Shown piece after piece: positions 1 to 64,000 of a stretch of DNA of 64,000 nucleotides. Numbering within the stretch: the first letter of the stretch is position 1; each line of letters begins with the position of its first letter. Location of the stretch: assembly GCA_963781885.1 (NCBI GenBank), contig CAWAHW010000002.1, forward strand, positions 1,152,001 through 1,216,000. The letters are read 5' to 3'. The position numbers and the translations under genes are program-made. The notes beneath the pieces were generated by a model. That model was not told the DNA's origin and ran no database searches. It saw nothing but the letters and a program-made list of their open reading frames with translations. This stretch comes from an uncultured Spirochaetota bacterium (GTDB lineage Bacteria > Spirochaetota > Spirochaetia > SZUA-6 > Fen-1364).

Positions 1-378
1 TCTCCCGCTGTCGTGCACTGTACCTACGAGGCACGGGAAGCGACCGTGGCGGTGCAGGATACGCTGCGGCGCGAGACGGACGTGACTGCGATCTTCGCGG
101 CGGCAGGCGACTTTGTCGCTCCCCTCTTTCGAGCCTGCGCAGGAATGGGGCGCAGCATTCCGCACGATCTCTCCCTGGTCGCTTTCGACGACCATCCCCT
201 TTTCGAGCTTCTGACGCCCGCCATCACGGCGGTCGCCCAACCCGTCGACGAGATCGTCATGGCTGCCGTCAAGATGCTGCTCGATCTGATTGCGGGTAAG
301 CAGCCCGAGCGAGAAGCAGTCGTCGTTACGCCGGGGCTTGTCCTTCGCGCGTCATGCGAGAGAGCACGAAGGCCCTGA
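1..378 (+). CDS. LacI-family transcriptional regulator, C-terminal part (5' end outside window)
   Basis: Motifs 'IPHDLSLVAFDD', 'PAITAVAQPVDEI' and 'LVLRASC'; lies upstream of a sugar ABC operon. Confidence 0.85.
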   Translation, partial: SPAVVHCTYEAREATVAVQDTLRRETDVTAIFAAAGDFVAPLFRACAGMGRSIPHDLSLVAFDDHPLFELLTPAITAVAQPVDEIVMAAVKMLLDLIAGKQPEREAVVVTPGLVLRASCERARRP

Positions 379-574
379 TGAAGGCAGTGATGATCGGACA
401 ACGCCAGTGAACAAGCACTCGATGAGGAACTCGGGAATCCATGCCGCCGCGCGGCGGTGCCGTCATCCCCCGTAGTCGGCGTCGAGACGAAAACCGCTGT
501 GAAAGCGGATACGCCTTTTGCAGATGTGGCCCGACGTATGCCGTGCCCCAGAACTAAAGAGGAGGATACAGATA

Positions 575-1858
575 ATGAATAGTACGCGAGTCTCAGTACT
601 GGTCTGCGCCATGGCCGCCGCGGCTTTGCTCGTTGGATGTAGCGCTCCCAAGCCGGCGACGAAGCTCACCTTCATGAACACCTTCACGAGCTCCGATTAT
701 GAAAAGACCTATTCCGACCTGATAGAGAAGTTCACAAGCGAGCGCAAGGACGTCGTTATCGACAACGAGCCCTATGACGCGACAACACTCGCCACAAAGA
801 TCAAGACGCTTGCCGCGGGGAACCAGCTGCCCGAGATGCTGGTTGTCAGTGGCGCTGATCTCGAGGCGTTCTACAAGGCCGGCCTGGTCATGCCGGTCAA
901 CGACATCATCAACGCCGACACGGCATGGTCAGGAGGATTCTACCAGGGTGCTTTCAACGATTTCACTATCGGCGACAAGATCCTGGGCTTTCCATTCCAG
1001 TTAACGGCGACCCATCTCGTCTTCTACAACACCAAAGTCTTCGCCGACGCCGGTATCTCGGAGTTCCCAAAGACATGGTCGGACTTCACAACCGCGATCA
1101 TCGCCTTGAAACAGAAGGGCTATACCCCAATCGCGTTGGGCAACAAGGACAAGTGGGTCGCCGAGTCGTGCATAGTGAGCACCCTTGGTGACCGCTACAC
1201 CGGATCCGGCTGGCTCGATCGGGTGAAGAACAAGCAGGCCAAGTTCACCGATCCCGAGTTCGTGAGCGCACTACGCGCATTTCAGCAGCTTGCCGCGATG
1301 GGCGCATTTAACAAGGACCTCAACAGCCTCGACAATAGCGGACAGGAGGCCCTCTATTATAAGGGCAAGACCGGTATGTTCATGGAGGGCGGCTGGGCCG
1401 TTGGATTGATGGATGCAAACGCGCCCGCGGACATAAAGCAAGCGACCGCCCTTGCGGTGCTGCCAGCCGTCGAGGGCGGCAAAGGCAAGCCGTTGTCGAC
1501 ATCGGGGGGAGCGGGCCTCGCGATTGCCCTGCGATCGAATCTGACGGCTGATCAGAAGGCTGCCGCGACGAGTCTCCTCAAATACCTGTTCACACCGATC
1601 AATGCCGAGACGGTCGTTGAAGCGAGCGGGAGCACGGCGTACAAGCCCGCGAAAATCGACAGCTCCAAGCTGGGGATCATGAATAGTAAGTTCTACGACT
1701 TTATAGGCAAGATATCCTATTCCCCTGTGTACGACATTCACCTCAATGCGTCGGTGATCGGCGTCTTGAACACCGGGTTGCAGAACCTCACGATTGGAAA
1801 GGGCACTCCGGAAGGTCTCGCGCGCGCCATTCAAGGGGAGATGGACAGAGTCGAGTAG
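575..1858 (+). CDS. Carbohydrate ABC transporter solute-binding lipoprotein
   Basis: GAGGAGG RBS before ATG 575; lipobox 'LLVGC'; family 1 SBP motifs 'GKTGMFMEGGW'. Confidence 0.9.
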   Translation: MNSTRVSVLVCAMAAAALLVGCSAPKPATKLTFMNTFTSSDYEKTYSDLIEKFTSERKDVVIDNEPYDATTLATKIKTLAAGNQLPEMLVVSGADLEAFYKAGLVMPVNDIINADTAWSGGFYQGAFNDFTIGDKILGFPFQLTATHLVFYNTKVFADAGISEFPKTWSDFTTAIIALKQKGYTPIALGNKDKWVAESCIVSTLGDRYTGSGWLDRVKNKQAKFTDPEFVSALRAFQQLAAMGAFNKDLNSLDNSGQEALYYKGKTGMFMEGGWAVGLMDANAPADIKQATALAVLPAVEGGKGKPLSTSGGAGLAIALRSNLTADQKAAATSLLKYLFTPINAETVVEASGSTAYKPAKIDSSKLGIMNSKFYDFIGKISYSPVYDIHLNASVIGVLNTGLQNLTIGKGTPEGLARAIQGEMDRVE

Positions 1859-1875
1859 CTCTCCCAGTGTCACGC

Positions 1876-1917
1876 GGCGGCTCGACAAGGCCTTGATTCT
1901 GACCCGGTCGAGCCGTC
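1876..1917 (+). promoter_or_regulatory. Intercistronic stem-loop after the SBP gene
   Basis: GGCGGCTCGAC (1876-1886) pairs with GTCGAGCCGTC (1907-1917) with one G-U pair; no U-tract. Confidence 0.5.
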
Positions 1918-1989
1918 TCTCAATTATGGGTCGCGCCGTCAGGCGCGTCGGGTTTCCGCGGCAAGGCGCCGCAAGGGGAACATGATCCG

Positions 1990-2895
1990 ATGAGTCGATT
2001 TGTCAATCCCATTGCACGACCAAGCGCTGCCGCGAGGATGACACTTCTCCTGCCCGGTACGGTGTTATATCTTTTCCTCGTCATCGTGCCCCTGCTGCTC
2101 GCGTTGCGATTCAGCTTCTTTCAGTGGAGCGGGGTCGGGCCCCGCATTTTTGTCGGGCTGCGCAATTTCAACGAGCTCCTCTACGACACGACGTTCTGGC
2201 TGGCGTTTCGGAACAATCTCCTGATCATTGCCTTCTGCGTGATCGGACAGCTTGGAATCCCGCTTGCTCTCAGCTCCATCTTTGCGAGTCGGCTGCTCGT
2301 CTTCCGGCAGTTCCACCGCGCCACGATCTTCATTCCCGTGGTCATGTCGTCGATCGTGGTGGGATTTCTTTGGCGCATTATGTATGGCGGCGATTCGGGG
2401 ATCATCGACCTTGTTCTCCGTGCCGTTGGCCTCGGCAATATCGTGCCACTCTGGCTGGATGACCCCCGAATAGTGGTTCTGTCGGTGTCTCTCCCCCTCG
2501 TTTGGCAGAGCATCGGCTTCTACACTGTGATTTTCATGTCCGCGATCGCTTCGATCCCTCGGGAGATCATCGAGGTAGCCGAGCTCGACGGCGCAACCGG
2601 AGTAAGGAAGGCGGTCCGAATAACGATCCCTCTCATCGCCGACACTCTACGGGTCGCCGCAATGCTCTGCGTCGCGGGAAACATGAAGGTCTTTGACAAT
2701 ATATTTGTCATGACTGGTGGTGGACCGGGCAACAGCTCGCTTGTCCTTGCCCAATACGCCTACTACCACGCCTTCGTGACCTTTCGACTCGGCTATGCGA
2801 GCTCAGTCGCATTGGGAATGGTGATTCTGAGCCTCGCCATGGTTCTGGTCATCTCCGCGGTTCGCCGGCGCGATGCCACAGGAAAGGCATCCTGA
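1990..2895 (+). CDS. Carbohydrate ABC transporter permease
   Basis: Hydrophobic helices; EAA loop 'EIIEVAELDGA'; 'MTGGGPG'. Confidence 0.92.
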   Translation: MSRFVNPIARPSAAARMTLLLPGTVLYLFLVIVPLLLALRFSFFQWSGVGPRIFVGLRNFNELLYDTTFWLAFRNNLLIIAFCVIGQLGIPLALSSIFASRLLVFRQFHRATIFIPVVMSSIVVGFLWRIMYGGDSGIIDLVLRAVGLGNIVPLWLDDPRIVVLSVSLPLVWQSIGFYTVIFMSAIASIPREIIEVAELDGATGVRKAVRITIPLIADTLRVAAMLCVAGNMKVFDNIFVMTGGGPGNSSLVLAQYAYYHAFVTFRLGYASSVALGMVILSLAMVLVISAVRRRDATGKAS

Positions 2896-2897
2896 CC

Positions 2898-3722
2898 ATG
2901 AAGAACAGAATACTCAAGGTGGTCGTCAATTGCATCGTCATGGTTATCACCCTTTCAAGCGTGTTTCCGATCGTCTGGATGCTCATGGCGTCCATGAAGA
3001 CGAGCACGGAGTTCACGCAGAGCATCATTGCACTCCCTTCTGCGCCTCGGGTGGACAACTACGTCGTAGCGGTCAGGCAGGCAAAGATGATCCCGGCATT
3101 TTTCAGCAGCGCGTTCCTCTGTGCGGTGTCAATCCCGGCCATCATCGGGTTGTCATTCTGTATCGGCTACGCCTTATCCCGATTCCGATTCCGCGGGCGC
3201 AACGCCTTGACCTTGCTCTTCACGGCTGGGCTCCTTATTCCCATCCACAGCCTCATGGTCCCCGTGTTCACCGAGTTCAAGGTGATCGGGCTTCTGGACA
3301 CTCGTATGACGCTGTTCTTCCCGTACGTCGCATACGGATTACCGATAGGCGTCCTGCTCGTGCAGAGCTTTGTCGGCACTATCCCGATCGAGCTCGAGGA
3401 GGCTGCCTTCATGGACGGCAGCAGCCTTGGCAATACTCTCACGCGAATCATTTTTCCCGTGAGCCGTCCCGTGATCGCGACGGTTCTTATCCTCAGTTTT
3501 CTGGCGGCATGGAACGAGTTCCCCTTCGCGCTCATCCTGGTTTCTCGTCCCCGACTCTTGACGCTTCCGCTTGCCCTGCGGAGCTTCTTTGGACAGTACT
3601 CGGTTGACTACGTACGCCTCATTGCGGCGCTCGTCGTTGTTACCATTCCCGTAATCCTTGTCTATCTGCTGTCCTTTCGCCAGGTCATCGAGGGGATGAC
3701 CGCGGGCGCGGTCAAGGGGTAG
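2898..3722 (+). CDS. Carbohydrate ABC transporter permease
   Basis: EAA loop 'ELEEAAFMDG'; 'WNEFPFAL'; C-terminal 'GMTAGAVKG'. Confidence 0.92.
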   Translation: MKNRILKVVVNCIVMVITLSSVFPIVWMLMASMKTSTEFTQSIIALPSAPRVDNYVVAVRQAKMIPAFFSSAFLCAVSIPAIIGLSFCIGYALSRFRFRGRNALTLLFTAGLLIPIHSLMVPVFTEFKVIGLLDTRMTLFFPYVAYGLPIGVLLVQSFVGTIPIELEEAAFMDGSSLGNTLTRIIFPVSRPVIATVLILSFLAAWNEFPFALILVSRPRLLTLPLALRSFFGQYSVDYVRLIAALVVVTIPVILVYLLSFRQVIEGMTAGAVKG

Positions 3723-3810
3723 AGCGGCGAAGCCGCTGCGTGAAATGCCCTCCGGCCTTCGCACACTGTATGGCGCCCGGAGGACAGAATCGAGAGAAAG
3801 GGGAATAGAC

Positions 3811-5034
3811 GTGCGAGATTCATTTACCCAACGTCGGGCCGCACTCGATCGCAGCTATCGGAAGCTCGTCGGGCGACGCAATGCGTCCGTACCGTTGGGA
3901 AACGGCGTGTACAGAAGGTACCGCCACCCCGTGCTCACACCGGATCATGTCCCCCTGACGTGGCGATACGATTTCAGCCGGACAACCAATCCATTCTTCA
4001 TGGAGAGGCTCGGCGTGAACGCGACATTCAACGCCGGAGCCATTCGACACAACGACGCGTATTGCCTGATCTGCCGAGTCGAGGGGTACGATCGAAAGAG
4101 CTTCTTCGCCGTCGCACGCAGCAAGACCGGCACTGACCACTTTGTCTTCGACAATACCCCCATTGCACTGGACGAGTACGCGGAACGCGCCACCAATGTC
4201 TATGACATGCGCCTCACGCGACACGAGGACGGATGGATCTACGGGCTGTTCTGTGTCGAGCGGCCCGACCCGCGGGCGGCACGCGGCGACACGTCCAGTG
4301 CCGTTGCCACCGCCGGCATTGTCCGCAGCCGCGATCTGGTGGGTTGGGAGCGGCTGCCTGACCTCGCGACGACGGCGGCGCAGCAGCGAAACGTGGTTCT
4401 CCATCCTGAATTCGTCGACGGCCGCTATCTCCTCTACACGCGGCCCCAGGACGACTTCATCTTCGCGGGAACCCAGTCGGGGATCTGCTGGGCATTCGTT
4501 GAAGATATGGCACATGCGCGAGTGACCGAGGAGTCTCTGCTTGATCCGAGGATCTACCACACCGTGAAGGAGGTGAAAAACGGTGCTGGCGCGCCGCCGC
4601 TTAAGACACCCAAGGGATGGATCCAAATCGCACACGGCGTTCGTAACACAGCTGCAGGTCTTCGCTACGTCCTGTATGCTTTTTTGACCGACCTCGGAGA
4701 CCCGCGTCGCATCATCGCTGCGCCCGGAGGGCTTCTCATGGCGCCGCAGGACGAGGAGAGGATCGGCGACGTGCCGAACGTCTGCTTCAGCAATGGCGCC
4801 GTTGCCGATCCGAGTGGTCGCGTCCTCCTCTACTATGCCAGCGCCGACACGCGGCTGCACGTAGCCGAATCAACGGTGGATCGGCTTCTGGACTACTGTC
4901 TCCATACCCCTCCTGATCGGGGCTTCAGTCACGCAAGTGTCGAGGACCGTCTCGCCCTCATTCGGCATAATCACGAATCCTGGAGGAGCGGTAAGGGCGC
5001 CAGCCGCGCGTCAAGCGATTGCACGCTTCTTTAG
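3811..5034 (+). CDS. GH130 phosphorylase, 4-O-beta-D-mannosyl-D-glucose phosphorylase-like
   Basis: Motifs 'NPFFMERLGVNATFNAGAI', 'TNVYDMRLT', 'QQRNVVLHPEFVDG', 'HGVRNTAAGLRY'; GTG start 3811 inferred. Confidence 0.88.
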   Translation: MRDSFTQRRAALDRSYRKLVGRRNASVPLGNGVYRRYRHPVLTPDHVPLTWRYDFSRTTNPFFMERLGVNATFNAGAIRHNDAYCLICRVEGYDRKSFFAVARSKTGTDHFVFDNTPIALDEYAERATNVYDMRLTRHEDGWIYGLFCVERPDPRAARGDTSSAVATAGIVRSRDLVGWERLPDLATTAAQQRNVVLHPEFVDGRYLLYTRPQDDFIFAGTQSGICWAFVEDMAHARVTEESLLDPRIYHTVKEVKNGAGAPPLKTPKGWIQIAHGVRNTAAGLRYVLYAFLTDLGDPRRIIAAPGGLLMAPQDEERIGDVPNVCFSNGAVADPSGRVLLYYASADTRLHVAESTVDRLLDYCLHTPPDRGFSHASVEDRLALIRHNHESWRSGKGASRASSDCTLL

Positions 5035-5185
5035 CGCCTGCGCTCGGCATGCGCGGAGAGCAGACGGTTGAACATGCGCACAAGGATCGATGCCACCGAG
5101 CGCGGCGATAAGCACGCACGGGAGCGTAGGGGGGCCACCGTACTCTGCGTCGGCCTCCGCTCACCGCCCTGTAGTCGGGGTGAGC

Positions 5186-5293
5186 CACTTTCTGGCCGTC
5201 TGGCTGGGTGACGGGATCGGGATGGGCATCGTTGCCAGTGGCGACCTGTGCGCTGGCGGGCCGCGCCGCTCGCGCAGCTTGTGGCGAGCATGA
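5186..5293 (+). pseudogene. ROK-family (sugar kinase/repressor) remnant
   Basis: 'HFLAVWLGDGIGMGIVASGDL' resembles the ROK 'GxGIGxGIV' motif; no intact ORF around it. Confidence 0.4.
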
Positions 5294-5669
5294 CCTTCCT
5301 CTTCTCTATTCGGCCTGCCATATTGGCGGCGTAGAAGTGGCGCCACAAGCAAAAGATGATGTGGCGGCCCCGCCAATACACTCGCGCTTCATTGACGCGC
5401 GCCGGTATTGCCATCTCCTCATCGCCGAGGACAAGGTGGAGAAGCGCCTCGTAGAGTCCTCTCACGAGCCTGTCGGAGGACATCGGGCGTGCGAGTGAGT
5501 CAGTAGTCCAGAACGCGAATGATGTTGGTCCAATGCCATGGGGGTTCTGCCGCGCCAATTCGAGCGGCGCTGCTTTCATGAATGTGAGGATTGGCGCCTT
5601 TCTCTCTCTGAGTCTTCGTTGACTTGAGACCTTCCCATCTGTTCCATAGTGGCAAGGATTTTGAAAGGT

Positions 5670-6131
5670 CTACCGCTTGGCGATACACGACGTTAGCGTA
5701 TGAAGAAGCTCGCAAAGTGGGCGGGAATGAAATGTCCCGTCGATGTCGTCGAAGAAACTCGGCTCTTTCAAATTCGTGGGTGGATTCTCACCCCACCAGA
5801 TCCAGATGAAACCGTGGCTCTCATGGATGGGGTACGAGCAGACATGAAAGCGGTCAGGGACCGGGGCGTCTCTGCCGTTGGCAGGGATCCGAGCACCCCG
5901 GCCACGCGCGTCATATTCGAACCCATGGAAAGGGCACTGGATGCGATCTTCGAGAAGCTTCCCTGCGCTCAGGGCCGCCCCACGGTGCGCGCATCGATCC
6001 CGCAGGCAGAACGCCTTCCCCTCCTGGTCCCGGGCGAACACCAACCGCTCTCCCAGGCGGGTGACGCCCAGCATTTTTCCTCGCTTCACATCCTGCGATC
6101 CGAGGACCACATACCATTGGTTTGGTATCAT
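5670..6131 (-). pseudogene. Truncated Rieske non-heme iron oxygenase alpha subunit (Rieske domain only)
   Basis: 'CAHRGAALS...CPFHG' 2Fe-2S motif; ORF ends about 20 aa after 'FFDDIDG', with no catalytic DxxHxxxxH domain recognised downstream. Confidence 0.75.
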
Positions 6132-6641
6132 TTCGACACTCCCATCGCCTCCGCTCCTGGGGGCGCTTGTCGCGCACGGTATCCAGGAAATCCGGCGTAA
6201 TCGTCTTAACTCCTGCCCCGAGGATCTTCCATTGCGTTTTCTCGATACCATTTCCATCATAGCACACGACCCACGGAGCCGATTCTCCAAGTACCGGCCG
6301 ATGTTTTCCCTCCAGACCCTGTTCGCAAATCTTTGAGAACCGATCGCAGGAACCTTGTCCCACAGCGCAGACGCGGCGGCGGGTTACTTGCGACAACGGC
6401 GATTCATTCGGGCGGTTCGGTGGCGGTGGGGGCCGAATGGGCCGGCAAGCCCACTCTCACGTGTGAAGCATGTCCACCGCTTGCGACGTGCCCGCCAGTA
6501 GCGTACGATCTCCCTCTGAACGTTTGCCGGGCATCGGGGTGCAAACGCGGGGCTCCGAGCAGTAAAACTGTTGCCAAAATGTGCATGAATGGGAGGATCT
6601 TGAAGTTGAGGGCAAAAGATGCGTGCCTATATCACTTCTGT

Positions 6642-7301
6642 GTGGGGCGCAGTTGGCTCCGAAAGCCGCTGTTCTCTCTTCTCCTTTTCACCGCGGCTAT
6701 TTCGCAACTGGCCGCAGAGCAGGGCACATGGCGCTATACGGAATCCTTTGGGCCGAACACCGCATGGATCGAATATTCAGTCGTGCGAGAGCGGCAGGAA
6801 GTTGTTGTGCGTTCCGCGGCGGATCGCGTCAAGGAGGAACTGTATTTTGTCCCCGGAAAAGGGACCCTGCTGTGGCGCAAGATCGGTTCCCACCCGGGCA
6901 CCAATCTGCGCGCCCAGCGAACGGGGGACACGATACGGATCACCGGCACGCTGAAGGGCGTAAGAGTCGACAAACAGCTGCAGATTGACTCCAGTCCGTG
7001 GTATCAGATCCTGGGGCCGTGCATCAGCGACCTTCTTCCACCAACCATGGAATCCGTGGAGTTCTGGGCATTGGACCCTGACGAGCTTGCCGTCCACAAG
7101 ATGCTCGCGCTGCGTCTCGGCACGGAGCGCAGGGAGATCCATCATGTTCTGATCGATACATTCAAGGTCCACTTCGCGCCCATGGGGCTGGCCGGCGCTT
7201 TCTGGGGCGCCGATTTCTGGTTTCGCATCTCCGATTCTGCCTATGTCCTTTCGAAAATGCCGGACAACGGCGGTTTGACGGAGACAGCGATCATCTGGTA
7301 A
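6642..7301 (+). CDS. Hypothetical exported protein
   Basis: Signal-peptide-like 'PLFSLLLFTAAISQLAA'; beta-rich mature part; start codon uncertain. Confidence 0.6.
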   Translation: MGRSWLRKPLFSLLLFTAAISQLAAEQGTWRYTESFGPNTAWIEYSVVRERQEVVVRSAADRVKEELYFVPGKGTLLWRKIGSHPGTNLRAQRTGDTIRITGTLKGVRVDKQLQIDSSPWYQILGPCISDLLPPTMESVEFWALDPDELAVHKMLALRLGTERREIHHVLIDTFKVHFAPMGLAGAFWGADFWFRISDSAYVLSKMPDNGGLTETAIIW

Positions 7302-7340
7302 CATATGGACCTCACGTCAAGCAAAAGGAGAATCGAAAAC

Positions 7341-7775
7341 ATGAGCTTCAAACGTGGTGTCTTCATGCTTTTCGCGGCCGCTGTAGCCTTGCTTCTCGCT
7401 GGATGCGCAACTGATGACTACAGCGTGCTGACCGGCGCGTGGATGGGCGCGGTTGACCAGGGGACATTCCTCACGGGCAACAACGGGAACTTTGTCGATG
7501 TCACAATCACCATCAAGTCGGACAAGACCTGGAGCTGGTCGACAAACAACGCATCCGACACGAGTCTCGACTCAACGGGTAGCGGAACTTATACACTCGA
7601 TAGCTCCGCGAAGACCGCGCAGTTCACGATTGCGACATGTTCTTCATCAGAAGTCGTCCTAGGGACGGTCGTCCTCGCGAACTACGAAGTAGCCTCGTCG
7701 GGGAATACGGTAACCTTCGATTTCCAAGGAACAACCGGCGCGACTGGCGGGTCAATAGCACTGGCCAAACAGTAG
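7341..7775 (+). CDS. Hypothetical lipoprotein
   Basis: AGGAG RBS; lipobox 'LLAGC'; Ser/Thr-rich, lipocalin-like pattern ('LTGAW', 'GSGTYTL'). Confidence 0.75.
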   Translation: MSFKRGVFMLFAAAVALLLAGCATDDYSVLTGAWMGAVDQGTFLTGNNGNFVDVTITIKSDKTWSWSTNNASDTSLDSTGSGTYTLDSSAKTAQFTIATCSSSEVVLGTVVLANYEVASSGNTVTFDFQGTTGATGGSIALAKQ

Positions 7776-7985
7776 CAGAACGCGCTTCCTTTGCCCCCGG
7801 CCCCGCTCGCCGGCCCCCCGTGTCGGGACGCTTTATGCATCCGGGCGATCCTCAATTGCCGAGGTTTGCGCGATTGCCCGGCGAGCGGCCCACTTCCGAT
7901 CCGGTCCTTGCGTCAGCGCGTCCCCGCGTATCGCTTTTTCATCTCCACGTGAACGGTTTCCCAACATCCGCGGACGGCAATCGTG

Positions 7986-8013
7986 TTGACAATCCGCCCG
8001 GGTCTGCTATACT
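7986..8013 (+). promoter_or_regulatory. Sigma70-type promoter of panB
   Basis: TTGACA-N16-TATACT with TG extended -10. Confidence 0.7.
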
Positions 8014-8080
8014 GCTTTCTGCATAAAGGAATTGATTTCCGCATAGTCGAAAAGATGCCGCGCGGCAGGGAGGAGCAGCC

Positions 8081-8935
8081 ATGACAAAGAAGAAGACACT
8101 CCACGACTTCCAGCAGATGAAAAGGGACGGGAAGAAGATCGTCTTTCTCACCTCCTACGATTTCCCCACCGCGCAGTTTGCCGAAGCGGCCGGCCTGGAC
8201 ATGCTCCTTGTCGGTGACTCGCTGGGAATGTGCGTGTACGGTTATGAGGGCACCGTGCCGGTGGTCATGGACCAGATGATCTACCACGCGCAGGCCGTGC
8301 GCCGGGGCGCTCCGGGCACCTTCGTCATCGGCGACATGCCCTTCATGAGCTATCAGAGCAGCATTGAAAAGGCCGTGGAGAATGCGGGCCGCTTCCTGAA
8401 GGAGGCTGGCTGCGACGCGATCAAGCTGGAGGGGGGTGTACGGGTGACAAAGGTCATCCGCGCAATCGTCGACGCGGGCATCGTTGTCATGGGCCACGTG
8501 GGGCTCACCCCCCAGAGCTCGGGCCAGCTCGGCGGGCACAAGGCGCAGGGCCGCACCGCGGAGCTCGCGAAGCTCGTCGTGGAGGACGCCCTGGCCGTGC
8601 AGGAGGCCGGCGCGCACATGATCCTGCTCGAGGCCATTCCCCCCGAGGTTGGCGCGTACATCGCGAAGACCCTCCGCATCCCCACGCTTTCAATCGGTGC
8701 CGGCCCGGGCTGCGACGGCCAGCTCCTGATCGTCTCCGACCTCATCGGCCAGTTCCAGGCGTTCACGCCAAAGTTCGTGAAGAAGTACTGCAATGTCGCC
8801 GAGACCGTCACCGGCGCGATGAAAGCGTATTGCGACGAGGTGCGCAGCGTCGTCTTTCCCGCCGAAGACAACTGTTACCGTATGCTCGAGGGGGAGGAAG
8901 AAAAGTTCATCGCCCTCATGAAGCCAGCTCGCTGA
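8081..8935 (+). CDS. panB: 3-methyl-2-oxobutanoate hydroxymethyltransferase
   Basis: 'LLVGDSLGM', 'GDMPFMSY', 'AIKLEGG', 'GHVGLTPQ', 'IGAGPGCDGQ'. Confidence 0.95.
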   Translation: MTKKKTLHDFQQMKRDGKKIVFLTSYDFPTAQFAEAAGLDMLLVGDSLGMCVYGYEGTVPVVMDQMIYHAQAVRRGAPGTFVIGDMPFMSYQSSIEKAVENAGRFLKEAGCDAIKLEGGVRVTKVIRAIVDAGIVVMGHVGLTPQSSGQLGGHKAQGRTAELAKLVVEDALAVQEAGAHMILLEAIPPEVGAYIAKTLRIPTLSIGAGPGCDGQLLIVSDLIGQFQAFTPKFVKKYCNVAETVTGAMKAYCDEVRSVVFPAEDNCYRMLEGEEEKFIALMKPAR

Positions 8936-8955
8936 GAAATACGGAGGCGGCAGCC

Positions 8956-10134
8956 ATGTTCGAGCACCTTCTGGCGCAGCGAATGAGCTCCCTGGCGGGA
9001 GAATCGGCGTTTCAGGTCCTGGCGGCCGCCAACAAGCTGGAGGCCAGGGGAAAGAAGGTCATCCACTTCGAGATCGGCGAACCGGATTTCCCAACGGCGC
9101 CGCACATCAAAGAGGCGGCGAAGGCGGCGCTGGACGCCGGACACACGACGTACGTCAATTCGCAAGGTCTCCCGTCTCTCCGCGCGGCCATCGCCGAGCA
9201 CGCGGGGGCGTTCCGTTCCATCCCCATGCGGCCGGAGCAGGTCGTCGTCGCCCCCGGGGGAAAGCCCATCATCTTCTATACGATCAGCGTCCTCGTGAAC
9301 CCTGGTGACGAGGTGATCTATCCCAATCCTGGCTTTCCCACCTACGATTCGGTCATCCGCTACGTCGGGGGCGTCCCCGTGCCTATTGCCCTGGAGGAGA
9401 AAAGCGGGTTTCGGTTCAGCACCACCGCACTCAGAGAGCGCATCACCGCCCGGACGAAGCTTATCATCCTGAACTCCCCCTCCAACCCCACGGGCGGGAT
9501 ACTCTCCTCAGCCGATCTCGAGGAAATCGCCGCGGCTGTTGCGGGGAGGGACATCTTCATCCTCTCCGACGAAATCTACAGCAGGATCTGCTATGGGACG
9601 CCGGCTCCGTCCATCGCGGCGGTTCCCGGCATGCAGGAGAAGACCATCATCCTGGACGGGTTCTCCAAGACATACTGCATGACCGGCTGGCGCCTGGGAT
9701 ACGGCATCATGCACGAGGAGCTGGCCGAAAAGGTCACGCGTCTCCTCATCAACTCCAACTCGTGTACGTCGTACTTCGTCCAGGATGCTGGCATTGCCGC
9801 ACTGAACGGCCCCCAGGACTCGGTGGACGCCATGGTGGCGGAGTTCGCGCGTCGTCGCGACTGCATCGCCGAAGGGCTGGACTCCATTCCCGGCATCGTC
9901 TGCCACAAGCCAGAGGGCGCGTTCTACGCCTTCGCCAATGTCACGGGCACGGGGCTCTCGAGCGGCGAGCTTGCCTGCGTCTTGCTCGAAGAGGCGGGGG
10001 TCGCGGTGCTCGATGGCGCCGCATTCGGCGTGTTCGGCAGCGGCTACCTCAGGCTGTCCTACGCGACGTCGATGGAGCTGATCCGGCAGGGTCTGGAGAG
10101 GATCGACGCAACCGTGCGGCGGCTCGGCCGATAG
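8956..10134 (+). CDS. Class I/II PLP-dependent aminotransferase (aspartate aminotransferase-like)
   Basis: 'GEPDF', 'NSPSNPTG', 'SDEIY', 'FSKTYCMTGWRLG'; GGAGG RBS. Confidence 0.92.
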   Translation: MFEHLLAQRMSSLAGESAFQVLAAANKLEARGKKVIHFEIGEPDFPTAPHIKEAAKAALDAGHTTYVNSQGLPSLRAAIAEHAGAFRSIPMRPEQVVVAPGGKPIIFYTISVLVNPGDEVIYPNPGFPTYDSVIRYVGGVPVPIALEEKSGFRFSTTALRERITARTKLIILNSPSNPTGGILSSADLEEIAAAVAGRDIFILSDEIYSRICYGTPAPSIAAVPGMQEKTIILDGFSKTYCMTGWRLGYGIMHEELAEKVTRLLINSNSCTSYFVQDAGIAALNGPQDSVDAMVAEFARRRDCIAEGLDSIPGIVCHKPEGAFYAFANVTGTGLSSGELACVLLEEAGVAVLDGAAFGVFGSGYLRLSYATSMELIRQGLERIDATVRRLGR

Positions 10135-10158
10135 ATCGGCATCGCCAAACGCCGGCGA

Positions 10159-10209
10159 TTGACTAATGTCGGAAGGCGCATATAGTTCTCTGGCGTGAAT
10201 TAATATGCG
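10159..10209 (+). promoter_or_regulatory. Sigma70 promoter with an ARG-box-like site
   Basis: TTGACT-N16-TATAGT (10159-10186); TGAATTAATATGCG at 10196-10209. Confidence 0.5.
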
Positions 10210-10232
10210 CGGCGGGGAGAAGGTCCGGGAGC

Positions 10233-11018
10233 ATGGCGGAAGAACGATACCTTCTGGAAATCGACGGTCTCACAAAGGACTTCCGGGGGCTTCGCGCCAT
10301 CGAGGACCATACCTTGCGCGTCACCGCCGAGCAGATCCTTGGCGTCATCGGTCCCAACGGAGCCGGCAAGACCACGCTGTTCAATCTCATTACAGGCCTG
10401 TTCCCCCCCACGCGCGGCAGCATCAGGTTTCTTGGTGAGGACCTCGCGCGCCTGCGCCCGGATGCTATTGCGCGGCGGGGCATCGCCCGCACCTTCCAGA
10501 ATATTCGCCTTTTCAGCGCCATGTCCGTCCTCGATAATGTTCGGGCGGCTCAGCAGCTGCATACGCCGCGCAACCCCTTCAGCGTCCTTCTGAGCGCACC
10601 GCCCTTTCTCCGCCGCGAGCGGGAGCTTGCCGACTCTTCGCGCGAGCTCCTGCGCATTTTCGGGCTGGAGCGCTATGAGGAGCGCCCGGCGGGAAGCCTT
10701 CCCTACGGAGACCAGCGGCGGCTGGAGATCGCGCGCGCCCTGGCGACGCGCCCCCGGCTTCTCCTGCTGGACGAGCCAACCGTGGGGATGAACCCGCGCG
10801 AGAGCCAGGACCTCCTGGAGCTGATCATGCGGGTGCGGGAAATGTACCGCCTCTCCATCATGCTCGTTGCTCACGACCTGCGCCTCGTCATGGGGCTGTG
10901 CCACAACATCCAGGTGCTTACCAATGGCAGGTTGATTGCCGAGGGTTCACCCGCGGTCATTCGCAACAATCCGGCGGTGATCGAAGCTTATCTGGGGAAG
11001 GCGCGCGACGGTGCTTGA
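10233..11018 (+). CDS. livG: HAAT (Liv-type) ABC transporter ATP-binding protein
   Basis: 'GPNGAGKTT', 'RTFQNIRLF', 'LPYGDQRRLEIARAL', 'VIEAYLG'. Confidence 0.88.
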   Translation: MAEERYLLEIDGLTKDFRGLRAIEDHTLRVTAEQILGVIGPNGAGKTTLFNLITGLFPPTRGSIRFLGEDLARLRPDAIARRGIARTFQNIRLFSAMSVLDNVRAAQQLHTPRNPFSVLLSAPPFLRRERELADSSRELLRIFGLERYEERPAGSLPYGDQRRLEIARALATRPRLLLLDEPTVGMNPRESQDLLELIMRVREMYRLSIMLVAHDLRLVMGLCHNIQVLTNGRLIAEGSPAVIRNNPAVIEAYLGKARDGA

Positions 11019-11715
11019 GCTGGAGAACGTTTCAGTATCGTATGGAAGCATTCGCGCGCTGAGAGGTGTCAGCCTCACCGTCCGCGAAGGGGAGCTCGTG
11101 ACGCTCATCGGGTCCAATGGAGCAGGCAAGTCGACCTGCCTCCTGGCCATCTCCGGCGTCCTTCACCCGCAGCAGGGCCGCATCATGTACCAGGGACGCG
11201 ACATCACGCGCCTGTCCCCGTTCGAAGTGGTGAGGCGGGGCATCTCCCAGTCCCCGGAAGGTCGGCACGTCTTTGCCCGCCTCAGCGTGGCGGAAAACCT
11301 CATGCTCGGCGCCGGGCAGCGCAAGGACAGGGCAGGGATAGACAAGGACCGCGCGTGGGTGTACGAGCTGTTCCCCGTCCTCCGCGAGCGACTGAGCCAG
11401 GCGGCGGGCACGCTGAGCGGAGGCGAGCAGCAGATGCTCGCCATGGGGCGCGCGCTGATGAGCCGGCCGAAGCTCCTGCTCCTCGACGAGCCATCGCTGG
11501 GCCTTGCGCCCCTCCTGGTGGAGACGATTTTCGACGTCACGCGCAAGGTGCGCGCGGAGGGCGGGACGATCCTGCTGGTGGAACAGAACGCGCGGCAGGC
11601 CCTCGACGTCGCCGACAGGGGATACGTGCTTGAGACGGGACAGATCATACTCGAAGGCGACGCCAGATCGTTGAAGAACGACGCGGGCGTCGAGAAAGCA
11701 TACCTGGGAGGGTAG
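11011..11715 (+). CDS. livF: HAAT (Liv-type) ABC transporter ATP-binding protein
   Basis: 'GSNGAGKST', 'LSGGEQQMLAMGRALM', 'DEPSLGLAP'. Confidence 0.88.
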   Translation: MLELENVSVSYGSIRALRGVSLTVREGELVTLIGSNGAGKSTCLLAISGVLHPQQGRIMYQGRDITRLSPFEVVRRGISQSPEGRHVFARLSVAENLMLGAGQRKDRAGIDKDRAWVYELFPVLRERLSQAAGTLSGGEQQMLAMGRALMSRPKLLLLDEPSLGLAPLLVETIFDVTRKVRAEGGTILLVEQNARQALDVADRGYVLETGQIILEGDARSLKNDAGVEKAYLGG

Positions 11716-11719
11716 GGCG

Positions 11720-12622
11720 ATGCCGGTTCTCCAATACCTGGCGCAGCAGACGATCAATGCCCTCAGCCTGGGCAGCATCTATGCCCTGGTGGCGATCGGG
11801 CTCGCCATGGTCTTCGGCATCCTGCGTCTCATCAATTTCGCCCACGGCGACCTGATGATGGTTGCCTGCTACGCGGCGTTCTTTCTCGTGTCCACCGGCA
11901 TCAGCTTCGCGCCGCTCATCGTCATCACCCTTTTCGCCGCCGCCCTTCTGGGCATGCTCACCGAGCGCGTGGCCTATCGCCCCGTCCGCGGAGCCCCCGA
12001 TGTGGTCATGCTCCTCACGTCCCTCGCGGTCTCCATTTTCATCGAGAACGTTTTCATCATGGTGGTCTCCCCCGTGCCCCGCAGCTTCCGCGCGGTCACC
12101 CCGGCTTTCCTGGACACGGTGCACGCGTGGGCGGGGATGAGCATATCGAACATCAATATCCTCACCGTCGGGGTCACCATCGTGCTGTTCGTCCTCCTCC
12201 TCCTTTTCGTCACGCGCACGCGCGTCGGGGTGGCGATGCGCGCCGTGTCGGAGGACCTCCTGGGCGCCAAGCTCGTGGGCATCAATCTCAACCGCGTCAT
12301 CCTCGCCGCCTTCGCGGTGGGTTCCGCCATGGCCGGCGTGGCGGGGATCCTTTGGGCGGCGCGGTTGGGAAAGATCGATCCCCTCATGGGGTTCATCCCC
12401 CTGCTGAAGGCGTTCGTGGCCGCGGTCATCGGCGGATTCGGCAGTCTTGCCGGCGCCGTGCTCGGCGCGTACGTGCTGGGTTTCGCTGAGATCTTCCTTA
12501 TTGGATTCCTTCCGCCCCAGCTCTCCAGCTATCGCGACGCGTTCGTTTTCCTCCTCCTCATTCTCGTGCTCCTTGTGCGGCCCAACGGGATCCTTGGCTC
12601 CACCGAGAGGGAGAAGGTGTGA
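11720..12622 (+). CDS. livH: HAAT ABC transporter permease
   Basis: 'GSIYALVAIGL...INFAHG', 'KAFVAAVIGGFG'. Confidence 0.88.
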   Translation: MPVLQYLAQQTINALSLGSIYALVAIGLAMVFGILRLINFAHGDLMMVACYAAFFLVSTGISFAPLIVITLFAAALLGMLTERVAYRPVRGAPDVVMLLTSLAVSIFIENVFIMVVSPVPRSFRAVTPAFLDTVHAWAGMSISNINILTVGVTIVLFVLLLLFVTRTRVGVAMRAVSEDLLGAKLVGINLNRVILAAFAVGSAMAGVAGILWAARLGKIDPLMGFIPLLKAFVAAVIGGFGSLAGAVLGAYVLGFAEIFLIGFLPPQLSSYRDAFVFLLLILVLLVRPNGILGSTEREKV

Positions 12623-13713
12623 TGGCGGAGCCCTCTTCTTCCCTCCCGCTCCGTCTCCTCCCCGCGCTCGTCATGCTGGCGGTGCTCGCGATCTTCGTCC
12701 TGCTCGTCAATGCTTTCGCCAGCGCCTACATCGCGCGCATCGTCGTCCTTCTGGGCATCAGCATCATCCTCGTGGTCAGTCTCAACCTTTCCAACGGGTT
12801 CACCGGTGTCTTCTCCCTCGGGCACGTTGGCTTCATGGCCATCGGCGCCTATGTCTCTTCCATTCTCACCCTCACGCTCGAGACGAAAGCCCAGAATCTC
12901 CCGGACCTGCCGGCGTGGATCGCGCACGTCCAGATGGGATTCCTGCCCGCGATGCTGCTGGGCGGTCTCATCGCGGGCGTCATTGCATTCCTCATTGGCA
13001 TCCCCCTCATGCGTCTCAGCGGCCACTACGTGAGCGTGGCCACCCTGGGGTTCCTGGTGATCGTGCATATCGTGCTTGTCAACTGGACGCAGTTCACGCG
13101 GGGCGCGCGCACCTTCTCCGGGGTGCCCGCCTATACGACTATCTGGTGGGTCTACGGATGGCTTGCCATCACCGTCTACCTCGTGTGGCGCGTCGTCCAT
13201 TCCCCCTACGGCCGCGCCATGCTCGCCGTGCGGGAGAATGAAATCGCCGCCCAGGCCATCGGCGTCAACATCCTGCGCTCCCGCATCCTCGCCTTCGTTC
13301 TGAGCGGCTTCCTCACGGGGATCGCCGGCGCCCTCTGGGCGCACAAGGTGACATCATTCTCTCCCGCGTCGTTCTATTTCACGCAGACCTTCAACATCAT
13401 CATCATGCTCGTCGTCGGAGGCATGGGAAGCATCAGCGGCTCAGTCTTGGGGACCGTGCTTGTAACGGCACTCTCCGAGCTTCTGCGCAATGCCGAGCTG
13501 GGAATCCGCGTCGGTCCGGTCCAGATTCCCCCCCTGTACGGGCTGTCGCAGATCGTCCTCGCCGTGGCGTTTGTTCTGGTGGTCGTCTTGAGCCGCAAGG
13601 GACTGATGGGGGACCGGGAGATCGACTGGCGGCAACTTGCAAGGTTCCGGGCCAGGGGGCCGGAAGAAGGGAGGAGCGAGGGGCAGAACGGGCCCGACCA
13701 GCCATCCGAGTGA
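12622..13713 (+). CDS. livM: HAAT ABC transporter permease
   Basis: 'GFTGVFSLGHVGFMAIGAY', 'SPYGRAMLAVRENE'. Confidence 0.88.
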   Translation: MAEPSSSLPLRLLPALVMLAVLAIFVLLVNAFASAYIARIVVLLGISIILVVSLNLSNGFTGVFSLGHVGFMAIGAYVSSILTLTLETKAQNLPDLPAWIAHVQMGFLPAMLLGGLIAGVIAFLIGIPLMRLSGHYVSVATLGFLVIVHIVLVNWTQFTRGARTFSGVPAYTTIWWVYGWLAITVYLVWRVVHSPYGRAMLAVRENEIAAQAIGVNILRSRILAFVLSGFLTGIAGALWAHKVTSFSPASFYFTQTFNIIIMLVVGGMGSISGSVLGTVLVTALSELLRNAELGIRVGPVQIPPLYGLSQIVLAVAFVLVVVLSRKGLMGDREIDWRQLARFRARGPEEGRSEGQNGPDQPSE

Positions 13714-13749
13714 AGGATCACAAAGCGCAGAAGGAGGAATCATTCGACC

Positions 13750-14922
13750 ATGAAGAGACACGTGATGCTCTCGTTGGTTCTCATCACAACCCTTATAGCC
13801 GGATCCGCGGCGCTCTCCGCCGCCGATCCCATCAAGATCGGCGGGACGTACAACTTGACCGGGGATATGGCATCGCTTGACGTGCCCGCGGCCAACGGCT
13901 CCAAGCTCGCCGTGAAGGAGATCAATGCGGCCGGCGGCGTGCTCGGCATGCAGATCCAGTTCGTCCTGTACGACGGCAAGACCGATTCGGCCACGAACGG
14001 AAACATCGCCACCCAGCTGGTGAGCTCGGACAAGGTCGTGGCGATCGTCGGCAATACCGACTCCGACTCGGCCCTGGCAATCGGTCCCATCGCGCAGAAG
14101 GCCGGCATCCCCTACCTCACCGCCGGCGCCACGTCGCCGCAGCTTCCCAGCCAGGTCGGCGACGAGATGTTCCTCGAGCCGTTCGGCGACAATGTCCAGG
14201 CGGCCGCCGGCGCCGAGTTCGCCGTCACCACGCTGAAGGGAAAGACCGCGTGGCTGTTCTGGGACAAGGGAGCCGAATACACCACGCTCCTGGCCAAGTA
14301 TTTCAAGACGCGGTATACGGAGCTGGGCGGCAAGATCGCCCTCGAGGACACCTACACCCAGGGAGACACGGACTTTTCCGCGCAGATCACACGGCTCAGA
14401 GCATTGAAGCCGCAGCCGGACATCCTCTACGTCGCGGCCCTCCAGGCGTCGGACGCCGGGGCAATTGCCAAGCAGATCCGCGATGCCGGCATCACGCTGC
14501 CGATGATCGGCGGAGACGGCTACGACGGCCCCGAGCTGGTGGGCGTCGGCGGCAAGGGTGCCGAGAACGTCTACTTCTCCACGCACTCCCTCATGGACGC
14601 GAAGAACGGCAACGCGAAGATGAAGTCGTTCATCGCGGCGTACAACAAGGAGTACGGCCACGATCCCGAGAGCGCCTTTGCCGCGCTGGGATATGATGCG
14701 GTGTACCTCATGGCGGACGCCATCAAGAGGGCCGGCACCGTGAGCTCCAAGGCCATCCGCGATGCCCTGGCCGTGACAAAGGGATTCGTCGGCGTGACCG
14801 GCTCGGTCACGTATCAGCCGGGGCAGCGCATTCCCCAGAAGACCGTCACGATCGTTGCGATCAAGAACGGCGTGTACACGCTGGGCGCTCTGGTGGTTCC
14901 GCAGAAAGTTCCCGCCCCCTGA
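13750..14922 (+). CDS. HAAT ABC transporter substrate-binding protein
   Basis: Signal peptide; 'IKIG...LTG', 'INAAGGVLG', 'DFSAQI', 'ALGYDA'. Confidence 0.9.
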   Translation: MKRHVMLSLVLITTLIAGSAALSAADPIKIGGTYNLTGDMASLDVPAANGSKLAVKEINAAGGVLGMQIQFVLYDGKTDSATNGNIATQLVSSDKVVAIVGNTDSDSALAIGPIAQKAGIPYLTAGATSPQLPSQVGDEMFLEPFGDNVQAAAGAEFAVTTLKGKTAWLFWDKGAEYTTLLAKYFKTRYTELGGKIALEDTYTQGDTDFSAQITRLRALKPQPDILYVAALQASDAGAIAKQIRDAGITLPMIGGDGYDGPELVGVGGKGAENVYFSTHSLMDAKNGNAKMKSFIAAYNKEYGHDPESAFAALGYDAVYLMADAIKRAGTVSSKAIRDALAVTKGFVGVTGSVTYQPGQRIPQKTVTIVAIKNGVYTLGALVVPQKVPAP

Positions 14923-14945
14923 GGCTGATGGAACGCAATCTGGAG

Positions 14946-14979
14946 CCGTCGCGCGGGGTGAGCCCGCGCGACGGCGTTT
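14946..14979 (+). promoter_or_regulatory. Strong intercistronic hairpin or weak terminator
   Basis: GCCGTCGCGCGGG pairs with CCCGCGCGACGGC, followed by GTTT. Confidence 0.6.
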
Positions 14980-15000
14980 CATGAATGAAAGAGGTGTACG

Positions 15001-15765
15001 ATGGACACGCACGGCTTGACCCTCTCCCAGGTTTACGAGTTTCTCCATTCGCGGACGTTCGTCGATCTCACGCACGCCTTCGCGCCGGGCATCCCGCACT
15101 GGCCGGGCTTTCCCAATGAGAAGCGGGAGGCCTTGTACTGGTACGACGAAGGCGTGGGCACCGCCGGCGCGGGCATTTACGTCCATCTCTACTCTCACGT
15201 CGGGCAATGGGGGACGCACGCGGACCCCCCGGCTCATTTCATCAAGGGGCTGCGCACGCTCGATCAGATCGACTGCAAGGAGATGATCCTGCCCCTCGTC
15301 GTGCTGGACATCCACGCCAAGGCGGCGGCAAACCCGGACTATGTCGTCGGCATGGACGACGTCGCAGGCTGGGAAGCGAGGCACGGCCGCGTCCCCGCGG
15401 GTTGCTTCGTCGCGCTCCGCACCGACTGGTCCCACAAGTGGCCCGACGACGCGGCCATGCAGAACAAGGACAAGGCCGGCAATGCACACTTCCCCGGCTG
15501 GAGCGCACCCGTGCTGAAATGCCTCTTCGAGGAGCGCAAGATAGCGGCTGCCGGCCATGAGACGACCGACACCAACTGCGGGACGGACTGCAGCAAGGGC
15601 GACTATTCGCTGGAGACCTATATCCTGAGCACGGATCACTATCAGATCGAGCTCTTGGCCAACCTGGACAAAGTGCCGGAAGCCGGCGCGCTGGTGGTTG
15701 CAAGCTTCCCGAAGCCCAAGAATGGGTCCGGCTTTCCCGCGCGGGTATTTGCCATTCTCCCCTGA
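15001..15765 (+). CDS. Cyclase-family (kynurenine formamidase-like) metal-dependent hydrolase
   Basis: 'VDLTH', 'QWGTHADPPAH', 'HFPG', 'QIELLANLDKVP', 'GSGFPARV'. Confidence 0.88.
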   Translation: MDTHGLTLSQVYEFLHSRTFVDLTHAFAPGIPHWPGFPNEKREALYWYDEGVGTAGAGIYVHLYSHVGQWGTHADPPAHFIKGLRTLDQIDCKEMILPLVVLDIHAKAAANPDYVVGMDDVAGWEARHGRVPAGCFVALRTDWSHKWPDDAAMQNKDKAGNAHFPGWSAPVLKCLFEERKIAAAGHETTDTNCGTDCSKGDYSLETYILSTDHYQIELLANLDKVPEAGALVVASFPKPKNGSGFPARVFAILP

Positions 15766-15973
15766 GGCGGACCGCGGGCCCCAGACGCTGACGAGTTCAG
15801 GACCGGCCTCGAGCGCGCCGGGCCCGGGAGTCCAAAGGAATCATTCGCAACAACAGCCTGCCCGGCATTGCGCCCTGCCGAGTTTCAAACTCCCCATGAC
15901 TTTATCGTGACTTTCGGCACTATTGCGACGCTTTGTTTGCTCATACATTTTCCCCGAACAAAGGGGGGAAAAC

Positions 15974-16660
15974 ATGCCGCTGATAAGCGTCAGGAATGTG
16001 GAGAAACACTACCGTCTGGGGAGGGCGGACGCGCCGGCGTTGATCGATATCAGCCTGGACATCGCGGCGGGGGAAAGGGTCTGCCTCATGGGACCCTCGG
16101 GAAGCGGGAAGTCGACCCTTCTCAACCTGATCGGATGCATCGATGCGCCGACCGCCGGAACCGTGATCGTTGACGGCGAAGATACCGGGATGCTCGGCGA
16201 TGCGCGGCTCTCCGATTTCAGGAACACGCGCATGGGTTTCATTTTCCAGAGCTTCAACCTGATACCCGTCCTTTCCGTCTATGAGAATGTCGAGTATCCG
16301 CTCCTGCTGCAGAAGGTCTCCGCGCGCGACAGGCGCGCCCGGGTGGAAGAGCTTCTGCGCAAAGTCGGCATTGCAGAGTACGCCCGACGGAGGCCGGAGA
16401 ATCTTTCCGGGGGCCAGAGGCAGCGTGTATCGATCGCCCGCGCGCTCGTGGTCAGGCCGCGCCTGGTGATCGCGGACGAACCGACCGCGTCGCTCGATCA
16501 TGCCACGGGCAGCTCGATCATGCAGCTCATGGTGGAAATGAACGAGAGCGAAGGCGCCACCCTGATCTTCTCCACGCATGACGCCGCGGTCTCGCGCTAT
16601 GCAAAGAGGATCGTGCGCATGCTCGACGGCCGCGTTGCCGACGACAGGAGCGCGGCATGA
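15974..16660 (+). CDS. LolD/MacB-type ABC transporter ATP-binding protein
   Basis: 'GPSGSGKST', 'GFIFQSFNL', 'LSGGQRQRV', 'ADEPTASLD'. Confidence 0.9.
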   Translation: MPLISVRNVEKHYRLGRADAPALIDISLDIAAGERVCLMGPSGSGKSTLLNLIGCIDAPTAGTVIVDGEDTGMLGDARLSDFRNTRMGFIFQSFNLIPVLSVYENVEYPLLLQKVSARDRRARVEELLRKVGIAEYARRRPENLSGGQRQRVSIARALVVRPRLVIADEPTASLDHATGSSIMQLMVEMNESEGATLIFSTHDAAVSRYAKRIVRMLDGRVADDRSAA

Positions 16661-17886
16661 GGACATTCGTCATGGCATGGCGGAACCTCTTCCGCCAGAA
16701 GCGACGGACGCTCATCGCCCTGTCCGCGCTGATCGTCGGCCTGTGCGGCGTCGTTGTCTTCCAGGGGTACATCACGTCGATGATGGGAAGGCTTCGTGAT
16801 TCGACCATACGGGGCGGCCTCGGTCATCTGCAGATTGCGCGTTCCCCCGGCTATTTCGCCGATGGAGAGTTCAATCCCTACGCCTACGCACTCGCGGATT
16901 CCGACACGCTCCTTGCCGGTCTTGCACGCCAGCCTGAAGTCCTGGCGGCGTTCCCCTCGACGGGTTTCACCTCCCTGGCCGGCATGGGTGAGAAATCCGT
17001 CACCCTCCTCGTGAAGGCGTACCCGGTGGAGCGGATGTTCTTCGCCCCCGCGCAGGGGCGCGTGCTTCCTCCCGCCGACAGGTTCGAGCTGGGAACGCTG
17101 CTCGCCGGCGCGGCGCCGGCCCCGGGAGACCAGGATCGCATTGTCCTGGGAGAAACGGCCGCGCGCATCCTCGACGCGCACCCGGGCTCCATCATCACCC
17201 TGATGGCGGTCCTTCCCGACGGCGCTCTCAACGGCAGAGACTTCACCGTGGAAGCCATCTACCGCAACCCGGGACGCGACAAGATCTTCGCGTTTACCGA
17301 CTACGCCACCGCGGTCGACTTCACCTCCATGAAAGGGGCTGCGGTCATCCACGTCCTGGCACGAGACGCCGGGGCGGTCAACCGGATCGCAGCGAGCCTC
17401 CCGCCCGGCCTCGCGGTGCGAACCTGGCACGACCTGGCAACCTACTTCGTGCAGGCGAACTCCATGTTCAGCGGCTTCCTCACCGTCATCCGGGCGATCA
17501 TCCTCCTGATCACGCTGTTCATCATGGCGAACACGATGAACAGGATCGTCCGGGAGCGCATGCGGGAGTGGGGAACTCTCCGCGCCATGGGCATGAAAAA
17601 GAAAAACATCCTCCAGCTTGTCGTCCTGGAGGGATGCCTGCAGGGGGTCGCGGGCGCGGCGTTGGGAATACTCCTGGGTCTTGCGATTTCAGAGCTCCTC
17701 AACCTGCGGGGAGGGGTATCCGTACCGTTCGCGGGAGTTGCAGGGGTGACGGTGAAAATCGCTTTGGGAGGTACCGCCATCTGGTGGAATCTCATTCCGG
17801 CCGGGCTTTGCGCAGGGGCCGCATCGCTGCTGCCGGGCTTTCGGGCCGTGCGGTTGACGCCGTCCGAATGCCTGCGGCAGACATGA
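16657..17886 (+). CDS. FtsX/LolE-like ABC permease
   Basis: 'MAWRNL.R..RRT'; large periplasmic domain; 'ERMREWGTLRAMG'. Confidence 0.88.
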   Translation: MRTFVMAWRNLFRQKRRTLIALSALIVGLCGVVVFQGYITSMMGRLRDSTIRGGLGHLQIARSPGYFADGEFNPYAYALADSDTLLAGLARQPEVLAAFPSTGFTSLAGMGEKSVTLLVKAYPVERMFFAPAQGRVLPPADRFELGTLLAGAAPAPGDQDRIVLGETAARILDAHPGSIITLMAVLPDGALNGRDFTVEAIYRNPGRDKIFAFTDYATAVDFTSMKGAAVIHVLARDAGAVNRIAASLPPGLAVRTWHDLATYFVQANSMFSGFLTVIRAIILLITLFIMANTMNRIVRERMREWGTLRAMGMKKKNILQLVVLEGCLQGVAGAALGILLGLAISELLNLRGGVSVPFAGVAGVTVKIALGGTAIWWNLIPAGLCAGAASLLPGFRAVRLTPSECLRQT

Positions 17887-17896
17887 AAGGGCAGTC

Positions 17897-19138
17897 ATGG
17901 CACATCAGGGAAAGACGATTCAAATGGCGGCGAGGAATCTTCTTCGCGGCGGCGGGCGGACGCTCTCCACGCTGCTCGCCATCACGGTCGGCCTCGTCGG
18001 GCTCATTCTTCTTGACGGCTACATCACCTATTCAATGCGCGGCCTGCGGGAAAACGTGATCCATTCCGGCACCGGCCACCTCCAGGTCGTGAAATCGCCT
18101 GCCTTCTTCGATGAAGGCGACACGGACCCGTTCCCCTTCATGCTGGATGATGCACCGGGCGTCACGCGGGAGCTCCGCGCGATGCCGGAGGTGCGCGACG
18201 TCGTCGCCGGTCTTTCCTTCACGGCGGTTGCGAGCGCCAACGGGAAGACAGCGACGGTCATGGTGACGGCATTGCCGGTCGACCAGGCGCGCGCGGATCT
18301 GAGCGACCGTGGCATCGATCGGGGAAATGATCTTGTCCCGGGACAGTTGGGAAGAATCCTCGTGGGAAGGGGAGTGGCGCGCATGCTCGGCGTTGCGCCC
18401 GGCGGCTCGCTTTCGCTCTTTGCCCTTGGCAAGGGCGGGGGCCTGAGCACGCAAAGCTATGCGGTTGCGGGAACCACGGCGACGATCATTGCCGCCCTGG
18501 ACAATGCATCGGTCTTCATGGATCTCCCCGATGCGCAGTTGCTGATCGGCAGCACGGACGTCCCGCAGCTCATCGTGTTCCTGAAGAACACCGCCGACAC
18601 GACGCGCGTGGCAAAAGCCCTGCGCGCCGCGGCTCCGCCATCGGCGCTGGCGGGTCTCACCGTCCGGACCTGGGATGAGCTTTCCCCCTACTATCGGCAG
18701 GCCAACTCCGCCTACCAGCTCGTCCTGGCGGTAGCGCGTCTCATCGTCCTGATCGTCGCGCTGTTCTCCATCTCCGGCACGCTGTCATTCGCCGTCCTGG
18801 AGCGACTTCGCGAGATGGGCACGCTGCGAGCCTTCGGGACCCGGCGCCCGCGAGTCCTTTCGATGCTTCTGGTCGAGGGCCTGATCCTGGGCATCGTCGG
18901 ATCTCTCGTCGGGTGCCTCGCGGGCGGCGCGGTATCGGGCCTCATCAACGCGCTGGGGGGAATCACCATGCCGCCGCAGCCGGGAACCTCGTCCGCCATA
19001 CGCATCCTTTTCACCCCGGGGATGCCCACGCTTTTCACGAACGCCGCCTGGGTGCTTGCCGCCTCGTTGGTGGGAGCCCTCGTCCCCGGGATCCTCGCAT
19101 CCCGCAGAAAAATCGCGGACCTGCTCCGCGCTCAATAG
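17897..19138 (+). CDS. FtsX/LolE-like ABC permease
   Basis: 'MAARNL', 'GHLQV', 'ERLREMGTLRAFG'. Confidence 0.88.
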   Translation: MAHQGKTIQMAARNLLRGGGRTLSTLLAITVGLVGLILLDGYITYSMRGLRENVIHSGTGHLQVVKSPAFFDEGDTDPFPFMLDDAPGVTRELRAMPEVRDVVAGLSFTAVASANGKTATVMVTALPVDQARADLSDRGIDRGNDLVPGQLGRILVGRGVARMLGVAPGGSLSLFALGKGGGLSTQSYAVAGTTATIIAALDNASVFMDLPDAQLLIGSTDVPQLIVFLKNTADTTRVAKALRAAAPPSALAGLTVRTWDELSPYYRQANSAYQLVLAVARLIVLIVALFSISGTLSFAVLERLREMGTLRAFGTRRPRVLSMLLVEGLILGIVGSLVGCLAGGAVSGLINALGGITMPPQPGTSSAIRILFTPGMPTLFTNAAWVLAASLVGALVPGILASRRKIADLLRAQ

Positions 19139-19149
19139 GAGCATTCACC

Positions 19150-19917
19150 ATGAAAACGATGCGTGTCTTTTGGTTGTGTGTTGCCGTGGCCTTGCTCGGC
19201 GCCGTGGCGGGGCTGTATGCCGAGTCCCCCGAGGAGCTGCTCGCAAGGGTCGACGCGCGAAGGTATGTTCCCGATTTGAGCTTTGTCATGCAGATGACCT
19301 CTTTCGACGGGGACGCGCAGGTGGACGCGAACACCCTGTGGGGTTTCATCAAGGGAGCAGGCGCGCAGAACAGGAGCCTGCTTGCATTCGCGGCTCCCGC
19401 CTCCGTGAAGGGCCGCAAGGCGCTCATGGACGGAAATATCGTCTATCTCTTGTTCCCCAAGACGACGAATCCCATCCGGCTGTCCCCGCTGCAGGTCCTC
19501 ATGGGGCAGGCATCCAATGGCGACGTCGTGCGCACGGGCTTTTCCCAGGACTATGACGTGTCCTCCCTGACGGAGACGGACCGCGACGGCGTGCCCTGCT
19601 ACCTGTTCACCCTGGTGGTCAAGCAGAGTCGCAAGGACGCCTCCTACAACAAGGTCACCCTCTGGGTCCAGAAGGAGAGCCTGCGGCCCATCTACGCGGA
19701 GTTCTACGCGGGCGACAAGCCATTCAAGCAGGCGATGTACGGAGACTACCGGTCCGCGCTGGGCAAGGATATTCCCTTTTCAATCGACGTCCGCGACGCG
19801 GAGAACCCCCGCAAGCACACGGTCATGGCATACGTCAAGGTCGGGCAGAAATCGGTTCCCGATACCGTCTTCCGCCGGGACTACCTTCCGCTGTGGACGC
19901 CGGAGGAGCCTCGATGA
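19150..19917 (+). CDS. Outer-membrane lipoprotein-sorting protein (LolA-like)
   Basis: Signal peptide; 'PIRLSPLQVLMGQASNGDV' is typical of LolA-like proteins in such operons. Confidence 0.8.
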   Translation: MKTMRVFWLCVAVALLGAVAGLYAESPEELLARVDARRYVPDLSFVMQMTSFDGDAQVDANTLWGFIKGAGAQNRSLLAFAAPASVKGRKALMDGNIVYLLFPKTTNPIRLSPLQVLMGQASNGDVVRTGFSQDYDVSSLTETDRDGVPCYLFTLVVKQSRKDASYNKVTLWVQKESLRPIYAEFYAGDKPFKQAMYGDYRSALGKDIPFSIDVRDAENPRKHTVMAYVKVGQKSVPDTVFRRDYLPLWTPEEPR

Positions 19918-21212
19918 AAGCAGCCTGGCTTCCCGCGGTCCTCTGGGGAATCCTGGCGCCCGCCTGTGCCCTCTCCGCGTGGGACGCCCAGGTCGTGCTT
20001 GACGCCCTTCCCGCGGCAGCGCTCGTCCAGACTTCAGCAGCCCCGGGCGCGCGATGGGTCCAATCGGAGACAACCGAAATGACGGGGCAGGTCGCGTTGT
20101 CGCACACCCAGCCGATCGTCGAAGGGTTGTCACTTGCGGGCACGGCATGGGGCATGGCCGATACCCTGCCTTCGCAATCACCGTTCTCCACGCCGCCGGC
20201 GAAGATCGATCTTCAGAGCAGGCTTCTCGAGCTCAAGTGCGTGTGGGAAATCATTCCGGGAACCCTTATCTGGGACCTGGGCAAAGAGGTGATCCATCCG
20301 TCATCGGGATTCTTCCGTACGCCGCTGAATGTGATCTCCCACGGGGCCCCTGGGGGCGCCGCCAGCCTGACGGGGTCGGCAGTTGGCGCATGGGAGGAAG
20401 GATGGGTCGGCACCGATCTGACGCTGCTCATCGGGAGCTTCACGATCTCCAACTTCTTCTCGCCGCGCATGCAGTGGTCTGACGACGTCGACGCGGTGCT
20501 CCACGACGTGAGCGCGCAGCAGGACGACTACCAGGACCTGACCCGGCTCGATGTGCGACTTGGCGACGCAGACGTGAGACTCCTGGGGCTTTTTTCAACC
20601 GGCGGTCCCGGAAGCGCCGATCCCGCGCTGCATTTCACGGCGGGAGCAGGGATCGACACCAACATCGGAGATGCGGTCACGGTGCGCGCGGAAATTTCTG
20701 CGGTCGACTCCCAGAACCGCACCGTTGTAACGGGCGGCCCGGGGTCATACGCCACGGCGGCGCAGGCGATCGCCTGGGCGCCGCGTGCACTGGCGGGCTT
20801 CACCTGGACGAACAAGGATGAGCTCTCCGTAATGGCGGAGTACTACTACAACGGCCCCGGTTTCATCGGCAGCGACTATGCGCAGCTTATCGGCTATACG
20901 CAGAGTCTCAGGACCAGTCCGGACCCTGCCGCACCCGACGTGCTCGGTCAATTTGGAAGCTTCTCCGCGGCCCAGCACTATGGGTTCGTCCGGGTCTCGG
21001 GGAAAATCGACGACGTGCTGAGCGCAGCCGCATGGGCGGCAGTGAATCTGCAGGACCTCTCAGGGCTGGGCGCCGTCGTCCTGACCTTGACGCACGACAA
21101 GTGGACGGTAAACGCGTCGATCGTGAATGCCTGGGGCGCGACGGATACGGAAGCGGGCCTTTCGCCGCTCCTTTGGAAAGTGGACCTCCAGGCAAGCCTG
21201 TTCCTGTCATGA
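19914..21212 (+). CDS. Hypothetical protein, probable outer-membrane beta-barrel
   Basis: Signal peptide; amphipathic beta pattern; 'AEYYYNG'; ATGA overlap with the upstream gene. Confidence 0.7.
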   Translation: MKAAWLPAVLWGILAPACALSAWDAQVVLDALPAAALVQTSAAPGARWVQSETTEMTGQVALSHTQPIVEGLSLAGTAWGMADTLPSQSPFSTPPAKIDLQSRLLELKCVWEIIPGTLIWDLGKEVIHPSSGFFRTPLNVISHGAPGGAASLTGSAVGAWEEGWVGTDLTLLIGSFTISNFFSPRMQWSDDVDAVLHDVSAQQDDYQDLTRLDVRLGDADVRLLGLFSTGGPGSADPALHFTAGAGIDTNIGDAVTVRAEISAVDSQNRTVVTGGPGSYATAAQAIAWAPRALAGFTWTNKDELSVMAEYYYNGPGFIGSDYAQLIGYTQSLRTSPDPAAPDVLGQFGSFSAAQHYGFVRVSGKIDDVLSAAAWAAVNLQDLSGLGAVVLTLTHDKWTVNASIVNAWGATDTEAGLSPLLWKVDLQASLFLS

Positions 21213-21252
21213 GACAATCCGGATATGGCGCCTCCCACTCCCGCTCTCCCGC

Positions 21253-21281
21253 TTGCCCGTCAACGCCGAACGCCGTATAGT
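21253..21281 (+). promoter_or_regulatory. Sigma70-type promoter
   Basis: TTGCCC-N17-TATAGT. Confidence 0.5.
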
Positions 21282-21322
21282 TGTTCCGACAAGGGGTGAG
21301 ATTGCTCCAAGGAGGTGAAGGA

Positions 21323-21508
21323 ATGGGCAAGGCAGCAGGGGTCATTTCGATCATCCTGGCCGCAGGGTGCGCCGTGGCGGGCATCCTTTCCTACGTCAAC
21401 CATCATACGCGCCGCGGGCCGGCTTTTCTCATCGCCTGCGGCGTTCTGCTCATTCTCGGCGTCATCCTGATCATCGTCGGCAGCAGGAAGCCCAAGACCG
21501 CTGCCTGA
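21323..21508 (+). CDS. Small two-helix membrane protein (61 aa)
   Basis: AAGGAGGTG RBS; two hydrophobic segments; basic tail. Confidence 0.75.
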   Translation: MGKAAGVISIILAAGCAVAGILSYVNHHTRRGPAFLIACGVLLILGVILIIVGSRKPKTAA

Positions 21509-21648
21509 AGAGCGCACACGTCGGCGCCTGGCGACGGAAACACAGGGACTCCTGAAAACCGCATCGCTTGACACCTGCCCGGCTGCTGTGTTAAGAATCC
21601 GCCGTCACGGTGGCGGCCATTCGGCACGCCGACGCGCAGGGGTAACAC

Positions 21649-22627
21649 ATGACAATCGGCCTCACCTATGATTTGCGCACGGAGTGGCTCGCCCAGGGCT
21701 ACTCGGAGCTGGAGACGGCCGAGTTCGACCGTGAAGAGACCGTGGCGGCGGTGGAGGCCACGATACGCGCAGAAGGTTTCGCCACCGAGCGTATCGGCAA
21801 CTACCGCAGCCTTATGGCCGCCCTGGCCGGTGGCAGGAGATCGGGACCTCGTCTTCAATTTCTCCGAGGGGATGTACGGCCTGGCCCGGGAGGCGCTCGT
21901 GCCGGCCCTCCTCGATGCCTACCGCATACCCTACACGTTCTCCGATCCCGTCGTCCTTGCCGTCGCGCTCCACAAGGGCCTCACGAAGCGCATCGTGCGC
22001 GATGCGGGCGTGCCCACCCCTGACTTCGCCGTCGTCGAATGCGCCGCGGACATCGCGGGCGTCAACCTGCGCTATCCGCTCTTCGCGAAGCCGCTGGCGG
22101 AGGGGACGGGAAAGGGCGTGACCCCCCAGTCGAAGATTGAAGACGCGCGGCAGCTTGAAAGCGTCTGCTCCTCCCTGCTGCATGACTACGCGCAGCCGGT
22201 CATCGTGGAGGAGTACCTGCCGGGCCGCGAGTTCACGACGGGAATCGTGGGCACGGGGGCCGGTGCCGAAGTGATTGGAACCATGGAGGTCATTCTCCTT
22301 GCGACGGCGGAGGCCCACGCCTACACCTACACAAACAAGGAATACTGCGACGACCGGGTGCGCTACGTCCTTGCCCGGGGCGATGCCGGCAGGGCATGCG
22401 CGGAGCTTGCGCTGAAGGCCTGGCGTGCGCTCGGAGGTCGGGACGCCGGGAGGATCGACATCCGCATGGACGGAAACGGTCGGCCCAGTTTCATGGAAGT
22501 GAACCCGCTCGCGGGTCTGCACCCCAAGCATTCCGACCTGCCCATCATCTGCACGATGGTGGGCGTGAGCTTCCAGGAGTTGATCGGCAGGATCATCCGC
22601 TCAGCGAGGCTGCGCGCCGGCCTCTGA
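21649..22627 (+). CDS. D-alanine-D-alanine ligase-like ATP-grasp protein (frameshift near 21841)
   Basis: N-terminal 'MTIGLTYDLR' in one frame; 'DLVFNFSEG...KPLAEGTGKG...EEYLPGREFT...EVNPLAG' in the next; removing one C restores 'RRWDLVFN'. Confidence 0.8.
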
Positions 22628-23531
22628 GGCCGGACCGAAGCGCGGCAGCGCCGCATTGCGCTCGTCTGAGGCGAGCTTTTCCCGCACACACGCGCAGAAT
22701 CGGTCGACGACCCAGCCGTAGCAGTCCGGCGGCAGCTTCTCACGCCGCACGTCCGGCACGTCGTTGTATGAATCGATGACCTGCGGATCGCCCTCCGGCG
22801 TCACACACCATTCTATCGCGTTAAAATCGAGCCCGAGGCCGGCATTGAGCGCGGCGCTCTTTTCGCAGATGAAATGCGCGAGCTCCGGGTCCAGCTCGCC
22901 AGGCGCCGGCACCGCATAAACGCCGCGGTCGAAGGGAAGGGGATCCCACCGGCAGAGAAAGACGTCCTGCCTTCCGACGCAGAAGGCGCGATAGTATGCC
23001 TTGTAGGAAACAAGCTGCTGGACGATCAGGGTGTGCCGGCTCTTCAGGCTCTCATAGAGGCCGCGCAGCGACAGGGCATCCTCCGCGCGAAAGACGTCCT
23101 GCCAGGCATAGCCGTCAACCGGCTTGATGATGCAGGGAAAGCCCACCCGCGCACCGACCGCCTCCCAGTCCGGGCCCTCCGCAAGCTCGGCCGTCTCTTC
23201 GCTCACCTTTCCGCTGGGGATGAGCATCGTGCGGGGGTGATGGATGCCCAGAGCGTCGTAGAGGTAAAGCTCGGAAAGCTTGTCGAGGACCAGCGTGAAA
23301 AAAGGATTGTTCAGGACGTATGTCCCGCCGATTGACCAGTACCGCATGAGCCTGCCGCAGGTAGTGGTCGCAGAAGCTCACACGGTCGACGACGACGCGG
23401 AATGGCGACGGGGAGGGATGTTCGAGCTGGCCCGCCTTGATGAACTGCACGGGCAGGTCGGCGAGTCCGGCGGCCACGCTCCGGATGAAATCGTTGTCGC
23501 GAAACTCGAGGATGCCTACTGCGCGCGCCAT
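22601..23531 (-). CDS. RimK-like ATP-grasp protein (frameshift near 23350)
   Basis: 'VVVDRVS' then, in the next frame, 'GTYVLNNPFF...VGFPCIIKPVDGYAWQDV...GLDFNAIE'. Confidence 0.75.
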
Positions 23532-23572
23532 GTCACGTCAAGGGAGAGCGGGAATGGGACCGGCCCTTTCAC

Positions 23573-24043
23573 TCAGAGCCAGAAGCGGAGCCCCAGGGCG
23601 CCCTGGACGTGCCAGCTGAACGCCGTGGGAATGAAAGAGACGCCCACCGCGGGGGCAGCTTCAACGAATATCTCCAGAGTCTTTCCAAAGGGCCAGATCT
23701 GGAGGCCGATCGGAACTCTGCCGCCAACGCTGACGTCGACTGGCGAAACGTCGACGGATGCATAGCCGCCGACCCCGACGTACCAGTCGAAAATGCTCAC
23801 GATATTGCCATGGGCTATCCAATAGTCTGCCGTGACGCCAATGGAGAGCGGAAAGGTCACCCCGATGCCGAGCATCAAAGGGAATTGCGGCAGCTTCAAG
23901 GTGAGCATCGCGCCGGACGGGAGCCCCCCTGTTCCTGCAAAATATAGCGCGCCTTCGCCGCCGATGGCGAAATTGCCCGCGGCAAAAGCGGCGGTCGATA
24001 CGCCGATGAGAGCAATCAGGACCAGGATCAGAATCTTCTTCAT
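23573..24043 (-). CDS. DUF3996/BAPKO_0422-like small outer-membrane beta-barrel protein
   Basis: Signal peptide; 'WYVGVGGY', 'GRVPIGLQ', 'EIFVEAAP', terminal 'GLRFWL'. Confidence 0.75.
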   Translation of the reverse strand: MKKILILVLIALIGVSTAAFAAGNFAIGGEGALYFAGTGGLPSGAMLTLKLPQFPLMLGIGVTFPLSIGVTADYWIAHGNIVSIFDWYVGVGGYASVDVSPVDVSVGGRVPIGLQIWPFGKTLEIFVEAAPAVGVSFIPTAFSWHVQGALGLRFWL

Positions 24044-24180
24044 TCTCCCCCCTTGGTTGAAAGTTATCCCGTCTCCGAACTATGCACAACGGCCCGGTGC
24101 GGGCATCCATTGCTGCTCAATCGCGGCGTCATTTTCTCCGATACTCTCATGAGGGGAGATATGCTCTCCGCGAGGAACCC

Positions 24181-24477
24181 ATGGATTGGAAAGAGCAGCT
24201 GACGACGGATGAGGGGGAGCTTCGGGCACTCGTGGAAAGGCTGGGCGCCGCCCGCAGCGGAGGACTGCACGGCCGCGCGGAACGTCAGTGTGCCTCGCGC
24301 TCGCTGAATGCAAAGCTTTCATCCATGCACGCGTATGTCCAGGATTTCCTGAGCGGACGCAACGAGCAGGAGCGCGCGACGCTTGAATACCGTCTGCGCG
24401 TGGAGTACCCGCTTTACTCCCATCTCACCTCGCTCTCCCATTTGCCGCGTGAATACGTGGAATGGGCCTGCACGTGA
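24181..24477 (+). CDS. Hypothetical protein
   Basis: GAGGA RBS; helical, charged 98-aa ORF. Confidence 0.6.
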   Translation: MDWKEQLTTDEGELRALVERLGAARSGGLHGRAERQCASRSLNAKLSSMHAYVQDFLSGRNEQERATLEYRLRVEYPLYSHLTSLSHLPREYVEWACT

Positions 24478-24526
24478 GGCAAGGCACAATACCCGCGCAA
24501 GTGCTGTGAAACCTTCTGATTGATGC

Positions 24527-24552
24527 GTCAGGGTGCGTGGAAGCACCCTGAC
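24527..24552. terminator. Hairpin between convergent small genes
   Basis: GTCAGGGTGC-N6-GCACCCTGAC, perfect 10-bp stem; no U-tract. Confidence 0.5.
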
Positions 24553-24575
24553 CGTCAGGTCGCTCCGTCCGACCC

Positions 24576-24767
24576 TTATGCGAAAAGATCTACTTTTGTG
24601 GCCACGCCCTGCGGGTTGATTTGCTGCGCCGAAACAGGCTTCGCCGCAAGCTTCACGGCGTCATCGGAGTCACCGTCCGACTCCCGCTCTCCCGCGACCT
24701 CTTTCGAGGGCTGGGAGGCGATCGCTGTAGACCACTGGTTCTGGGTCATTGATGCATCAATGCGCAT
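24576..24767 (-). CDS. Small hypothetical protein (63 aa)
   Basis: AAAGGA RBS; AT-rich promoter TTGCAA-N16-TATGCT upstream; C-terminus 'GVATKVDLFA'. Confidence 0.7.
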   Translation of the reverse strand: MRIDASMTQNQWSTAIASQPSKEVAGERESDGDSDDAVKLAAKPVSAQQINPQGVATKVDLFA

Positions 24768-24920
24768 AGTATTCCTTTCTCTATATATAGCATAACGAAT
24801 ATCTATTCGATTGCAAGGGCAAAATGACGGCCATTTGACCGACCGGCTTTCGCGGCATTATTTTCCGCGCAGGATGCAGAGCGCAGCCCGAAGCACGCCG
24901 CGGGAAGCGTCCTGACGGCG

Positions 24921-24964
24921 GTCGCCGATCTTTCGACGTGGGCGCCGTCGCCGATCTTTCGACG
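24921..24964. repeat. Two exact 18-bp direct repeats GTCGCCGATCTTTCGACG
   Basis: Copies at 24921-24938 and 24947-24964 (period 26). Confidence 0.8.
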
Positions 24965-25074
24965 CCGGGTCGACGCCGTCAAAGCGACGGCAAGGACCCG
25001 TCCTTGCGAAATCAATCGACGCACAGGGATTCGGGGGATTATCTTTTTCGGCGCGGGGAAAGGAGGGCGATTCG

Positions 25075-25723
25075 GTGAGGTCTTTCTTGAAGGCCAGACC
25101 TGTCGTGACCGCCGCGTTTCTTACCATTCTCCTGGGAGGGTGCGCTACCATGTCTGAAGGCAAGGATAACATATCATTCGTCGTTTCCACGACAGCGGTG
25201 CAGGGGGCGCCTGAAACCGGCTTTGACAGCGGCCTTGTGTCCGTGGGTCGGCTGAATGCCATCTTCGGTGCAAAAGCGCGCGGGCCAGCCAATCCGCGCT
25301 CGTTTCCGTTCACCTGGAAGGGGCTTCCCAGGGGGACAAAGGCCATCGCGGTCGTCCTTGACGACCCCGACGCGCGGCTGGTCCTTGCCGCGAACGGAAT
25401 GACCGGTGATGCGTTCCTGCACTGGATCGCGGCTGACATCGATCCTGCCGCGGGCGGTCTGCCGGACAACGCCGCCGCGACGATGCCCATCACGCAGGGA
25501 AAGAATGGCACGGGACAGGCCCGTCTACACGGCGCCGCAGCCGCCGGCCGACGTCCCCAAGGACACCGACAAGGTGCGCATCCATGTCTATCGGCTGAAG
25601 GTGTACGCGCTTTCGGCGCCGACGGGTCTCAAGACCGGGTTCAGCCTTGATGACCTGATGTCCGCAATCAAGGGCACGACACTCGGGATGGCGCAGCTCA
25701 ACGTGAGCTACAGCAACCAGTAG
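25075..25723 (+). CDS. YbhB/YbcL (PEBP/Raf-kinase-inhibitor-like) lipoprotein (frameshift near 25520)
   Basis: Lipobox 'LGGC'; 'AVVLDDPDA', 'FLHW'; then 'YTAPQPP...HVYRLKVYAL' in the next frame. Confidence 0.8.
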
Positions 25724-25726
25724 GCC

Positions 25727-26146
25727 GTGGAAAAGGATCCATCGCTCCTTCCGGGAATGCCCGGAAACCCGTGGCGATTGCGGACATCCGACGGGAGCGT
25801 CGAATATGCGGCATTCAGGGACACCAGGATAGCGCCTGCCGCGCTGGTGGTGAAGGTGGGCGCCCGGGAGAGACGCTACAACCTGCGCTGCCTGGAGGAT
25901 CTGCACGAGATGCTGAAGGCGCATGGCGACTGGGTTCCTCTGGGCCGCGCCGGTGAGCACGAGCAGCCGCCCGCGGGCAGCGTCGAGGCATGGGCTCGCT
26001 CCCGACAGAACCCCGTGGGCGGCTGGTATGGGTTATCGAAGGGCCAGCGGGGGGATTTTGCCGCCTTCATTCCCCCCATCCTGCAGGAGCTGAATCTCGC
26101 GGAGCTGGAAGGAAAAGCCCCCGACCTGCTCATGCGCGCGGTCTAG
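25727..26146 (+). CDS. Conserved hypothetical protein (DUF6855-like)
   Basis: 'PWRLRT', 'LHEMLKAHGDWVPLG', 'VEAWARS..NPVGGWYG'. Confidence 0.7.
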   Translation: MEKDPSLLPGMPGNPWRLRTSDGSVEYAAFRDTRIAPAALVVKVGARERRYNLRCLEDLHEMLKAHGDWVPLGRAGEHEQPPAGSVEAWARSRQNPVGGWYGLSKGQRGDFAAFIPPILQELNLAELEGKAPDLLMRAV

Positions 26147-26199
26147 AAGGTTTTCAAGCTCGCAGATGCCGAGAGCCGTGGCCGCCTCCGGATCGGGCG

Positions 26200-26388
26200 C
26201 TACCGCGTCCTCAGGTAGTTCTCCACGGACCGGTCATAGCCGCGTTCCGCGGCCTTGGAGAAGTAGCAGGCCGGCAATTCCCCTGCGCCCCGATGATAGG
26301 CGACACACTCGCAACACACCCCTTTCCTGCTGCACGTGTACGTGCAGTTGCAGGAAGCCTTGTTCGATTCGATTTTGCAGGCTTGCAT
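26200..26388 (-). CDS. Small Cys-rich protein (DUF6485-like)
   Basis: '[20 protein letters not shown]...LPACYF...YDRS'. Confidence 0.8.
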
Positions 26389-26547
26389 GCTCAACTCCAT
26401 GATACATCTGCGTCGTTGCCGGAGCCGGGATGATAGCATGGGTGAAGGAGCGCCGCCACAGGACGGCGACGATGCGTCTCCGCTCCTCATGACGATCCAC
26501 AAAAAATGTGCTACCATGGGCCCATACCAGCGTTCAGGAGGCGACGA

Positions 26548-28290
26548 TTGTCAAAGAGGGTATTCGCACTCTTTTTTTCTCTCGTGACGGTTGCCGTCGT
26601 GTACGCCGTCCCGCCGACGTACCTGCTCACCACGGGCTCGCTCCTGTCGCAGACGAGCTTCGGCCTCTTCACGAATTCCTTTGACGCTGCATTCAATGAA
26701 AGCGACGCCGGCACGCTCCCCACCTTCTCAACGCTGACGCAGTCGTACCTCTTCACCGGCCTGGCGAACGATTTCTCCGGGAATGTCGGCACGGTGCCGC
26801 TCACCCCTTTCACATTCGGGTATTACGGACCCGGCCCGAAGGCCTGGTCTTTGCTGGGGGACGTCGTCCTGCAAACGGCCAACTCCACGCTGAGCGACGG
26901 CACCGTCGTCACATCTGCCGCGAAGACGGTGGGCGCTTCGAGCATGAGCTGGGCCACACAGAGCGCGCAGTCCACCTACCAGTTCCTCGATGCATGGAAT
27001 GCGGCGGGAAACGAGCAATTCCTGATGAAACTTGGCAGCCTCAATCTCGGGGCGCTTCTCAACTGGTACTACACGCAGAATACCTCAGGAGCCGGTGCGA
27101 ACGCTTTCGCCGCCGCGAATGTGAATCAAACGACCACGTTCAATTATGACACCTCGGGGCTCGGTGTCGCCCCTGCGCCGGCGCTGAACTACACCGAAAG
27201 CGTCTCTCTGTCGAAGCCCGATGGGACTCTGGACATCGGGCTCACCGTGCCGCTGTACTTCAAGGTCGGGTCCATCGGTTTCGACGTTGCGCCGAAGGTG
27301 GAATACAACCGCTACGATGCTTCGATCACGGACACCATCAGCTACACTCCACCGCAGCGGGCGCTGGCCGGCAACTTCCCGATCGCGACAGGAGCACTGA
27401 ACACGACGACGGACGTCACCGGTTTTGTGACCACGGCCTTGTCGTCAACGGCGAGCCTGCCTTCACTGGCGGCGGGAAACGCAAACAATCTTTTCGAGGT
27501 GAACCTCGACGGGTACCTCACCTTCTACACGGCCGATCCGCTGCATGTCGTGAAAAATGGCGCGGAGCAGTGGAACTACGCCGGCGGCGGGGCGGGATTC
27601 ACCTACCCGGTTGGCCTCGTCGCGCCGGGCGCCGTAAACCAAACCGACACGACAACGACGCGTGGCGCGGGGATCGCTTATCGCGTCGCCCCGTCCGCAC
27701 AGCAGAAGATGTACTTCGACCTGGGTGAAGGGTCGTCATGGGCTATCGGGCCGAAGGTCGACCTCGAGCTGAACTATGCGCCAATTTCGGATGTCTACAG
27801 AACGCAGATCACGCAAATAGCCAGCACCGACGGCGACGGCAATGGAAAATTCACGGATGCGGCGGACCAGATCGTGACCACCGTCACCACGTACAATCAC
27901 AACAACGAAGGCGGAACCTGGAACGTGATCGGCGGCATCGAGCTTCCTGTTGCCCTGACATTCCGTCCTTCGGCAGGCTTCTTCGGTGTCACGGTCGGTG
28001 CGAATCCGCGTCTCCTGTACACGCTCACCGTTGTCAGCAGCACGCCGGAAACGTTCAGCCAGACAATCAGCGCAACGGATGGAACGGGCGCCGCGATTGC
28101 GGCGCCGGGAGGCATCACCTCCGTCACCGCGGGAACGGCGGACCCGGTCACAAGGACGAACTCTGCGTGGACATTCGATTCCGGATTCGAGCTTTCTTTC
28201 GATTTCTATCTCCCCGCGGATACCACGCTCCACATCATGTGGTCGGGCGCGGGCAACCTCTCCTTCCAGGGGACTCTGTCGCTGAAATAG
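26548..28290 (+). CDS. Hypothetical Thr-rich exported, probably outer-membrane protein
   Basis: AGGAGG RBS with TTG start; signal peptide; beta-strand-rich; 580 aa. Confidence 0.75.
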
Positions 28291-28310
28291 CTGAAGAAGG
28301 GTCGGTCATC

Positions 28311-30098
28311 ATGAGCAATCCCACACTTACTCGCGCCCTGCTGTCTGGCAACGAGGCTATCGCCCGCGGTGCCTGGGAGGCAGGCGTCACCATTGCCACC
28401 GGCTATCCTGGTACTCCCTCCACCGAGATCCTGGAAGCGGCGCGCGCGTACAAGGCGGACATCTACTGCGAGTGGTCGCCGAACGAGAAGGTCGCGCTGG
28501 AAGTGGCGGCAGGCGCCTCCCTTGCGGGTGCGCGCGCCATCGTCACGATGAAACACGTCGGTCTCAACGTTGCCGCCGATCCCTTGATGACGCTTTCCTA
28601 CATCGGGACGGTGGGCGGGCTCGCCCTGTGCGTGGCGGATGACCCCGGCATGCATTCCTCCCAGAACGAGCAGGACACGCGGCACTATGCCCGGTTTGCA
28701 AAGATCCCCATCCTCGAGCCCTCCGATTCGCAGGAGGCCAAGGACTTCCTTGCCCTTGCCCTTTCTCTGTCCGAGGAGCATGCCACACCCGTGCTGCTGC
28801 GTTCCACGACGCGTGTGAGCCATTCCAGCAGCGTCGTGACCCTCGGTGCGCGCACGGCACCCGCCGCGAGCCCCGGCTTCCAGAAGAATCCGCAGCGTTT
28901 CGTTCCCATACCGCTCTATGCCCGGCCCATGCGCGTGCGGGTGGAGGATCGCACGCGCGCGCTGGCAGCAGCGGCATCCACGTCGGTGGCAAACAGGATC
29001 GAGTGGGGAGACCGGGCCCTCGGGGTCATCGCGGAAGGCATCGCGTACCAGTACGTCCGCGAGCTCCTGCCCGACGCATCGATACTCAAGATCGGCTGGG
29101 TCTGGCCCTTCCCGGACGAGCTCCTGCGCGAGTTTGCCGCGGGGGTGAGGCGCCTCCTGGTGGTCGAGGAGCTGGACGACATCCTGGAAGAGCACGTGCG
29201 ATCACTGGGCATCAGATGCGAAGGCCGCGCCACGGTGCCGGGAATCGGTGAGCTCTCCGCCGATCGCCTGGCGCCTATCCTGACGGATGCCGCGCCGCGC
29301 GCGCCCATGGTGGCGGGTGCCGACCTTCCCGCGCGGCCTCCCGTGCTCTGTCCCGCCTGCCCGCACCGCGGGATATTTTTCGCGCTGGGCAAATTCGATG
29401 TCACCGTGACCGGCGATATCGGCTGCTATTCCCTGGGTGTCTTTCCGCCCCTGAAGCGCATCGACACAATCCTCTGCATGGGCGCGGGCATCTCCATGGC
29501 GCACGGCATGCAGAAGGCGGGCGCGGCACTTCCCGCCGGGGATACCGCGCCGCGAAAGGTTGTCGGCATCGTCGGGGACTCCACGTTCTTCCATTCAGGC
29601 ATCACCGGGCTGCTCGACATCGCCTACAACAAGGGCGCCTCCACGATCATCGTGGTGGACAACCGCACCACCGCCATGACCGGCCACCAGGAGCACCCGG
29701 GAACCGGGCGCACGATCCTGGGCGAAGAGACCATCAGCGCGAGCGTGGAAGAGTTCGGACGGGCCTGCGGCATGAAGAATATCGCCACGGTGGATCCCTA
29801 CGATCTGAAGGCGACCGTGGAGACTTTGCGCACGGCCATCGAGTCCGACGAGCCGTGGCTGGTCGTGTCACGGTCTGTCTGTCCCCTGGCGGCGAAGAAG
29901 AACGTGGGGCCTGCCCGACGCGTGAACCAGGAGCTGTGCAGGAAGTGCAAGGCATGCCTCAGGCTGGGCTGTCCCGCCATCGAATATGCCAACGACGAGA
30001 TCCACGTGAACGAGATGCTCTGCGGGGGCTGCGCGCTCTGCGAAAAGGTCTGCAAGGACAACGCCTTCGAGGTCGCGGTGGGGGAATGCCATGAGTAG
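28311..30098 (+). CDS. iorA: Indolepyruvate:ferredoxin oxidoreductase alpha subunit
   Basis: 'GNEAIARG', 'YPGTPSTE', 'MKHVGLNVAADP', 'GDIGCY', 'GDSTFFHSG'; C-terminal ferredoxin cysteines. Confidence 0.95.
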   Translation: MSNPTLTRALLSGNEAIARGAWEAGVTIATGYPGTPSTEILEAARAYKADIYCEWSPNEKVALEVAAGASLAGARAIVTMKHVGLNVAADPLMTLSYIGTVGGLALCVADDPGMHSSQNEQDTRHYARFAKIPILEPSDSQEAKDFLALALSLSEEHATPVLLRSTTRVSHSSSVVTLGARTAPAASPGFQKNPQRFVPIPLYARPMRVRVEDRTRALAAAASTSVANRIEWGDRALGVIAEGIAYQYVRELLPDASILKIGWVWPFPDELLREFAAGVRRLLVVEELDDILEEHVRSLGIRCEGRATVPGIGELSADRLAPILTDAAPRAPMVAGADLPARPPVLCPACPHRGIFFALGKFDVTVTGDIGCYSLGVFPPLKRIDTILCMGAGISMAHGMQKAGAALPAGDTAPRKVVGIVGDSTFFHSGITGLLDIAYNKGASTIIVVDNRTTAMTGHQEHPGTGRTILGEETISASVEEFGRACGMKNIATVDPYDLKATVETLRTAIESDEPWLVVSRSVCPLAAKKNVGPARRVNQELCRKCKACLRLGCPAIEYANDEIHVNEMLCGGCALCEKVCKDNAFEVAVGECHE

Positions 30099-30678
30099 GA
30101 CGACCAGCATCGTGATGGTGGGCGTCGGCGGGCAGGGCATCCTCCTGGCGACCCAGATCATCGCGCGCGCGGCGCTCGCCGCCGGGCACGACGTGAAGAC
30201 GAACGAGGTGCACGGCATGGCGCAGCGCGGCGGCTCCGTCCTGGCCCAGATACGCTTCGGGGAGAAGGTCTACAGCCCGCTCGTGCCGGAAGGGACCGCC
30301 GCGGTGCTGGGCTCCCTGGAGCGCATCGAGGCGCTGCGGATGAGGGATTATCTTGCGGCGGGCGGGCTCGCCGTCGTTTCGCAGCAGGCGATCATCCCCG
30401 TCACCGTCTCCTCGGGCCAGGCGACGTATCCCGCCGACGCAGAGCAGAGGCTGCGCGCCGCCTTCCCGCGCCTGGCCTACATCGACGCGATTTCGGCGGC
30501 CGAAAGGCTGTGCGAGCCGCGGGTGGCAAATGTCATCCTGCTGGGCGCCATGTCCACGGCGCTGCCGATTTCGCCGGCGTGCTGGGCAGAGGCCATCTCC
30601 CAATGCGTGAAGCCCGCCTACCGCGATATCAATATGCGCGCGTTCGAGGAGGGCAGGCTGCTCGCCGTGGCCGTCTGA
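30091..30678 (+). CDS. iorB: Indolepyruvate:ferredoxin oxidoreductase beta subunit
   Basis: 'GVGGQG', 'EVHGMAQRGGSV'. Confidence 0.93.
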   Translation: MSRTTSIVMVGVGGQGILLATQIIARAALAAGHDVKTNEVHGMAQRGGSVLAQIRFGEKVYSPLVPEGTAAVLGSLERIEALRMRDYLAAGGLAVVSQQAIIPVTVSSGQATYPADAEQRLRAAFPRLAYIDAISAAERLCEPRVANVILLGAMSTALPISPACWAEAISQCVKPAYRDINMRAFEEGRLLAVAV

Positions 30679-30736
30679 AGACTCCTGACTGTCCTCGCCG
30701 GACGGGGTATACTTAAGAGGGGCGGAAGGAGACACC

Positions 30737-31894
30737 GTGAGCGCACAGTCGGTCCTGATTGTCGACGATGAACCCAAGATCCTCGAAGCCATCGACCGGG
30801 AGCTCTTCTTCTGGAAGACGCAGAAGGATATCACGCTCTACACGGCGCTTTCGGCCCGGAGCGCGCTGGACATACTCGCCACGAACCACGACTCCATCCA
30901 CGTCATGGTGAGCGACCTGAAGATGAGCAGCATGGGCGGCGACGAGCTGATCTGCGAAACGAAGCGGCTCTATCCCGACATCCGTTCGATCCTCATCACG
31001 GGGTACTCGGAGGCGGCGGGCATCTCCCGCGCGGTATCGGCGGGAATCACGGCATTCATCCAGAAGCCGTGGGAAACCGACGGCCTGATCGCCGAGATCG
31101 AAAAGGCCATGGCGCAGCACGACGCGGACCTTGTCAACCGCGACTATCTTGCGCGCCTGGTGGCGCAGATGGAGCGCACCGGCCAGATCCAGAAGCGTCT
31201 CTTCGAGCACGACAGTTTTCCCAGCGCGAATTTCAACGTCGAGGTCGCCTACCAGCCCCTGACCGAGTTCTTCTGCGGAGGAGATTTCTACCAGGTCATC
31301 CCGCTTTCCGACGACAAGTGCATCATCATCATCGGCGACGTCTCGGGGCACGGCCTGGAGGCGGCATTCGTCACGGGCATCGTCCACACCCTCATCGCCC
31401 GCGAGGAGCTGGAGAACGCGGGGAGCGCGGATTTTTCCCCCAGCGCGTTCCTCGCGCGGCTGAACAGGCTGATCCTGAAGGACCTGGCACAAGCACCCGA
31501 GTTCATCATCACCCTGACGGCGGCCTTCCTGGACTGCGCGGCGCATCGACTGGTCTTCAGCAATGCCGGCAACCTTCCCCTCTATCTCCTGCGGCCGGAG
31601 TCGTGCTCCACCCACGCGGTGCCGGGCTTCCCCTGCGGCTTCACGGCGGATGCGCAGTTCACGGAGCTCTCCATCCCCGTACGGGAGGGAGACAAGATCG
31701 TGCTCATGACCGACGGGCTCGTTGAAAGGGGGAGGATCGCCGGCTACGTGAACTTCGACTCCGTGCAATCCCTCATGATGCATTTCTGCGGCGATCCCGG
31801 TTTCAACCGCAAGATCATCAAGCTCATCCTGGAGATGTTCCCCGAGGGTAAGTTCTACGACGATGCAACCCTCGTGAGCATCGATATCCTCTGA
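30737..31894 (+). CDS. Response-regulator receiver fused to SpoIIE/PP2C phosphatase
   Basis: REC motifs 'IVDDE...SDLKM...KPW'; phosphatase motifs 'GGDFY', 'GDVSGHG', 'TDGLVE', 'DDATLV'. Confidence 0.9.
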   Translation: MSAQSVLIVDDEPKILEAIDRELFFWKTQKDITLYTALSARSALDILATNHDSIHVMVSDLKMSSMGGDELICETKRLYPDIRSILITGYSEAAGISRAVSAGITAFIQKPWETDGLIAEIEKAMAQHDADLVNRDYLARLVAQMERTGQIQKRLFEHDSFPSANFNVEVAYQPLTEFFCGGDFYQVIPLSDDKCIIIIGDVSGHGLEAAFVTGIVHTLIAREELENAGSADFSPSAFLARLNRLILKDLAQAPEFIITLTAAFLDCAAHRLVFSNAGNLPLYLLRPESCSTHAVPGFPCGFTADAQFTELSIPVREGDKIVLMTDGLVERGRIAGYVNFDSVQSLMMHFCGDPGFNRKIIKLILEMFPEGKFYDDATLVSIDIL

Positions 31895-32000
31895 AGGCCT
31901 GCCTCCCGAATCTTCCTGCTCACGCCTGACTTGAACCCGAATGCCTTGCAAACCGGGGCAATGAGCGTGTCATCACGAGCGGCGAAAAAGATCGCGGAAA

Positions 32001-32429
32001 TTACCGCCAGGACTCCAGCGCCGAGAGAAATCGGGCAAAGGCTTCGGGGGGAAATGCATCCTCGGGGATGCGCACCCTTTTGCCGTCGCGCAGGCGGACG
32101 ACGGCCGATCTTCTGCCGATCGTGCGCCGCACGGAGATGCGCGCCACCTCTTTTTGCTCGACGCGCCGCTGTCGGAGGGTGCGGCCGCTGCAGAGCGTGA
32201 GCGTCTCCCCGTCCAGCGACACCGTCCTGATGCCGCGACGGAACCAGCGCGCGACGTCGATGCCGAAACCGATGCCGACGCAGAGTGTGAGGAGCAGGAA
32301 GGCGAGAAGCGACAGAAGCGTCGGGACGAGGAAGAGCGCGAGCAGGACGAGCGCCACCAGCAGGAACGCAATGACATCGGTGGCGATGAGGTAGCGGGGC
32401 TGGGCGCTGAGCGTGACGTGTGTCTTCAT
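32001..32429 (-). CDS. Hypothetical membrane protein
   Basis: Two TM helices followed by a basic, PH-like beta domain. Confidence 0.6.
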   Translation of the reverse strand: MKTHVTLSAQPRYLIATDVIAFLLVALVLLALFLVPTLLSLLAFLLLTLCVGIGFGIDVARWFRRGIRTVSLDGETLTLCSGRTLRQRRVEQKEVARISVRRTIGRRSAVVRLRDGKRVRIPEDAFPPEAFARFLSALESWR

Positions 32430-32468
32430 GGACGGCCGGGTTTTCACAGTAGCGCATATCCACTTGTC

Positions 32469-32526
32469 TTGACAGAGGGGTCCCGCGTCGCTACCGTGGG
32501 GCAGCAATTTGGTGCATAAGTATGCA
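32469..32526 (+). promoter_or_regulatory. carAB promoter with ARG box
   Basis: TTGACA-N17-TACCGT (32469-32497); palindrome TGCAT-AAGT-ATGCA at 32513-32526 matches the ArgR box pattern. Confidence 0.7.
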
Positions 32527-32553
32527 TGCCGGCTTTCCGGCGCATGGGGAGAC

Positions 32554-33659
32554 GTGGGAAAAGCAGTCCTGCTTCTTGAAGACGGTTTCGTTCTGGAAGG
32601 CGACGCATTCGGCGCTCGCGGCGAGGCGTTCGGAGAGGTCGTTTTCAATACGTCGATGTCCGGCTACCAGGAAGTACTTACCGACCCGTCCTATCGGGGC
32701 CAGATCGTCACCATGACCTACCCGCTCATCGGCAACTACGGCATCGTGCCCGAAGACGGCGAATCGGGCGGTACGTGGCTGTCCGGCTTCGTCGTGCGCG
32801 AGGTGAGCGCGATGCGGTCCAACTGGCGCAGCACCGTGGATCTGCCGACGTGGCTGGAAGCGCAGGGAGTCGTCGGCATCCAGGGCGTGGATACGCGCGC
32901 CCTGACGCGCCATTTGCGGACTCACGGCGCGAAACATGGCGTCATCTCGAGCGGGGACCTGGCGATGCGGTCACTCGCGGCGAAGCTCGAGAAGGCGCCA
33001 AGGATCGTCGGCATCGATCTCGTCCGGGAGGTCTCCTGCAAGACTCCGTACGAATGGAACGAGGGGCTCCCCGGCGCGAAGCCCACCGAGGCGCGACGGC
33101 ACGTCGCGGTCATCGACTGCGGCGTGAAGCGCAACATCCTTCGCTGGCTGGTGTCCTCCGGCTGCCGGGTCACGGTCGTACCCGCGCGCACCACCGCCGC
33201 GGAGATTATTTCGCTGGAGCCCGACGGCATCGTGCTCTCAAACGGTCCCGGCGACCCCGAGCCCGTGACGTACGTCATCGAGACAGTCAAAGGTCTCGTG
33301 GGCAGGACGCCCCTTTTCGGTATTTGCCTCGGCCAGCAGATGCTGGGCATCGCCCTGGGCGGAAGGACCTACAAGCTGAAATTCGGCCACCACGGGGCAA
33401 ATCACCCCGTCCAGGACCTCGAAACGGGGCGCATTGCCATGACCTCCCAGAACCACGGCTTCAATGTCGACATGGATTCACTCACCGATCCCGGCACGCG
33501 CATGACACACAAGAACCTCTACGACGGCACGGCCGAGGGCCTGGAGAACAGGGAGCTGCGCCTCTTCAGCGTGCAGTACCACCCCGAGGCGAGCCCGGGT
33601 CCGCATGAATCAGGGTACCTGTTTGCACGCTTTGCCGCGCTGATGGACGGCGCACGCTG

Positions 33660-33660
<1 letters not shown>
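32554..33660 (+). CDS. carA: Carbamoyl-phosphate synthase small subunit
   Basis: '[21 protein letters not shown]', 'SNGPGDP', 'GICLGQQ', '[10 protein letters not shown]'. Confidence 0.96.
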
Positions 33661-36887
<3,227 letters not shown>

Positions 36888-37951
36888 TGCGATCGAGCAT
36901 CGTCCCGACCTCCGTGAGCGGCTCCACATCCCTGTTGAGGATCCGATAGACGCCGCTGATGATGGGAAGCGCGAGCTTCCGCTGGCTGGCAAGCGCATGC
37001 ACCCACTTCGCCGTCATGATCCCTTCCGCGATGTAGCCGAAGCGCGGCAGGCTTTTGATCACGTCGTCGATCGACGAGCAGCCCTCGATCAGCTTCTTCA
37101 GCACGATCTCCCGGCCGAAACGCCTGTTGCGGCCGTGCAGGCTGCGGCACGTGACGTCGAGGTCCCCCACGCCCGCGATGGACGTGAAGGTCTCGGGGTG
37201 CGTGGCGCCCATCGCGCGGCCCAGCACCTGGATCTCGTTCAGCCCTGCCGCGAGGAGGAGCGATTCTGTGTTGTCGCCGAACTGCGGCGAGTTCTCTTTC
37301 AGAGCGTCCAGGATGCCAAACGCGATGGCGACGACGTTCTTCAGCGCGGCGCTGATCTGCACGCCGCGGACGTCGAGGGACGAGAAGACGACGAGACTGC
37401 CGCCGGCCATGAGCTCGCGCACGCGGATGGAGTTGCGCCCGCTGCGCGACGCGCTGATGAGACCGGTGATTTTTCCCTGCGCCACCTCGATGGCATGGCT
37501 GGGACCCGAAATGTAGACGAGCTTGCCGCGGTACATGCCGGGCAGGTAGTCCTCCATCGCCTCGGTGATGAGGCGTATGCCTGATGGCGTCTCGATGAAT
37601 CCCTTTGTCAGGATGGAGATGATCGTGCGGCCTTCGCGGATGCTGAGACAGGAGAGAATCTGCTTGAAGCTCGACAAGAGATAGAGCGAGGGGAGGGCGA
37701 TGAACAGGTGCCCGCAGCCTTCCGCAACCGCGGCCATGTCGGTCGAGGCGTGGAGCTGCGCGGGCAGCCTCATGCCGGGGAGGAAGCGCTCGTTCGTGTG
37801 GGAGGCGTTGATCTCCGCGGCGACGCCCGGCTCGTAACACCAAATGTCCACCGGGCGGCCCTTCTCAGCGATTACTTTGCCGATTGCGGTACCCCAGGCA
37901 CCTGCACCGATTATGCCGATCCTGGCGGCCACATCTTCGGACATGGTGAGT

Positions 37952-37980
37952 TGCATACAACGCGCCGGAGCCGCTGTCAA
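37952..37980 (-). promoter_or_regulatory. Probable gpsA promoter (short or leaderless transcript)
   Basis: Minus strand TTGACA-N17-TATGCA ending 7 nt before the ATG. Confidence 0.5.
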
Positions 37981-39356
37981 GGACAGGCCCCGCGTTGCAT
38001 TTGGCCGCAAATACCGTGGCCGCAAATGCCACGGAATACCGGGGCCGCAAATGCCACGATATGACGTACGGATTTCTTTATCAGGTCAAGGTCCTGCTGG
38101 AGCATGTGGCTGTCGGGGTAGATGGCGAGCCCCTGCTCCGCGACGGCGCGCGCTTCGGAGAGCTTGCGGGCGTTGAAGAGAAATGCCACGGAGTTGTGCA
38201 CGTAGACCTCGTACGAGCGCAGGAGGGCGTCGGGCTTGCCAAGCTTTTTCAGGCCATCCGCGACCGTTGCCGCCGCCGACGTATAGTCGCCCGCGTTGGC
38301 TTGCGACTGGGCCCGGAGCTGGAAGACGTCCACGGACAGCGCCGTCCAGTCGGCGTCCTGCAGGGTGGTCCGCACCCCGGGCTGCGTGAGCAGGGCATCC
38401 GCGTCCGTGTAGTCATTTGCGTTGAGGAGGCTCACGGTCCAGTTATGGTAGATGTCCCGCCGCGACTGATCGATATCGACGATTCCGCCAAAGGACGCTT
38501 TCACCGAATCGATGAACTGCACCGCCTGGCTGAACTGCTGGCGAATGCCCAGCCAGGAGATGTAATTGGTGAACGCGCCGGTCAGTATCTTGCGGCTGTC
38601 GTCGGTGCCCATCAGCGTGAATGCGCTCACGGCCGGCTGAAGGGCTTCCTTGTAGGCGCGCACGTCCCAGCTTTCTGACACCCGATTGTCGAGGATCAGG
38701 CTGAGGAGCTCCTTTTCACCGATGGTCTGCCGGTCCGCGTAGTCCCCCGGCGGCACATAGGCGAAGCCGGTGACCTTGCCGAATGAGTCGGTGAACTCCT
38801 TTTTCGCCCCGGGATTGAAGCCCAGGGGGTTCGTGGTCTCCACGTCGACGGGCTGGCCGTTCACGAGCACCGTGCAGAATGCATGATCCGTCGTCCGCAC
38901 CCCCCCGACGGAGAGCCCCACGGACCGGGCCACGATCATGTAGAGGACCGCCGAGGAGACACAGTTGTAGATGCCCGTGTCCAGGGCCGTGTCCACCCGC
39001 GTCTGGAGAGTGGAGTAGCCCGAAAAGAGGTTCTTGTGCAGGAAGGTGAGAGCCCGTTCGCCCAGCTCCGCCTGGCTCGTGACATCGGCGACCTCGGCGC
39101 TGAACTTGCGCACGAGGCCCTCCAGCTTGTCTTTCGCCGCGGCAGCGTCGGCATCTGATGCGCCGGAAAACTGGAGGGCTGCATCGACGATGGTGTCCAC
39201 GGGCAGCGGCTCCCGGACGGCAGAAAGCTGCTGGCTGAGGGGCAGCGGGGAGAGATCGGGCATCGGCGTGGGCGGCGCCTTTGCCTGTGCCCACAGGGCA
39301 TGTATAAAAATGATCTGCGCGAATGCAATTGCAGCGCGCGCCGTCCGCGTCCTCAT
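37977..39356 (-). CDS. Exported transglutaminase-like/TPR-like protein
   Basis: Signal peptide; Cys-His-Asp/Glu-like motifs 'YNCVSS', 'DHAF', 'DVETT'; helical repeats at the C-terminus. Confidence 0.7.
   Translation of the reverse strand: MRTRTARAAIAFAQIIFIHALWAQAKAPPTPMPDLSPLPLSQQLSAVREPLPVDTIVDAALQFSGASDADAAAAKDKLEGLVRKFSAEVADVTSQAELGERALTFLHKNLFSGYSTLQTRVDTALDTGIYNCVSSAVLYMIVARSVGLSVGGVRTTDHAFCTVLVNGQPVDVETTNPLGFNPGAKKEFTDSFGKVTGFAYVPPGDYADRQTIGEKELLSLILDNRVSESWDVRAYKEALQPAVSAFTLMGTDDSRKILTGAFTNYISWLGIRQQFSQAVQFIDSVKASFGGIVDIDQSRRDIYHNWTVSLLNANDYTDADALLTQPGVRTTLQDADWTALSVDVFQLRAQSQANAGDYTSAAATVADGLKKLGKPDALLRSYEVYVHNSVAFLFNARKLSEARAVAEQGLAIYPDSHMLQQDLDLIKKSVRHIVAFAAPVFRGICGHGICGQMQRGACP
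38003..38055. repeat. Three copies of GGCCGCAAAT(G/A)CC
   Basis: Copies start at 38003, 38018 and 38043; reverse-complement copies at 40582 (full) and 40604 (partial). Confidence 0.75.
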
Positions 39357-39436
39357 CGTTTTCCTTGAAACAAGATCAGCATTCCTATGGATTCACGTCA
39401 AGGCATGGGATAGAGTGAAGAGGCACAGGAGGCTGT

Positions 39437-40543
39437 ATGAGGATCGGAGTTCCCCGGGAAATCAAAACGCATGAGTATCGGGTCGGGATGACGCCCCATT
39501 CCGCCAAGGCGTACGCGAAGAGCGGCCATTCCGTGATGATCGAGAAAGGGGCAGGCATCGGGTCTGGCTACGAGGACGCGGAGTACCTCGCCGCCGGGGC
39601 GCGCCTGGTCGCCGACAAGACGGAGCTGTTCCGCGAATCGGAGATGATCGTGAAGGTGAAGGAGCCGCTCGCGGAAGAGTTCCCGCTCTTCCACGAGGGA
39701 CAGATCCTTTTCACGTATCTCCACCTTGCCGCCAGCAAGGACCTGGCGGACGAGCTGATCAAGCGGAAGGTGACCGGTGTCGCCTACGAAACGATCGAGC
39801 TCGCCGACCGATCGCTGCCCTGCCTCACGCCGATGAGCGAGATCGCCGGGCGTCTTTCGGTGCAGGAAGGCGCAAAGTACCTGGAAAAGGAGTTCGGCGG
39901 CCGCGGCATCCTTCTGGGCGGCGTGCCCGGCGTCCAGCGTGGGAAGGTTTCCATACTCGGCGGCGGCATCGTCGGCACCAACGCATGCAAGATCGCGGTG
40001 GGCATCGGCGCGAACGTGACCGTGCTCGACATCAACGCAAAGAGGCTGGCCTATCTCGACGACATCTTCGGCAGCTCCATCACGACGCTCTACGCCACGG
40101 AGGCGAATATTGAGCTGGTCCTGCGCGAATCGGACATCGTCATTGGCGCCGTCCTTGTTGCCGGCGAGACCGCGCCGCGTCTGATCACGCGCCAGCACCT
40201 TTCCATCATGCAGCACGGCGCAGTGATCGTCGACGTGGCCATCGACCAGGGCGGGTGCGCGGAAACCTCCCGACCCACCACGCACGACAACCCCATCTAC
40301 ATCGTGGACAATGTGGTGCATTACTGCGTGGCAAATATGCCGGGCGCCGTTGCCCGCTCTTCTACCATCGCCCTGACGAGCGTCACGTTGCCCTATGGGC
40401 TCCTCATTGCCAACCAGGGGCTCGCGGCCGCCTCCAGGGCCAACGAGGCGCTCAAGAAGGGCGTCAACACGATAGACGGGAAGTGCGTGCACCCGGGGGT
40501 GGCCAAGAGCTGCGGCCTGCCCTACACGGCCTATACGGGCTGA
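39437..40543 (+). CDS. ald: Alanine dehydrogenase
   Basis: 'MRIGVPREIK.HEYRVG', 'LFTYLHLA', 'PMSEIAGR', 'VDVAIDQGG', 'HYCVANMPGAV'. Confidence 0.95.
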   Translation: MRIGVPREIKTHEYRVGMTPHSAKAYAKSGHSVMIEKGAGIGSGYEDAEYLAAGARLVADKTELFRESEMIVKVKEPLAEEFPLFHEGQILFTYLHLAASKDLADELIKRKVTGVAYETIELADRSLPCLTPMSEIAGRLSVQEGAKYLEKEFGGRGILLGGVPGVQRGKVSILGGGIVGTNACKIAVGIGANVTVLDINAKRLAYLDDIFGSSITTLYATEANIELVLRESDIVIGAVLVAGETAPRLITRQHLSIMQHGAVIVDVAIDQGGCAETSRPTTHDNPIYIVDNVVHYCVANMPGAVARSSTIALTSVTLPYGLLIANQGLAAASRANEALKKGVNTIDGKCVHPGVAKSCGLPYTAYTG

Positions 40544-40614
40544 CGCGACAAGCCCTCGGCGCCGCAGGCGCGGCGGAGGGCGGCATTTGCGGCCGCTCCT
40601 GGCGGCATTTGCGC

Positions 40615-40660
40615 TTGTCATTTCCACCCATATACTATACACTTGTATAGTATATGGGTG
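40615..40660 (+). promoter_or_regulatory. dnaE2 promoter overlapped by a perfect 17-bp inverted repeat
   Basis: TTGTCA-N17-TACACT; CACCCATATACTATACA-CT-TGTATAGTATATGGGTG (40625-40660). Confidence 0.8.
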
Positions 40661-43600
40661 TCAGTTACCTCCACTTCAGGTCCCACTATTCACTCCTCCG
40701 CGGTTGTCGATCACCAGAGGAGATTTGCCGTTTCGCCCGGGAGCGAAGCATTTCCGCCGTAGGAATGGCGGACATCAACAATTTCTACGGACTGATCTCC
40801 TTCCTGCTTGCCGCGCAGAGGGAGGGGGTGCGACCCGTGGTCGGAGTTGTCGTTCGGAAGGACCGTAAGGACCTGTTTACCGCGTACGTGATGAGCAGGC
40901 AGGGCTTCGGCTGTATCTGCCGGTTGCTCACGGAGCTGCTCACGGACAAGACGGGCGGCTATGACCCGGTGGCCGCCCTTCAGGAGCGAGGGTGGGAGGG
41001 GCTCTCTCTTCTGAGCCCCCATCCTGAGGTCGTCGACCGGTTGGCGGCGCGGGACCGGGCGGGCCTGTACGTTCAGCTCAGCTACGGAAGGCCGTTCTCC
41101 TTCCTTGCGGGCTTCGCACGGGACAGGGGTCTTCTCGCCGCCGCTGTTCAGGACACGACATTTCTCGACGAGTCGGACGAGCGGTTGTATCCGCTTCTGC
41201 GTGCCATCGACCTGAACGTCACCCTGGAGAGCGTGCCGTCGGAGGAGCGACTGGACGACAGCCACAGATTCGCGGAGCCCGCGGCAATGCAGGGCTTCTT
41301 TTCCGCCGTGCCCGACGCCCTGGCGGCCACGGAGCGCATAGCCGGGGAGGCAGACGCCTCCGGCATCATCAGCCCGCAGTACGTCTTTCCGTCATTCGAG
41401 GGCATGGCGGAGGAAGAGACGTTCCGCGCGCTCGTGCATCACTGCGAGGCAGGTGTTTGGCGACGCTACGGCGCCATGCGGCCGGACGTCCGCGAACGGC
41501 TCGACTACGAGCTTTCGATCATTCGTGAGAAGGGCTTCGCGTCCTACTTCCTGGTGGTGCGCGACATCGTGCAGCAGTGTCCCCGGACCTGCGGTCGGGG
41601 CAGCGCTGCTTCAAGCATCGTGTCGTATCTCCTGGGCATCACGCACGTGGATCCCCTGCGGTACGCGCTTTTCTTCGAGCGCTTCCTCAACCGGGGCAGG
41701 AAGGACCCGCCCGACATCGACGTGGACTTCCCCTGGGACGAACGGGAGAAGACGCTCGCCTACGTGTTCCAGAAGTACGCGGGCCGGGCCGCCATGGTGG
41801 CCAACCACGTCACATTCGGACCGCGCTCCGCCATCCGTGACCCGGCAAAAGCGCTGGGACTGCCGGAGGAGGAAACGGCGGAGATGGTGCGCGCCTTCCG
41901 CCAGGGCAGATTCGACGACATCCCCGCCTACATCCGGGAAAGCGCCGCGCGCATCCGCGGCTTTCCCCGCAACCTCGGCACGCACTGCGGCGGCGTGGTC
42001 ATCACCCCCGGCCCGATCACGGACTACACGCACGTGCAGACGTCGCCGCTGGGCTACCCCGTGATTGCCTGGGAAAAGGACGGCGCGGAGGAGGCGGGCC
42101 TCGTGAAGATCGACCTGCTGGGCAACAGGTCCCTTGCCGTGCTGCGCGACACGCTGTCCCTCGTGGAAGGCACGCACGGCGTCCGCCTGGAATGGGAGAG
42201 CTTCGATCCCCTGGAGGATGCCGACACGCGGGACCTGATCGCCGGAGGCAGGACCCTGGGTGTCTTCTACGTGGAGTCTCCCGCCACCCGGCAGCTCCTC
42301 ACCAAGATGGAGCGGGGGGATTACGAAAACCTGGTGATCGCGAGCTCCATCATTCGTCCCGCGGCCAACCGGTACATCCAGACATTCGTGAAGCGCCTTC
42401 ACGGCGCTCCCTACCGGCCCCTGCATCCCCTCATCGAGCAGACCCTGGCGGAGACGTACGGGGTGATGGTCTACCAGGAGGACGTCTCCCGGGTGGCCAT
42501 CGACCTTGCGGGGTTTCCGATCGAGGAGGCCGACCGGTTGCGCAAGATCCTCTCCAAGAAGGACCGCGACCTGAAGCTGCCCGACATGCGGGAGCGCTTC
42601 TTCCGCGGCGCCCGCGGGAACGGCGTGCCGGAGGAGACCGTGGTGAAGGTCTGGGACATGATCCTCTCCTTCGACGGCTACTCTTTCTGCAAGCCCCACA
42701 GCGCCTCCTACGCGCAGGTCTCCTACCGGGTGGCGTACCTCAAACGGTTCTACCCGCTTGAGTTCATGGCCTCGGTGATCAACAACGACGGCGGCTTCTA
42801 CGGCCGGCAGACCTACGTGGACGAGTGCCGGCGCATGGGCTTTCCCATCCTGCCGCCGGACGTGAACAGGAGCCGCTGGGAGTACACGGTGGAGGGGCTT
42901 GCGGCGGCCCGTCCGGCTGCAACGTCGGTCGCGGCGGACGGCGGGCTCCCGACGTCCAACTCCGCGGAGTACCGCGGAAGGTTTCGCCCGCCCCTGGCCG
43001 CGCCCGACGCGCTTGCGCGTCATTTGGCGCGGCAGCCCTCCAACGTCGCCGGGAGCGACAGGGCTGAGGGCGCCCTGCGCGTCGGGCTCGGCCAGATCAA
43101 GGAGGCGCGTCGGGACCTCGTGCAGGCCATTGTGGAGGAGCGTGACGCGCACGGCCCCTTCGCGGGCTTCCACGACTTCATCACCCGCACCCCCTGCCGG
43201 TTTGAGGACGTGCGCGTGCTCATCCGGGCGGGCGCACTGGATTCCGTCTCGGACGGCTGCACCCGGCCGCAGCTCTTCTTCCGCTGGCTCTCCATCGAAC
43301 GGGATAAAGGGCTGGGCTTCCTGCCGCCCGCCCCGCCGCCTCTGGAGGACTACCCGGCCCGGGTGAAGCTCGCCGACGAGGTGCGGACGCTCGGCATCGT
43401 GGTGTCGAGCCATCCCCTGACGCTTTTCCGTCCCCGGATCGAGCGCTTCATGCAGCGGCGGGGCCTGGGTCCGCTGGTCTCTTCTCCCGACATCCCCCGG
43501 CACAAGGGCCAGGCCGTGTGGATGGCGGGCATCCTCGTGACGGGAAAGGAGGTGGCCACAAAGAAGCGCGAGCCGATGATTTTCGTGAGCTTCGAGGATG

Positions 43601-43914
43601 AACAGTCCGTCTTCGAAACGGTGCTCTTTCCCTCCGCGTTCGACCGCTACTACCCGCTCCTGGACGATGGGTGGGCTTTCCTCATTCATGGGAGGGTCCA
43701 GGACGACCAGGGCGCTCTGGCAATCAGCGTGGACCGGCTCGTGAGGGTGTCCCGGAGGGAGGGGGAGGGCGATGACGCCGTGGCGCCGGACGCCAGGTCC
43801 CAAGCCGGGGAGGGGCGGCGTGAGCTCGTTGCGGCGGGCATGGCGGTGGCGCCCGACAGGCCGCCCCTTTTCATGTGGGGACGGGAAGGTCATCGGGCGC
43901 TCCAGTCGGGCTGA
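40654..43914 (+). CDS. dnaE2: DNA polymerase III alpha subunit, error-prone DnaE2-like
   Basis: Degenerate PHP domain; 'GRGSAASSIVSY', 'FERFL', 'PPDIDVDF', 'KIDLLG', 'YSFCKPHSASYA'; C-terminal OB fold. DnaE2 rather than DnaE1 is an inference. Confidence 0.8.
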   Translation: MGVSYLHFRSHYSLLRGCRSPEEICRFARERSISAVGMADINNFYGLISFLLAAQREGVRPVVGVVVRKDRKDLFTAYVMSRQGFGCICRLLTELLTDKTGGYDPVAALQERGWEGLSLLSPHPEVVDRLAARDRAGLYVQLSYGRPFSFLAGFARDRGLLAAAVQDTTFLDESDERLYPLLRAIDLNVTLESVPSEERLDDSHRFAEPAAMQGFFSAVPDALAATERIAGEADASGIISPQYVFPSFEGMAEEETFRALVHHCEAGVWRRYGAMRPDVRERLDYELSIIREKGFASYFLVVRDIVQQCPRTCGRGSAASSIVSYLLGITHVDPLRYALFFERFLNRGRKDPPDIDVDFPWDEREKTLAYVFQKYAGRAAMVANHVTFGPRSAIRDPAKALGLPEEETAEMVRAFRQGRFDDIPAYIRESAARIRGFPRNLGTHCGGVVITPGPITDYTHVQTSPLGYPVIAWEKDGAEEAGLVKIDLLGNRSLAVLRDTLSLVEGTHGVRLEWESFDPLEDADTRDLIAGGRTLGVFYVESPATRQLLTKMERGDYENLVIASSIIRPAANRYIQTFVKRLHGAPYRPLHPLIEQTLAETYGVMVYQEDVSRVAIDLAGFPIEEADRLRKILSKKDRDLKLPDMRERFFRGARGNGVPEETVVKVWDMILSFDGYSFCKPHSASYAQVSYRVAYLKRFYPLEFMASVINNDGGFYGRQTYVDECRRMGFPILPPDVNRSRWEYTVEGLAAARPAATSVAADGGLPTSNSAEYRGRFRPPLAAPDALARHLARQPSNVAGSDRAEGALRVGLGQIKEARRDLVQAIVEERDAHGPFAGFHDFITRTPCRFEDVRVLIRAGALDSVSDGCTRPQLFFRWLSIERDKGLGFLPPAPPPLEDYPARVKLADEVRTLGIVVSSHPLTLFRPRIERFMQRRGLGPLVSSPDIPRHKGQAVWMAGILVTGKEVATKKREPMIFVSFEDEQSVFETVLFPSAFDRYYPLLDDGWAFLIHGRVQDDQGALAISVDRLVRVSRREGEGDDAVAPDARSQAGEGRRELVAAGMAVAPDRPPLFMWGREGHRALQSG
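42898..43071. repeat. In-frame palindromic insertion inside dnaE2
   Basis: 174 nt between 'YTVEG' and 'ALRVGLGQIK', containing four perfect 7-8-bp stems. Confidence 0.6.
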
Positions 43915-43950
43915 CTGTGAAATATCGCTCTCCATGGTATCCTGTCGCCC

Positions 43951-44913
43951 ATGTCGATCTGGTTCGCGCTTGTCCTGATCGTGTGCTGTGCGATTCTCTG
44001 GGACGTGGGCATCGTTCTGCAGAAGCTTGCTGTTGACGAGATCCCGCAGATCAAGCTCAACCGGTCCCTGGTGTCGCTCCTGAAATCGCGGCGCTGGATG
44101 GGCGGTCTCATAGCCTCTGCGCTCGGGTGGGGATTCTTTGTTTTCGCCCTCACCTTCACTCCCGTGTCGGTGGCGCGGGCAATACAGGGCTCGGGCTTCG
44201 TCGTCCTTGCGGTCTTTTCGCTGCTCTTTTTGCGGCACAGGCTCACCGTGCGGGAATGGATCGGCGTCGTCCTTGTGACCGCGGGAATCGTTGCGCTGGG
44301 AATCGCGGATTCCACGCAATCCAGCGCCCGGATCGAGCTTTCTCTCGGGCGCCTTCTGCCGGCGCTCGCGGTGTGTCTGGTCATCTGCGCGGTCGCCCTC
44401 CTGCTTCCAAGGATCCGGAGGATCGGCGTGCCGCGCGTGATTGCGTTCTCCATTTTTGCCGGCACATTCCTGGGCCTCGGCGACGTCTCGACAAAAATAC
44501 TGACTGAGGTCCTGGGCCGGAGCGGTTTCGGTCTCGGGGCAGTGGGTGCCGCGGTTGCGCTTGTCATTTTCTATGCGTCCGGGTTCGTCGTGCTCTCCCG
44601 CGCGTACCAGCATGGTCGCGCCGTCCTGGTCACCGCGGTGTCGGACTTGTGCTCGCGCCTGGTCGCGATCCTGGTCGGCATCGCCGCCCTTGGGGAGGCG
44701 CTGGCAGGAGACCCGCGGCTGCGGCTGCTGGCGCTTCTGGGCTACGCGACGATCATCGTTGGCGCGATCTTTCTGTCGAGATTCTCCGGTTCGGAGCTTG
44801 CAGAGGGGCTGCACAAGACGCCAAGCATAGCCGCCGACGCGGGCTCAGAGGGCCTTCGCCATCCTGATGAAGGAAAACACGCCGAGGGATCCAAGGCCGA
44901 TGCGCACCGCTGA
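43951..44913 (+). CDS. DMT/EamA-superfamily membrane transporter
   Basis: About nine TM helices; 'ALTFTPVSVARAI', 'REWIGV'. Confidence 0.75.
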   Translation: MSIWFALVLIVCCAILWDVGIVLQKLAVDEIPQIKLNRSLVSLLKSRRWMGGLIASALGWGFFVFALTFTPVSVARAIQGSGFVVLAVFSLLFLRHRLTVREWIGVVLVTAGIVALGIADSTQSSARIELSLGRLLPALAVCLVICAVALLLPRIRRIGVPRVIAFSIFAGTFLGLGDVSTKILTEVLGRSGFGLGAVGAAVALVIFYASGFVVLSRAYQHGRAVLVTAVSDLCSRLVAILVGIAALGEALAGDPRLRLLALLGYATIIVGAIFLSRFSGSELAEGLHKTPSIAADAGSEGLRHPDEGKHAEGSKADAHR

Positions 44914-45450
44914 AACGGGGTGGTAGCCGAAGCGGTCGTAGAACGCACGGGCGTGCTCGTTGTGCTCCTCGACGTCAAGCGTCATTTTGTGAGCGCCCGC
45001 GGCCGCGGCCCATTTTTCGCCGGCAAGGAGAAGCTCTTTCCCTGCTCCACGCCCGCGCATCTCTGGCACAATTGCAATGTGTGAAAGATAGAAATCGCCC
45101 GGCCCCAGATCGGCCATGGCCTTCCCCGCGCGGGCCAGATTTAGAAGGCGCGCCATGAATCCGAGCCCGTACCACTTCATAAGCAGTACCGCCGTGTGGA
45201 GCTGCGCCGCGCGCGTGGCGCGTGCGAAAGATCCGACAAACGAGCCGACGATGGCGCCAGGAAAGTTCTGATCAAGGATCACCAGGGTGTTCTCGTGCGA
45301 ATAGGGATTCGCCTTTGCAGTCTGGAGATGGGCAAGAAGAGCCCTTGCGTTGTCACCGAACAAAGCAGGCACCAGGCCGCAGTCCGACTGGAGAACGAGC
45401 TCTGCGACAGCTTCGCTTTCCGATGATTCGGGGCGACGGACAGTGAACAT
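44845..45450 (-). CDS. GNAT-family N-acetyltransferase
   Basis: 'YLSHIAIVPEMRGRGAGKELL', 'NEHARAFYDRFGY'. Confidence 0.88.
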   Translation of the reverse strand: MFTVRRPESSESEAVAELVLQSDCGLVPALFGDNARALLAHLQTAKANPYSHENTLVILDQNFPGAIVGSFVGSFARATRAAQLHTAVLLMKWYGLGFMARLLNLARAGKAMADLGPGDFYLSHIAIVPEMRGRGAGKELLLAGEKWAAAAGAHKMTLDVEEHNEHARAFYDRFGYHPVSAVRIGLGSLGVFSFIRMAKAL

Positions 45451-45525
45451 CGCGGCACCAGTCTGTGGCCCGTACGTTGCGAAGTCAAGCGCCGTGGTTT
45501 CGCGATTGTCCGCGACCCGCGCGCG

Positions 45526-45554
45526 TTGACAGCCCATTCTGCACCGTCTATCCT
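45526..45554 (+). promoter_or_regulatory. tRNA promoter
   Basis: TTGACA-N17-TATCCT. Confidence 0.7.
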
Positions 45555-45572
45555 GACGACCGTTCCCCACAC

Positions 45573-45646
45573 GGGCGGCTAGCTCAGCTGGTTAGAGCGA
45601 TTGGTTTACACCCAATAGGTCGGGGGTCCGAATCCCTCGCCGCCCA
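45573..45646 (+). tRNA. tRNA-Val(TAC)
   Basis: Acceptor stem GGGCGGC/GCCGCCC; D-arm GCTC...GAGC; anticodon arm ATTGG-TTTACAC-CCAAT; CCA not encoded. Confidence 0.95.
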
Positions 45647-45747
45647 TCGATAAGGCTTTTCGCATGAATGGATTATCGTTAGGGCCTCGTCCTGCCGGGA
45701 CGCCGCAGCCTATATTGGCAATTCGATTGTACCCCTGCCGCTTCGGG

Positions 45748-46581
45748 TTATTTTGATATTCCGGCCGTCACTCCTCTGACAAGATGTTTCTGGAACAAGA
45801 GAAAGAAGACAATCGTTGGAAGGCTGCTGAAAAGCAGTGCCGCGAAGAGGACGGGATAGTTCGTCAGCCGATGGCTCGTGAGCAGGGCCACGCCAACGGT
45901 GACCGTCCTCTTCAAGGGGTCCTGGAGGAAGATGAGAGAAATCAGGAATTCGGTCCAAATGTTCACGAACTCCAGCACGGCAAGAGAGGCAATCGCTGGG
46001 CGGGCAGTGGCGATCATCAATCGCCAGAACACCTGGTTGTACGTGAGCCCGTCGATCATTCCCGCCTCGATCAACTCGTCCGAGATTTTCGAGAAGTACG
46101 CACGCATGAGATAGACCCCGAAAGGCGCAAAGACCGCAGAATAGATCAGGATGATCAGCCAGTAGGAGTTGACAAGCCGCAGACCCGCCATCTGGACGTA
46201 GAGCGGGACCACAATAACCTGCACGGGAACCATTTGAAAGCTGATAACACCGACGAAGGCGGCCGAACGGCCTGGAAAACGGAGTTTTGCGAAGGAGAAC
46301 CCGGCGAGGAGAGAGACGACGATGATGAGGGCAACGGCGCCGACTGTGACGATCACCGAGTTGGCGAATCCTCGGAAAATGTCTGTCACGGCGAACATCG
46401 TTCGGATGCTATCCATTGTCCACGCGGTGGGTAGACCGTTCGGATTGGTGTAGTAGCCCGCCATCGTCTTGAAGGAGTTCATGGCGAAGTAGAGGAACGG
46501 ATACACGCAGGTGATCGAAAGGATCAGGAGAACGCCGTAGACAAGGATTGATTCCAGCAGCCCTTTTCGTCGCACCTCCAT
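45748..46581 (-). CDS. Carbohydrate ABC transporter permease
   Basis: 'ELIEAGMIDG'; C-terminal 'GVTAGISK'. Confidence 0.9.
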   Translation of the reverse strand: MEVRRKGLLESILVYGVLLILSITCVYPFLYFAMNSFKTMAGYYTNPNGLPTAWTMDSIRTMFAVTDIFRGFANSVIVTVGAVALIIVVSLLAGFSFAKLRFPGRSAAFVGVISFQMVPVQVIVVPLYVQMAGLRLVNSYWLIILIYSAVFAPFGVYLMRAYFSKISDELIEAGMIDGLTYNQVFWRLMIATARPAIASLAVLEFVNIWTEFLISLIFLQDPLKRTVTVGVALLTSHRLTNYPVLFAALLFSSLPTIVFFLLFQKHLVRGVTAGISK

Positions 46582-46606
46582 CTGCCGCCACTCCCCCCTT
46601 CTGCTG

Positions 46607-47500
46607 CTATAGCGGTCGCAGGAACTTGATCTGAACCACAGAGATCAGGAAGGTCACGAGGAAAAGGATCACTCCGATCGCCGAGGCGTGCCCGTATTGC
46701 TGGTTGTTGAAGGCGTCTTGGTAGATGTAATACTCCATCGTTGTCGTGGAGAATCCCGGGCCCCCGCCGGTCATCACGTAGATGAGACTGAACATCTGCG
46801 TGAACGCGGCAATGACGCACAGCACCATGAATAGCCCGATGTACGTGCGCATCTGGGGGACCACGATTCGCCAGAACGTGGTCCACGTGCTCGCGCCATC
46901 GATGTGCGCGGCCTCGGTCACCTCGTCCTGCAGCGTTGCGAGACCCGCCAAGTAGATGATCATCCCGACACCGATGTAGGCCCAGATGAGCGTGACAATG
47001 ACCGCGGTGAACGCAGTCGGTCCCGACTGCCACCAGTCGACCTTCGGCAATCCCACCAGGTGGAACAATTCGTTCAACGGGCCGTTGAACGAAAAAATGA
47101 ACTGCCATGTGATGCCGATCACGGGCCATGACAGGGCCACGGGCGCGTAGAGGATCATCCGAAAGGCTCGCCAACCCCGGATCTGGCCATGCAGGAAGAA
47201 CGCGATCAGTAATGGAAGAATCACCCAGATTGGAATCGTCGCGAGGAGGATGACATTGTTCAGCGCGATTCGCCGGAATATGGAGCTCGTGAACAGCTTC
47301 AGGAAGTTCTCAAGACCGACAAAGCGCGCAGTGATGCCATTCCAGTCGAAGAAGCTGTAGTAGAAAGTCTGACAGATCGGATACAGGAGGAAGCACGCAA
47401 GGACGATGAGGGCGGGAAGCGCGTAGAGCACGCCCGTCGCGGCCGCTTGGCTCCGCAGCGATCGGGTGCGCCCGCCCGCGGCTGACATGGGTCGTTTCAC
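46607..47500 (-). CDS. Carbohydrate ABC transporter permease
   Basis: 'FVGLENF', 'EAAHIDGA', 'MTGGGPG'. Confidence 0.9.
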   Translation of the reverse strand: MKRPMSAAGGRTRSLRSQAAATGVLYALPALIVLACFLLYPICQTFYYSFFDWNGITARFVGLENFLKLFTSSIFRRIALNNVILLATIPIWVILPLLIAFFLHGQIRGWRAFRMILYAPVALSWPVIGITWQFIFSFNGPLNELFHLVGLPKVDWWQSGPTAFTAVIVTLIWAYIGVGMIIYLAGLATLQDEVTEAAHIDGASTWTTFWRIVVPQMRTYIGLFMVLCVIAAFTQMFSLIYVMTGGGPGFSTTTMEYYIYQDAFNNQQYGHASAIGVILFLVTFLISVVQIKFLRPL

Positions 47501-47567
47501 CGGGTCTCCAAGATCTCCGGGCGAACCGGGCGCCCCGTTCGGGTGCCGCCCGGTTCCGCGCCCGCTT

Positions 47568-48899
47568 TCATTCCGTCTTGTCGCTGTCTGACAATCCGTC
47601 CCACGCCTGTTGCACCACTGTCAGCGCATCGGCTGCCGAAACCTTTTGCGTGAGCGCCAGCTGGAACTCTTTGTTCAATGCGTCCATCACGCTCGGCTGG
47701 ATGAGATTGTCGAACATCGGCCATAGCTTGTTTTTCGGTGCGAGGGTCATGATTTGTTCGTACATGGCCTTCTGTACCGTGTTGACAAAATCCGTTGTCG
47801 ATGCGTCGCTGTTCGTCCCGGGAAGGAGGCCGGCCTTGACGGCGGCGGCCCGCACGGGTGGGGTCAGCGCTGCCTTTAGGAACGCCACGCCGAGCCCCGG
47901 ATACTTGCTGTAGTTCGTGACGGAGGTCATGACCCCGGGGTAGGCGACCAAGTCTCCTTCAGACGCCGCCCCCGGATCCTGTGGTATCACGATGTATCCG
48001 AGGTTCTCGATTCCGGGCGACGGGGCGAAGACCGGCAGGTCGTAACTACCGCTTCCCAGATACATCGCGGTCTTTCCAGTCGCGAAGAGTTCCTGGGGAT
48101 TCTTGTTCGACAGGAGGTCCTGGTTGCTGTTTCCGCTTGTGTAGAGGCTCACCATGCGGGTCATCGCGGCGACGATCCGGGGATCCGTCCATTTGATCTT
48201 GCCGGTCCGCAGATCGTTGATCTGTTCGGCCGTGATGAAATTCATGAGATAGTAGGTGAACTCGTTTTGGGATTGGTAGCCGCCCTGGAAGTTCTGGCCG
48301 GATGCCAGCGGCACGATGCCCGCGTTCTTGAGACGGGAGATGTCATCGAGAAACTCGGCATAGGTGGCCGGCAGCTTGGTGATCCCGGCCTTCGCGAAAA
48401 GTTCTTTGTTGTACCATCCTGAGTAGGTTTGCAGCTCCTCGAAGACGACGCCATAGATGGTTCCCGTGCGGCTGAATCCATCCGCTGCGTATTGCAGCCC
48501 TATCATCGAGTTTTTCTCCGCGTCAGTGAGCTCTTTGTTCAGGGGCAGCAGGAATTGCTTGTAGCGCAGGCCGTACAAGCCTGACCAGAGGTCGACGATG
48601 TCGGGACCGGTTTTTGCAACCGATGACGATTGGAACAAGGCGAAGAACTGCTCGTTGGTCGGCTGATGCACGATCTCGACGTGGTTGCCTGGACTCGCTC
48701 TCTCGAACTCCTTCACGGCTGCTTCGATGACCGCCGTCTCAGGGTCCGTGGGAGCAAACTGGGTCCAGTACTTCAGAGTTGTGCCAGCGGGCGCGGCGCC
48801 CGTCGGTTCCTTTGCCCCGCCTGCAAATGCCAAGACGGGCAAGACCACGAGAAGGCCCAGGACCGCCAACATATGCTTGGCACGCGGATACAGTTTCAT
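47568..48899 (-). CDS. Carbohydrate ABC transporter solute-binding protein
   Basis: AAGGAGG RBS; signal 'AFAGGAKE'; 'YNKELFAKAGI..LPATY', 'FATGKTAM'. Confidence 0.9.
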   Translation of the reverse strand: MKLYPRAKHMLAVLGLLVVLPVLAFAGGAKEPTGAAPAGTTLKYWTQFAPTDPETAVIEAAVKEFERASPGNHVEIVHQPTNEQFFALFQSSSVAKTGPDIVDLWSGLYGLRYKQFLLPLNKELTDAEKNSMIGLQYAADGFSRTGTIYGVVFEELQTYSGWYNKELFAKAGITKLPATYAEFLDDISRLKNAGIVPLASGQNFQGGYQSQNEFTYYLMNFITAEQINDLRTGKIKWTDPRIVAAMTRMVSLYTSGNSNQDLLSNKNPQELFATGKTAMYLGSGSYDLPVFAPSPGIENLGYIVIPQDPGAASEGDLVAYPGVMTSVTNYSKYPGLGVAFLKAALTPPVRAAAVKAGLLPGTNSDASTTDFVNTVQKAMYEQIMTLAPKNKLWPMFDNLIQPSVMDALNKEFQLALTQKVSAADALTVVQQAWDGLSDSDKTE

Positions 48900-48910
48900 C
48901 GATCCCTCCT

Positions 48911-48973
48911 TGACCGAACTTCGGTCAGTTTGACGTCAAACCTGCATATAGCACAGTCACACTGTGCTGTCAA
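48911..48973 (-). promoter_or_regulatory. SBP promoter with three stacked palindromes, including a LacI-type operator
   Basis: Minus strand TTGACA-N17-TATATG; palindromes at 48911-48927, 48928-48941 (GTTTGACGTCAAAC) and 48950-48968. Confidence 0.75.
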
Positions 48974-48986
48974 CGGGCTTTTTGCC

Positions 48987-49382
48987 TCAGGTCTGCAACG
49001 CGAGCCCCATCATGCCAATGTAGGCGAGATTCGCCTGCGTGACATCCATCCTGCCGTACTGGATGACCACATCGATGTCGCTCTGGAACCGAAGCGCGTA
49101 CTGCGTCCGACGGGGGATCTGGATGCCGCCGATCTCGGCGGGATGGTCCATCCTCAAGCAGGTGATCCGTCTGGCTGCGACGGTGAGAGGGACGCCGGTT
49201 TGCGGCTCCCTGTCCTGGAAATACACGTCCATAAGAACGTTGGCCGGCCGGTCGTGACAGTTGAGAATCATGATCGCCTCGTGTCCTTCATAGCCCGAGT
49301 CGAGCTCCGGGTTTTGAGTCGGCATCCAGCCGTCGGCGACAAACCATGTCTTCGCGCCGTTCCGTTGTTCAGCGGTCATCAC
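48987..49382 (-). CDS. Anabaena sensory rhodopsin transducer (ASRT)-family protein
   Basis: 'W.VADG..P', 'HEAI.ILN', 'YFQDREP', 'V.ARR', 'SD..VV.QY.R.D..Q'. Confidence 0.85.
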   Translation of the reverse strand: MMTAEQRNGAKTWFVADGWMPTQNPELDSGYEGHEAIMILNCHDRPANVLMDVYFQDREPQTGVPLTVAARRITCLRMDHPAEIGGIQIPRRTQYALRFQSDIDVVIQYGRMDVTQANLAYIGMMGLALQT

Positions 49383-49395
49383 GACCTCCTTCGGC

Positions 49396-50565
49396 TCATT
49401 TTTTCGAGTGATTTGCGCACAACTGGCGGATCAACGGCGTGAGGGATTCAGGCCCTGACTCGGTGATGACAAAGCCTTCCTCGATCCGGTTTGACCCGCA
49501 CGGGTGGCCGAAAAGGGAGATGTCGGAATTGACGCACATGTTGGCGAGCAGGTCGTAAGCGGAGCTCGCGTCCGGGTACGGTGACTCTGCCTCGGCCAGC
49601 CCGATTCCGTGCATGGGAGGATACACGTCGTAGCGTTCGTAGCCGTGCCTCTTGAATACCTGCCGTACTGCCTCCACCATGCCGGCGGCCCGGGTTCCTC
49701 CCTTCAGATACCCCAGTTGGACGTTCGCTGCCTCGAACAAAACGTCGAGCATCTCGCGTTGCTCGGCCGACGCCGTGCCGGCGACAAATGGGTACTCGAC
49801 GGTCGCGGTGTAGCCTTCGTATTGCACCGCGAGAGCGGACATGATCATATCGCCGTCCTTGATGATCCGCGACGTCGGACGGCCGATAATGGTGTTGGTC
49901 CGCGGTCCGCTCCCGAACACATGGAAGGTGATCGCCTCTGCGCCCTCACGTCGCGCAGCGCCCTCGGCCGAGCCCGCGGCAAAGAGTTCGGTATTTCCTG
50001 GGACGGCGGTTTCGAGCAGCTTGGAATAGCCCGCGCAGGCGATCCGCCCGGCCTCCCGCAGACAACTGATCTCGGCCGGGCTCTTGATTACACGCATCTT
50101 CTGTATGAGCTCGTCCGCCGGGACGATCTGCAGATCCTTTCGGGAGGCCGTGAGGCGTTCGCGGATGACGGCGGGAACGTCGAACGTACCGACGAGCCCA
50201 ATGGTGCGGCCGCTCCCCAAGACCTCGTCCACGATCTCCGCGAAGCTCGAAAAGACCGCGAGAGGATAGTCGATCTCCTCCGGCACCGACACGCATGCGA
50301 AGTCCTTTACATTTCGGACGTCGGACCACACCGATTGCTCGCGAGCATAACGCTCGCCTTCGGGAGCACCCGCGAGGATGGGCGAGCCGTACCTGCCAAT
50401 GAAGCACATCCCGCGCTCGAATATGGGCCAGAAGTTGCTTACGTAGCGCAAGTTTTCCTTTCGATACTCGTCACCGTAGACCGCGAGGGCGTCGATTCTT
50501 CTCTTCGCCATCTCAACGCGGATACGATCGATCCGCTGCTCAAACTCTTCTCTCTGTATCCTCAC
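49396..50565 (-). CDS. M24/creatinase-fold hydrolase
   Basis: Creatinase N-domain ('NLRYVSNF'); 'MRVIKSPAEI', 'HGIGL', 'RIEE'; AGGAG RBS with GTG start. Confidence 0.85.
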   Translation of the reverse strand: MRIQREEFEQRIDRIRVEMAKRRIDALAVYGDEYRKENLRYVSNFWPIFERGMCFIGRYGSPILAGAPEGERYAREQSVWSDVRNVKDFACVSVPEEIDYPLAVFSSFAEIVDEVLGSGRTIGLVGTFDVPAVIRERLTASRKDLQIVPADELIQKMRVIKSPAEISCLREAGRIACAGYSKLLETAVPGNTELFAAGSAEGAARREGAEAITFHVFGSGPRTNTIIGRPTSRIIKDGDMIMSALAVQYEGYTATVEYPFVAGTASAEQREMLDVLFEAANVQLGYLKGGTRAAGMVEAVRQVFKRHGYERYDVYPPMHGIGLAEAESPYPDASSAYDLLANMCVNSDISLFGHPCGSNRIEEGFVITESGPESLTPLIRQLCANHSKK

Positions 50566-50577
50566 GCGGTGCTCCTG

Positions 50578-50628
50578 GTTTGACGTCAAACTGATTTCAT
50601 CATATTCTCGTGGATCAGTAGTTGTCAA
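50578..50628 (-). promoter_or_regulatory. Promoter and second copy of the GTTTGACGTCAAAC operator
   Basis: Minus strand TTGACA-N18-TATGAT; palindrome at 50578-50591 between the -10 and the RBS. Confidence 0.78.
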
Positions 50629-50672
50629 GAAGAAAAAGACCGAGTAAAGCTTCAGGCAGACAGGACAGAGGA

Positions 50673-51740
50673 GTGAAGAAAGCAAGGCGGCCAGGGCGAA
50701 AGAAACCGACGATCAGGGACATCGCCACGAAAGCGGGGGTGTCGGAGACTACCGTCTCCCTCGCCTTCCAAGCGGGCTCGCGGATAAGCCGGACGACCCG
50801 GGATCGACTGCTAAGAATCGCGCGCGAGCTGAACTACGTGCCGCATACGGCGGCCCGCGAGCTTCGGCGAGGCAGAACGGGAACGGTTGGAATAATCGTG
50901 AACGACATCACCAACCCCTTCTATGGCTGGATGATTCGTCTTGCGGCACACGTCGTCAACGAACGCGGCTTCCAGCTCGTCTTTGGCGAGCTGGAGTGGG
51001 ACCCGCGGAAGGAGGAGGCGGTCCTCACCAACATGATTCAGGGTCGTGTCGAGGGTTTGATCCTGTGTTCCACCGAGAAGCTTCCGGCGGCCTCCAGGAC
51101 ACTGAAAGGTCTGGAGCTCCCCTACATCATGGTCGACACCTGCCCTGAGGATTACAATGGCCCGTACGTCATCAATGACGCCTTCGCGTCTGGATACAAG
51201 GCAACGCAGCACCTCGTCGAGATGGGGTGCACGCGTATTGCGATGTTCGACGCTGACAGGGACATGGTCGATTTCAGTTCCTTCCGTCTGATGAGAAAGG
51301 GCTTCGAGGAGGCCACTCGGCAATCACATACCTCAATATCTGAACACTTTCGAGTCCTTTCGGGATTGAGCATAGAGGCCGGCCGCCGGGCATTCCGGCG
51401 CCTTCTCGATCAGGGGACGCAGCCGGACGGCATCTTTGCGCTGAATGACCTATGCTGCTTTGGCATCATGGACGCCGCCGACGAAGCCGGTATTTGTCCG
51501 GGCAAAGACCTTGCTCTTGTCGGCGTGGACAACACGGAGATCTCTTCGATGAGACGAATCTCGCTGACGTCGATCTCAATCGACTACCCCACGATGCTCG
51601 AGCAGGCAGCCAACTTGCTCATGGACGCGGTAGAACAGGGGAGAAAACCCAAAGTCCGGCAGGTGATAGCTCCTGAGCTGATTGCGAGATCGAGCACGCT
51701 GGCTTTCACGCCTCGTGGGGGCAGTCGTCGGTCAAAATAG
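50673..51740 (+). CDS. LacI-family transcriptional regulator
   Basis: HTH 'TIRDIATKAGVSETTVS', 'LNYVP', 'NPFY', 'VGVDN'; start uncertain. Confidence 0.92.
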   Translation: MKKARRPGRKKPTIRDIATKAGVSETTVSLAFQAGSRISRTTRDRLLRIARELNYVPHTAARELRRGRTGTVGIIVNDITNPFYGWMIRLAAHVVNERGFQLVFGELEWDPRKEEAVLTNMIQGRVEGLILCSTEKLPAASRTLKGLELPYIMVDTCPEDYNGPYVINDAFASGYKATQHLVEMGCTRIAMFDADRDMVDFSSFRLMRKGFEEATRQSHTSISEHFRVLSGLSIEAGRRAFRRLLDQGTQPDGIFALNDLCCFGIMDAADEAGICPGKDLALVGVDNTEISSMRRISLTSISIDYPTMLEQAANLLMDAVEQGRKPKVRQVIAPELIARSSTLAFTPRGGSRRSK

Positions 51741-51831
51741 TTCGCGACTGCGCGCGGTGGCTTTGCTGCGCGAGGCGTCGGGCGGAGGGGTCCGCTTGCC
51801 GCCGATGATTCCCGGTCATATAGTCGCCTTC

Positions 51832-53824
51832 ATGAGCGGACAATCGGGCACTTCCCCTGGAGAGGCGGCTCCGTGGTTTGAGACGCCTCCGAAGGGAGTG
51901 GAAATCGAGGACGCGTACTGGTCGCCGCGGCTCGAGCTGAATCGGAAGCGCGCGATCCTCTACCAATGGGAGCAATACCAGCGTTACGGGACCATCGACA
52001 ATTTCCGCATACTTGCGGGCACGAAGAAAGGCGAGCGGCGCGGATTTTTCTACGCCGACTCCGACCTCCATAAATGGGCCGACGCTGCCAGCCGCATCCT
52101 GCGCGCAGGGCCAGACACGTCCATCGAAGGCCTTCTCCGAGAATATGTGACGCTCATGGCCAGTTGCCAGGAGCCCGACGGGTACCTCTTCACGTACAAC
52201 CAGCTCCACTTCCCCGGCACACGATGGAAGAATCTCCAGATCGAGCACGAGCTCTATTGCCACGGCCATTTCATCGAGGCGGGAGTTTCGCACTTCGAAG
52301 CGACGGGCCGGCGCGATCTCATCGACCTGGCCGAGAAATCGGCCCGGCTCATCGTGCGCGAGTTCAAGGACGCCGGGCCGGAGAGAACGAGCGGTCATGA
52401 AGAGGTCGAGATTGCGCTGCTTCGACTCTACGGGATCGCGGGCGACGTCGAGTACCTGGAAACGGCGCGGAACCTGCTTGAGCGGCGGGGCAGGATCAAG
52501 GGATTCGGCGCGAAGCTCCTGCGGCAGGTGCTCTCCCAGGTGGCGCGATCCAAAGCCGCCGACCGGCAGAAGTCGGAGAAGGGCCAGCTCGGCTTCGAAA
52601 TGGGAGAGAACCTCACGAAGCGCGAGCCTCCCTTCCTTCTGCTGAGAGCCCTGCCATGCTTCCTGAGCGGCGCTTACCAGCAACAGGATCGACCGATGAG
52701 GAAGCAGATCGAGCCAAAAGGCCATGCGGTCCGCTGGACCTATCTGATGGCCGCTGCCGCCAGGCTCCACCGCGAAAGTCCCGACGCGAGCCTCCTCCAC
52801 TGGATGCGTTCGGCCTGGGATCGTCTGGTCGAGGAAAAGATGTACGTCACGGGCGGCATCGGCTCGCTTCCAATCCTGGAGGGTTTCGGCCGTCCCTTCG
52901 AGCTCGACAACCGCTACTCGTATTCAGAGACATGCGCCGCGATCGGGAGCATCCTGTGGAATCGGGAGCTTTCCCTTGCGACCGGCGAGGCGCGCTATGC
53001 CGACCTCATTGAGTGGCAGCTGCAAAATGCGGCCTCCGTCGGCATCGCGCTTTCCGGCGATCGCTATTTCTATCGCAATCCACTCTCCGCCGATGGAGAG
53101 CTCGAGCGGCGCCCCTGGTACGCGACCGCCTGCTGCCCCTCGAATATCTCCCGGCTCTGGGCAGAGGTGCCGCGTCTCATCTTTGCGCGCAGTGAGGGCC
53201 TGATCCGCATCGATCAATACATCGGCTCCAGCGCGCGCTTCGATGCCGATGTCTCGGTCCGCATGAAGTCAGCGCTGCCCTGGGAGGGACTCGTCAGGAT
53301 CGAGGTTGAAAGCGCATCGCCGATCACCGTTCTCCTCCGCATGCCCTGCTGGGCCGGCAAGGCCAAAATGACGCTGAGAGGTACCTCACCGCGAACAATC
53401 GAGCGTCTGGTCGAGCAGCGCTTTGGCAAGGCACGTTTTGATCGCGCTGAATACCTGGCCTGTGAGCTCGGATCAGGGAAAAGCGAAATCTCGCTCGATT
53501 TCTCCATGGAGATCTCTCTGCTGAGGGCGCATCCTCTGGTGCGAGCCGATGTCGGCCGGGTTGTAGTCACGCGCGGCCCTCTGGTCTACTGCGCGGAAAC
53601 GGTTGACAACCCGGGGCTGGACCTCGACGCGGTCTCGCTCGACGCCGCATCACTACATTACAGATGGGCCGAGGGACTCTTCGGCGTCGGCTGTGGGACG
53701 ATATCGGGCAGTACCAGTGAAGGCCTTCCCCTCAGCGTTCATCCCGTACGCTTTTTGGGGAAATCGGGGGCCCGGTTCGATGCGAGTTTGGATTCGACGC
53801 TCAACTAAAATGGTCCGAACTTGA
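51832..53824 (+). CDS. GH127-family (beta-L-arabinofuranosidase-like) glycoside hydrolase (frameshift near 53735)
   Basis: 'HELYCHGH', 'GHEEVE', 'GHAVR', 'ETCAAIG', 'CCPSN'; the conserved tail 'IPYAFWGNRGPGSMRVW' is in the next frame. Confidence 0.88.
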
Positions 53825-55280
53825 CCGCCACCGCCAGCGCCATGAAGGCGAAGCAGATGAGGACCGTGATCGCCTGGAGGGGCAGGGTCCAGCGCACCCA
53901 CTTCGGGTAGCTCACGATGGTGAGGCCAAGGCAGATCATGAGGAACGGATTCGTCGGATAGAGGATGTTGGCGAAGCCGTCGCCGTTGTCGAAAGCGAAG
54001 ACGACCGTCTGACGCGTGAGACCGACCAGGTCGGCAAGGGGCGCGAGGATCGGGATGATGAGAAAGGCCTTTGCCGACGCCGACGGAATGAAGAACTCGA
54101 ACACAAGCGTGATCAGGTAGACGAAGGCGACGGCGGCGTATGGGCCGACGCCGCTTATCTTGCTTGCCGCCGCAAAGAGAATCGTGTCGAGGATGCCGCC
54201 CTTCGTGATGATGAGCTTCACGCTCATGGCCATGAGGATCATGACGATGGCCGGGAGGATGGACCGCATGCCGATCAGGAAGCAGCGGCCAAGGGCTTTG
54301 CCCTTTTCCCCGGCGACAAGCGCCGCTCCGTTGCACGCGATGACGAAAAAAAGGCCCATGATCGGAAAGGCGAAAGACGAGATTGCCGTGATGCGGGTCG
54401 CGGCAAGGATGAAGAGGATCGCCGCGAGGAACCAGAGGCCGAGCCATCTGACCGCGGCGCGCATCCGGGGCTGGGACGCCATCTCGTCGCTGGCAACCGC
54501 ACCGGAGACGTCGATGGAGGCGCGCAGACGAAGGTCCTCCTCCCGGACGATGGAACGGGACGGATCGCGCTCCACCTTGCGGGCATGACGGCGGACAAAG
54601 AGAAACACCAGGGCGAACATGGTGATGAAGAAAATCGCCCGCAGCCACAGGCCCGAATAGAGCGGAAGACCGGACAGCGATTGCGCGATGGTCACCATGA
54701 AGGGGTCCATCGTCGCCGCGGCGAAGCCGAATCCGAGAGAGAGCAGGCTCATGCCGAGCCCGGTGAGGCTGTCCCATCCAAGATAGAGCGCAAGCGGCAC
54801 GATGAAGACGACCAGCGGGGCCGCCTCCTCGTAGATGCCCAGGACGGAGGAGGCGATCATGAAGAAGAAGATGATCGCCGCCATGAGCACGTACTTGTTC
54901 TTCCGGAAGCGCGCCACGATCATGGAAAGGGCGACCTTCAGGATGCCGCCCTTGTCCAGGACGGTGAATGAGCCGCCGATGAGGACGAGCAGGATGATGA
55001 TCGTGATGACCTGTACGTTGCCCGGGAGACCACAGGACCTCCACGGGCGCGGTGAGCCACCGCCAGGGGGGATAGCTCGGTCGGGCGCCGTAGGCGAAGG
55101 TGCCGGGCACGACCCTGTCGACGCCGGCCTGCCACCGTATGGGTGTAGCTGCCCGGACGGAATCACGTAGGTGAGGATGCCCGAGCCGATCATCAGGGCG
55201 AGTATGATCGCGATCGTGGTGATGAAGGCACGCGCGCTGATCTGGATTGCTGCGCCGCTCCGCTTTGCCTGGTCGCTCAT
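53805..55280 (-). CDS. YfcC/DcuC-family membrane transporter (local frameshifts at about 55030-55150)
   Basis: 'LTYVIPSG', 'FFIPSASAKA', 'PILAPLADLVG', 'GDGFAN...PT'; loop 'PWRWLTAPVEVL' is in another frame. Confidence 0.82.
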   Translation of the reverse strand: MSDQAKRSGAAIQISARAFITTIAIILALMIGSGILTYVIPSGQLHPYGGRPASTGSCPAPSPTAPDRAIPPGGGSPRPWRSCGLPGNVQVITIIILLVLIGGSFTVLDKGGILKVALSMIVARFRKNKYVLMAAIIFFFMIASSVLGIYEEAAPLVVFIVPLALYLGWDSLTGLGMSLLSLGFGFAAATMDPFMVTIAQSLSGLPLYSGLWLRAIFFITMFALVFLFVRRHARKVERDPSRSIVREEDLRLRASIDVSGAVASDEMASQPRMRAAVRWLGLWFLAAILFILAATRITAISSFAFPIMGLFFVIACNGAALVAGEKGKALGRCFLIGMRSILPAIVMILMAMSVKLIITKGGILDTILFAAASKISGVGPYAAVAFVYLITLVFEFFIPSASAKAFLIIPILAPLADLVGLTRQTVVFAFDNGDGFANILYPTNPFLMICLGLTIVSYPKWVRWTLPLQAITVLICFAFMALAVAVKFGPF

Positions 55281-56500
55281 CTACCGGTACTCCTTCCACG
55301 CGTCCACAAAGTGCCGCACATTGCCCCGGACACGATCCGATGCGTCGTAGATGCCGTCCACCGGTGAGAGAATGAAGCCGTTGTCGGGTGCAAGCATCTC
55401 CATCGTGCTCTTCACCGTTCCGCGGATGAGCTCCGGCGTCCCCGCCTCCACGGTCATCGATCCGTTCACGCCGCCCCACAGGCACAGGCGGCCTTTTGCT
55501 TTCGCCTTCGTCGCGCGAAGATCGTAGCCTCCCTGGACCGGATCCACGCCGATCAGCGCGTCCACGCCCGCCTCGATTATCATGTCGAGCAGGGGCATTG
55601 CGCCCGCGGTCATGATGTAGCCGAACTTGACGCTGCGTGCGTGCGCGGCTTCCACCTCGCGCTTCAGGTGTGGAAGGATGAAGCGGCGATACAATGCGGG
55701 CGACCAGAAATCGCATCCCTCGTACCAGCCGCGGCGTATCCAAAGATCGATGCCTTCATCCAGCACGACCTTCATCCGGGCCAGATTCCAGTCCGCGATC
55801 ATGTGAAAGAGCTCTTCCACGAATGCGGGCCGATCGGCGGTGAGGAAGACGAGCTCCTGGAGACCGCAGAGCCATGCCGCCATGTCGGCCAGGACGCCCC
55901 ACTGGTAGACGCGCAGGAGGTCCTTTTCCCGGGCGATGCCCTGATTGGTTTCCGACGATAAGCGAAAATGCGCGACCGTCTCGGCATCCGGCGGCTGGAG
56001 GAGGTAGGCGAGCGCCTTCATGTCCGAAGGCTGGGTGACCAGCATTTTCGTGGCGCGCGCAATAATGAAGTCATCGACGAAAAGAAGGTGATCGCCGTAA
56101 GGCCAATCCTCCGTCTGGTTGGCGGAAACAGTGAGCGGCCCTCGCAGGAGTCAGGTATTCACGATGGAGAACGGGATACCTCGCGCCCGGGGCGCTCTCA
56201 CGCCATTCGCGGAGCGGTGACGTCGGGGTGGGCGTGCACCGGCATGCCGCGGAGGGTGACATTGACCTTGCCAGGATAGTCGAGCTGGTAGCCGCGCAGG
56301 TCACGGGGATCTCCCGGCCGGCTCACCGACCAGGAGGGAATGTCGACCAGAGGGTCGAGACCCATATCGGCCTGGGCGGAGACAAGGTTTGTCTCACCCG
56401 GATGCCACTCGTCGAGACCGTGCAGCAGCATGAAGCAGCAGGGCGCATAGTCCACCGGCTCGCAGGATAGGGCGTGCAGCATGCGCGCGCGTGATGACAT
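55281..56500 (-). CDS. Uroporphyrinogen decarboxylase/MtaA-like family protein (frameshifts near 56210 and 56145)
   Basis: 'MSSRARMLHAL..EPVDY.P', 'REYLTPA', 'WSPALYRRFILP', 'LWGGVN', 'GFILSP'. Confidence 0.78.
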
Positions 56501-56574
56501 GGACACTCGCCGTCTCCTCTCGTGTGAGGGGAGGGTATCGTCGAACAGGTGGAGAAGCAAGTGCCGGCGCGCGA

Positions 56575-57390
56575 TCAGATGCCCGGGACGTAGCCCTTTC
56601 CGAATCGCGCGGATCCCTCGTCGAGATAGCTGTCGCAGAGGGAGAACCAGGCGGTCGTGCCGCCGTCCACAACGATTGTCTGGCCGACGATGTACCGGGC
56701 GGCATCTGATGCCAGGAAGACGGCGGTCTTTGCGATATCGGCCGGCTGCCCGATAAACCCGGCGGGGATTTTCGCGCCCGCGGCCTTGCCGTCGAAATCG
56801 GGGATGAGCTTGTGGTAGTTTTCGACCTCCGTCGCACCGGGCGCGATGGCATTCACGCGGATGCCGCGCGGCGCAAGCTCGATGGCGAGCTCGCGCGTGA
56901 AGGAGACTATCGCGCCGCGCGTCCCCGCGTAGACGGAATGCTCGCGCCTGCCGCCGAAAGCGTGGATGGAGCTGATGTTGATGATGGAGGCGCCGCGCGC
57001 TTCCGTGAGCGCCGGCAGCAGCTCCTGCGTGAGAAAGAACGGCGCCCGCACATTCACCGCGTAGAGTGTTTCAAACTGCTCCGGTGTCACGAGCTCGAAG
57101 AGCCGGTTCATGGTGATGCCGGCATTGTTCACCAGGATGTCGATGCCGCCCAGGAAGGCAAGCGCCTCACGCGCCAGGCCGCGCACCTCATCCAGGCGCG
57201 TGAAGTCCGCGCGGAATGCCGCCGCGCGCCCGCCTTCCGCGGCGATCTCGGCCGCCGCTTCATCCGCACCTTCAGCGCTGTGGGAGTAGTGCAGGGCCAC
57301 GGCGGCTCCCGCGCGAGCGAACTCCCGGGCGATTCCCTTTCCGATGCCGGTGCCGGACCCCGTGACGAGCACGCGTTTGCCATTCATCAC
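56575..57390 (-). CDS. Short-chain dehydrogenase/reductase
   Basis: 'TGSGTGIG', 'NNAGI', 'NISS', 'YAGTRGA' (YxxxR variant), 'VDGG'. Confidence 0.92.
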   Translation of the reverse strand: MMNGKRVLVTGSGTGIGKGIAREFARAGAAVALHYSHSAEGADEAAAEIAAEGGRAAAFRADFTRLDEVRGLAREALAFLGGIDILVNNAGITMNRLFELVTPEQFETLYAVNVRAPFFLTQELLPALTEARGASIINISSIHAFGGRREHSVYAGTRGAIVSFTRELAIELAPRGIRVNAIAPGATEVENYHKLIPDFDGKAAGAKIPAGFIGQPADIAKTAVFLASDAARYIVGQTIVVDGGTTAWFSLCDSYLDEGSARFGKGYVPGI

Positions 57391-57822
57391 GTGAACCTCC
57401 TGATGGACCCCGATTGATTATCGGATTTTTCGCTCAGAGGTGCTCACCTTCGACGAGTTGTATCACCGTGAGCGGCGTTCCGATGATGCCGCGGACGCAT
57501 TCGGACCGCAGGAATGTTCCGTCGCCCGTCCGATACCAGCACACGGAGCGCCAGAGGAACGATACGAGCCCGGTGAGGCTCACGTCCAGTTTCTCCGCCT
57601 CATGGGTCCCGCACAAAGATACCGCGAAGCCCGGGCGTCGGACAGGAAAACCCAAGGGTGGGCGCGGCCCGCATATTCCGCGCGCCGCCAGGGGGGAAAT
57701 GCACTGACCTCACTGAAAATTAACGGACTCTTTATAGAGTGCTAACACTCGACCCGCACCGTCATACACGAGAGTCGTTAGGCTCTCTCCATTCATTTCG
57801 CGTGAAGAGATAGGAGGAATTG

Positions 57823-58869
57823 ATGAAGCGCTTCATAACCCTCGCGGTTGCGCTGGCGATTATGGTCGCGGCGGCCGCGTCCGTTGCTGCCCAGTCCACG
57901 CTCGAGATCGGCGGCTGGGGCTATTACACCGACGTGACGGGTGCCTACGCAAATGGTCTGCTCGATACTGCGGGCAACTCGGTCTTCAACGAAACGAAGG
58001 CGGGCGGGACCCAAACCGACAAGTACGCACCGACCGTCCAGCCCTATGCGAGCTACGTCTTCACCCAGAAGCTGGATACCATCAGCCTGAAGTACGGTCT
58101 GTACGCCGAAGACTGGCTTGGCCTCTACTCCGGCACGCTTGCTCCGTACGAGTTCCAGATGGCCGGCAAGGTGGAGCCGTCCGCCGAGCTTCTGATGGGC
58201 GGTCTCGATCTCAAGGCGAGCTTCCCGCTCGTGTTCTTCTCTCCACAGGATGCCAGCGGCATCAACGAGCTGAAGTACGCCTACAAGCCTTACAGCTACG
58301 GATACTTCAACGACTCGACGACACCCGACTACACGCAGAGTTTCTGGGTCGCCAACTATCTGAAGGCCACCTACAAGATCTCTTTCGACAAGACCACCGC
58401 GCTCGTTCTTGGCGCTGAGGGAGACATCGGCTTCACCCCCGTGTTCACCCTTTTCGACGTGAAGCCTCAGTTCAGCTTCATCCTCGGGCCCGCTCAGCTC
58501 GATGCGAAAGCGGCAATGTACTTCAACGACAACGCGGCCAACGGCGGCGCCAACGGCGCAAACGATCTCTATCTGTACATCGAGCCCAAGCTGACCGTTG
58601 ATTTCGGAAGCCTTGGCCTGAACGGCTTCAAGGCCTTCGTGGCAGGCCGCATTGCGACGTACACGACCGCAACCAAGTACACCGCCGCGGCGCCCTGGCA
58701 CGACACGTGGCTCAACCCCGGCGTGAGCTACAAGATCGGCGGGCTCTATTTCGAAGGCGACTTCAAGTGGAACAAGATCGGCTCCGACGCGGCAAGCGAC
58801 ACGAACGACAAGGGAGTCGTTCCCTACTTCGAACCCCAGCTGAAGGTCTCCTATACCCTGTCCTTCTAG
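57823..58869 (+). CDS. Hypothetical outer-membrane beta-barrel protein, probably abundant
   Basis: AGGAGG RBS; signal peptide; aromatic-rich beta strands; terminal 'YTLSF'; strong codon bias. Confidence 0.78.
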   Translation: MKRFITLAVALAIMVAAAASVAAQSTLEIGGWGYYTDVTGAYANGLLDTAGNSVFNETKAGGTQTDKYAPTVQPYASYVFTQKLDTISLKYGLYAEDWLGLYSGTLAPYEFQMAGKVEPSAELLMGGLDLKASFPLVFFSPQDASGINELKYAYKPYSYGYFNDSTTPDYTQSFWVANYLKATYKISFDKTTALVLGAEGDIGFTPVFTLFDVKPQFSFILGPAQLDAKAAMYFNDNAANGGANGANDLYLYIEPKLTVDFGSLGLNGFKAFVAGRIATYTTATKYTAAAPWHDTWLNPGVSYKIGGLYFEGDFKWNKIGSDAASDTNDKGVVPYFEPQLKVSYTLSF

Positions 58870-58882
58870 TTCCCCACAAAGG

Positions 58883-58912
58883 AAGGCGCCCTGCGAAAGC
58901 AGGGCGCCTTTT
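58883..58912 (+). terminator. Intrinsic terminator
   Basis: AAGGCGCCCTGC-GAAA-GCAGGGCGCCTT followed by TT. Confidence 0.8.
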
Positions 58913-59012
58913 GCGTATGGCGTGCGCCGTCCGGTTGAATGGATGTTTTGGCGGTCGACGGAATCGCCTCCGCGCTTCCCGTTTAAGCTCTGAGCCGGCG
59001 GCGCCCTTTCGG

Positions 59013-59978
59013 TCAGGCAGCCGGCTTTTTCAAGGGTCCTTTCTCCTGCCGCTCGTACCAGTCGCGCCAGATGATCCGGTAGATCGGGATCCATCGAGGC
59101 AGGTGTTTCAGTACGGGAATAAAAGGCGCGAATAAGAGAAGGAGGAAGAAGACGATCATCAGCGACCCGACTATCACGTCGGCGTTGGGAGCGGTCGTGA
59201 GAGGGGGGATCTGGTACCAGATCGCATACGGCCAGAGCCACCAGGGTCCCGGCAGGTTGCCCACCTCATGCGTGATGCCCCACTGCGTCCCCAGCATGTC
59301 GAAACCGTCGGCGACGTTCTGGTCGACGTCCTCCTGGAAGAAAAGCATCGCCTTTGTATTGTCCAGCGTGTACGGGAGCCTGTCATTGCTGGTGAGGGCG
59401 CCTTCCAGAAGCCCCGCGCGGCCCAGCGCGAGCATGCCCAGCATCATGACGGGCACGGGTCCATATTCTCCCGTTGGAACCTTGACCTGGCCGTTCGACT
59501 CCTCCGCCTTGTCCAGCGCGTCGCTGTACGCCTTGGCCCACGCCTTCTGCTGGTCCTCTTTCGCCGCGCCCCACACCTTCAGGGCTGCATCGACGTCCTT
59601 GTTGAGCATCGCCACCTTCTGCAACGGCGCAATGACGAGGTCCTGCTCCGCATCGAGCGGCATTGTAACGCCCAGCACGGTCGCAGGCCCCGGGCCCAGG
59701 ATGCGCTGGATGTTGTCGGTGTCCTTCGTGTAGGGGGGACCGTAGGTCTGCAGAGCACTCTCACCGGAAAGGAAGTCAGTGGCCGTTTTCAGGAAATCGA
59801 GCGGATGATTCGTCGCCACGTCTTCGCCGCGAACCGTTGGGGCGTCCGGTGATTTGAGGACAATGGCGAGCGCGACGACGACGACCGCCACGATTCCCAA
59901 AGCAATGAGGCCTTCCCGCACCAGGTCATACGGCTTCATCGGGACCCCGCTCAGGTATGCATCCGACCTGCGGCTCAT
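59013..59978 (-). CDS. Membrane-anchored protein coupled to cytochrome b (expanded subunit-IV-like)
   Basis: N-terminal TM helix; about 210-aa soluble domain; 'PGPWWLWPYAIWYQIPP'; TM helix 'LLLLFAPFIP'; ATGA overlap. Confidence 0.75.
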   Translation of the reverse strand: MSRRSDAYLSGVPMKPYDLVREGLIALGIVAVVVVALAIVLKSPDAPTVRGEDVATNHPLDFLKTATDFLSGESALQTYGPPYTKDTDNIQRILGPGPATVLGVTMPLDAEQDLVIAPLQKVAMLNKDVDAALKVWGAAKEDQQKAWAKAYSDALDKAEESNGQVKVPTGEYGPVPVMMLGMLALGRAGLLEGALTSNDRLPYTLDNTKAMLFFQEDVDQNVADGFDMLGTQWGITHEVGNLPGPWWLWPYAIWYQIPPLTTAPNADVIVGSLMIVFFLLLLFAPFIPVLKHLPRWIPIYRIIWRDWYERQEKGPLKKPAA

Positions 59979-60580
59979 TTTTTCACCTCCCCGCGGGCAG
60001 GGTAGGGTTTCACCGGCCCTTCATGCCGGATGAAAAGGATGTGGACCGCGACAAGGATGATGACGACAGCCGGGAAGACCGCCACGTGGAGAGTGAGGAC
60101 CTGGCCGTAGTTGGTGGTTGCGAAGAATCCCCCGACGCCCATGGCATTCATCGCATCCTTTGCCTCAACGGCGTGCCACTGGGAGGACCAGTTCGACGCC
60201 GACAGATAGCCGGTGAATCCGCTGAATATCGCCGCGCCAAGCGTGAGCACGCCGACCATCCAGGTCTTCCACCTGCCGTCGCGGAATGCGCCCAGGAAAT
60301 ACTTCGTCGCCAGGTGGAGCACCATGAAGCCGAAGAAGAGCTGGACGGACCAGAAGTGAAAGGAATTGAAGAGCTTGCCGGTGGCGCGGATGTGGTACCA
60401 CCCCGGGCCAAATATCGCCATGATCAGCCCGGTGAGAACGATCATGACCAGGGAGCAGAGGGTGAAGACGCCGAAAAGGTATGCGAGCGAATTGACGTAG
60501 ACGGGAAGCTTCGTCGGGAGGGCGTCGTCGAGCGTGAGCTTATCCTTCACGAAGCCCTGCATTCTCTCCGTGATGCTCAT
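59975..60580 (-). CDS. Cytochrome b N-terminal (b6-like) diheme protein
   Basis: Four TM helices; His pairs H-x13-H and H-x14-H; 'W..G', 'FTGYL'. Confidence 0.88.
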   Translation of the reverse strand: MSITERMQGFVKDKLTLDDALPTKLPVYVNSLAYLFGVFTLCSLVMIVLTGLIMAIFGPGWYHIRATGKLFNSFHFWSVQLFFGFMVLHLATKYFLGAFRDGRWKTWMVGVLTLGAAIFSGFTGYLSASNWSSQWHAVEAKDAMNAMGVGGFFATTNYGQVLTLHVAVFPAVVIILVAVHILFIRHEGPVKPYPARGEVKK

Positions 60581-60762
60581 TTCTTCCTCCCTTTCTGGCT
60601 CTCGCGGCCGCGCTCGATCCATTTCGGAAGGCGCGCCCACGCAGCGAGGAAAAAGACGGCGATCAGTATCGCCCCGATGATGACGTTCGGAATGGACCAA
60701 TCGAAGATGAGAAACCTGATGTGATGCACGGCAGGCACGAGCTGCGAACCGACTCCTTCCAT
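60577..60762 (-). CDS. Small single-TM protein (61 aa)
   Basis: AGGAGGTG RBS; hydrophobic core; ATGA overlap with the cytochrome b gene. Confidence 0.78.
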   Translation of the reverse strand: MEGVGSQLVPAVHHIRFLIFDWSIPNVIIGAILIAVFFLAAWARLPKWIERGRESQKGRKK

Positions 60763-61000
60763 CGATCACCTCCTGATCAGGATAAGGATTCGGATCCGTC
60801 TTGCGTCGCTCGAGCACGTCTCCGTGCGCCCGTGGGGAATCAGGCGGCTTCCACAGACCGCGGATCGCTCTCCAAACATAACGACGGCGGGCACGCCAGA
60901 GCAATGAAAATTCCTCCCCTGGCGCGAAAATTCTTGCTTCAACACGCCGCCGCTCTTATCTTCCAGTGAACCGGCCGTAGGCCGGGCAAGGAGGAGAGAG

Positions 61001-61363
61001 ATGCCGCGGACCATTCACTTCGAGATTCCCAGCGCCAATCCGGCGCGTGCAGTCGAGTTCTACAAGAAGGCGTTCGGCTGGAAGATCAAGCAGTGGGGCA
61101 AGGAGCCGTACTGGATGATCACGACCGGCAAGGCGCCGGAGCCGGGCATCGATGGCGCCATCATGCCGAAGAAAGACCTGAAGACAACCGTGAATACCGT
61201 CGGCGTGCCATCGGTGGACAAGGCGCTGAAGAAGATACTGGCGATCGGTGGGAAGGTGGTTCGGCCGAAGATCGCCATCCCCATGATGGGCTGGATCGCC
61301 TATTGCGCGGACCCGGACGGGAATGTGTTCGGCATCATCGAGATGGATGAGGCAGCGGGATAG
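61001..61363 (+). CDS. VOC/glyoxalase-family protein
   Basis: 'HFEI', 'FYKKAFGW', 'GIDGAI', 'DPDGNVFGI'. Confidence 0.9.
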   Translation: MPRTIHFEIPSANPARAVEFYKKAFGWKIKQWGKEPYWMITTGKAPEPGIDGAIMPKKDLKTTVNTVGVPSVDKALKKILAIGGKVVRPKIAIPMMGWIAYCADPDGNVFGIIEMDEAAG

Positions 61364-61384
61364 GCCGCAGGGCACGCGGCGGCG

Positions 61385-61408
61385 GGGGCGGACGCCCGCG
61401 TCCGCCCC
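61385..61408. terminator. GC-rich hairpin between convergent genes
   Basis: GGGGCGGACGC-CC-GCGTCCGCCCC; no U-tract. Confidence 0.5.
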
Positions 61409-61423
61409 GTACCGCGAGTCGGT

Positions 61424-61816
61424 TCAGCCCAGGATGCCTTCACCGTGCGTCAGGCGGTATCTCCCCGCGCCGATGAAGAACACGACGAGCGCAGCGAGAA
61501 AGTAGAAGGCCTCGACCTCGAGACCCCAGGCGCCCGAGCGCTGGAGGACGAAAGCGTTGCGGTGGGCAACCAGAAGCACCGCCATGATCATATTGAAAGC
61601 GACAACGAGCGACGCCAGACGCGACCAGAGCCCAAATATCAGGAAGACTGGTGCGACGACCTCACCGATGTAGACCCCATAGGCGACGAATCCCGGAAGA
61701 TGATAAGCCGCCAAAGCAGGGCCGAACGGAACCCCGTGGATGATCTTGGAGATTCCATGAAAAAGCAGAAGCCCGCCTATCATCAGGCGGAGCAATAACT
61801 TGCCGACGTCTTCCAT
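61424..61816 (-). CDS. DoxX-family membrane protein
   Basis: 'LLLRLMIGGLLLFHGISK', 'GEVVAP', 'GAGRY'. Confidence 0.9.
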   Translation of the reverse strand: MEDVGKLLLRLMIGGLLLFHGISKIIHGVPFGPALAAYHLPGFVAYGVYIGEVVAPVFLIFGLWSRLASLVVAFNMIMAVLLVAHRNAFVLQRSGAWGLEVEAFYFLAALVVFFIGAGRYRLTHGEGILG

Positions 61817-61957
61817 GCGTATTCCTCCTTGCATCTACCGCAAAGCTATGAGGCGGCCTTTCGAGCGTCAAGGTTTCGCGGAAATGATCTTTCAAGACGC
61901 GAAAGGGAAAAATCCGCGGTGGTGCGCCGCTGCCGCCCGGGCGCCAGGTCGTTGTTG

Positions 61958-63218
61958 CTACCTTGCCCTCTCCAACACGGTGACGCAGTTCGTCACGCCG
62001 GAGCCGCCCACGTTGAATGTCACGCCGAGCCGCGGCGCTTTCTTCGCGGGCGCCGCCCCAATGGGCTTGCCGACGAGCTGCTTGTACAGCATCGCGTGCA
62101 TCGAAACCCCCGTCGCGCCGACGGGATGGCCTTTTGCCTTGAGCCCGCCCGAGAGGTTGACGCAGCAGGCGGGGTCGTCGCGGCCGAATCTGCCGTCAAG
62201 ATAGTCGTAGCCCGCACGGCCGTCCGCCGAAAGGCCAAGGGCCTCGGTCGTCAGGAGCTGATTGATGGTGAAGCAGTCGTGCACTTCCGCAAGATCGATG
62301 TCCGCGACGGACACCCCCGCCTCGGCGAATGCGCGGCGGACGGCCTCCTTGCCGGCAGCGAGCTCGTGCATGTTGCCGTGGCCCGCGAGGGGAAGGCGCT
62401 CGTTCGCGTGCCCGATGCCGGCGATTCTCACCGCCGCACCGTGTTTCACGGCGTCCTCTGCGCGCATGATGACCACCGCGGCCGCGCCGTCGCTCACGAG
62501 CGAGCAGTCGTGCAGGCGCAGCGGCTCCGCGATCATCGGATTTCTCTCCGGGGGCAGGGCGAGTATCGCGTCAGCCGTGAAGAGGCCGAGCCTGTCCGCA
62601 GGCCCGCCCTTGCCGAAATGCGCCAGAGGGTTGTCGACGCCGTTGCGGTAGCACAAAGCCGAGACAGTCGCAAGCATGCGCGCCAGAGTTTCGGCCGGGA
62701 GCGCGTAGCGGGCCGCATAGCCTTTGGCATATTCCGCGAACAGACAGGGGAACGTGATGTCCTTCAATCCCTCGTCGGGCCAGTAGGACGCCGTGGCAAG
62801 GGCGTGCGTGGCGCCCTTCGTGTCGAGCAGGTTCATCTTCTCGACGCCCATGACCAGGGCGACGCGGGCGCGTCCCGCCTCGATTGCGTTGACCGCGTCA
62901 TAGATCGCGACGGAGCCCGACGCGCAGGCAGCCTCGCAGCGGGTGATGGGCTTGAAGCGCAGCCCCTGCGGGTCGATCTCGGCGGCAAATGCCGCCAGAT
63001 GCTCCTGGTTGGCGAACTGACCGGGCGCAAATGTTCCCACCCAGAACGCCGTCCACGTCCCTCCCCTCGATGCCCGCGTCAGCCAGGGCGCCGCGCCCGG
63101 CTTCAAGCATGAGATCGTAGATGCTTCTCAGATCCGTGACGGCGCCCGTCTGCTTGTCCCTGCGGACGAAGCTTCCGAACGCGGTGTTGTAGGCGCCGAC
63201 GATGCTGGTGCGGCTCAT
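61958..63218 (-). CDS. SCP2-type thiolase-domain protein (frameshift near 63047)
   Basis: 'EAACASG', 'DCSLVSDGAAA', 'AEVHDCFT', 'NLSGGLKAKGHPVGATG'; N-terminal 'MSRTSIVGAYNTAFG' is in another frame. Confidence 0.85.
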
Positions 63219-64000
63219 GGCTGCAGCCTCCCGGTGATGAACTCTCTGAGAAGGCTGATGAAAAGCGGGGGGTCCTCCACGATGACCGAATGGCCCACGT
63301 GCTCGACGATTGAAAGCCGGGCGTCCGGGAACGCGGACGTTGTTTCCCGCGCCATCGCCTCGGTGATGATGGTGTCCCGGCGGCCCCAGATGACGAGCAC
63401 GGGGCCTGAAAATGCGGCGCAGAGTGTTGTGTAGTTGATGCGGCCGAGGGCTTCGGGATTGCCTACCCACACGGGGGCGGCCGCCTTCATCGCGTCATCG
63501 ACCAGCAAACTGAGAAATCTTTCGTCCGTCAGCGTCGGAGCGATGGCGCGGAGGGCCGGGCAAGAATTTCCCTGTGAGTGCGCATCATCTCTTTCAGCGG
63601 ATGGCTTTCGGGAGAATCTGCAAGTCCGCAAGGCGCGGCCGAATCAACGAGCACCATTCCGCTGACACGGTTCGGGAAGCGCACGCCAAGCGACATGGCC
63701 ACGGATCCGCCGAACGAGTGACCCACGACGACCGGTCTTTCCAGGCCGCGCTTCTCTATGAATGAGAGAACCGCATCCGCATAGCGGTCGATTTCGGGAA
63801 CCCCGGCCAGTGGAGTCGACCTGCCGAAGCTCGGCATGTCGAGTGCCACGGTCTTGGCTCCCGGGACGTCCATGACCCGTTCGTACCAGCGATGTGACCC
63901 TATCTGCCCATGGAGATAGACGATGGGCGCTCCCTGGCCCTGCTCGACAAAACAGAGTCGGCCGCCTTCGATATCGATGAAAGTTTCCGCCGTGCCGCCG
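63215..64000 (-). CDS. Alpha/beta hydrolase (5' end outside window; frameshift near 63560)
   Basis: 'VYLHG', 'DMPSFGRS', nucleophile elbow 'GHSFGG', 'WGRRD', 'VGH'. Confidence 0.85.

Follow-up and report, generated by a model that had tools for sequence, protein, structure and literature searches.

What defines a Rieske/cytochrome b complex is that a cytochrome b is paired with a Rieske protein. The locus described here lies in a 64,000-nucleotide stretch of DNA from an uncultured Spirochaetota bacterium (the window) and encodes a cytochrome b6-like protein together with two other membrane proteins. It raises the question of what a cytochrome of this kind does when neither a Rieske protein nor a cytochrome c is encoded beside it. 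A preliminary description of the locus had proposed three genes joined by ATGA overlaps. We re-read the minus strand and recovered the coordinates of the three genes (Table 1) and both overlaps, GAAATGAGC and AAAATGAGC. Two of the three module proteins have no family assignment.

Table 1. Features of the module and its flanks, numbered from the first nucleotide of the window
Feature	Position	Strand	Description
Shine-Dalgarno-like AGGAGGTG	60767..60774	-	4 bases 5' of the ATG of the first gene; read from the sequence
Small subunit, 61 aa	60577..60762	-	ORF; N-terminal tail with near-invariant His14, one membrane helix, basic C-terminus
Cytochrome b6-type four-helix two-heme subunit, 201 aa	59975..60580	-	Matches to PF13631, PF00033 and 1q90_B
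Codon of His63, fifth invariant His	60392..60394	-	Loop after helix A, outer (p) side; kept in 57/57; not a canonical heme ligand
Partner, divergent subunit-IV-like, 321 aa	59013..59978	-	Helix E, large insert, PEWY-like loop, helix F, amphipathic WRDWY tail
Partner membrane helix 1, residues ~24-42, helix-E equivalent	59853..59909	-	Model helix 19-41; invariant P16-Y17-D18...E22-G23 before it
All-alpha soluble insert, ~195 aa, residues ~45-240	59259..59846	-	AF2 model; predicted on the outer (p) side
PEWY-equivalent loop, P243-G244-P245-W246-W247-L248-W249-P250-Y251...Y255-Q256	59211..59252	-	Alignments to canonical cytochrome b
Partner membrane helix 2, residues ~266-290, ends PFIP, helix-F equivalent	59109..59183	-	Model helix 266-282
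G+C-rich hairpin, probable two-way terminator	58875..58915	.	Between the module and a convergent porin-like gene

The longest open reading frame for the cytochrome extends to 309 aa from a TTG. The 201-aa form, which begins at the ATG at 60580, agrees in length with its relatives, which are mostly between 197 and 208 aa. The protein matches Pfam models PF13631 (5.6e-13; 49.6 bits, cut-off 27) and PF00033 (5.4e-08; 33.3 bits, cut-off 27.2), and its best sequence match in the PDB is cytochrome b6 (1q90_B, E 1.8e-09). Four heme histidines with the b6-type x14 spacing in helix D had been noted at the outset. They form the pairs H75/H89 (x13) and H165/H180 (x14), align to the ligands of b6 in 1q90_B and are invariant in 57 of 57 aligned relatives. 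The other residues kept in all 57 are H63, G37, G51, R100, R103, K141, D142 and R185. G37 and G51, 14 residues apart, are the heme-packing glycines of helix A. R185 aligns with the Arg of the IRKQG stretch in 1q90_B; the module cytochrome, like b6, keeps an Arg five residues past the last heme His. The four heme ligands and the packing glycines do not vary among 11 phyla, which argues for two functional hemes; the 201-aa subunit would hold two b hemes in a stack that spans the membrane. Against NF002990, the NCBIfam model for cytochrome b6, the protein scored 47.7 bits, below the cut-off of 325. The best NCBIfam row was ExtP, the b-type cytochrome of a selenite/tellurite reduction operon, and at 52.3 bits, far under the cut-off of 290, membership in that family was ruled out.

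A close parallel in arrangement is PetB/PetD of cytochrome b6f. There, too, a split four-helix, two-heme cytochrome with x13/x14 histidine spacing precedes its partner, and the helix that follows the bundle, together with a P-x-W-type loop, comes from this second protein, encoded downstream. Unlike b6f, the module has no Rieske, cytochrome f or small Pet genes nearby. It also differs from both b6f and the Firmicute three-heme type at the Cys of CxGG, which serves the third, c-type heme; the position is an invariant Tyr (Y34) in the module, and the window reads Y-L-F-G.

The partner had been described as resembling subunit IV and as carrying a soluble insert of about 210 aa with neither Cys nor CxxCH. 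The latter absence extends to the whole protein, which has neither a single Cys nor a CxxCH motif. Its two hydrophobic segments lie inside residues 17–49 and 262–294; PGPWWLWPY occupies residues 243–251 and PFIP residues 285–288. In the AF2 model (mean pLDDT 79.3) the insert is mostly helices. An insert is present as proposed, but slightly smaller, at ~195–200 aa between the first helix and PGPWWLWPY. Motifs conserved in it among homologues are YGPPY, GLLEGAL, LLFFQ and QWG..E.G. All 41 aligned partner sequences share P243, G244, W247 and Y255, and no conserved His, Cys or Met was found in the partner alignment. Subunit IV has three helices, whereas the partner has two, separated by a loop that contains the insert; helix G is the one missing, as judged by the two hydrophobic segments and the two long membrane helices of the model. 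The PEWY motif of subunit IV is replaced by P-G-P/A-W, in which the Pro is invariant and the Glu position is an invariant Gly.

Family searches with the partner returned little. No Pfam family was matched at E ≤ 0.1, the cytochrome b C-terminal domain model included (PF00032, which we take to be the family of subunit IV and the cytochrome b C-terminal domain), and no NCBIfam model was matched. The partner profile gave chance rows only against PDB sequences (E 0.52 and 0.83), and a fold search with the partner model alone gave 0 matches at E ≤ 0.001 (best E 1.2). Its nearest clusters in the ESM Atlas were its own family, without a Pfam family, and tblastn against plasmids found no match. There are 623 partner homologues, and every named one is a 'hypothetical protein'.

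The partner behaves like a subunit IV: it is encoded directly downstream of the cytochrome, is translationally coupled to it, is fused to it elsewhere in the order of a long cytochrome b and is a predicted binder. Alignment by hhalign placed partner residues 6–45 on residues 230–272 of canonical cytochrome b (P 0.026, probability 1.9%, reversed control 0.18) and residues 242–288 on 287–333 (P 0.0019, probability 14.2%, reversed control still 0.013). These helix-E and PEWY/helix-F segments are colinear with canonical cytochrome b, and the insert segment had no match to the canonical profile (P 0.51). All the hhalign probabilities for likeness to subunit IV were low, the remaining two being 6.5% and 12.4%. 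BLASTP against the canonical cytochrome b encoded in one related locus, L028, gave an ungapped 39-residue match over PEWY and helix F (E 0.003), in which the PEWY equivalent is shifted by two residues relative to the hhalign placement. A profile of the fused form matched eight canonical long cytochromes b with a probability of 99.1% (E 1.6e-18), continuing through helix E, in an alignment run at a permissive setting and with small proteins excluded from the fusion alignment. On the n side, P16-Y17-D18..E22 of the partner aligned to the P-x-x-x-K-D stretch before helix E, and the fused-profile alignment gave the same placement. A homologue search with the canonical C-terminal piece of the L028 cytochrome b produced 35 candidates, none significant. 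The proposed resemblance to subunit IV is therefore upheld in part: position, coupling, fusion order, predicted binding and the colinear helices speak for it, whereas the profile and fold statistics are weak and helix G is missing. The profiles hint weakly at descent of the partner from subunit IV, a protein whose own origin is called obscure in print (PMC5600118).

The 61-aa protein would be a third, single-helix subunit. It had no Pfam match and a single NCBIfam row (E 0.025), far under its cut-off. Its C-terminus is basic (RLPKW..RGRESQKGRKK), R44 and P46 are kept in 44 of 44 aligned sequences, and H14 is kept in 40 of them. An origin as a duplicate of partner helix 2 was considered and dropped (hhalign E 0.018 over just nine columns).

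Natural fusions connect the three products. P0124 (554 aa) joins cytochrome and partner; P0134 (639 aa) contains all three parts, with the small subunit as its N-terminal portion and the His kept there too. The triple fusion is a single chain of ~630 aa in Actinomycetota. It is common, with 3135 proteins at E ≤ 0.001 among 8000 scored; the best 120 of the 3135 are 579–663 aa long, and the named ones come from Streptosporangiaceae. Only PF13631 or PF00033 models were matched by the fused proteins listed, and no Rieske domain has been added to them. The order of domains is that of the long cytochrome b of bc1/bcc complexes (mycobacterial, Rhodobacter), from which the module differs in having no helices G and H. 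The AF2 model of the fusion (pLDDT 82.3, pTM 0.81; moderate in the small-subunit part, pLDDT ~65) gave 59 fold matches at E ≤ 0.001, to long cytochromes b of bc1/bcc (best 9gy6_B, 3.4e-07; 2fyn_A, 1.3e-06). The TM-scores of 0.32–0.52 (by target length; rmsd ~20 Å) could stem from the four-helix bundle alone.

Prediction of the cytochrome and partner as a complex gave a score of 0.88, against 0.00 for the best of three controls. Solved complexes attain this mark in 116 of 157 cases and mismatched pairs in 2 of 215; these counts hold only roughly here, as custom alignments were used and two hemes were included in the prediction. The runs had at least 93% of contacts in common, with a partner pLDDT of at least 86. 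Helix 1 of the partner is predicted to contact cytochrome residues 42–46 and 73–81, helix 2 to contact helix C (residues 108–115), and many residues of the insert to contact residues 128–160, which we take to be the loop where the Rieske head docks. H63 is among the cytochrome residues at the predicted interface. The prediction may partly mirror likeness to solved b6f/bc1 complexes.

The module was found in 227 species genomes, and its carriers span 11 phyla, including Spirochaetota, Chloroflexota, Actinomycetota and Gemmatimonadota. Sulfuriferula multivorans and Oricola nitratireducens are among the cultured carriers, and bins of Thermotogota and Dehalococcoidia also have the module. Gene order is strongly kept: of 80 loci examined by tblastn, 78 have the cytochrome gene directly upstream of the partner gene and 73 have the small gene upstream of the cytochrome gene, the misses being cut or fragmentary contigs or small proteins diverged past detection. 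Four-base overlaps were seen between cytochrome and partner genes in 44 of 74 loci and between small and cytochrome genes in 42 of 72, on heuristic start calls.

Rieske and cytochrome c genes were sought in the window and around the related loci. No CxxCH occurs in the 259 window ORFs of at least 80 aa. The single Rieske-like motif in the window (CAHRG...CPFH, ORF 5670–6290, Pfam Rieske 1.6e-24) was rejected as the missing subunit; it is encoded 53 kb from the module without the additional two cysteines that mark the bc type, and we take it, by its motif, to be oxygenase-type. A bc-type Rieske motif was found within ±10 kb in one of 78 loci, L028. The condition under which the preliminary description would have been refuted, a Rieske gene regularly included in homologous operons, is thus not borne out in these neighbourhoods. 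A looser Rieske pattern picked out 14 ORFs in related loci. Genuine-looking ones were confined to L028 (bc-type) and L078 (oxygenase-type, 6 kb away), and the other 12 were judged by eye to be chance matches. Neither a Rieske protein nor a cytochrome c was present among 54 scanned representatives of recurrent neighbour clusters. In the related loci, ORFs with multiple heme motifs were confined to L034 (13 motifs, on the opposite strand at a distance of 1.5 kb) and L070 (8 motifs, at 8.6 kb). At canonical loci, by comparison, the Rieske gene is directly upstream in five of the six annotated among eight fetched (Sulfurovum, Sinorhizobium, Haloferax, Deinococcus and Fulvitalea), in the place where the module has its tiny membrane-protein gene.

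Rieske genes are not always adjacent to cytochrome b genes, as stated in a phylogenomic study of cytochrome bc complexes (PMC5600118), and the module could in principle belong to an ordinary Rieske/cytochrome b complex that runs a normal Q-cycle and whose genes for the Rieske protein and the c-type cytochrome lie at another place in the genome. We consider this quite unlikely. L028 would fit such an arrangement, with a bc-type Rieske gene that starts 14 bp after the partner gene, but that Rieske gene is itself followed by a gene for a long cytochrome b with a cytochrome c fused to it, and so has a partner already. In the other 77 loci the bc-type motif is absent within ±10 kb. Replacement of the PEWY Glu by an invariant Gly and the absence of helix G also speak against this alternative, as does the single-chain form of Actinomycetota, with no Rieske domain added. 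Furthermore, the conserved insert covers cytochrome residues 128–160 in the predicted complex.

Because the module recurs across many phyla, almost always without a nearby Rieske gene, it probably represents a membrane complex for electron transfer of a kind not yet described. Our preferred reading, towards which we lean with modest confidence, is that the three proteins form one self-contained membrane complex, independent of Rieske protein and cytochrome c, that derives from a b6/subunit IV core and acts as a non-bifurcating, quinone-linked wire. The partner would provide the equivalents of helices E and F. Its interhelix loop would have grown into the all-alpha domain, situated on the p-side face of the cytochrome at the docking place of the Rieske head. 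A Qi-type quinone site on the n side would be linked, by way of the n-side and p-side hemes, to a remodelled, capped p-side pocket. Gene order, conservation, heme ligands and natural fusions can be read from the sequences; subunit binding, the place of the cap, the quinone link and both the nature and the direction of the p-side reaction are inferred. NarI and cytochrome b561-type proteins are two-heme wires that carry single electrons between a quinone site and the opposite membrane face with no bifurcation. They offer a functional analogy only, as their folds are unrelated and gave no sequence or fold match. A quinone site on the p side of the module is uncertain, given the Gly at the PEWY Glu position and the replacement of the PWGQ stretch of the canonical cd1 helix.

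Other points count against the wire reading. If the same quinone species served both sites, there would be no gain from the reaction; and in L028 the module sits directly before a complete operon for a Rieske protein and a long cytochrome b-c. Genes near some modules speak for the quinone link. UbiE-type methyltransferase genes lie within 2.4 kb of the module in seven loci, and in two of these (L071 and L076) the gene overlaps the stop codon of the partner. A UbiA-type prenyltransferase gene lies 8–65 bp downstream on the same strand in three loci, and a polyprenyl synthetase gene is near the module in four. In a tree of the partner, the loci with menaquinone-type biosynthesis genes are spread over three distinct clades; no quinone-biosynthesis gene is nearby in 71 of 78 loci.

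The neighbourhood also bears on the suggestion that the module has no role as a redox enzyme and is a device for quinone or heme handling, assembly or sensing on a cytochrome-like scaffold. Neighbours are heterogeneous, with a generic ABC ATPase, seen at 22 of the 80 loci, as the largest recurrent cluster, and the quinone-biosynthesis genes that adjoin some loci would suit quinone handling. Set against these observations, all four heme ligands and the packing glycines are invariant across the 11 phyla, and neither Pfam nor NCBIfam detected a transporter or sensor domain. We regard a non-redox device as very improbable.

The conserved histidines outside the heme pairs suggest another arrangement, in which cytochrome His63 and small-subunit His14 would hold a third cofactor, an extra heme or a metal, on the p side in the place of the Rieske cluster. 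Such a cofactor might take an electron from quinol or feed a periplasmic acceptor, and the complex might bifurcate or export electrons in the manner of cytochrome b561-type proteins. Both residues are conserved to the extent given above, the small-subunit His also in the triple fusion. Their predicted location is the p side, H63 in the loop after helix A and H14 ahead of a single helix whose C-terminus is basic. The place of H63 at the predicted partner interface would also fit. However, the small-subunit part of the fusion model is only moderate, the partner has no conserved His, Cys or Met to assist binding, and the conserved histidines may be purely structural. A third cofactor seems unlikely to us. 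A broader proposal builds on these features. The module would then represent a widespread, undescribed class of Rieske-independent cytochrome b in which the PEWY loop has become a periplasmic cap in the place of the Rieske head and a new p-side His63/His14 site has its own chemistry. This might be an energy-conserving loop between two quinone pools, for example demethylmenaquinone and menaquinone, an idea suggested by adjacent UbiE genes, or the reduction, driven by quinol, of a periplasmic or humic acceptor by peat and soil anaerobes. We offer this combined proposal tentatively and consider it doubtful as a whole.

Literature searches found no published description of the three-gene module. 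Cytochromes b without Rieske proteins have been reported: in PMC5600118, subfamilies K and H are said to occur without a Rieske, 'with obscure function', and PMC4122944 describes a branch from actinobacteria that is fused to an FeS protein of non-Rieske type and whose gene cluster has no Rieske. The passages on these cytochromes mention neither a two-helix partner with a large insert nor a 61-aa subunit. If our reading is right, the module would show what the b6/subunit-IV core is capable of by itself. The Q-cycle machinery might have in it a side branch that has survived, or a form resembling a precursor, and it would add an unrecognised electron-transfer route to metabolic models of abundant uncultured soil and peat bacteria.

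Candidate signals for expression of the operon were read at both ends (Table 1). RNA folding of 58875–59012 gave −63 kcal/mol (z −3.58); the fold ends in a hairpin of 17 pairs, after which the sequence is U-rich. The hairpin was absent from the output of a simple terminator scan, and consensus scanning was uninformative (promoters, 1 against 0.5 expected; terminators, 4 against 2.4 expected). Rfam and tRNA scans of the window found nothing near the module; their one match is a tRNA-Val at 45573–45646.

The three genes overlap by ATGA at both of their junctions, as the preliminary description had stated, and AGGAGGTG lies upstream of the first ATG of the module (both read directly from the sequence). 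A strong hairpin parts the operon from a convergent gene; the unit therefore consists of these three genes. The closest upstream neighbors belong, by Pfam, to the glyoxalase family (a divergent gene) and the DoxX family. Among related loci carrying the module, a glyoxalase-family gene is found directly upstream in nine from spirochaetes, and DoxD/DoxX genes lie within 4–6 kb in three from Chloroflexota. The convergent gene (57820–58869, plus strand), which shares the hairpin, encodes a 349-residue protein with a signal-peptide-like N terminus, a Tyr/Gly/Phe-rich, β-barrel-like composition and a terminal Phe. It had no match in Pfam or NCBIfam and is probably an outer-membrane porin.

Coordinates of the module and its immediate surroundings
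Feature	Position	Strand	Remark
Small-subunit gene, 61 aa	60577–60762	−	ORF
Cytochrome gene, 201 aa	59975–60580	−	ORF
Partner gene, 321 aa	59013–59978	−	ORF
Strong hairpin	~58875–58915		Between module and convergent porin-like gene
Glyoxalase-family gene	61001–61363	+	Upstream of module
DoxX-family membrane protein gene	61424–61834	−	Upstream of module

The cytochrome scored above the cut-offs of the Pfam cytochrome b/b6 N-terminal families; among solved chains, its sequence is closest to cytochrome b6 from the Chlamydomonas b6f complex (1q90_B, E = 1.8e-09). The NCBIfam entries for ExtP, b6, actinobacterial QcrB and SoxC all fell far below their cut-offs. Judged by its sequence, the protein is a member of the superfamily that belongs to no named subfamily. 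The four heme ligands claimed earlier (His 75, 89, 165 and 180) are invariant across 57 aligned relatives, with spacings of 13 in helix B and, as in b6, 14 in helix D; Gly 37 and 51 of helix A and Arg185 are likewise invariant. The column that holds the third-heme Cys of b6f is an invariant Tyr, and two hemes, not three, are therefore expected. A fifth His, H63, in the loop after helix A (codon 60392–60394), is also conserved in 57/57.

The partner had no match in Pfam, NCBIfam or the PDB sequences. Its family is large and well conserved, with 623 proteins at E ≤ 0.001, the named ones all "hypothetical protein", and 688 matching representatives at the 50% identity level. The partner has no conserved His and no Cys. 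An AF2 model (mean pLDDT 79.3) has an all-α domain, the insert, flanked by two long membrane helices; it gave no match to solved folds at E ≤ 0.001.

Four agreeing lines, none of them strong alone, liken the partner to subunit IV: position, fusion, profiles, and predicted binding. In related loci, the partner gene directly follows the cytochrome gene, mostly with a 4-base overlap, and this order is kept in natural fusions of cytochrome and partner (P0124, 554 aa) and of all three proteins (P0134). Triple fusions abound: of 8000 proteins scored, 3135 reached E ≤ 0.001. The top 120 span 579–663 aa, and those named are from Streptosporangiaceae. The triple fusion of Actinomycetota, of ~630 aa, carries the sole annotation "cytochrome b N-terminal domain-containing protein"; P0124, which joins cytochrome and partner only, is from a second lineage. 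The AF2 model of the triple fusion has seven membrane helices (pLDDT 82.3, pTM 0.81). Its best matches are the long cytochromes b of bc1/bcc complexes (59 at E ≤ 0.001), with TM-scores, normalized by target length, of 0.32–0.52, values that the four-helix bundle could earn by itself.

Profiles were compared with eight canonical long cytochromes b taken from annotated plasmid-collection records. The fused-family profile matched with a probability of 99.1%, in an alignment that continues through helix E. Alone, partner residues 6–45 aligned to helix E together with the stretch before it (P = 0.026, against 0.18 for the reversed control), and residues 242–288 to the region from PEWY through the ef helix to helix F (P = 0.0019, against 0.013 for the reversed control). 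The insert alone did not match the canonical profile (P = 0.51). The two segments are colinear with the canonical order; around PEWY, the methods place the register two residues apart. A BLASTP comparison with the canonical cytochrome b from a Calditrichaceae locus (L028) returned the same PEWY/helix F match, 39 residues ungapped (E = 0.003).

Prediction of the cytochrome–partner complex scored 0.88 (best of three controls, 0.00). Among solved complexes, 116 of 157 score as high, against 2 of 215 mismatched pairs; these counts hold only roughly here, as custom alignments were used and hemes were included, and likeness to solved b6f/bc1 complexes may contribute. At least 93% of contacts agreed between runs, and partner pLDDT was at least 86. 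Partner helix 1 is predicted to contact cytochrome helices A and B, and helix 2 to contact helix C; conserved motifs of the insert rest on cytochrome residues 128–160 and H63. Other features speak against full membership in the subunit IV family: the Pfam C-terminal-domain model of cytochrome b has no match in the partner, helix G of canonical subunit IV and cytochrome b is missing, and the PEWY Glu of canonical enzymes is an invariant Gly.

The module had been described as lacking Rieske and cytochrome c subunits, and this largely held within ±10 kb of the module in the related loci surveyed. Search patterns fitted 401 stretches, 227 of which encode a relative; the best 80 were kept, and 4458 adjoining ORFs were clustered. 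Once the module and overlapping-frame shadows are set aside, generic ABC ATPases form the largest cluster (22 loci), and every other occurs in at most nine. For the 81 clusters found in three or more loci, 54 representatives were scanned (short and shadow ORFs left out), and these included no Rieske protein or cytochrome c. Within ±10 kb, a bc-type Rieske motif was found in 1 of 78 related loci, L028, where a separate, complete canonical operon (10962–13402) begins 14 bp after the module. Its Rieske protein (Pfam 4e-12) carries the bc-type motif CPHLGC...CPCH; its long cytochrome b, partly masked in the record, contains PEWD and continues into a fused di-heme cytochrome c. In the window, a Pfam scan of 53 of 65 greedy candidate ORFs (the others were short, low in third-position G+C, overlapping shadows or already scanned) found one Rieske domain (5670–6290) and no cytochrome c. 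Pattern scanning of all 259 ORFs of at least 80 aa found no CxxCH, and the only Rieske-like motif was in that same ORF. The minus-strand ORF encodes 206 aa (Pfam 1.6e-24) with CAHRG...CPFH, which we take to be an oxygenase-type motif, and is not followed by a catalytic domain; the protein may be a truncated form or a Rieske ferredoxin that works alone.

A minority of loci, from three separate clades, have quinone-biosynthesis genes adjoining the module. A UbiE-type methyltransferase occurs in seven loci (overlapping the partner stop codon in L071 and L076), a UbiA-type prenyltransferase lies 8–65 bp downstream in L033, L036 and L053, and a polyprenyl synthetase is nearby in four. On the cytoplasmic (n) side, the invariant P16-Y17-D18...E22 of the partner aligns to the pre-helix-E stretch that forms part of the Qi-site lining of canonical enzymes, and cytochrome R185 aligns as the counterpart of the b6 Arg. 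Together, these genes and residues hint at a quinone-linked function. On the favored reading, the module would act as a Rieske-independent, non-bifurcating two-heme wire between a quinone site on the n side and a remodeled pocket, capped, on the outer (p) side. Both H63 and His14 of the small subunit, kept in 40 of 44 sequences (codon 60721–60723), are predicted on the p side; they could ligate an extra cofactor. A MAFFT alignment likened the small subunit to partner helix 2; profile comparison was insignificant (E = 0.018 over nine columns). Both proteins carry RLPKW/HLPRW after a membrane helix (60619–60633 in the small subunit, 59089–59103 in the partner).

Literature searches did not find the module described. 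PMC5600118 names cytochrome b subfamilies K and H, of unknown function, and PMC4122944 notes an actinobacterial branch, different in kind, that lacks a Rieske protein. Overall, the initial observation of the module is confirmed and its interpretation partly supported. A tree of 71 full-length partners spans 11 phylum labels and largely follows phylum, with 12 changes of label where 10 would be the fewest possible. The protein in the window is 94% identical to its counterpart in a fen Spirochaetaceae bin. Cultured carriers include Oricola nitratireducens and Sulfuriferula multivorans, whose partner is named "apocytochrome b" in one annotation.

Elsewhere in the window, adjoining minus-strand ORFs of 254 and 120 aa (55281–56560) may be a frameshift-split gene or reflect a mis-called start; the longer aligns to the URO-D profile over its C-terminal half alone (positions 162–346 of 346). 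The region 23600–27700 (~4 kb) holds only short ORFs, none with a Pfam match, and several have low third-position G+C (0.46–0.53 versus 0.7–0.85 elsewhere). At 48987–49382 (minus strand), flanked by a peptidase gene and an operon for a sugar ABC transporter, lies the gene for a 131-residue member of PF07100 (4.1e-33), the Anabaena sensory-rhodopsin-transducer family.
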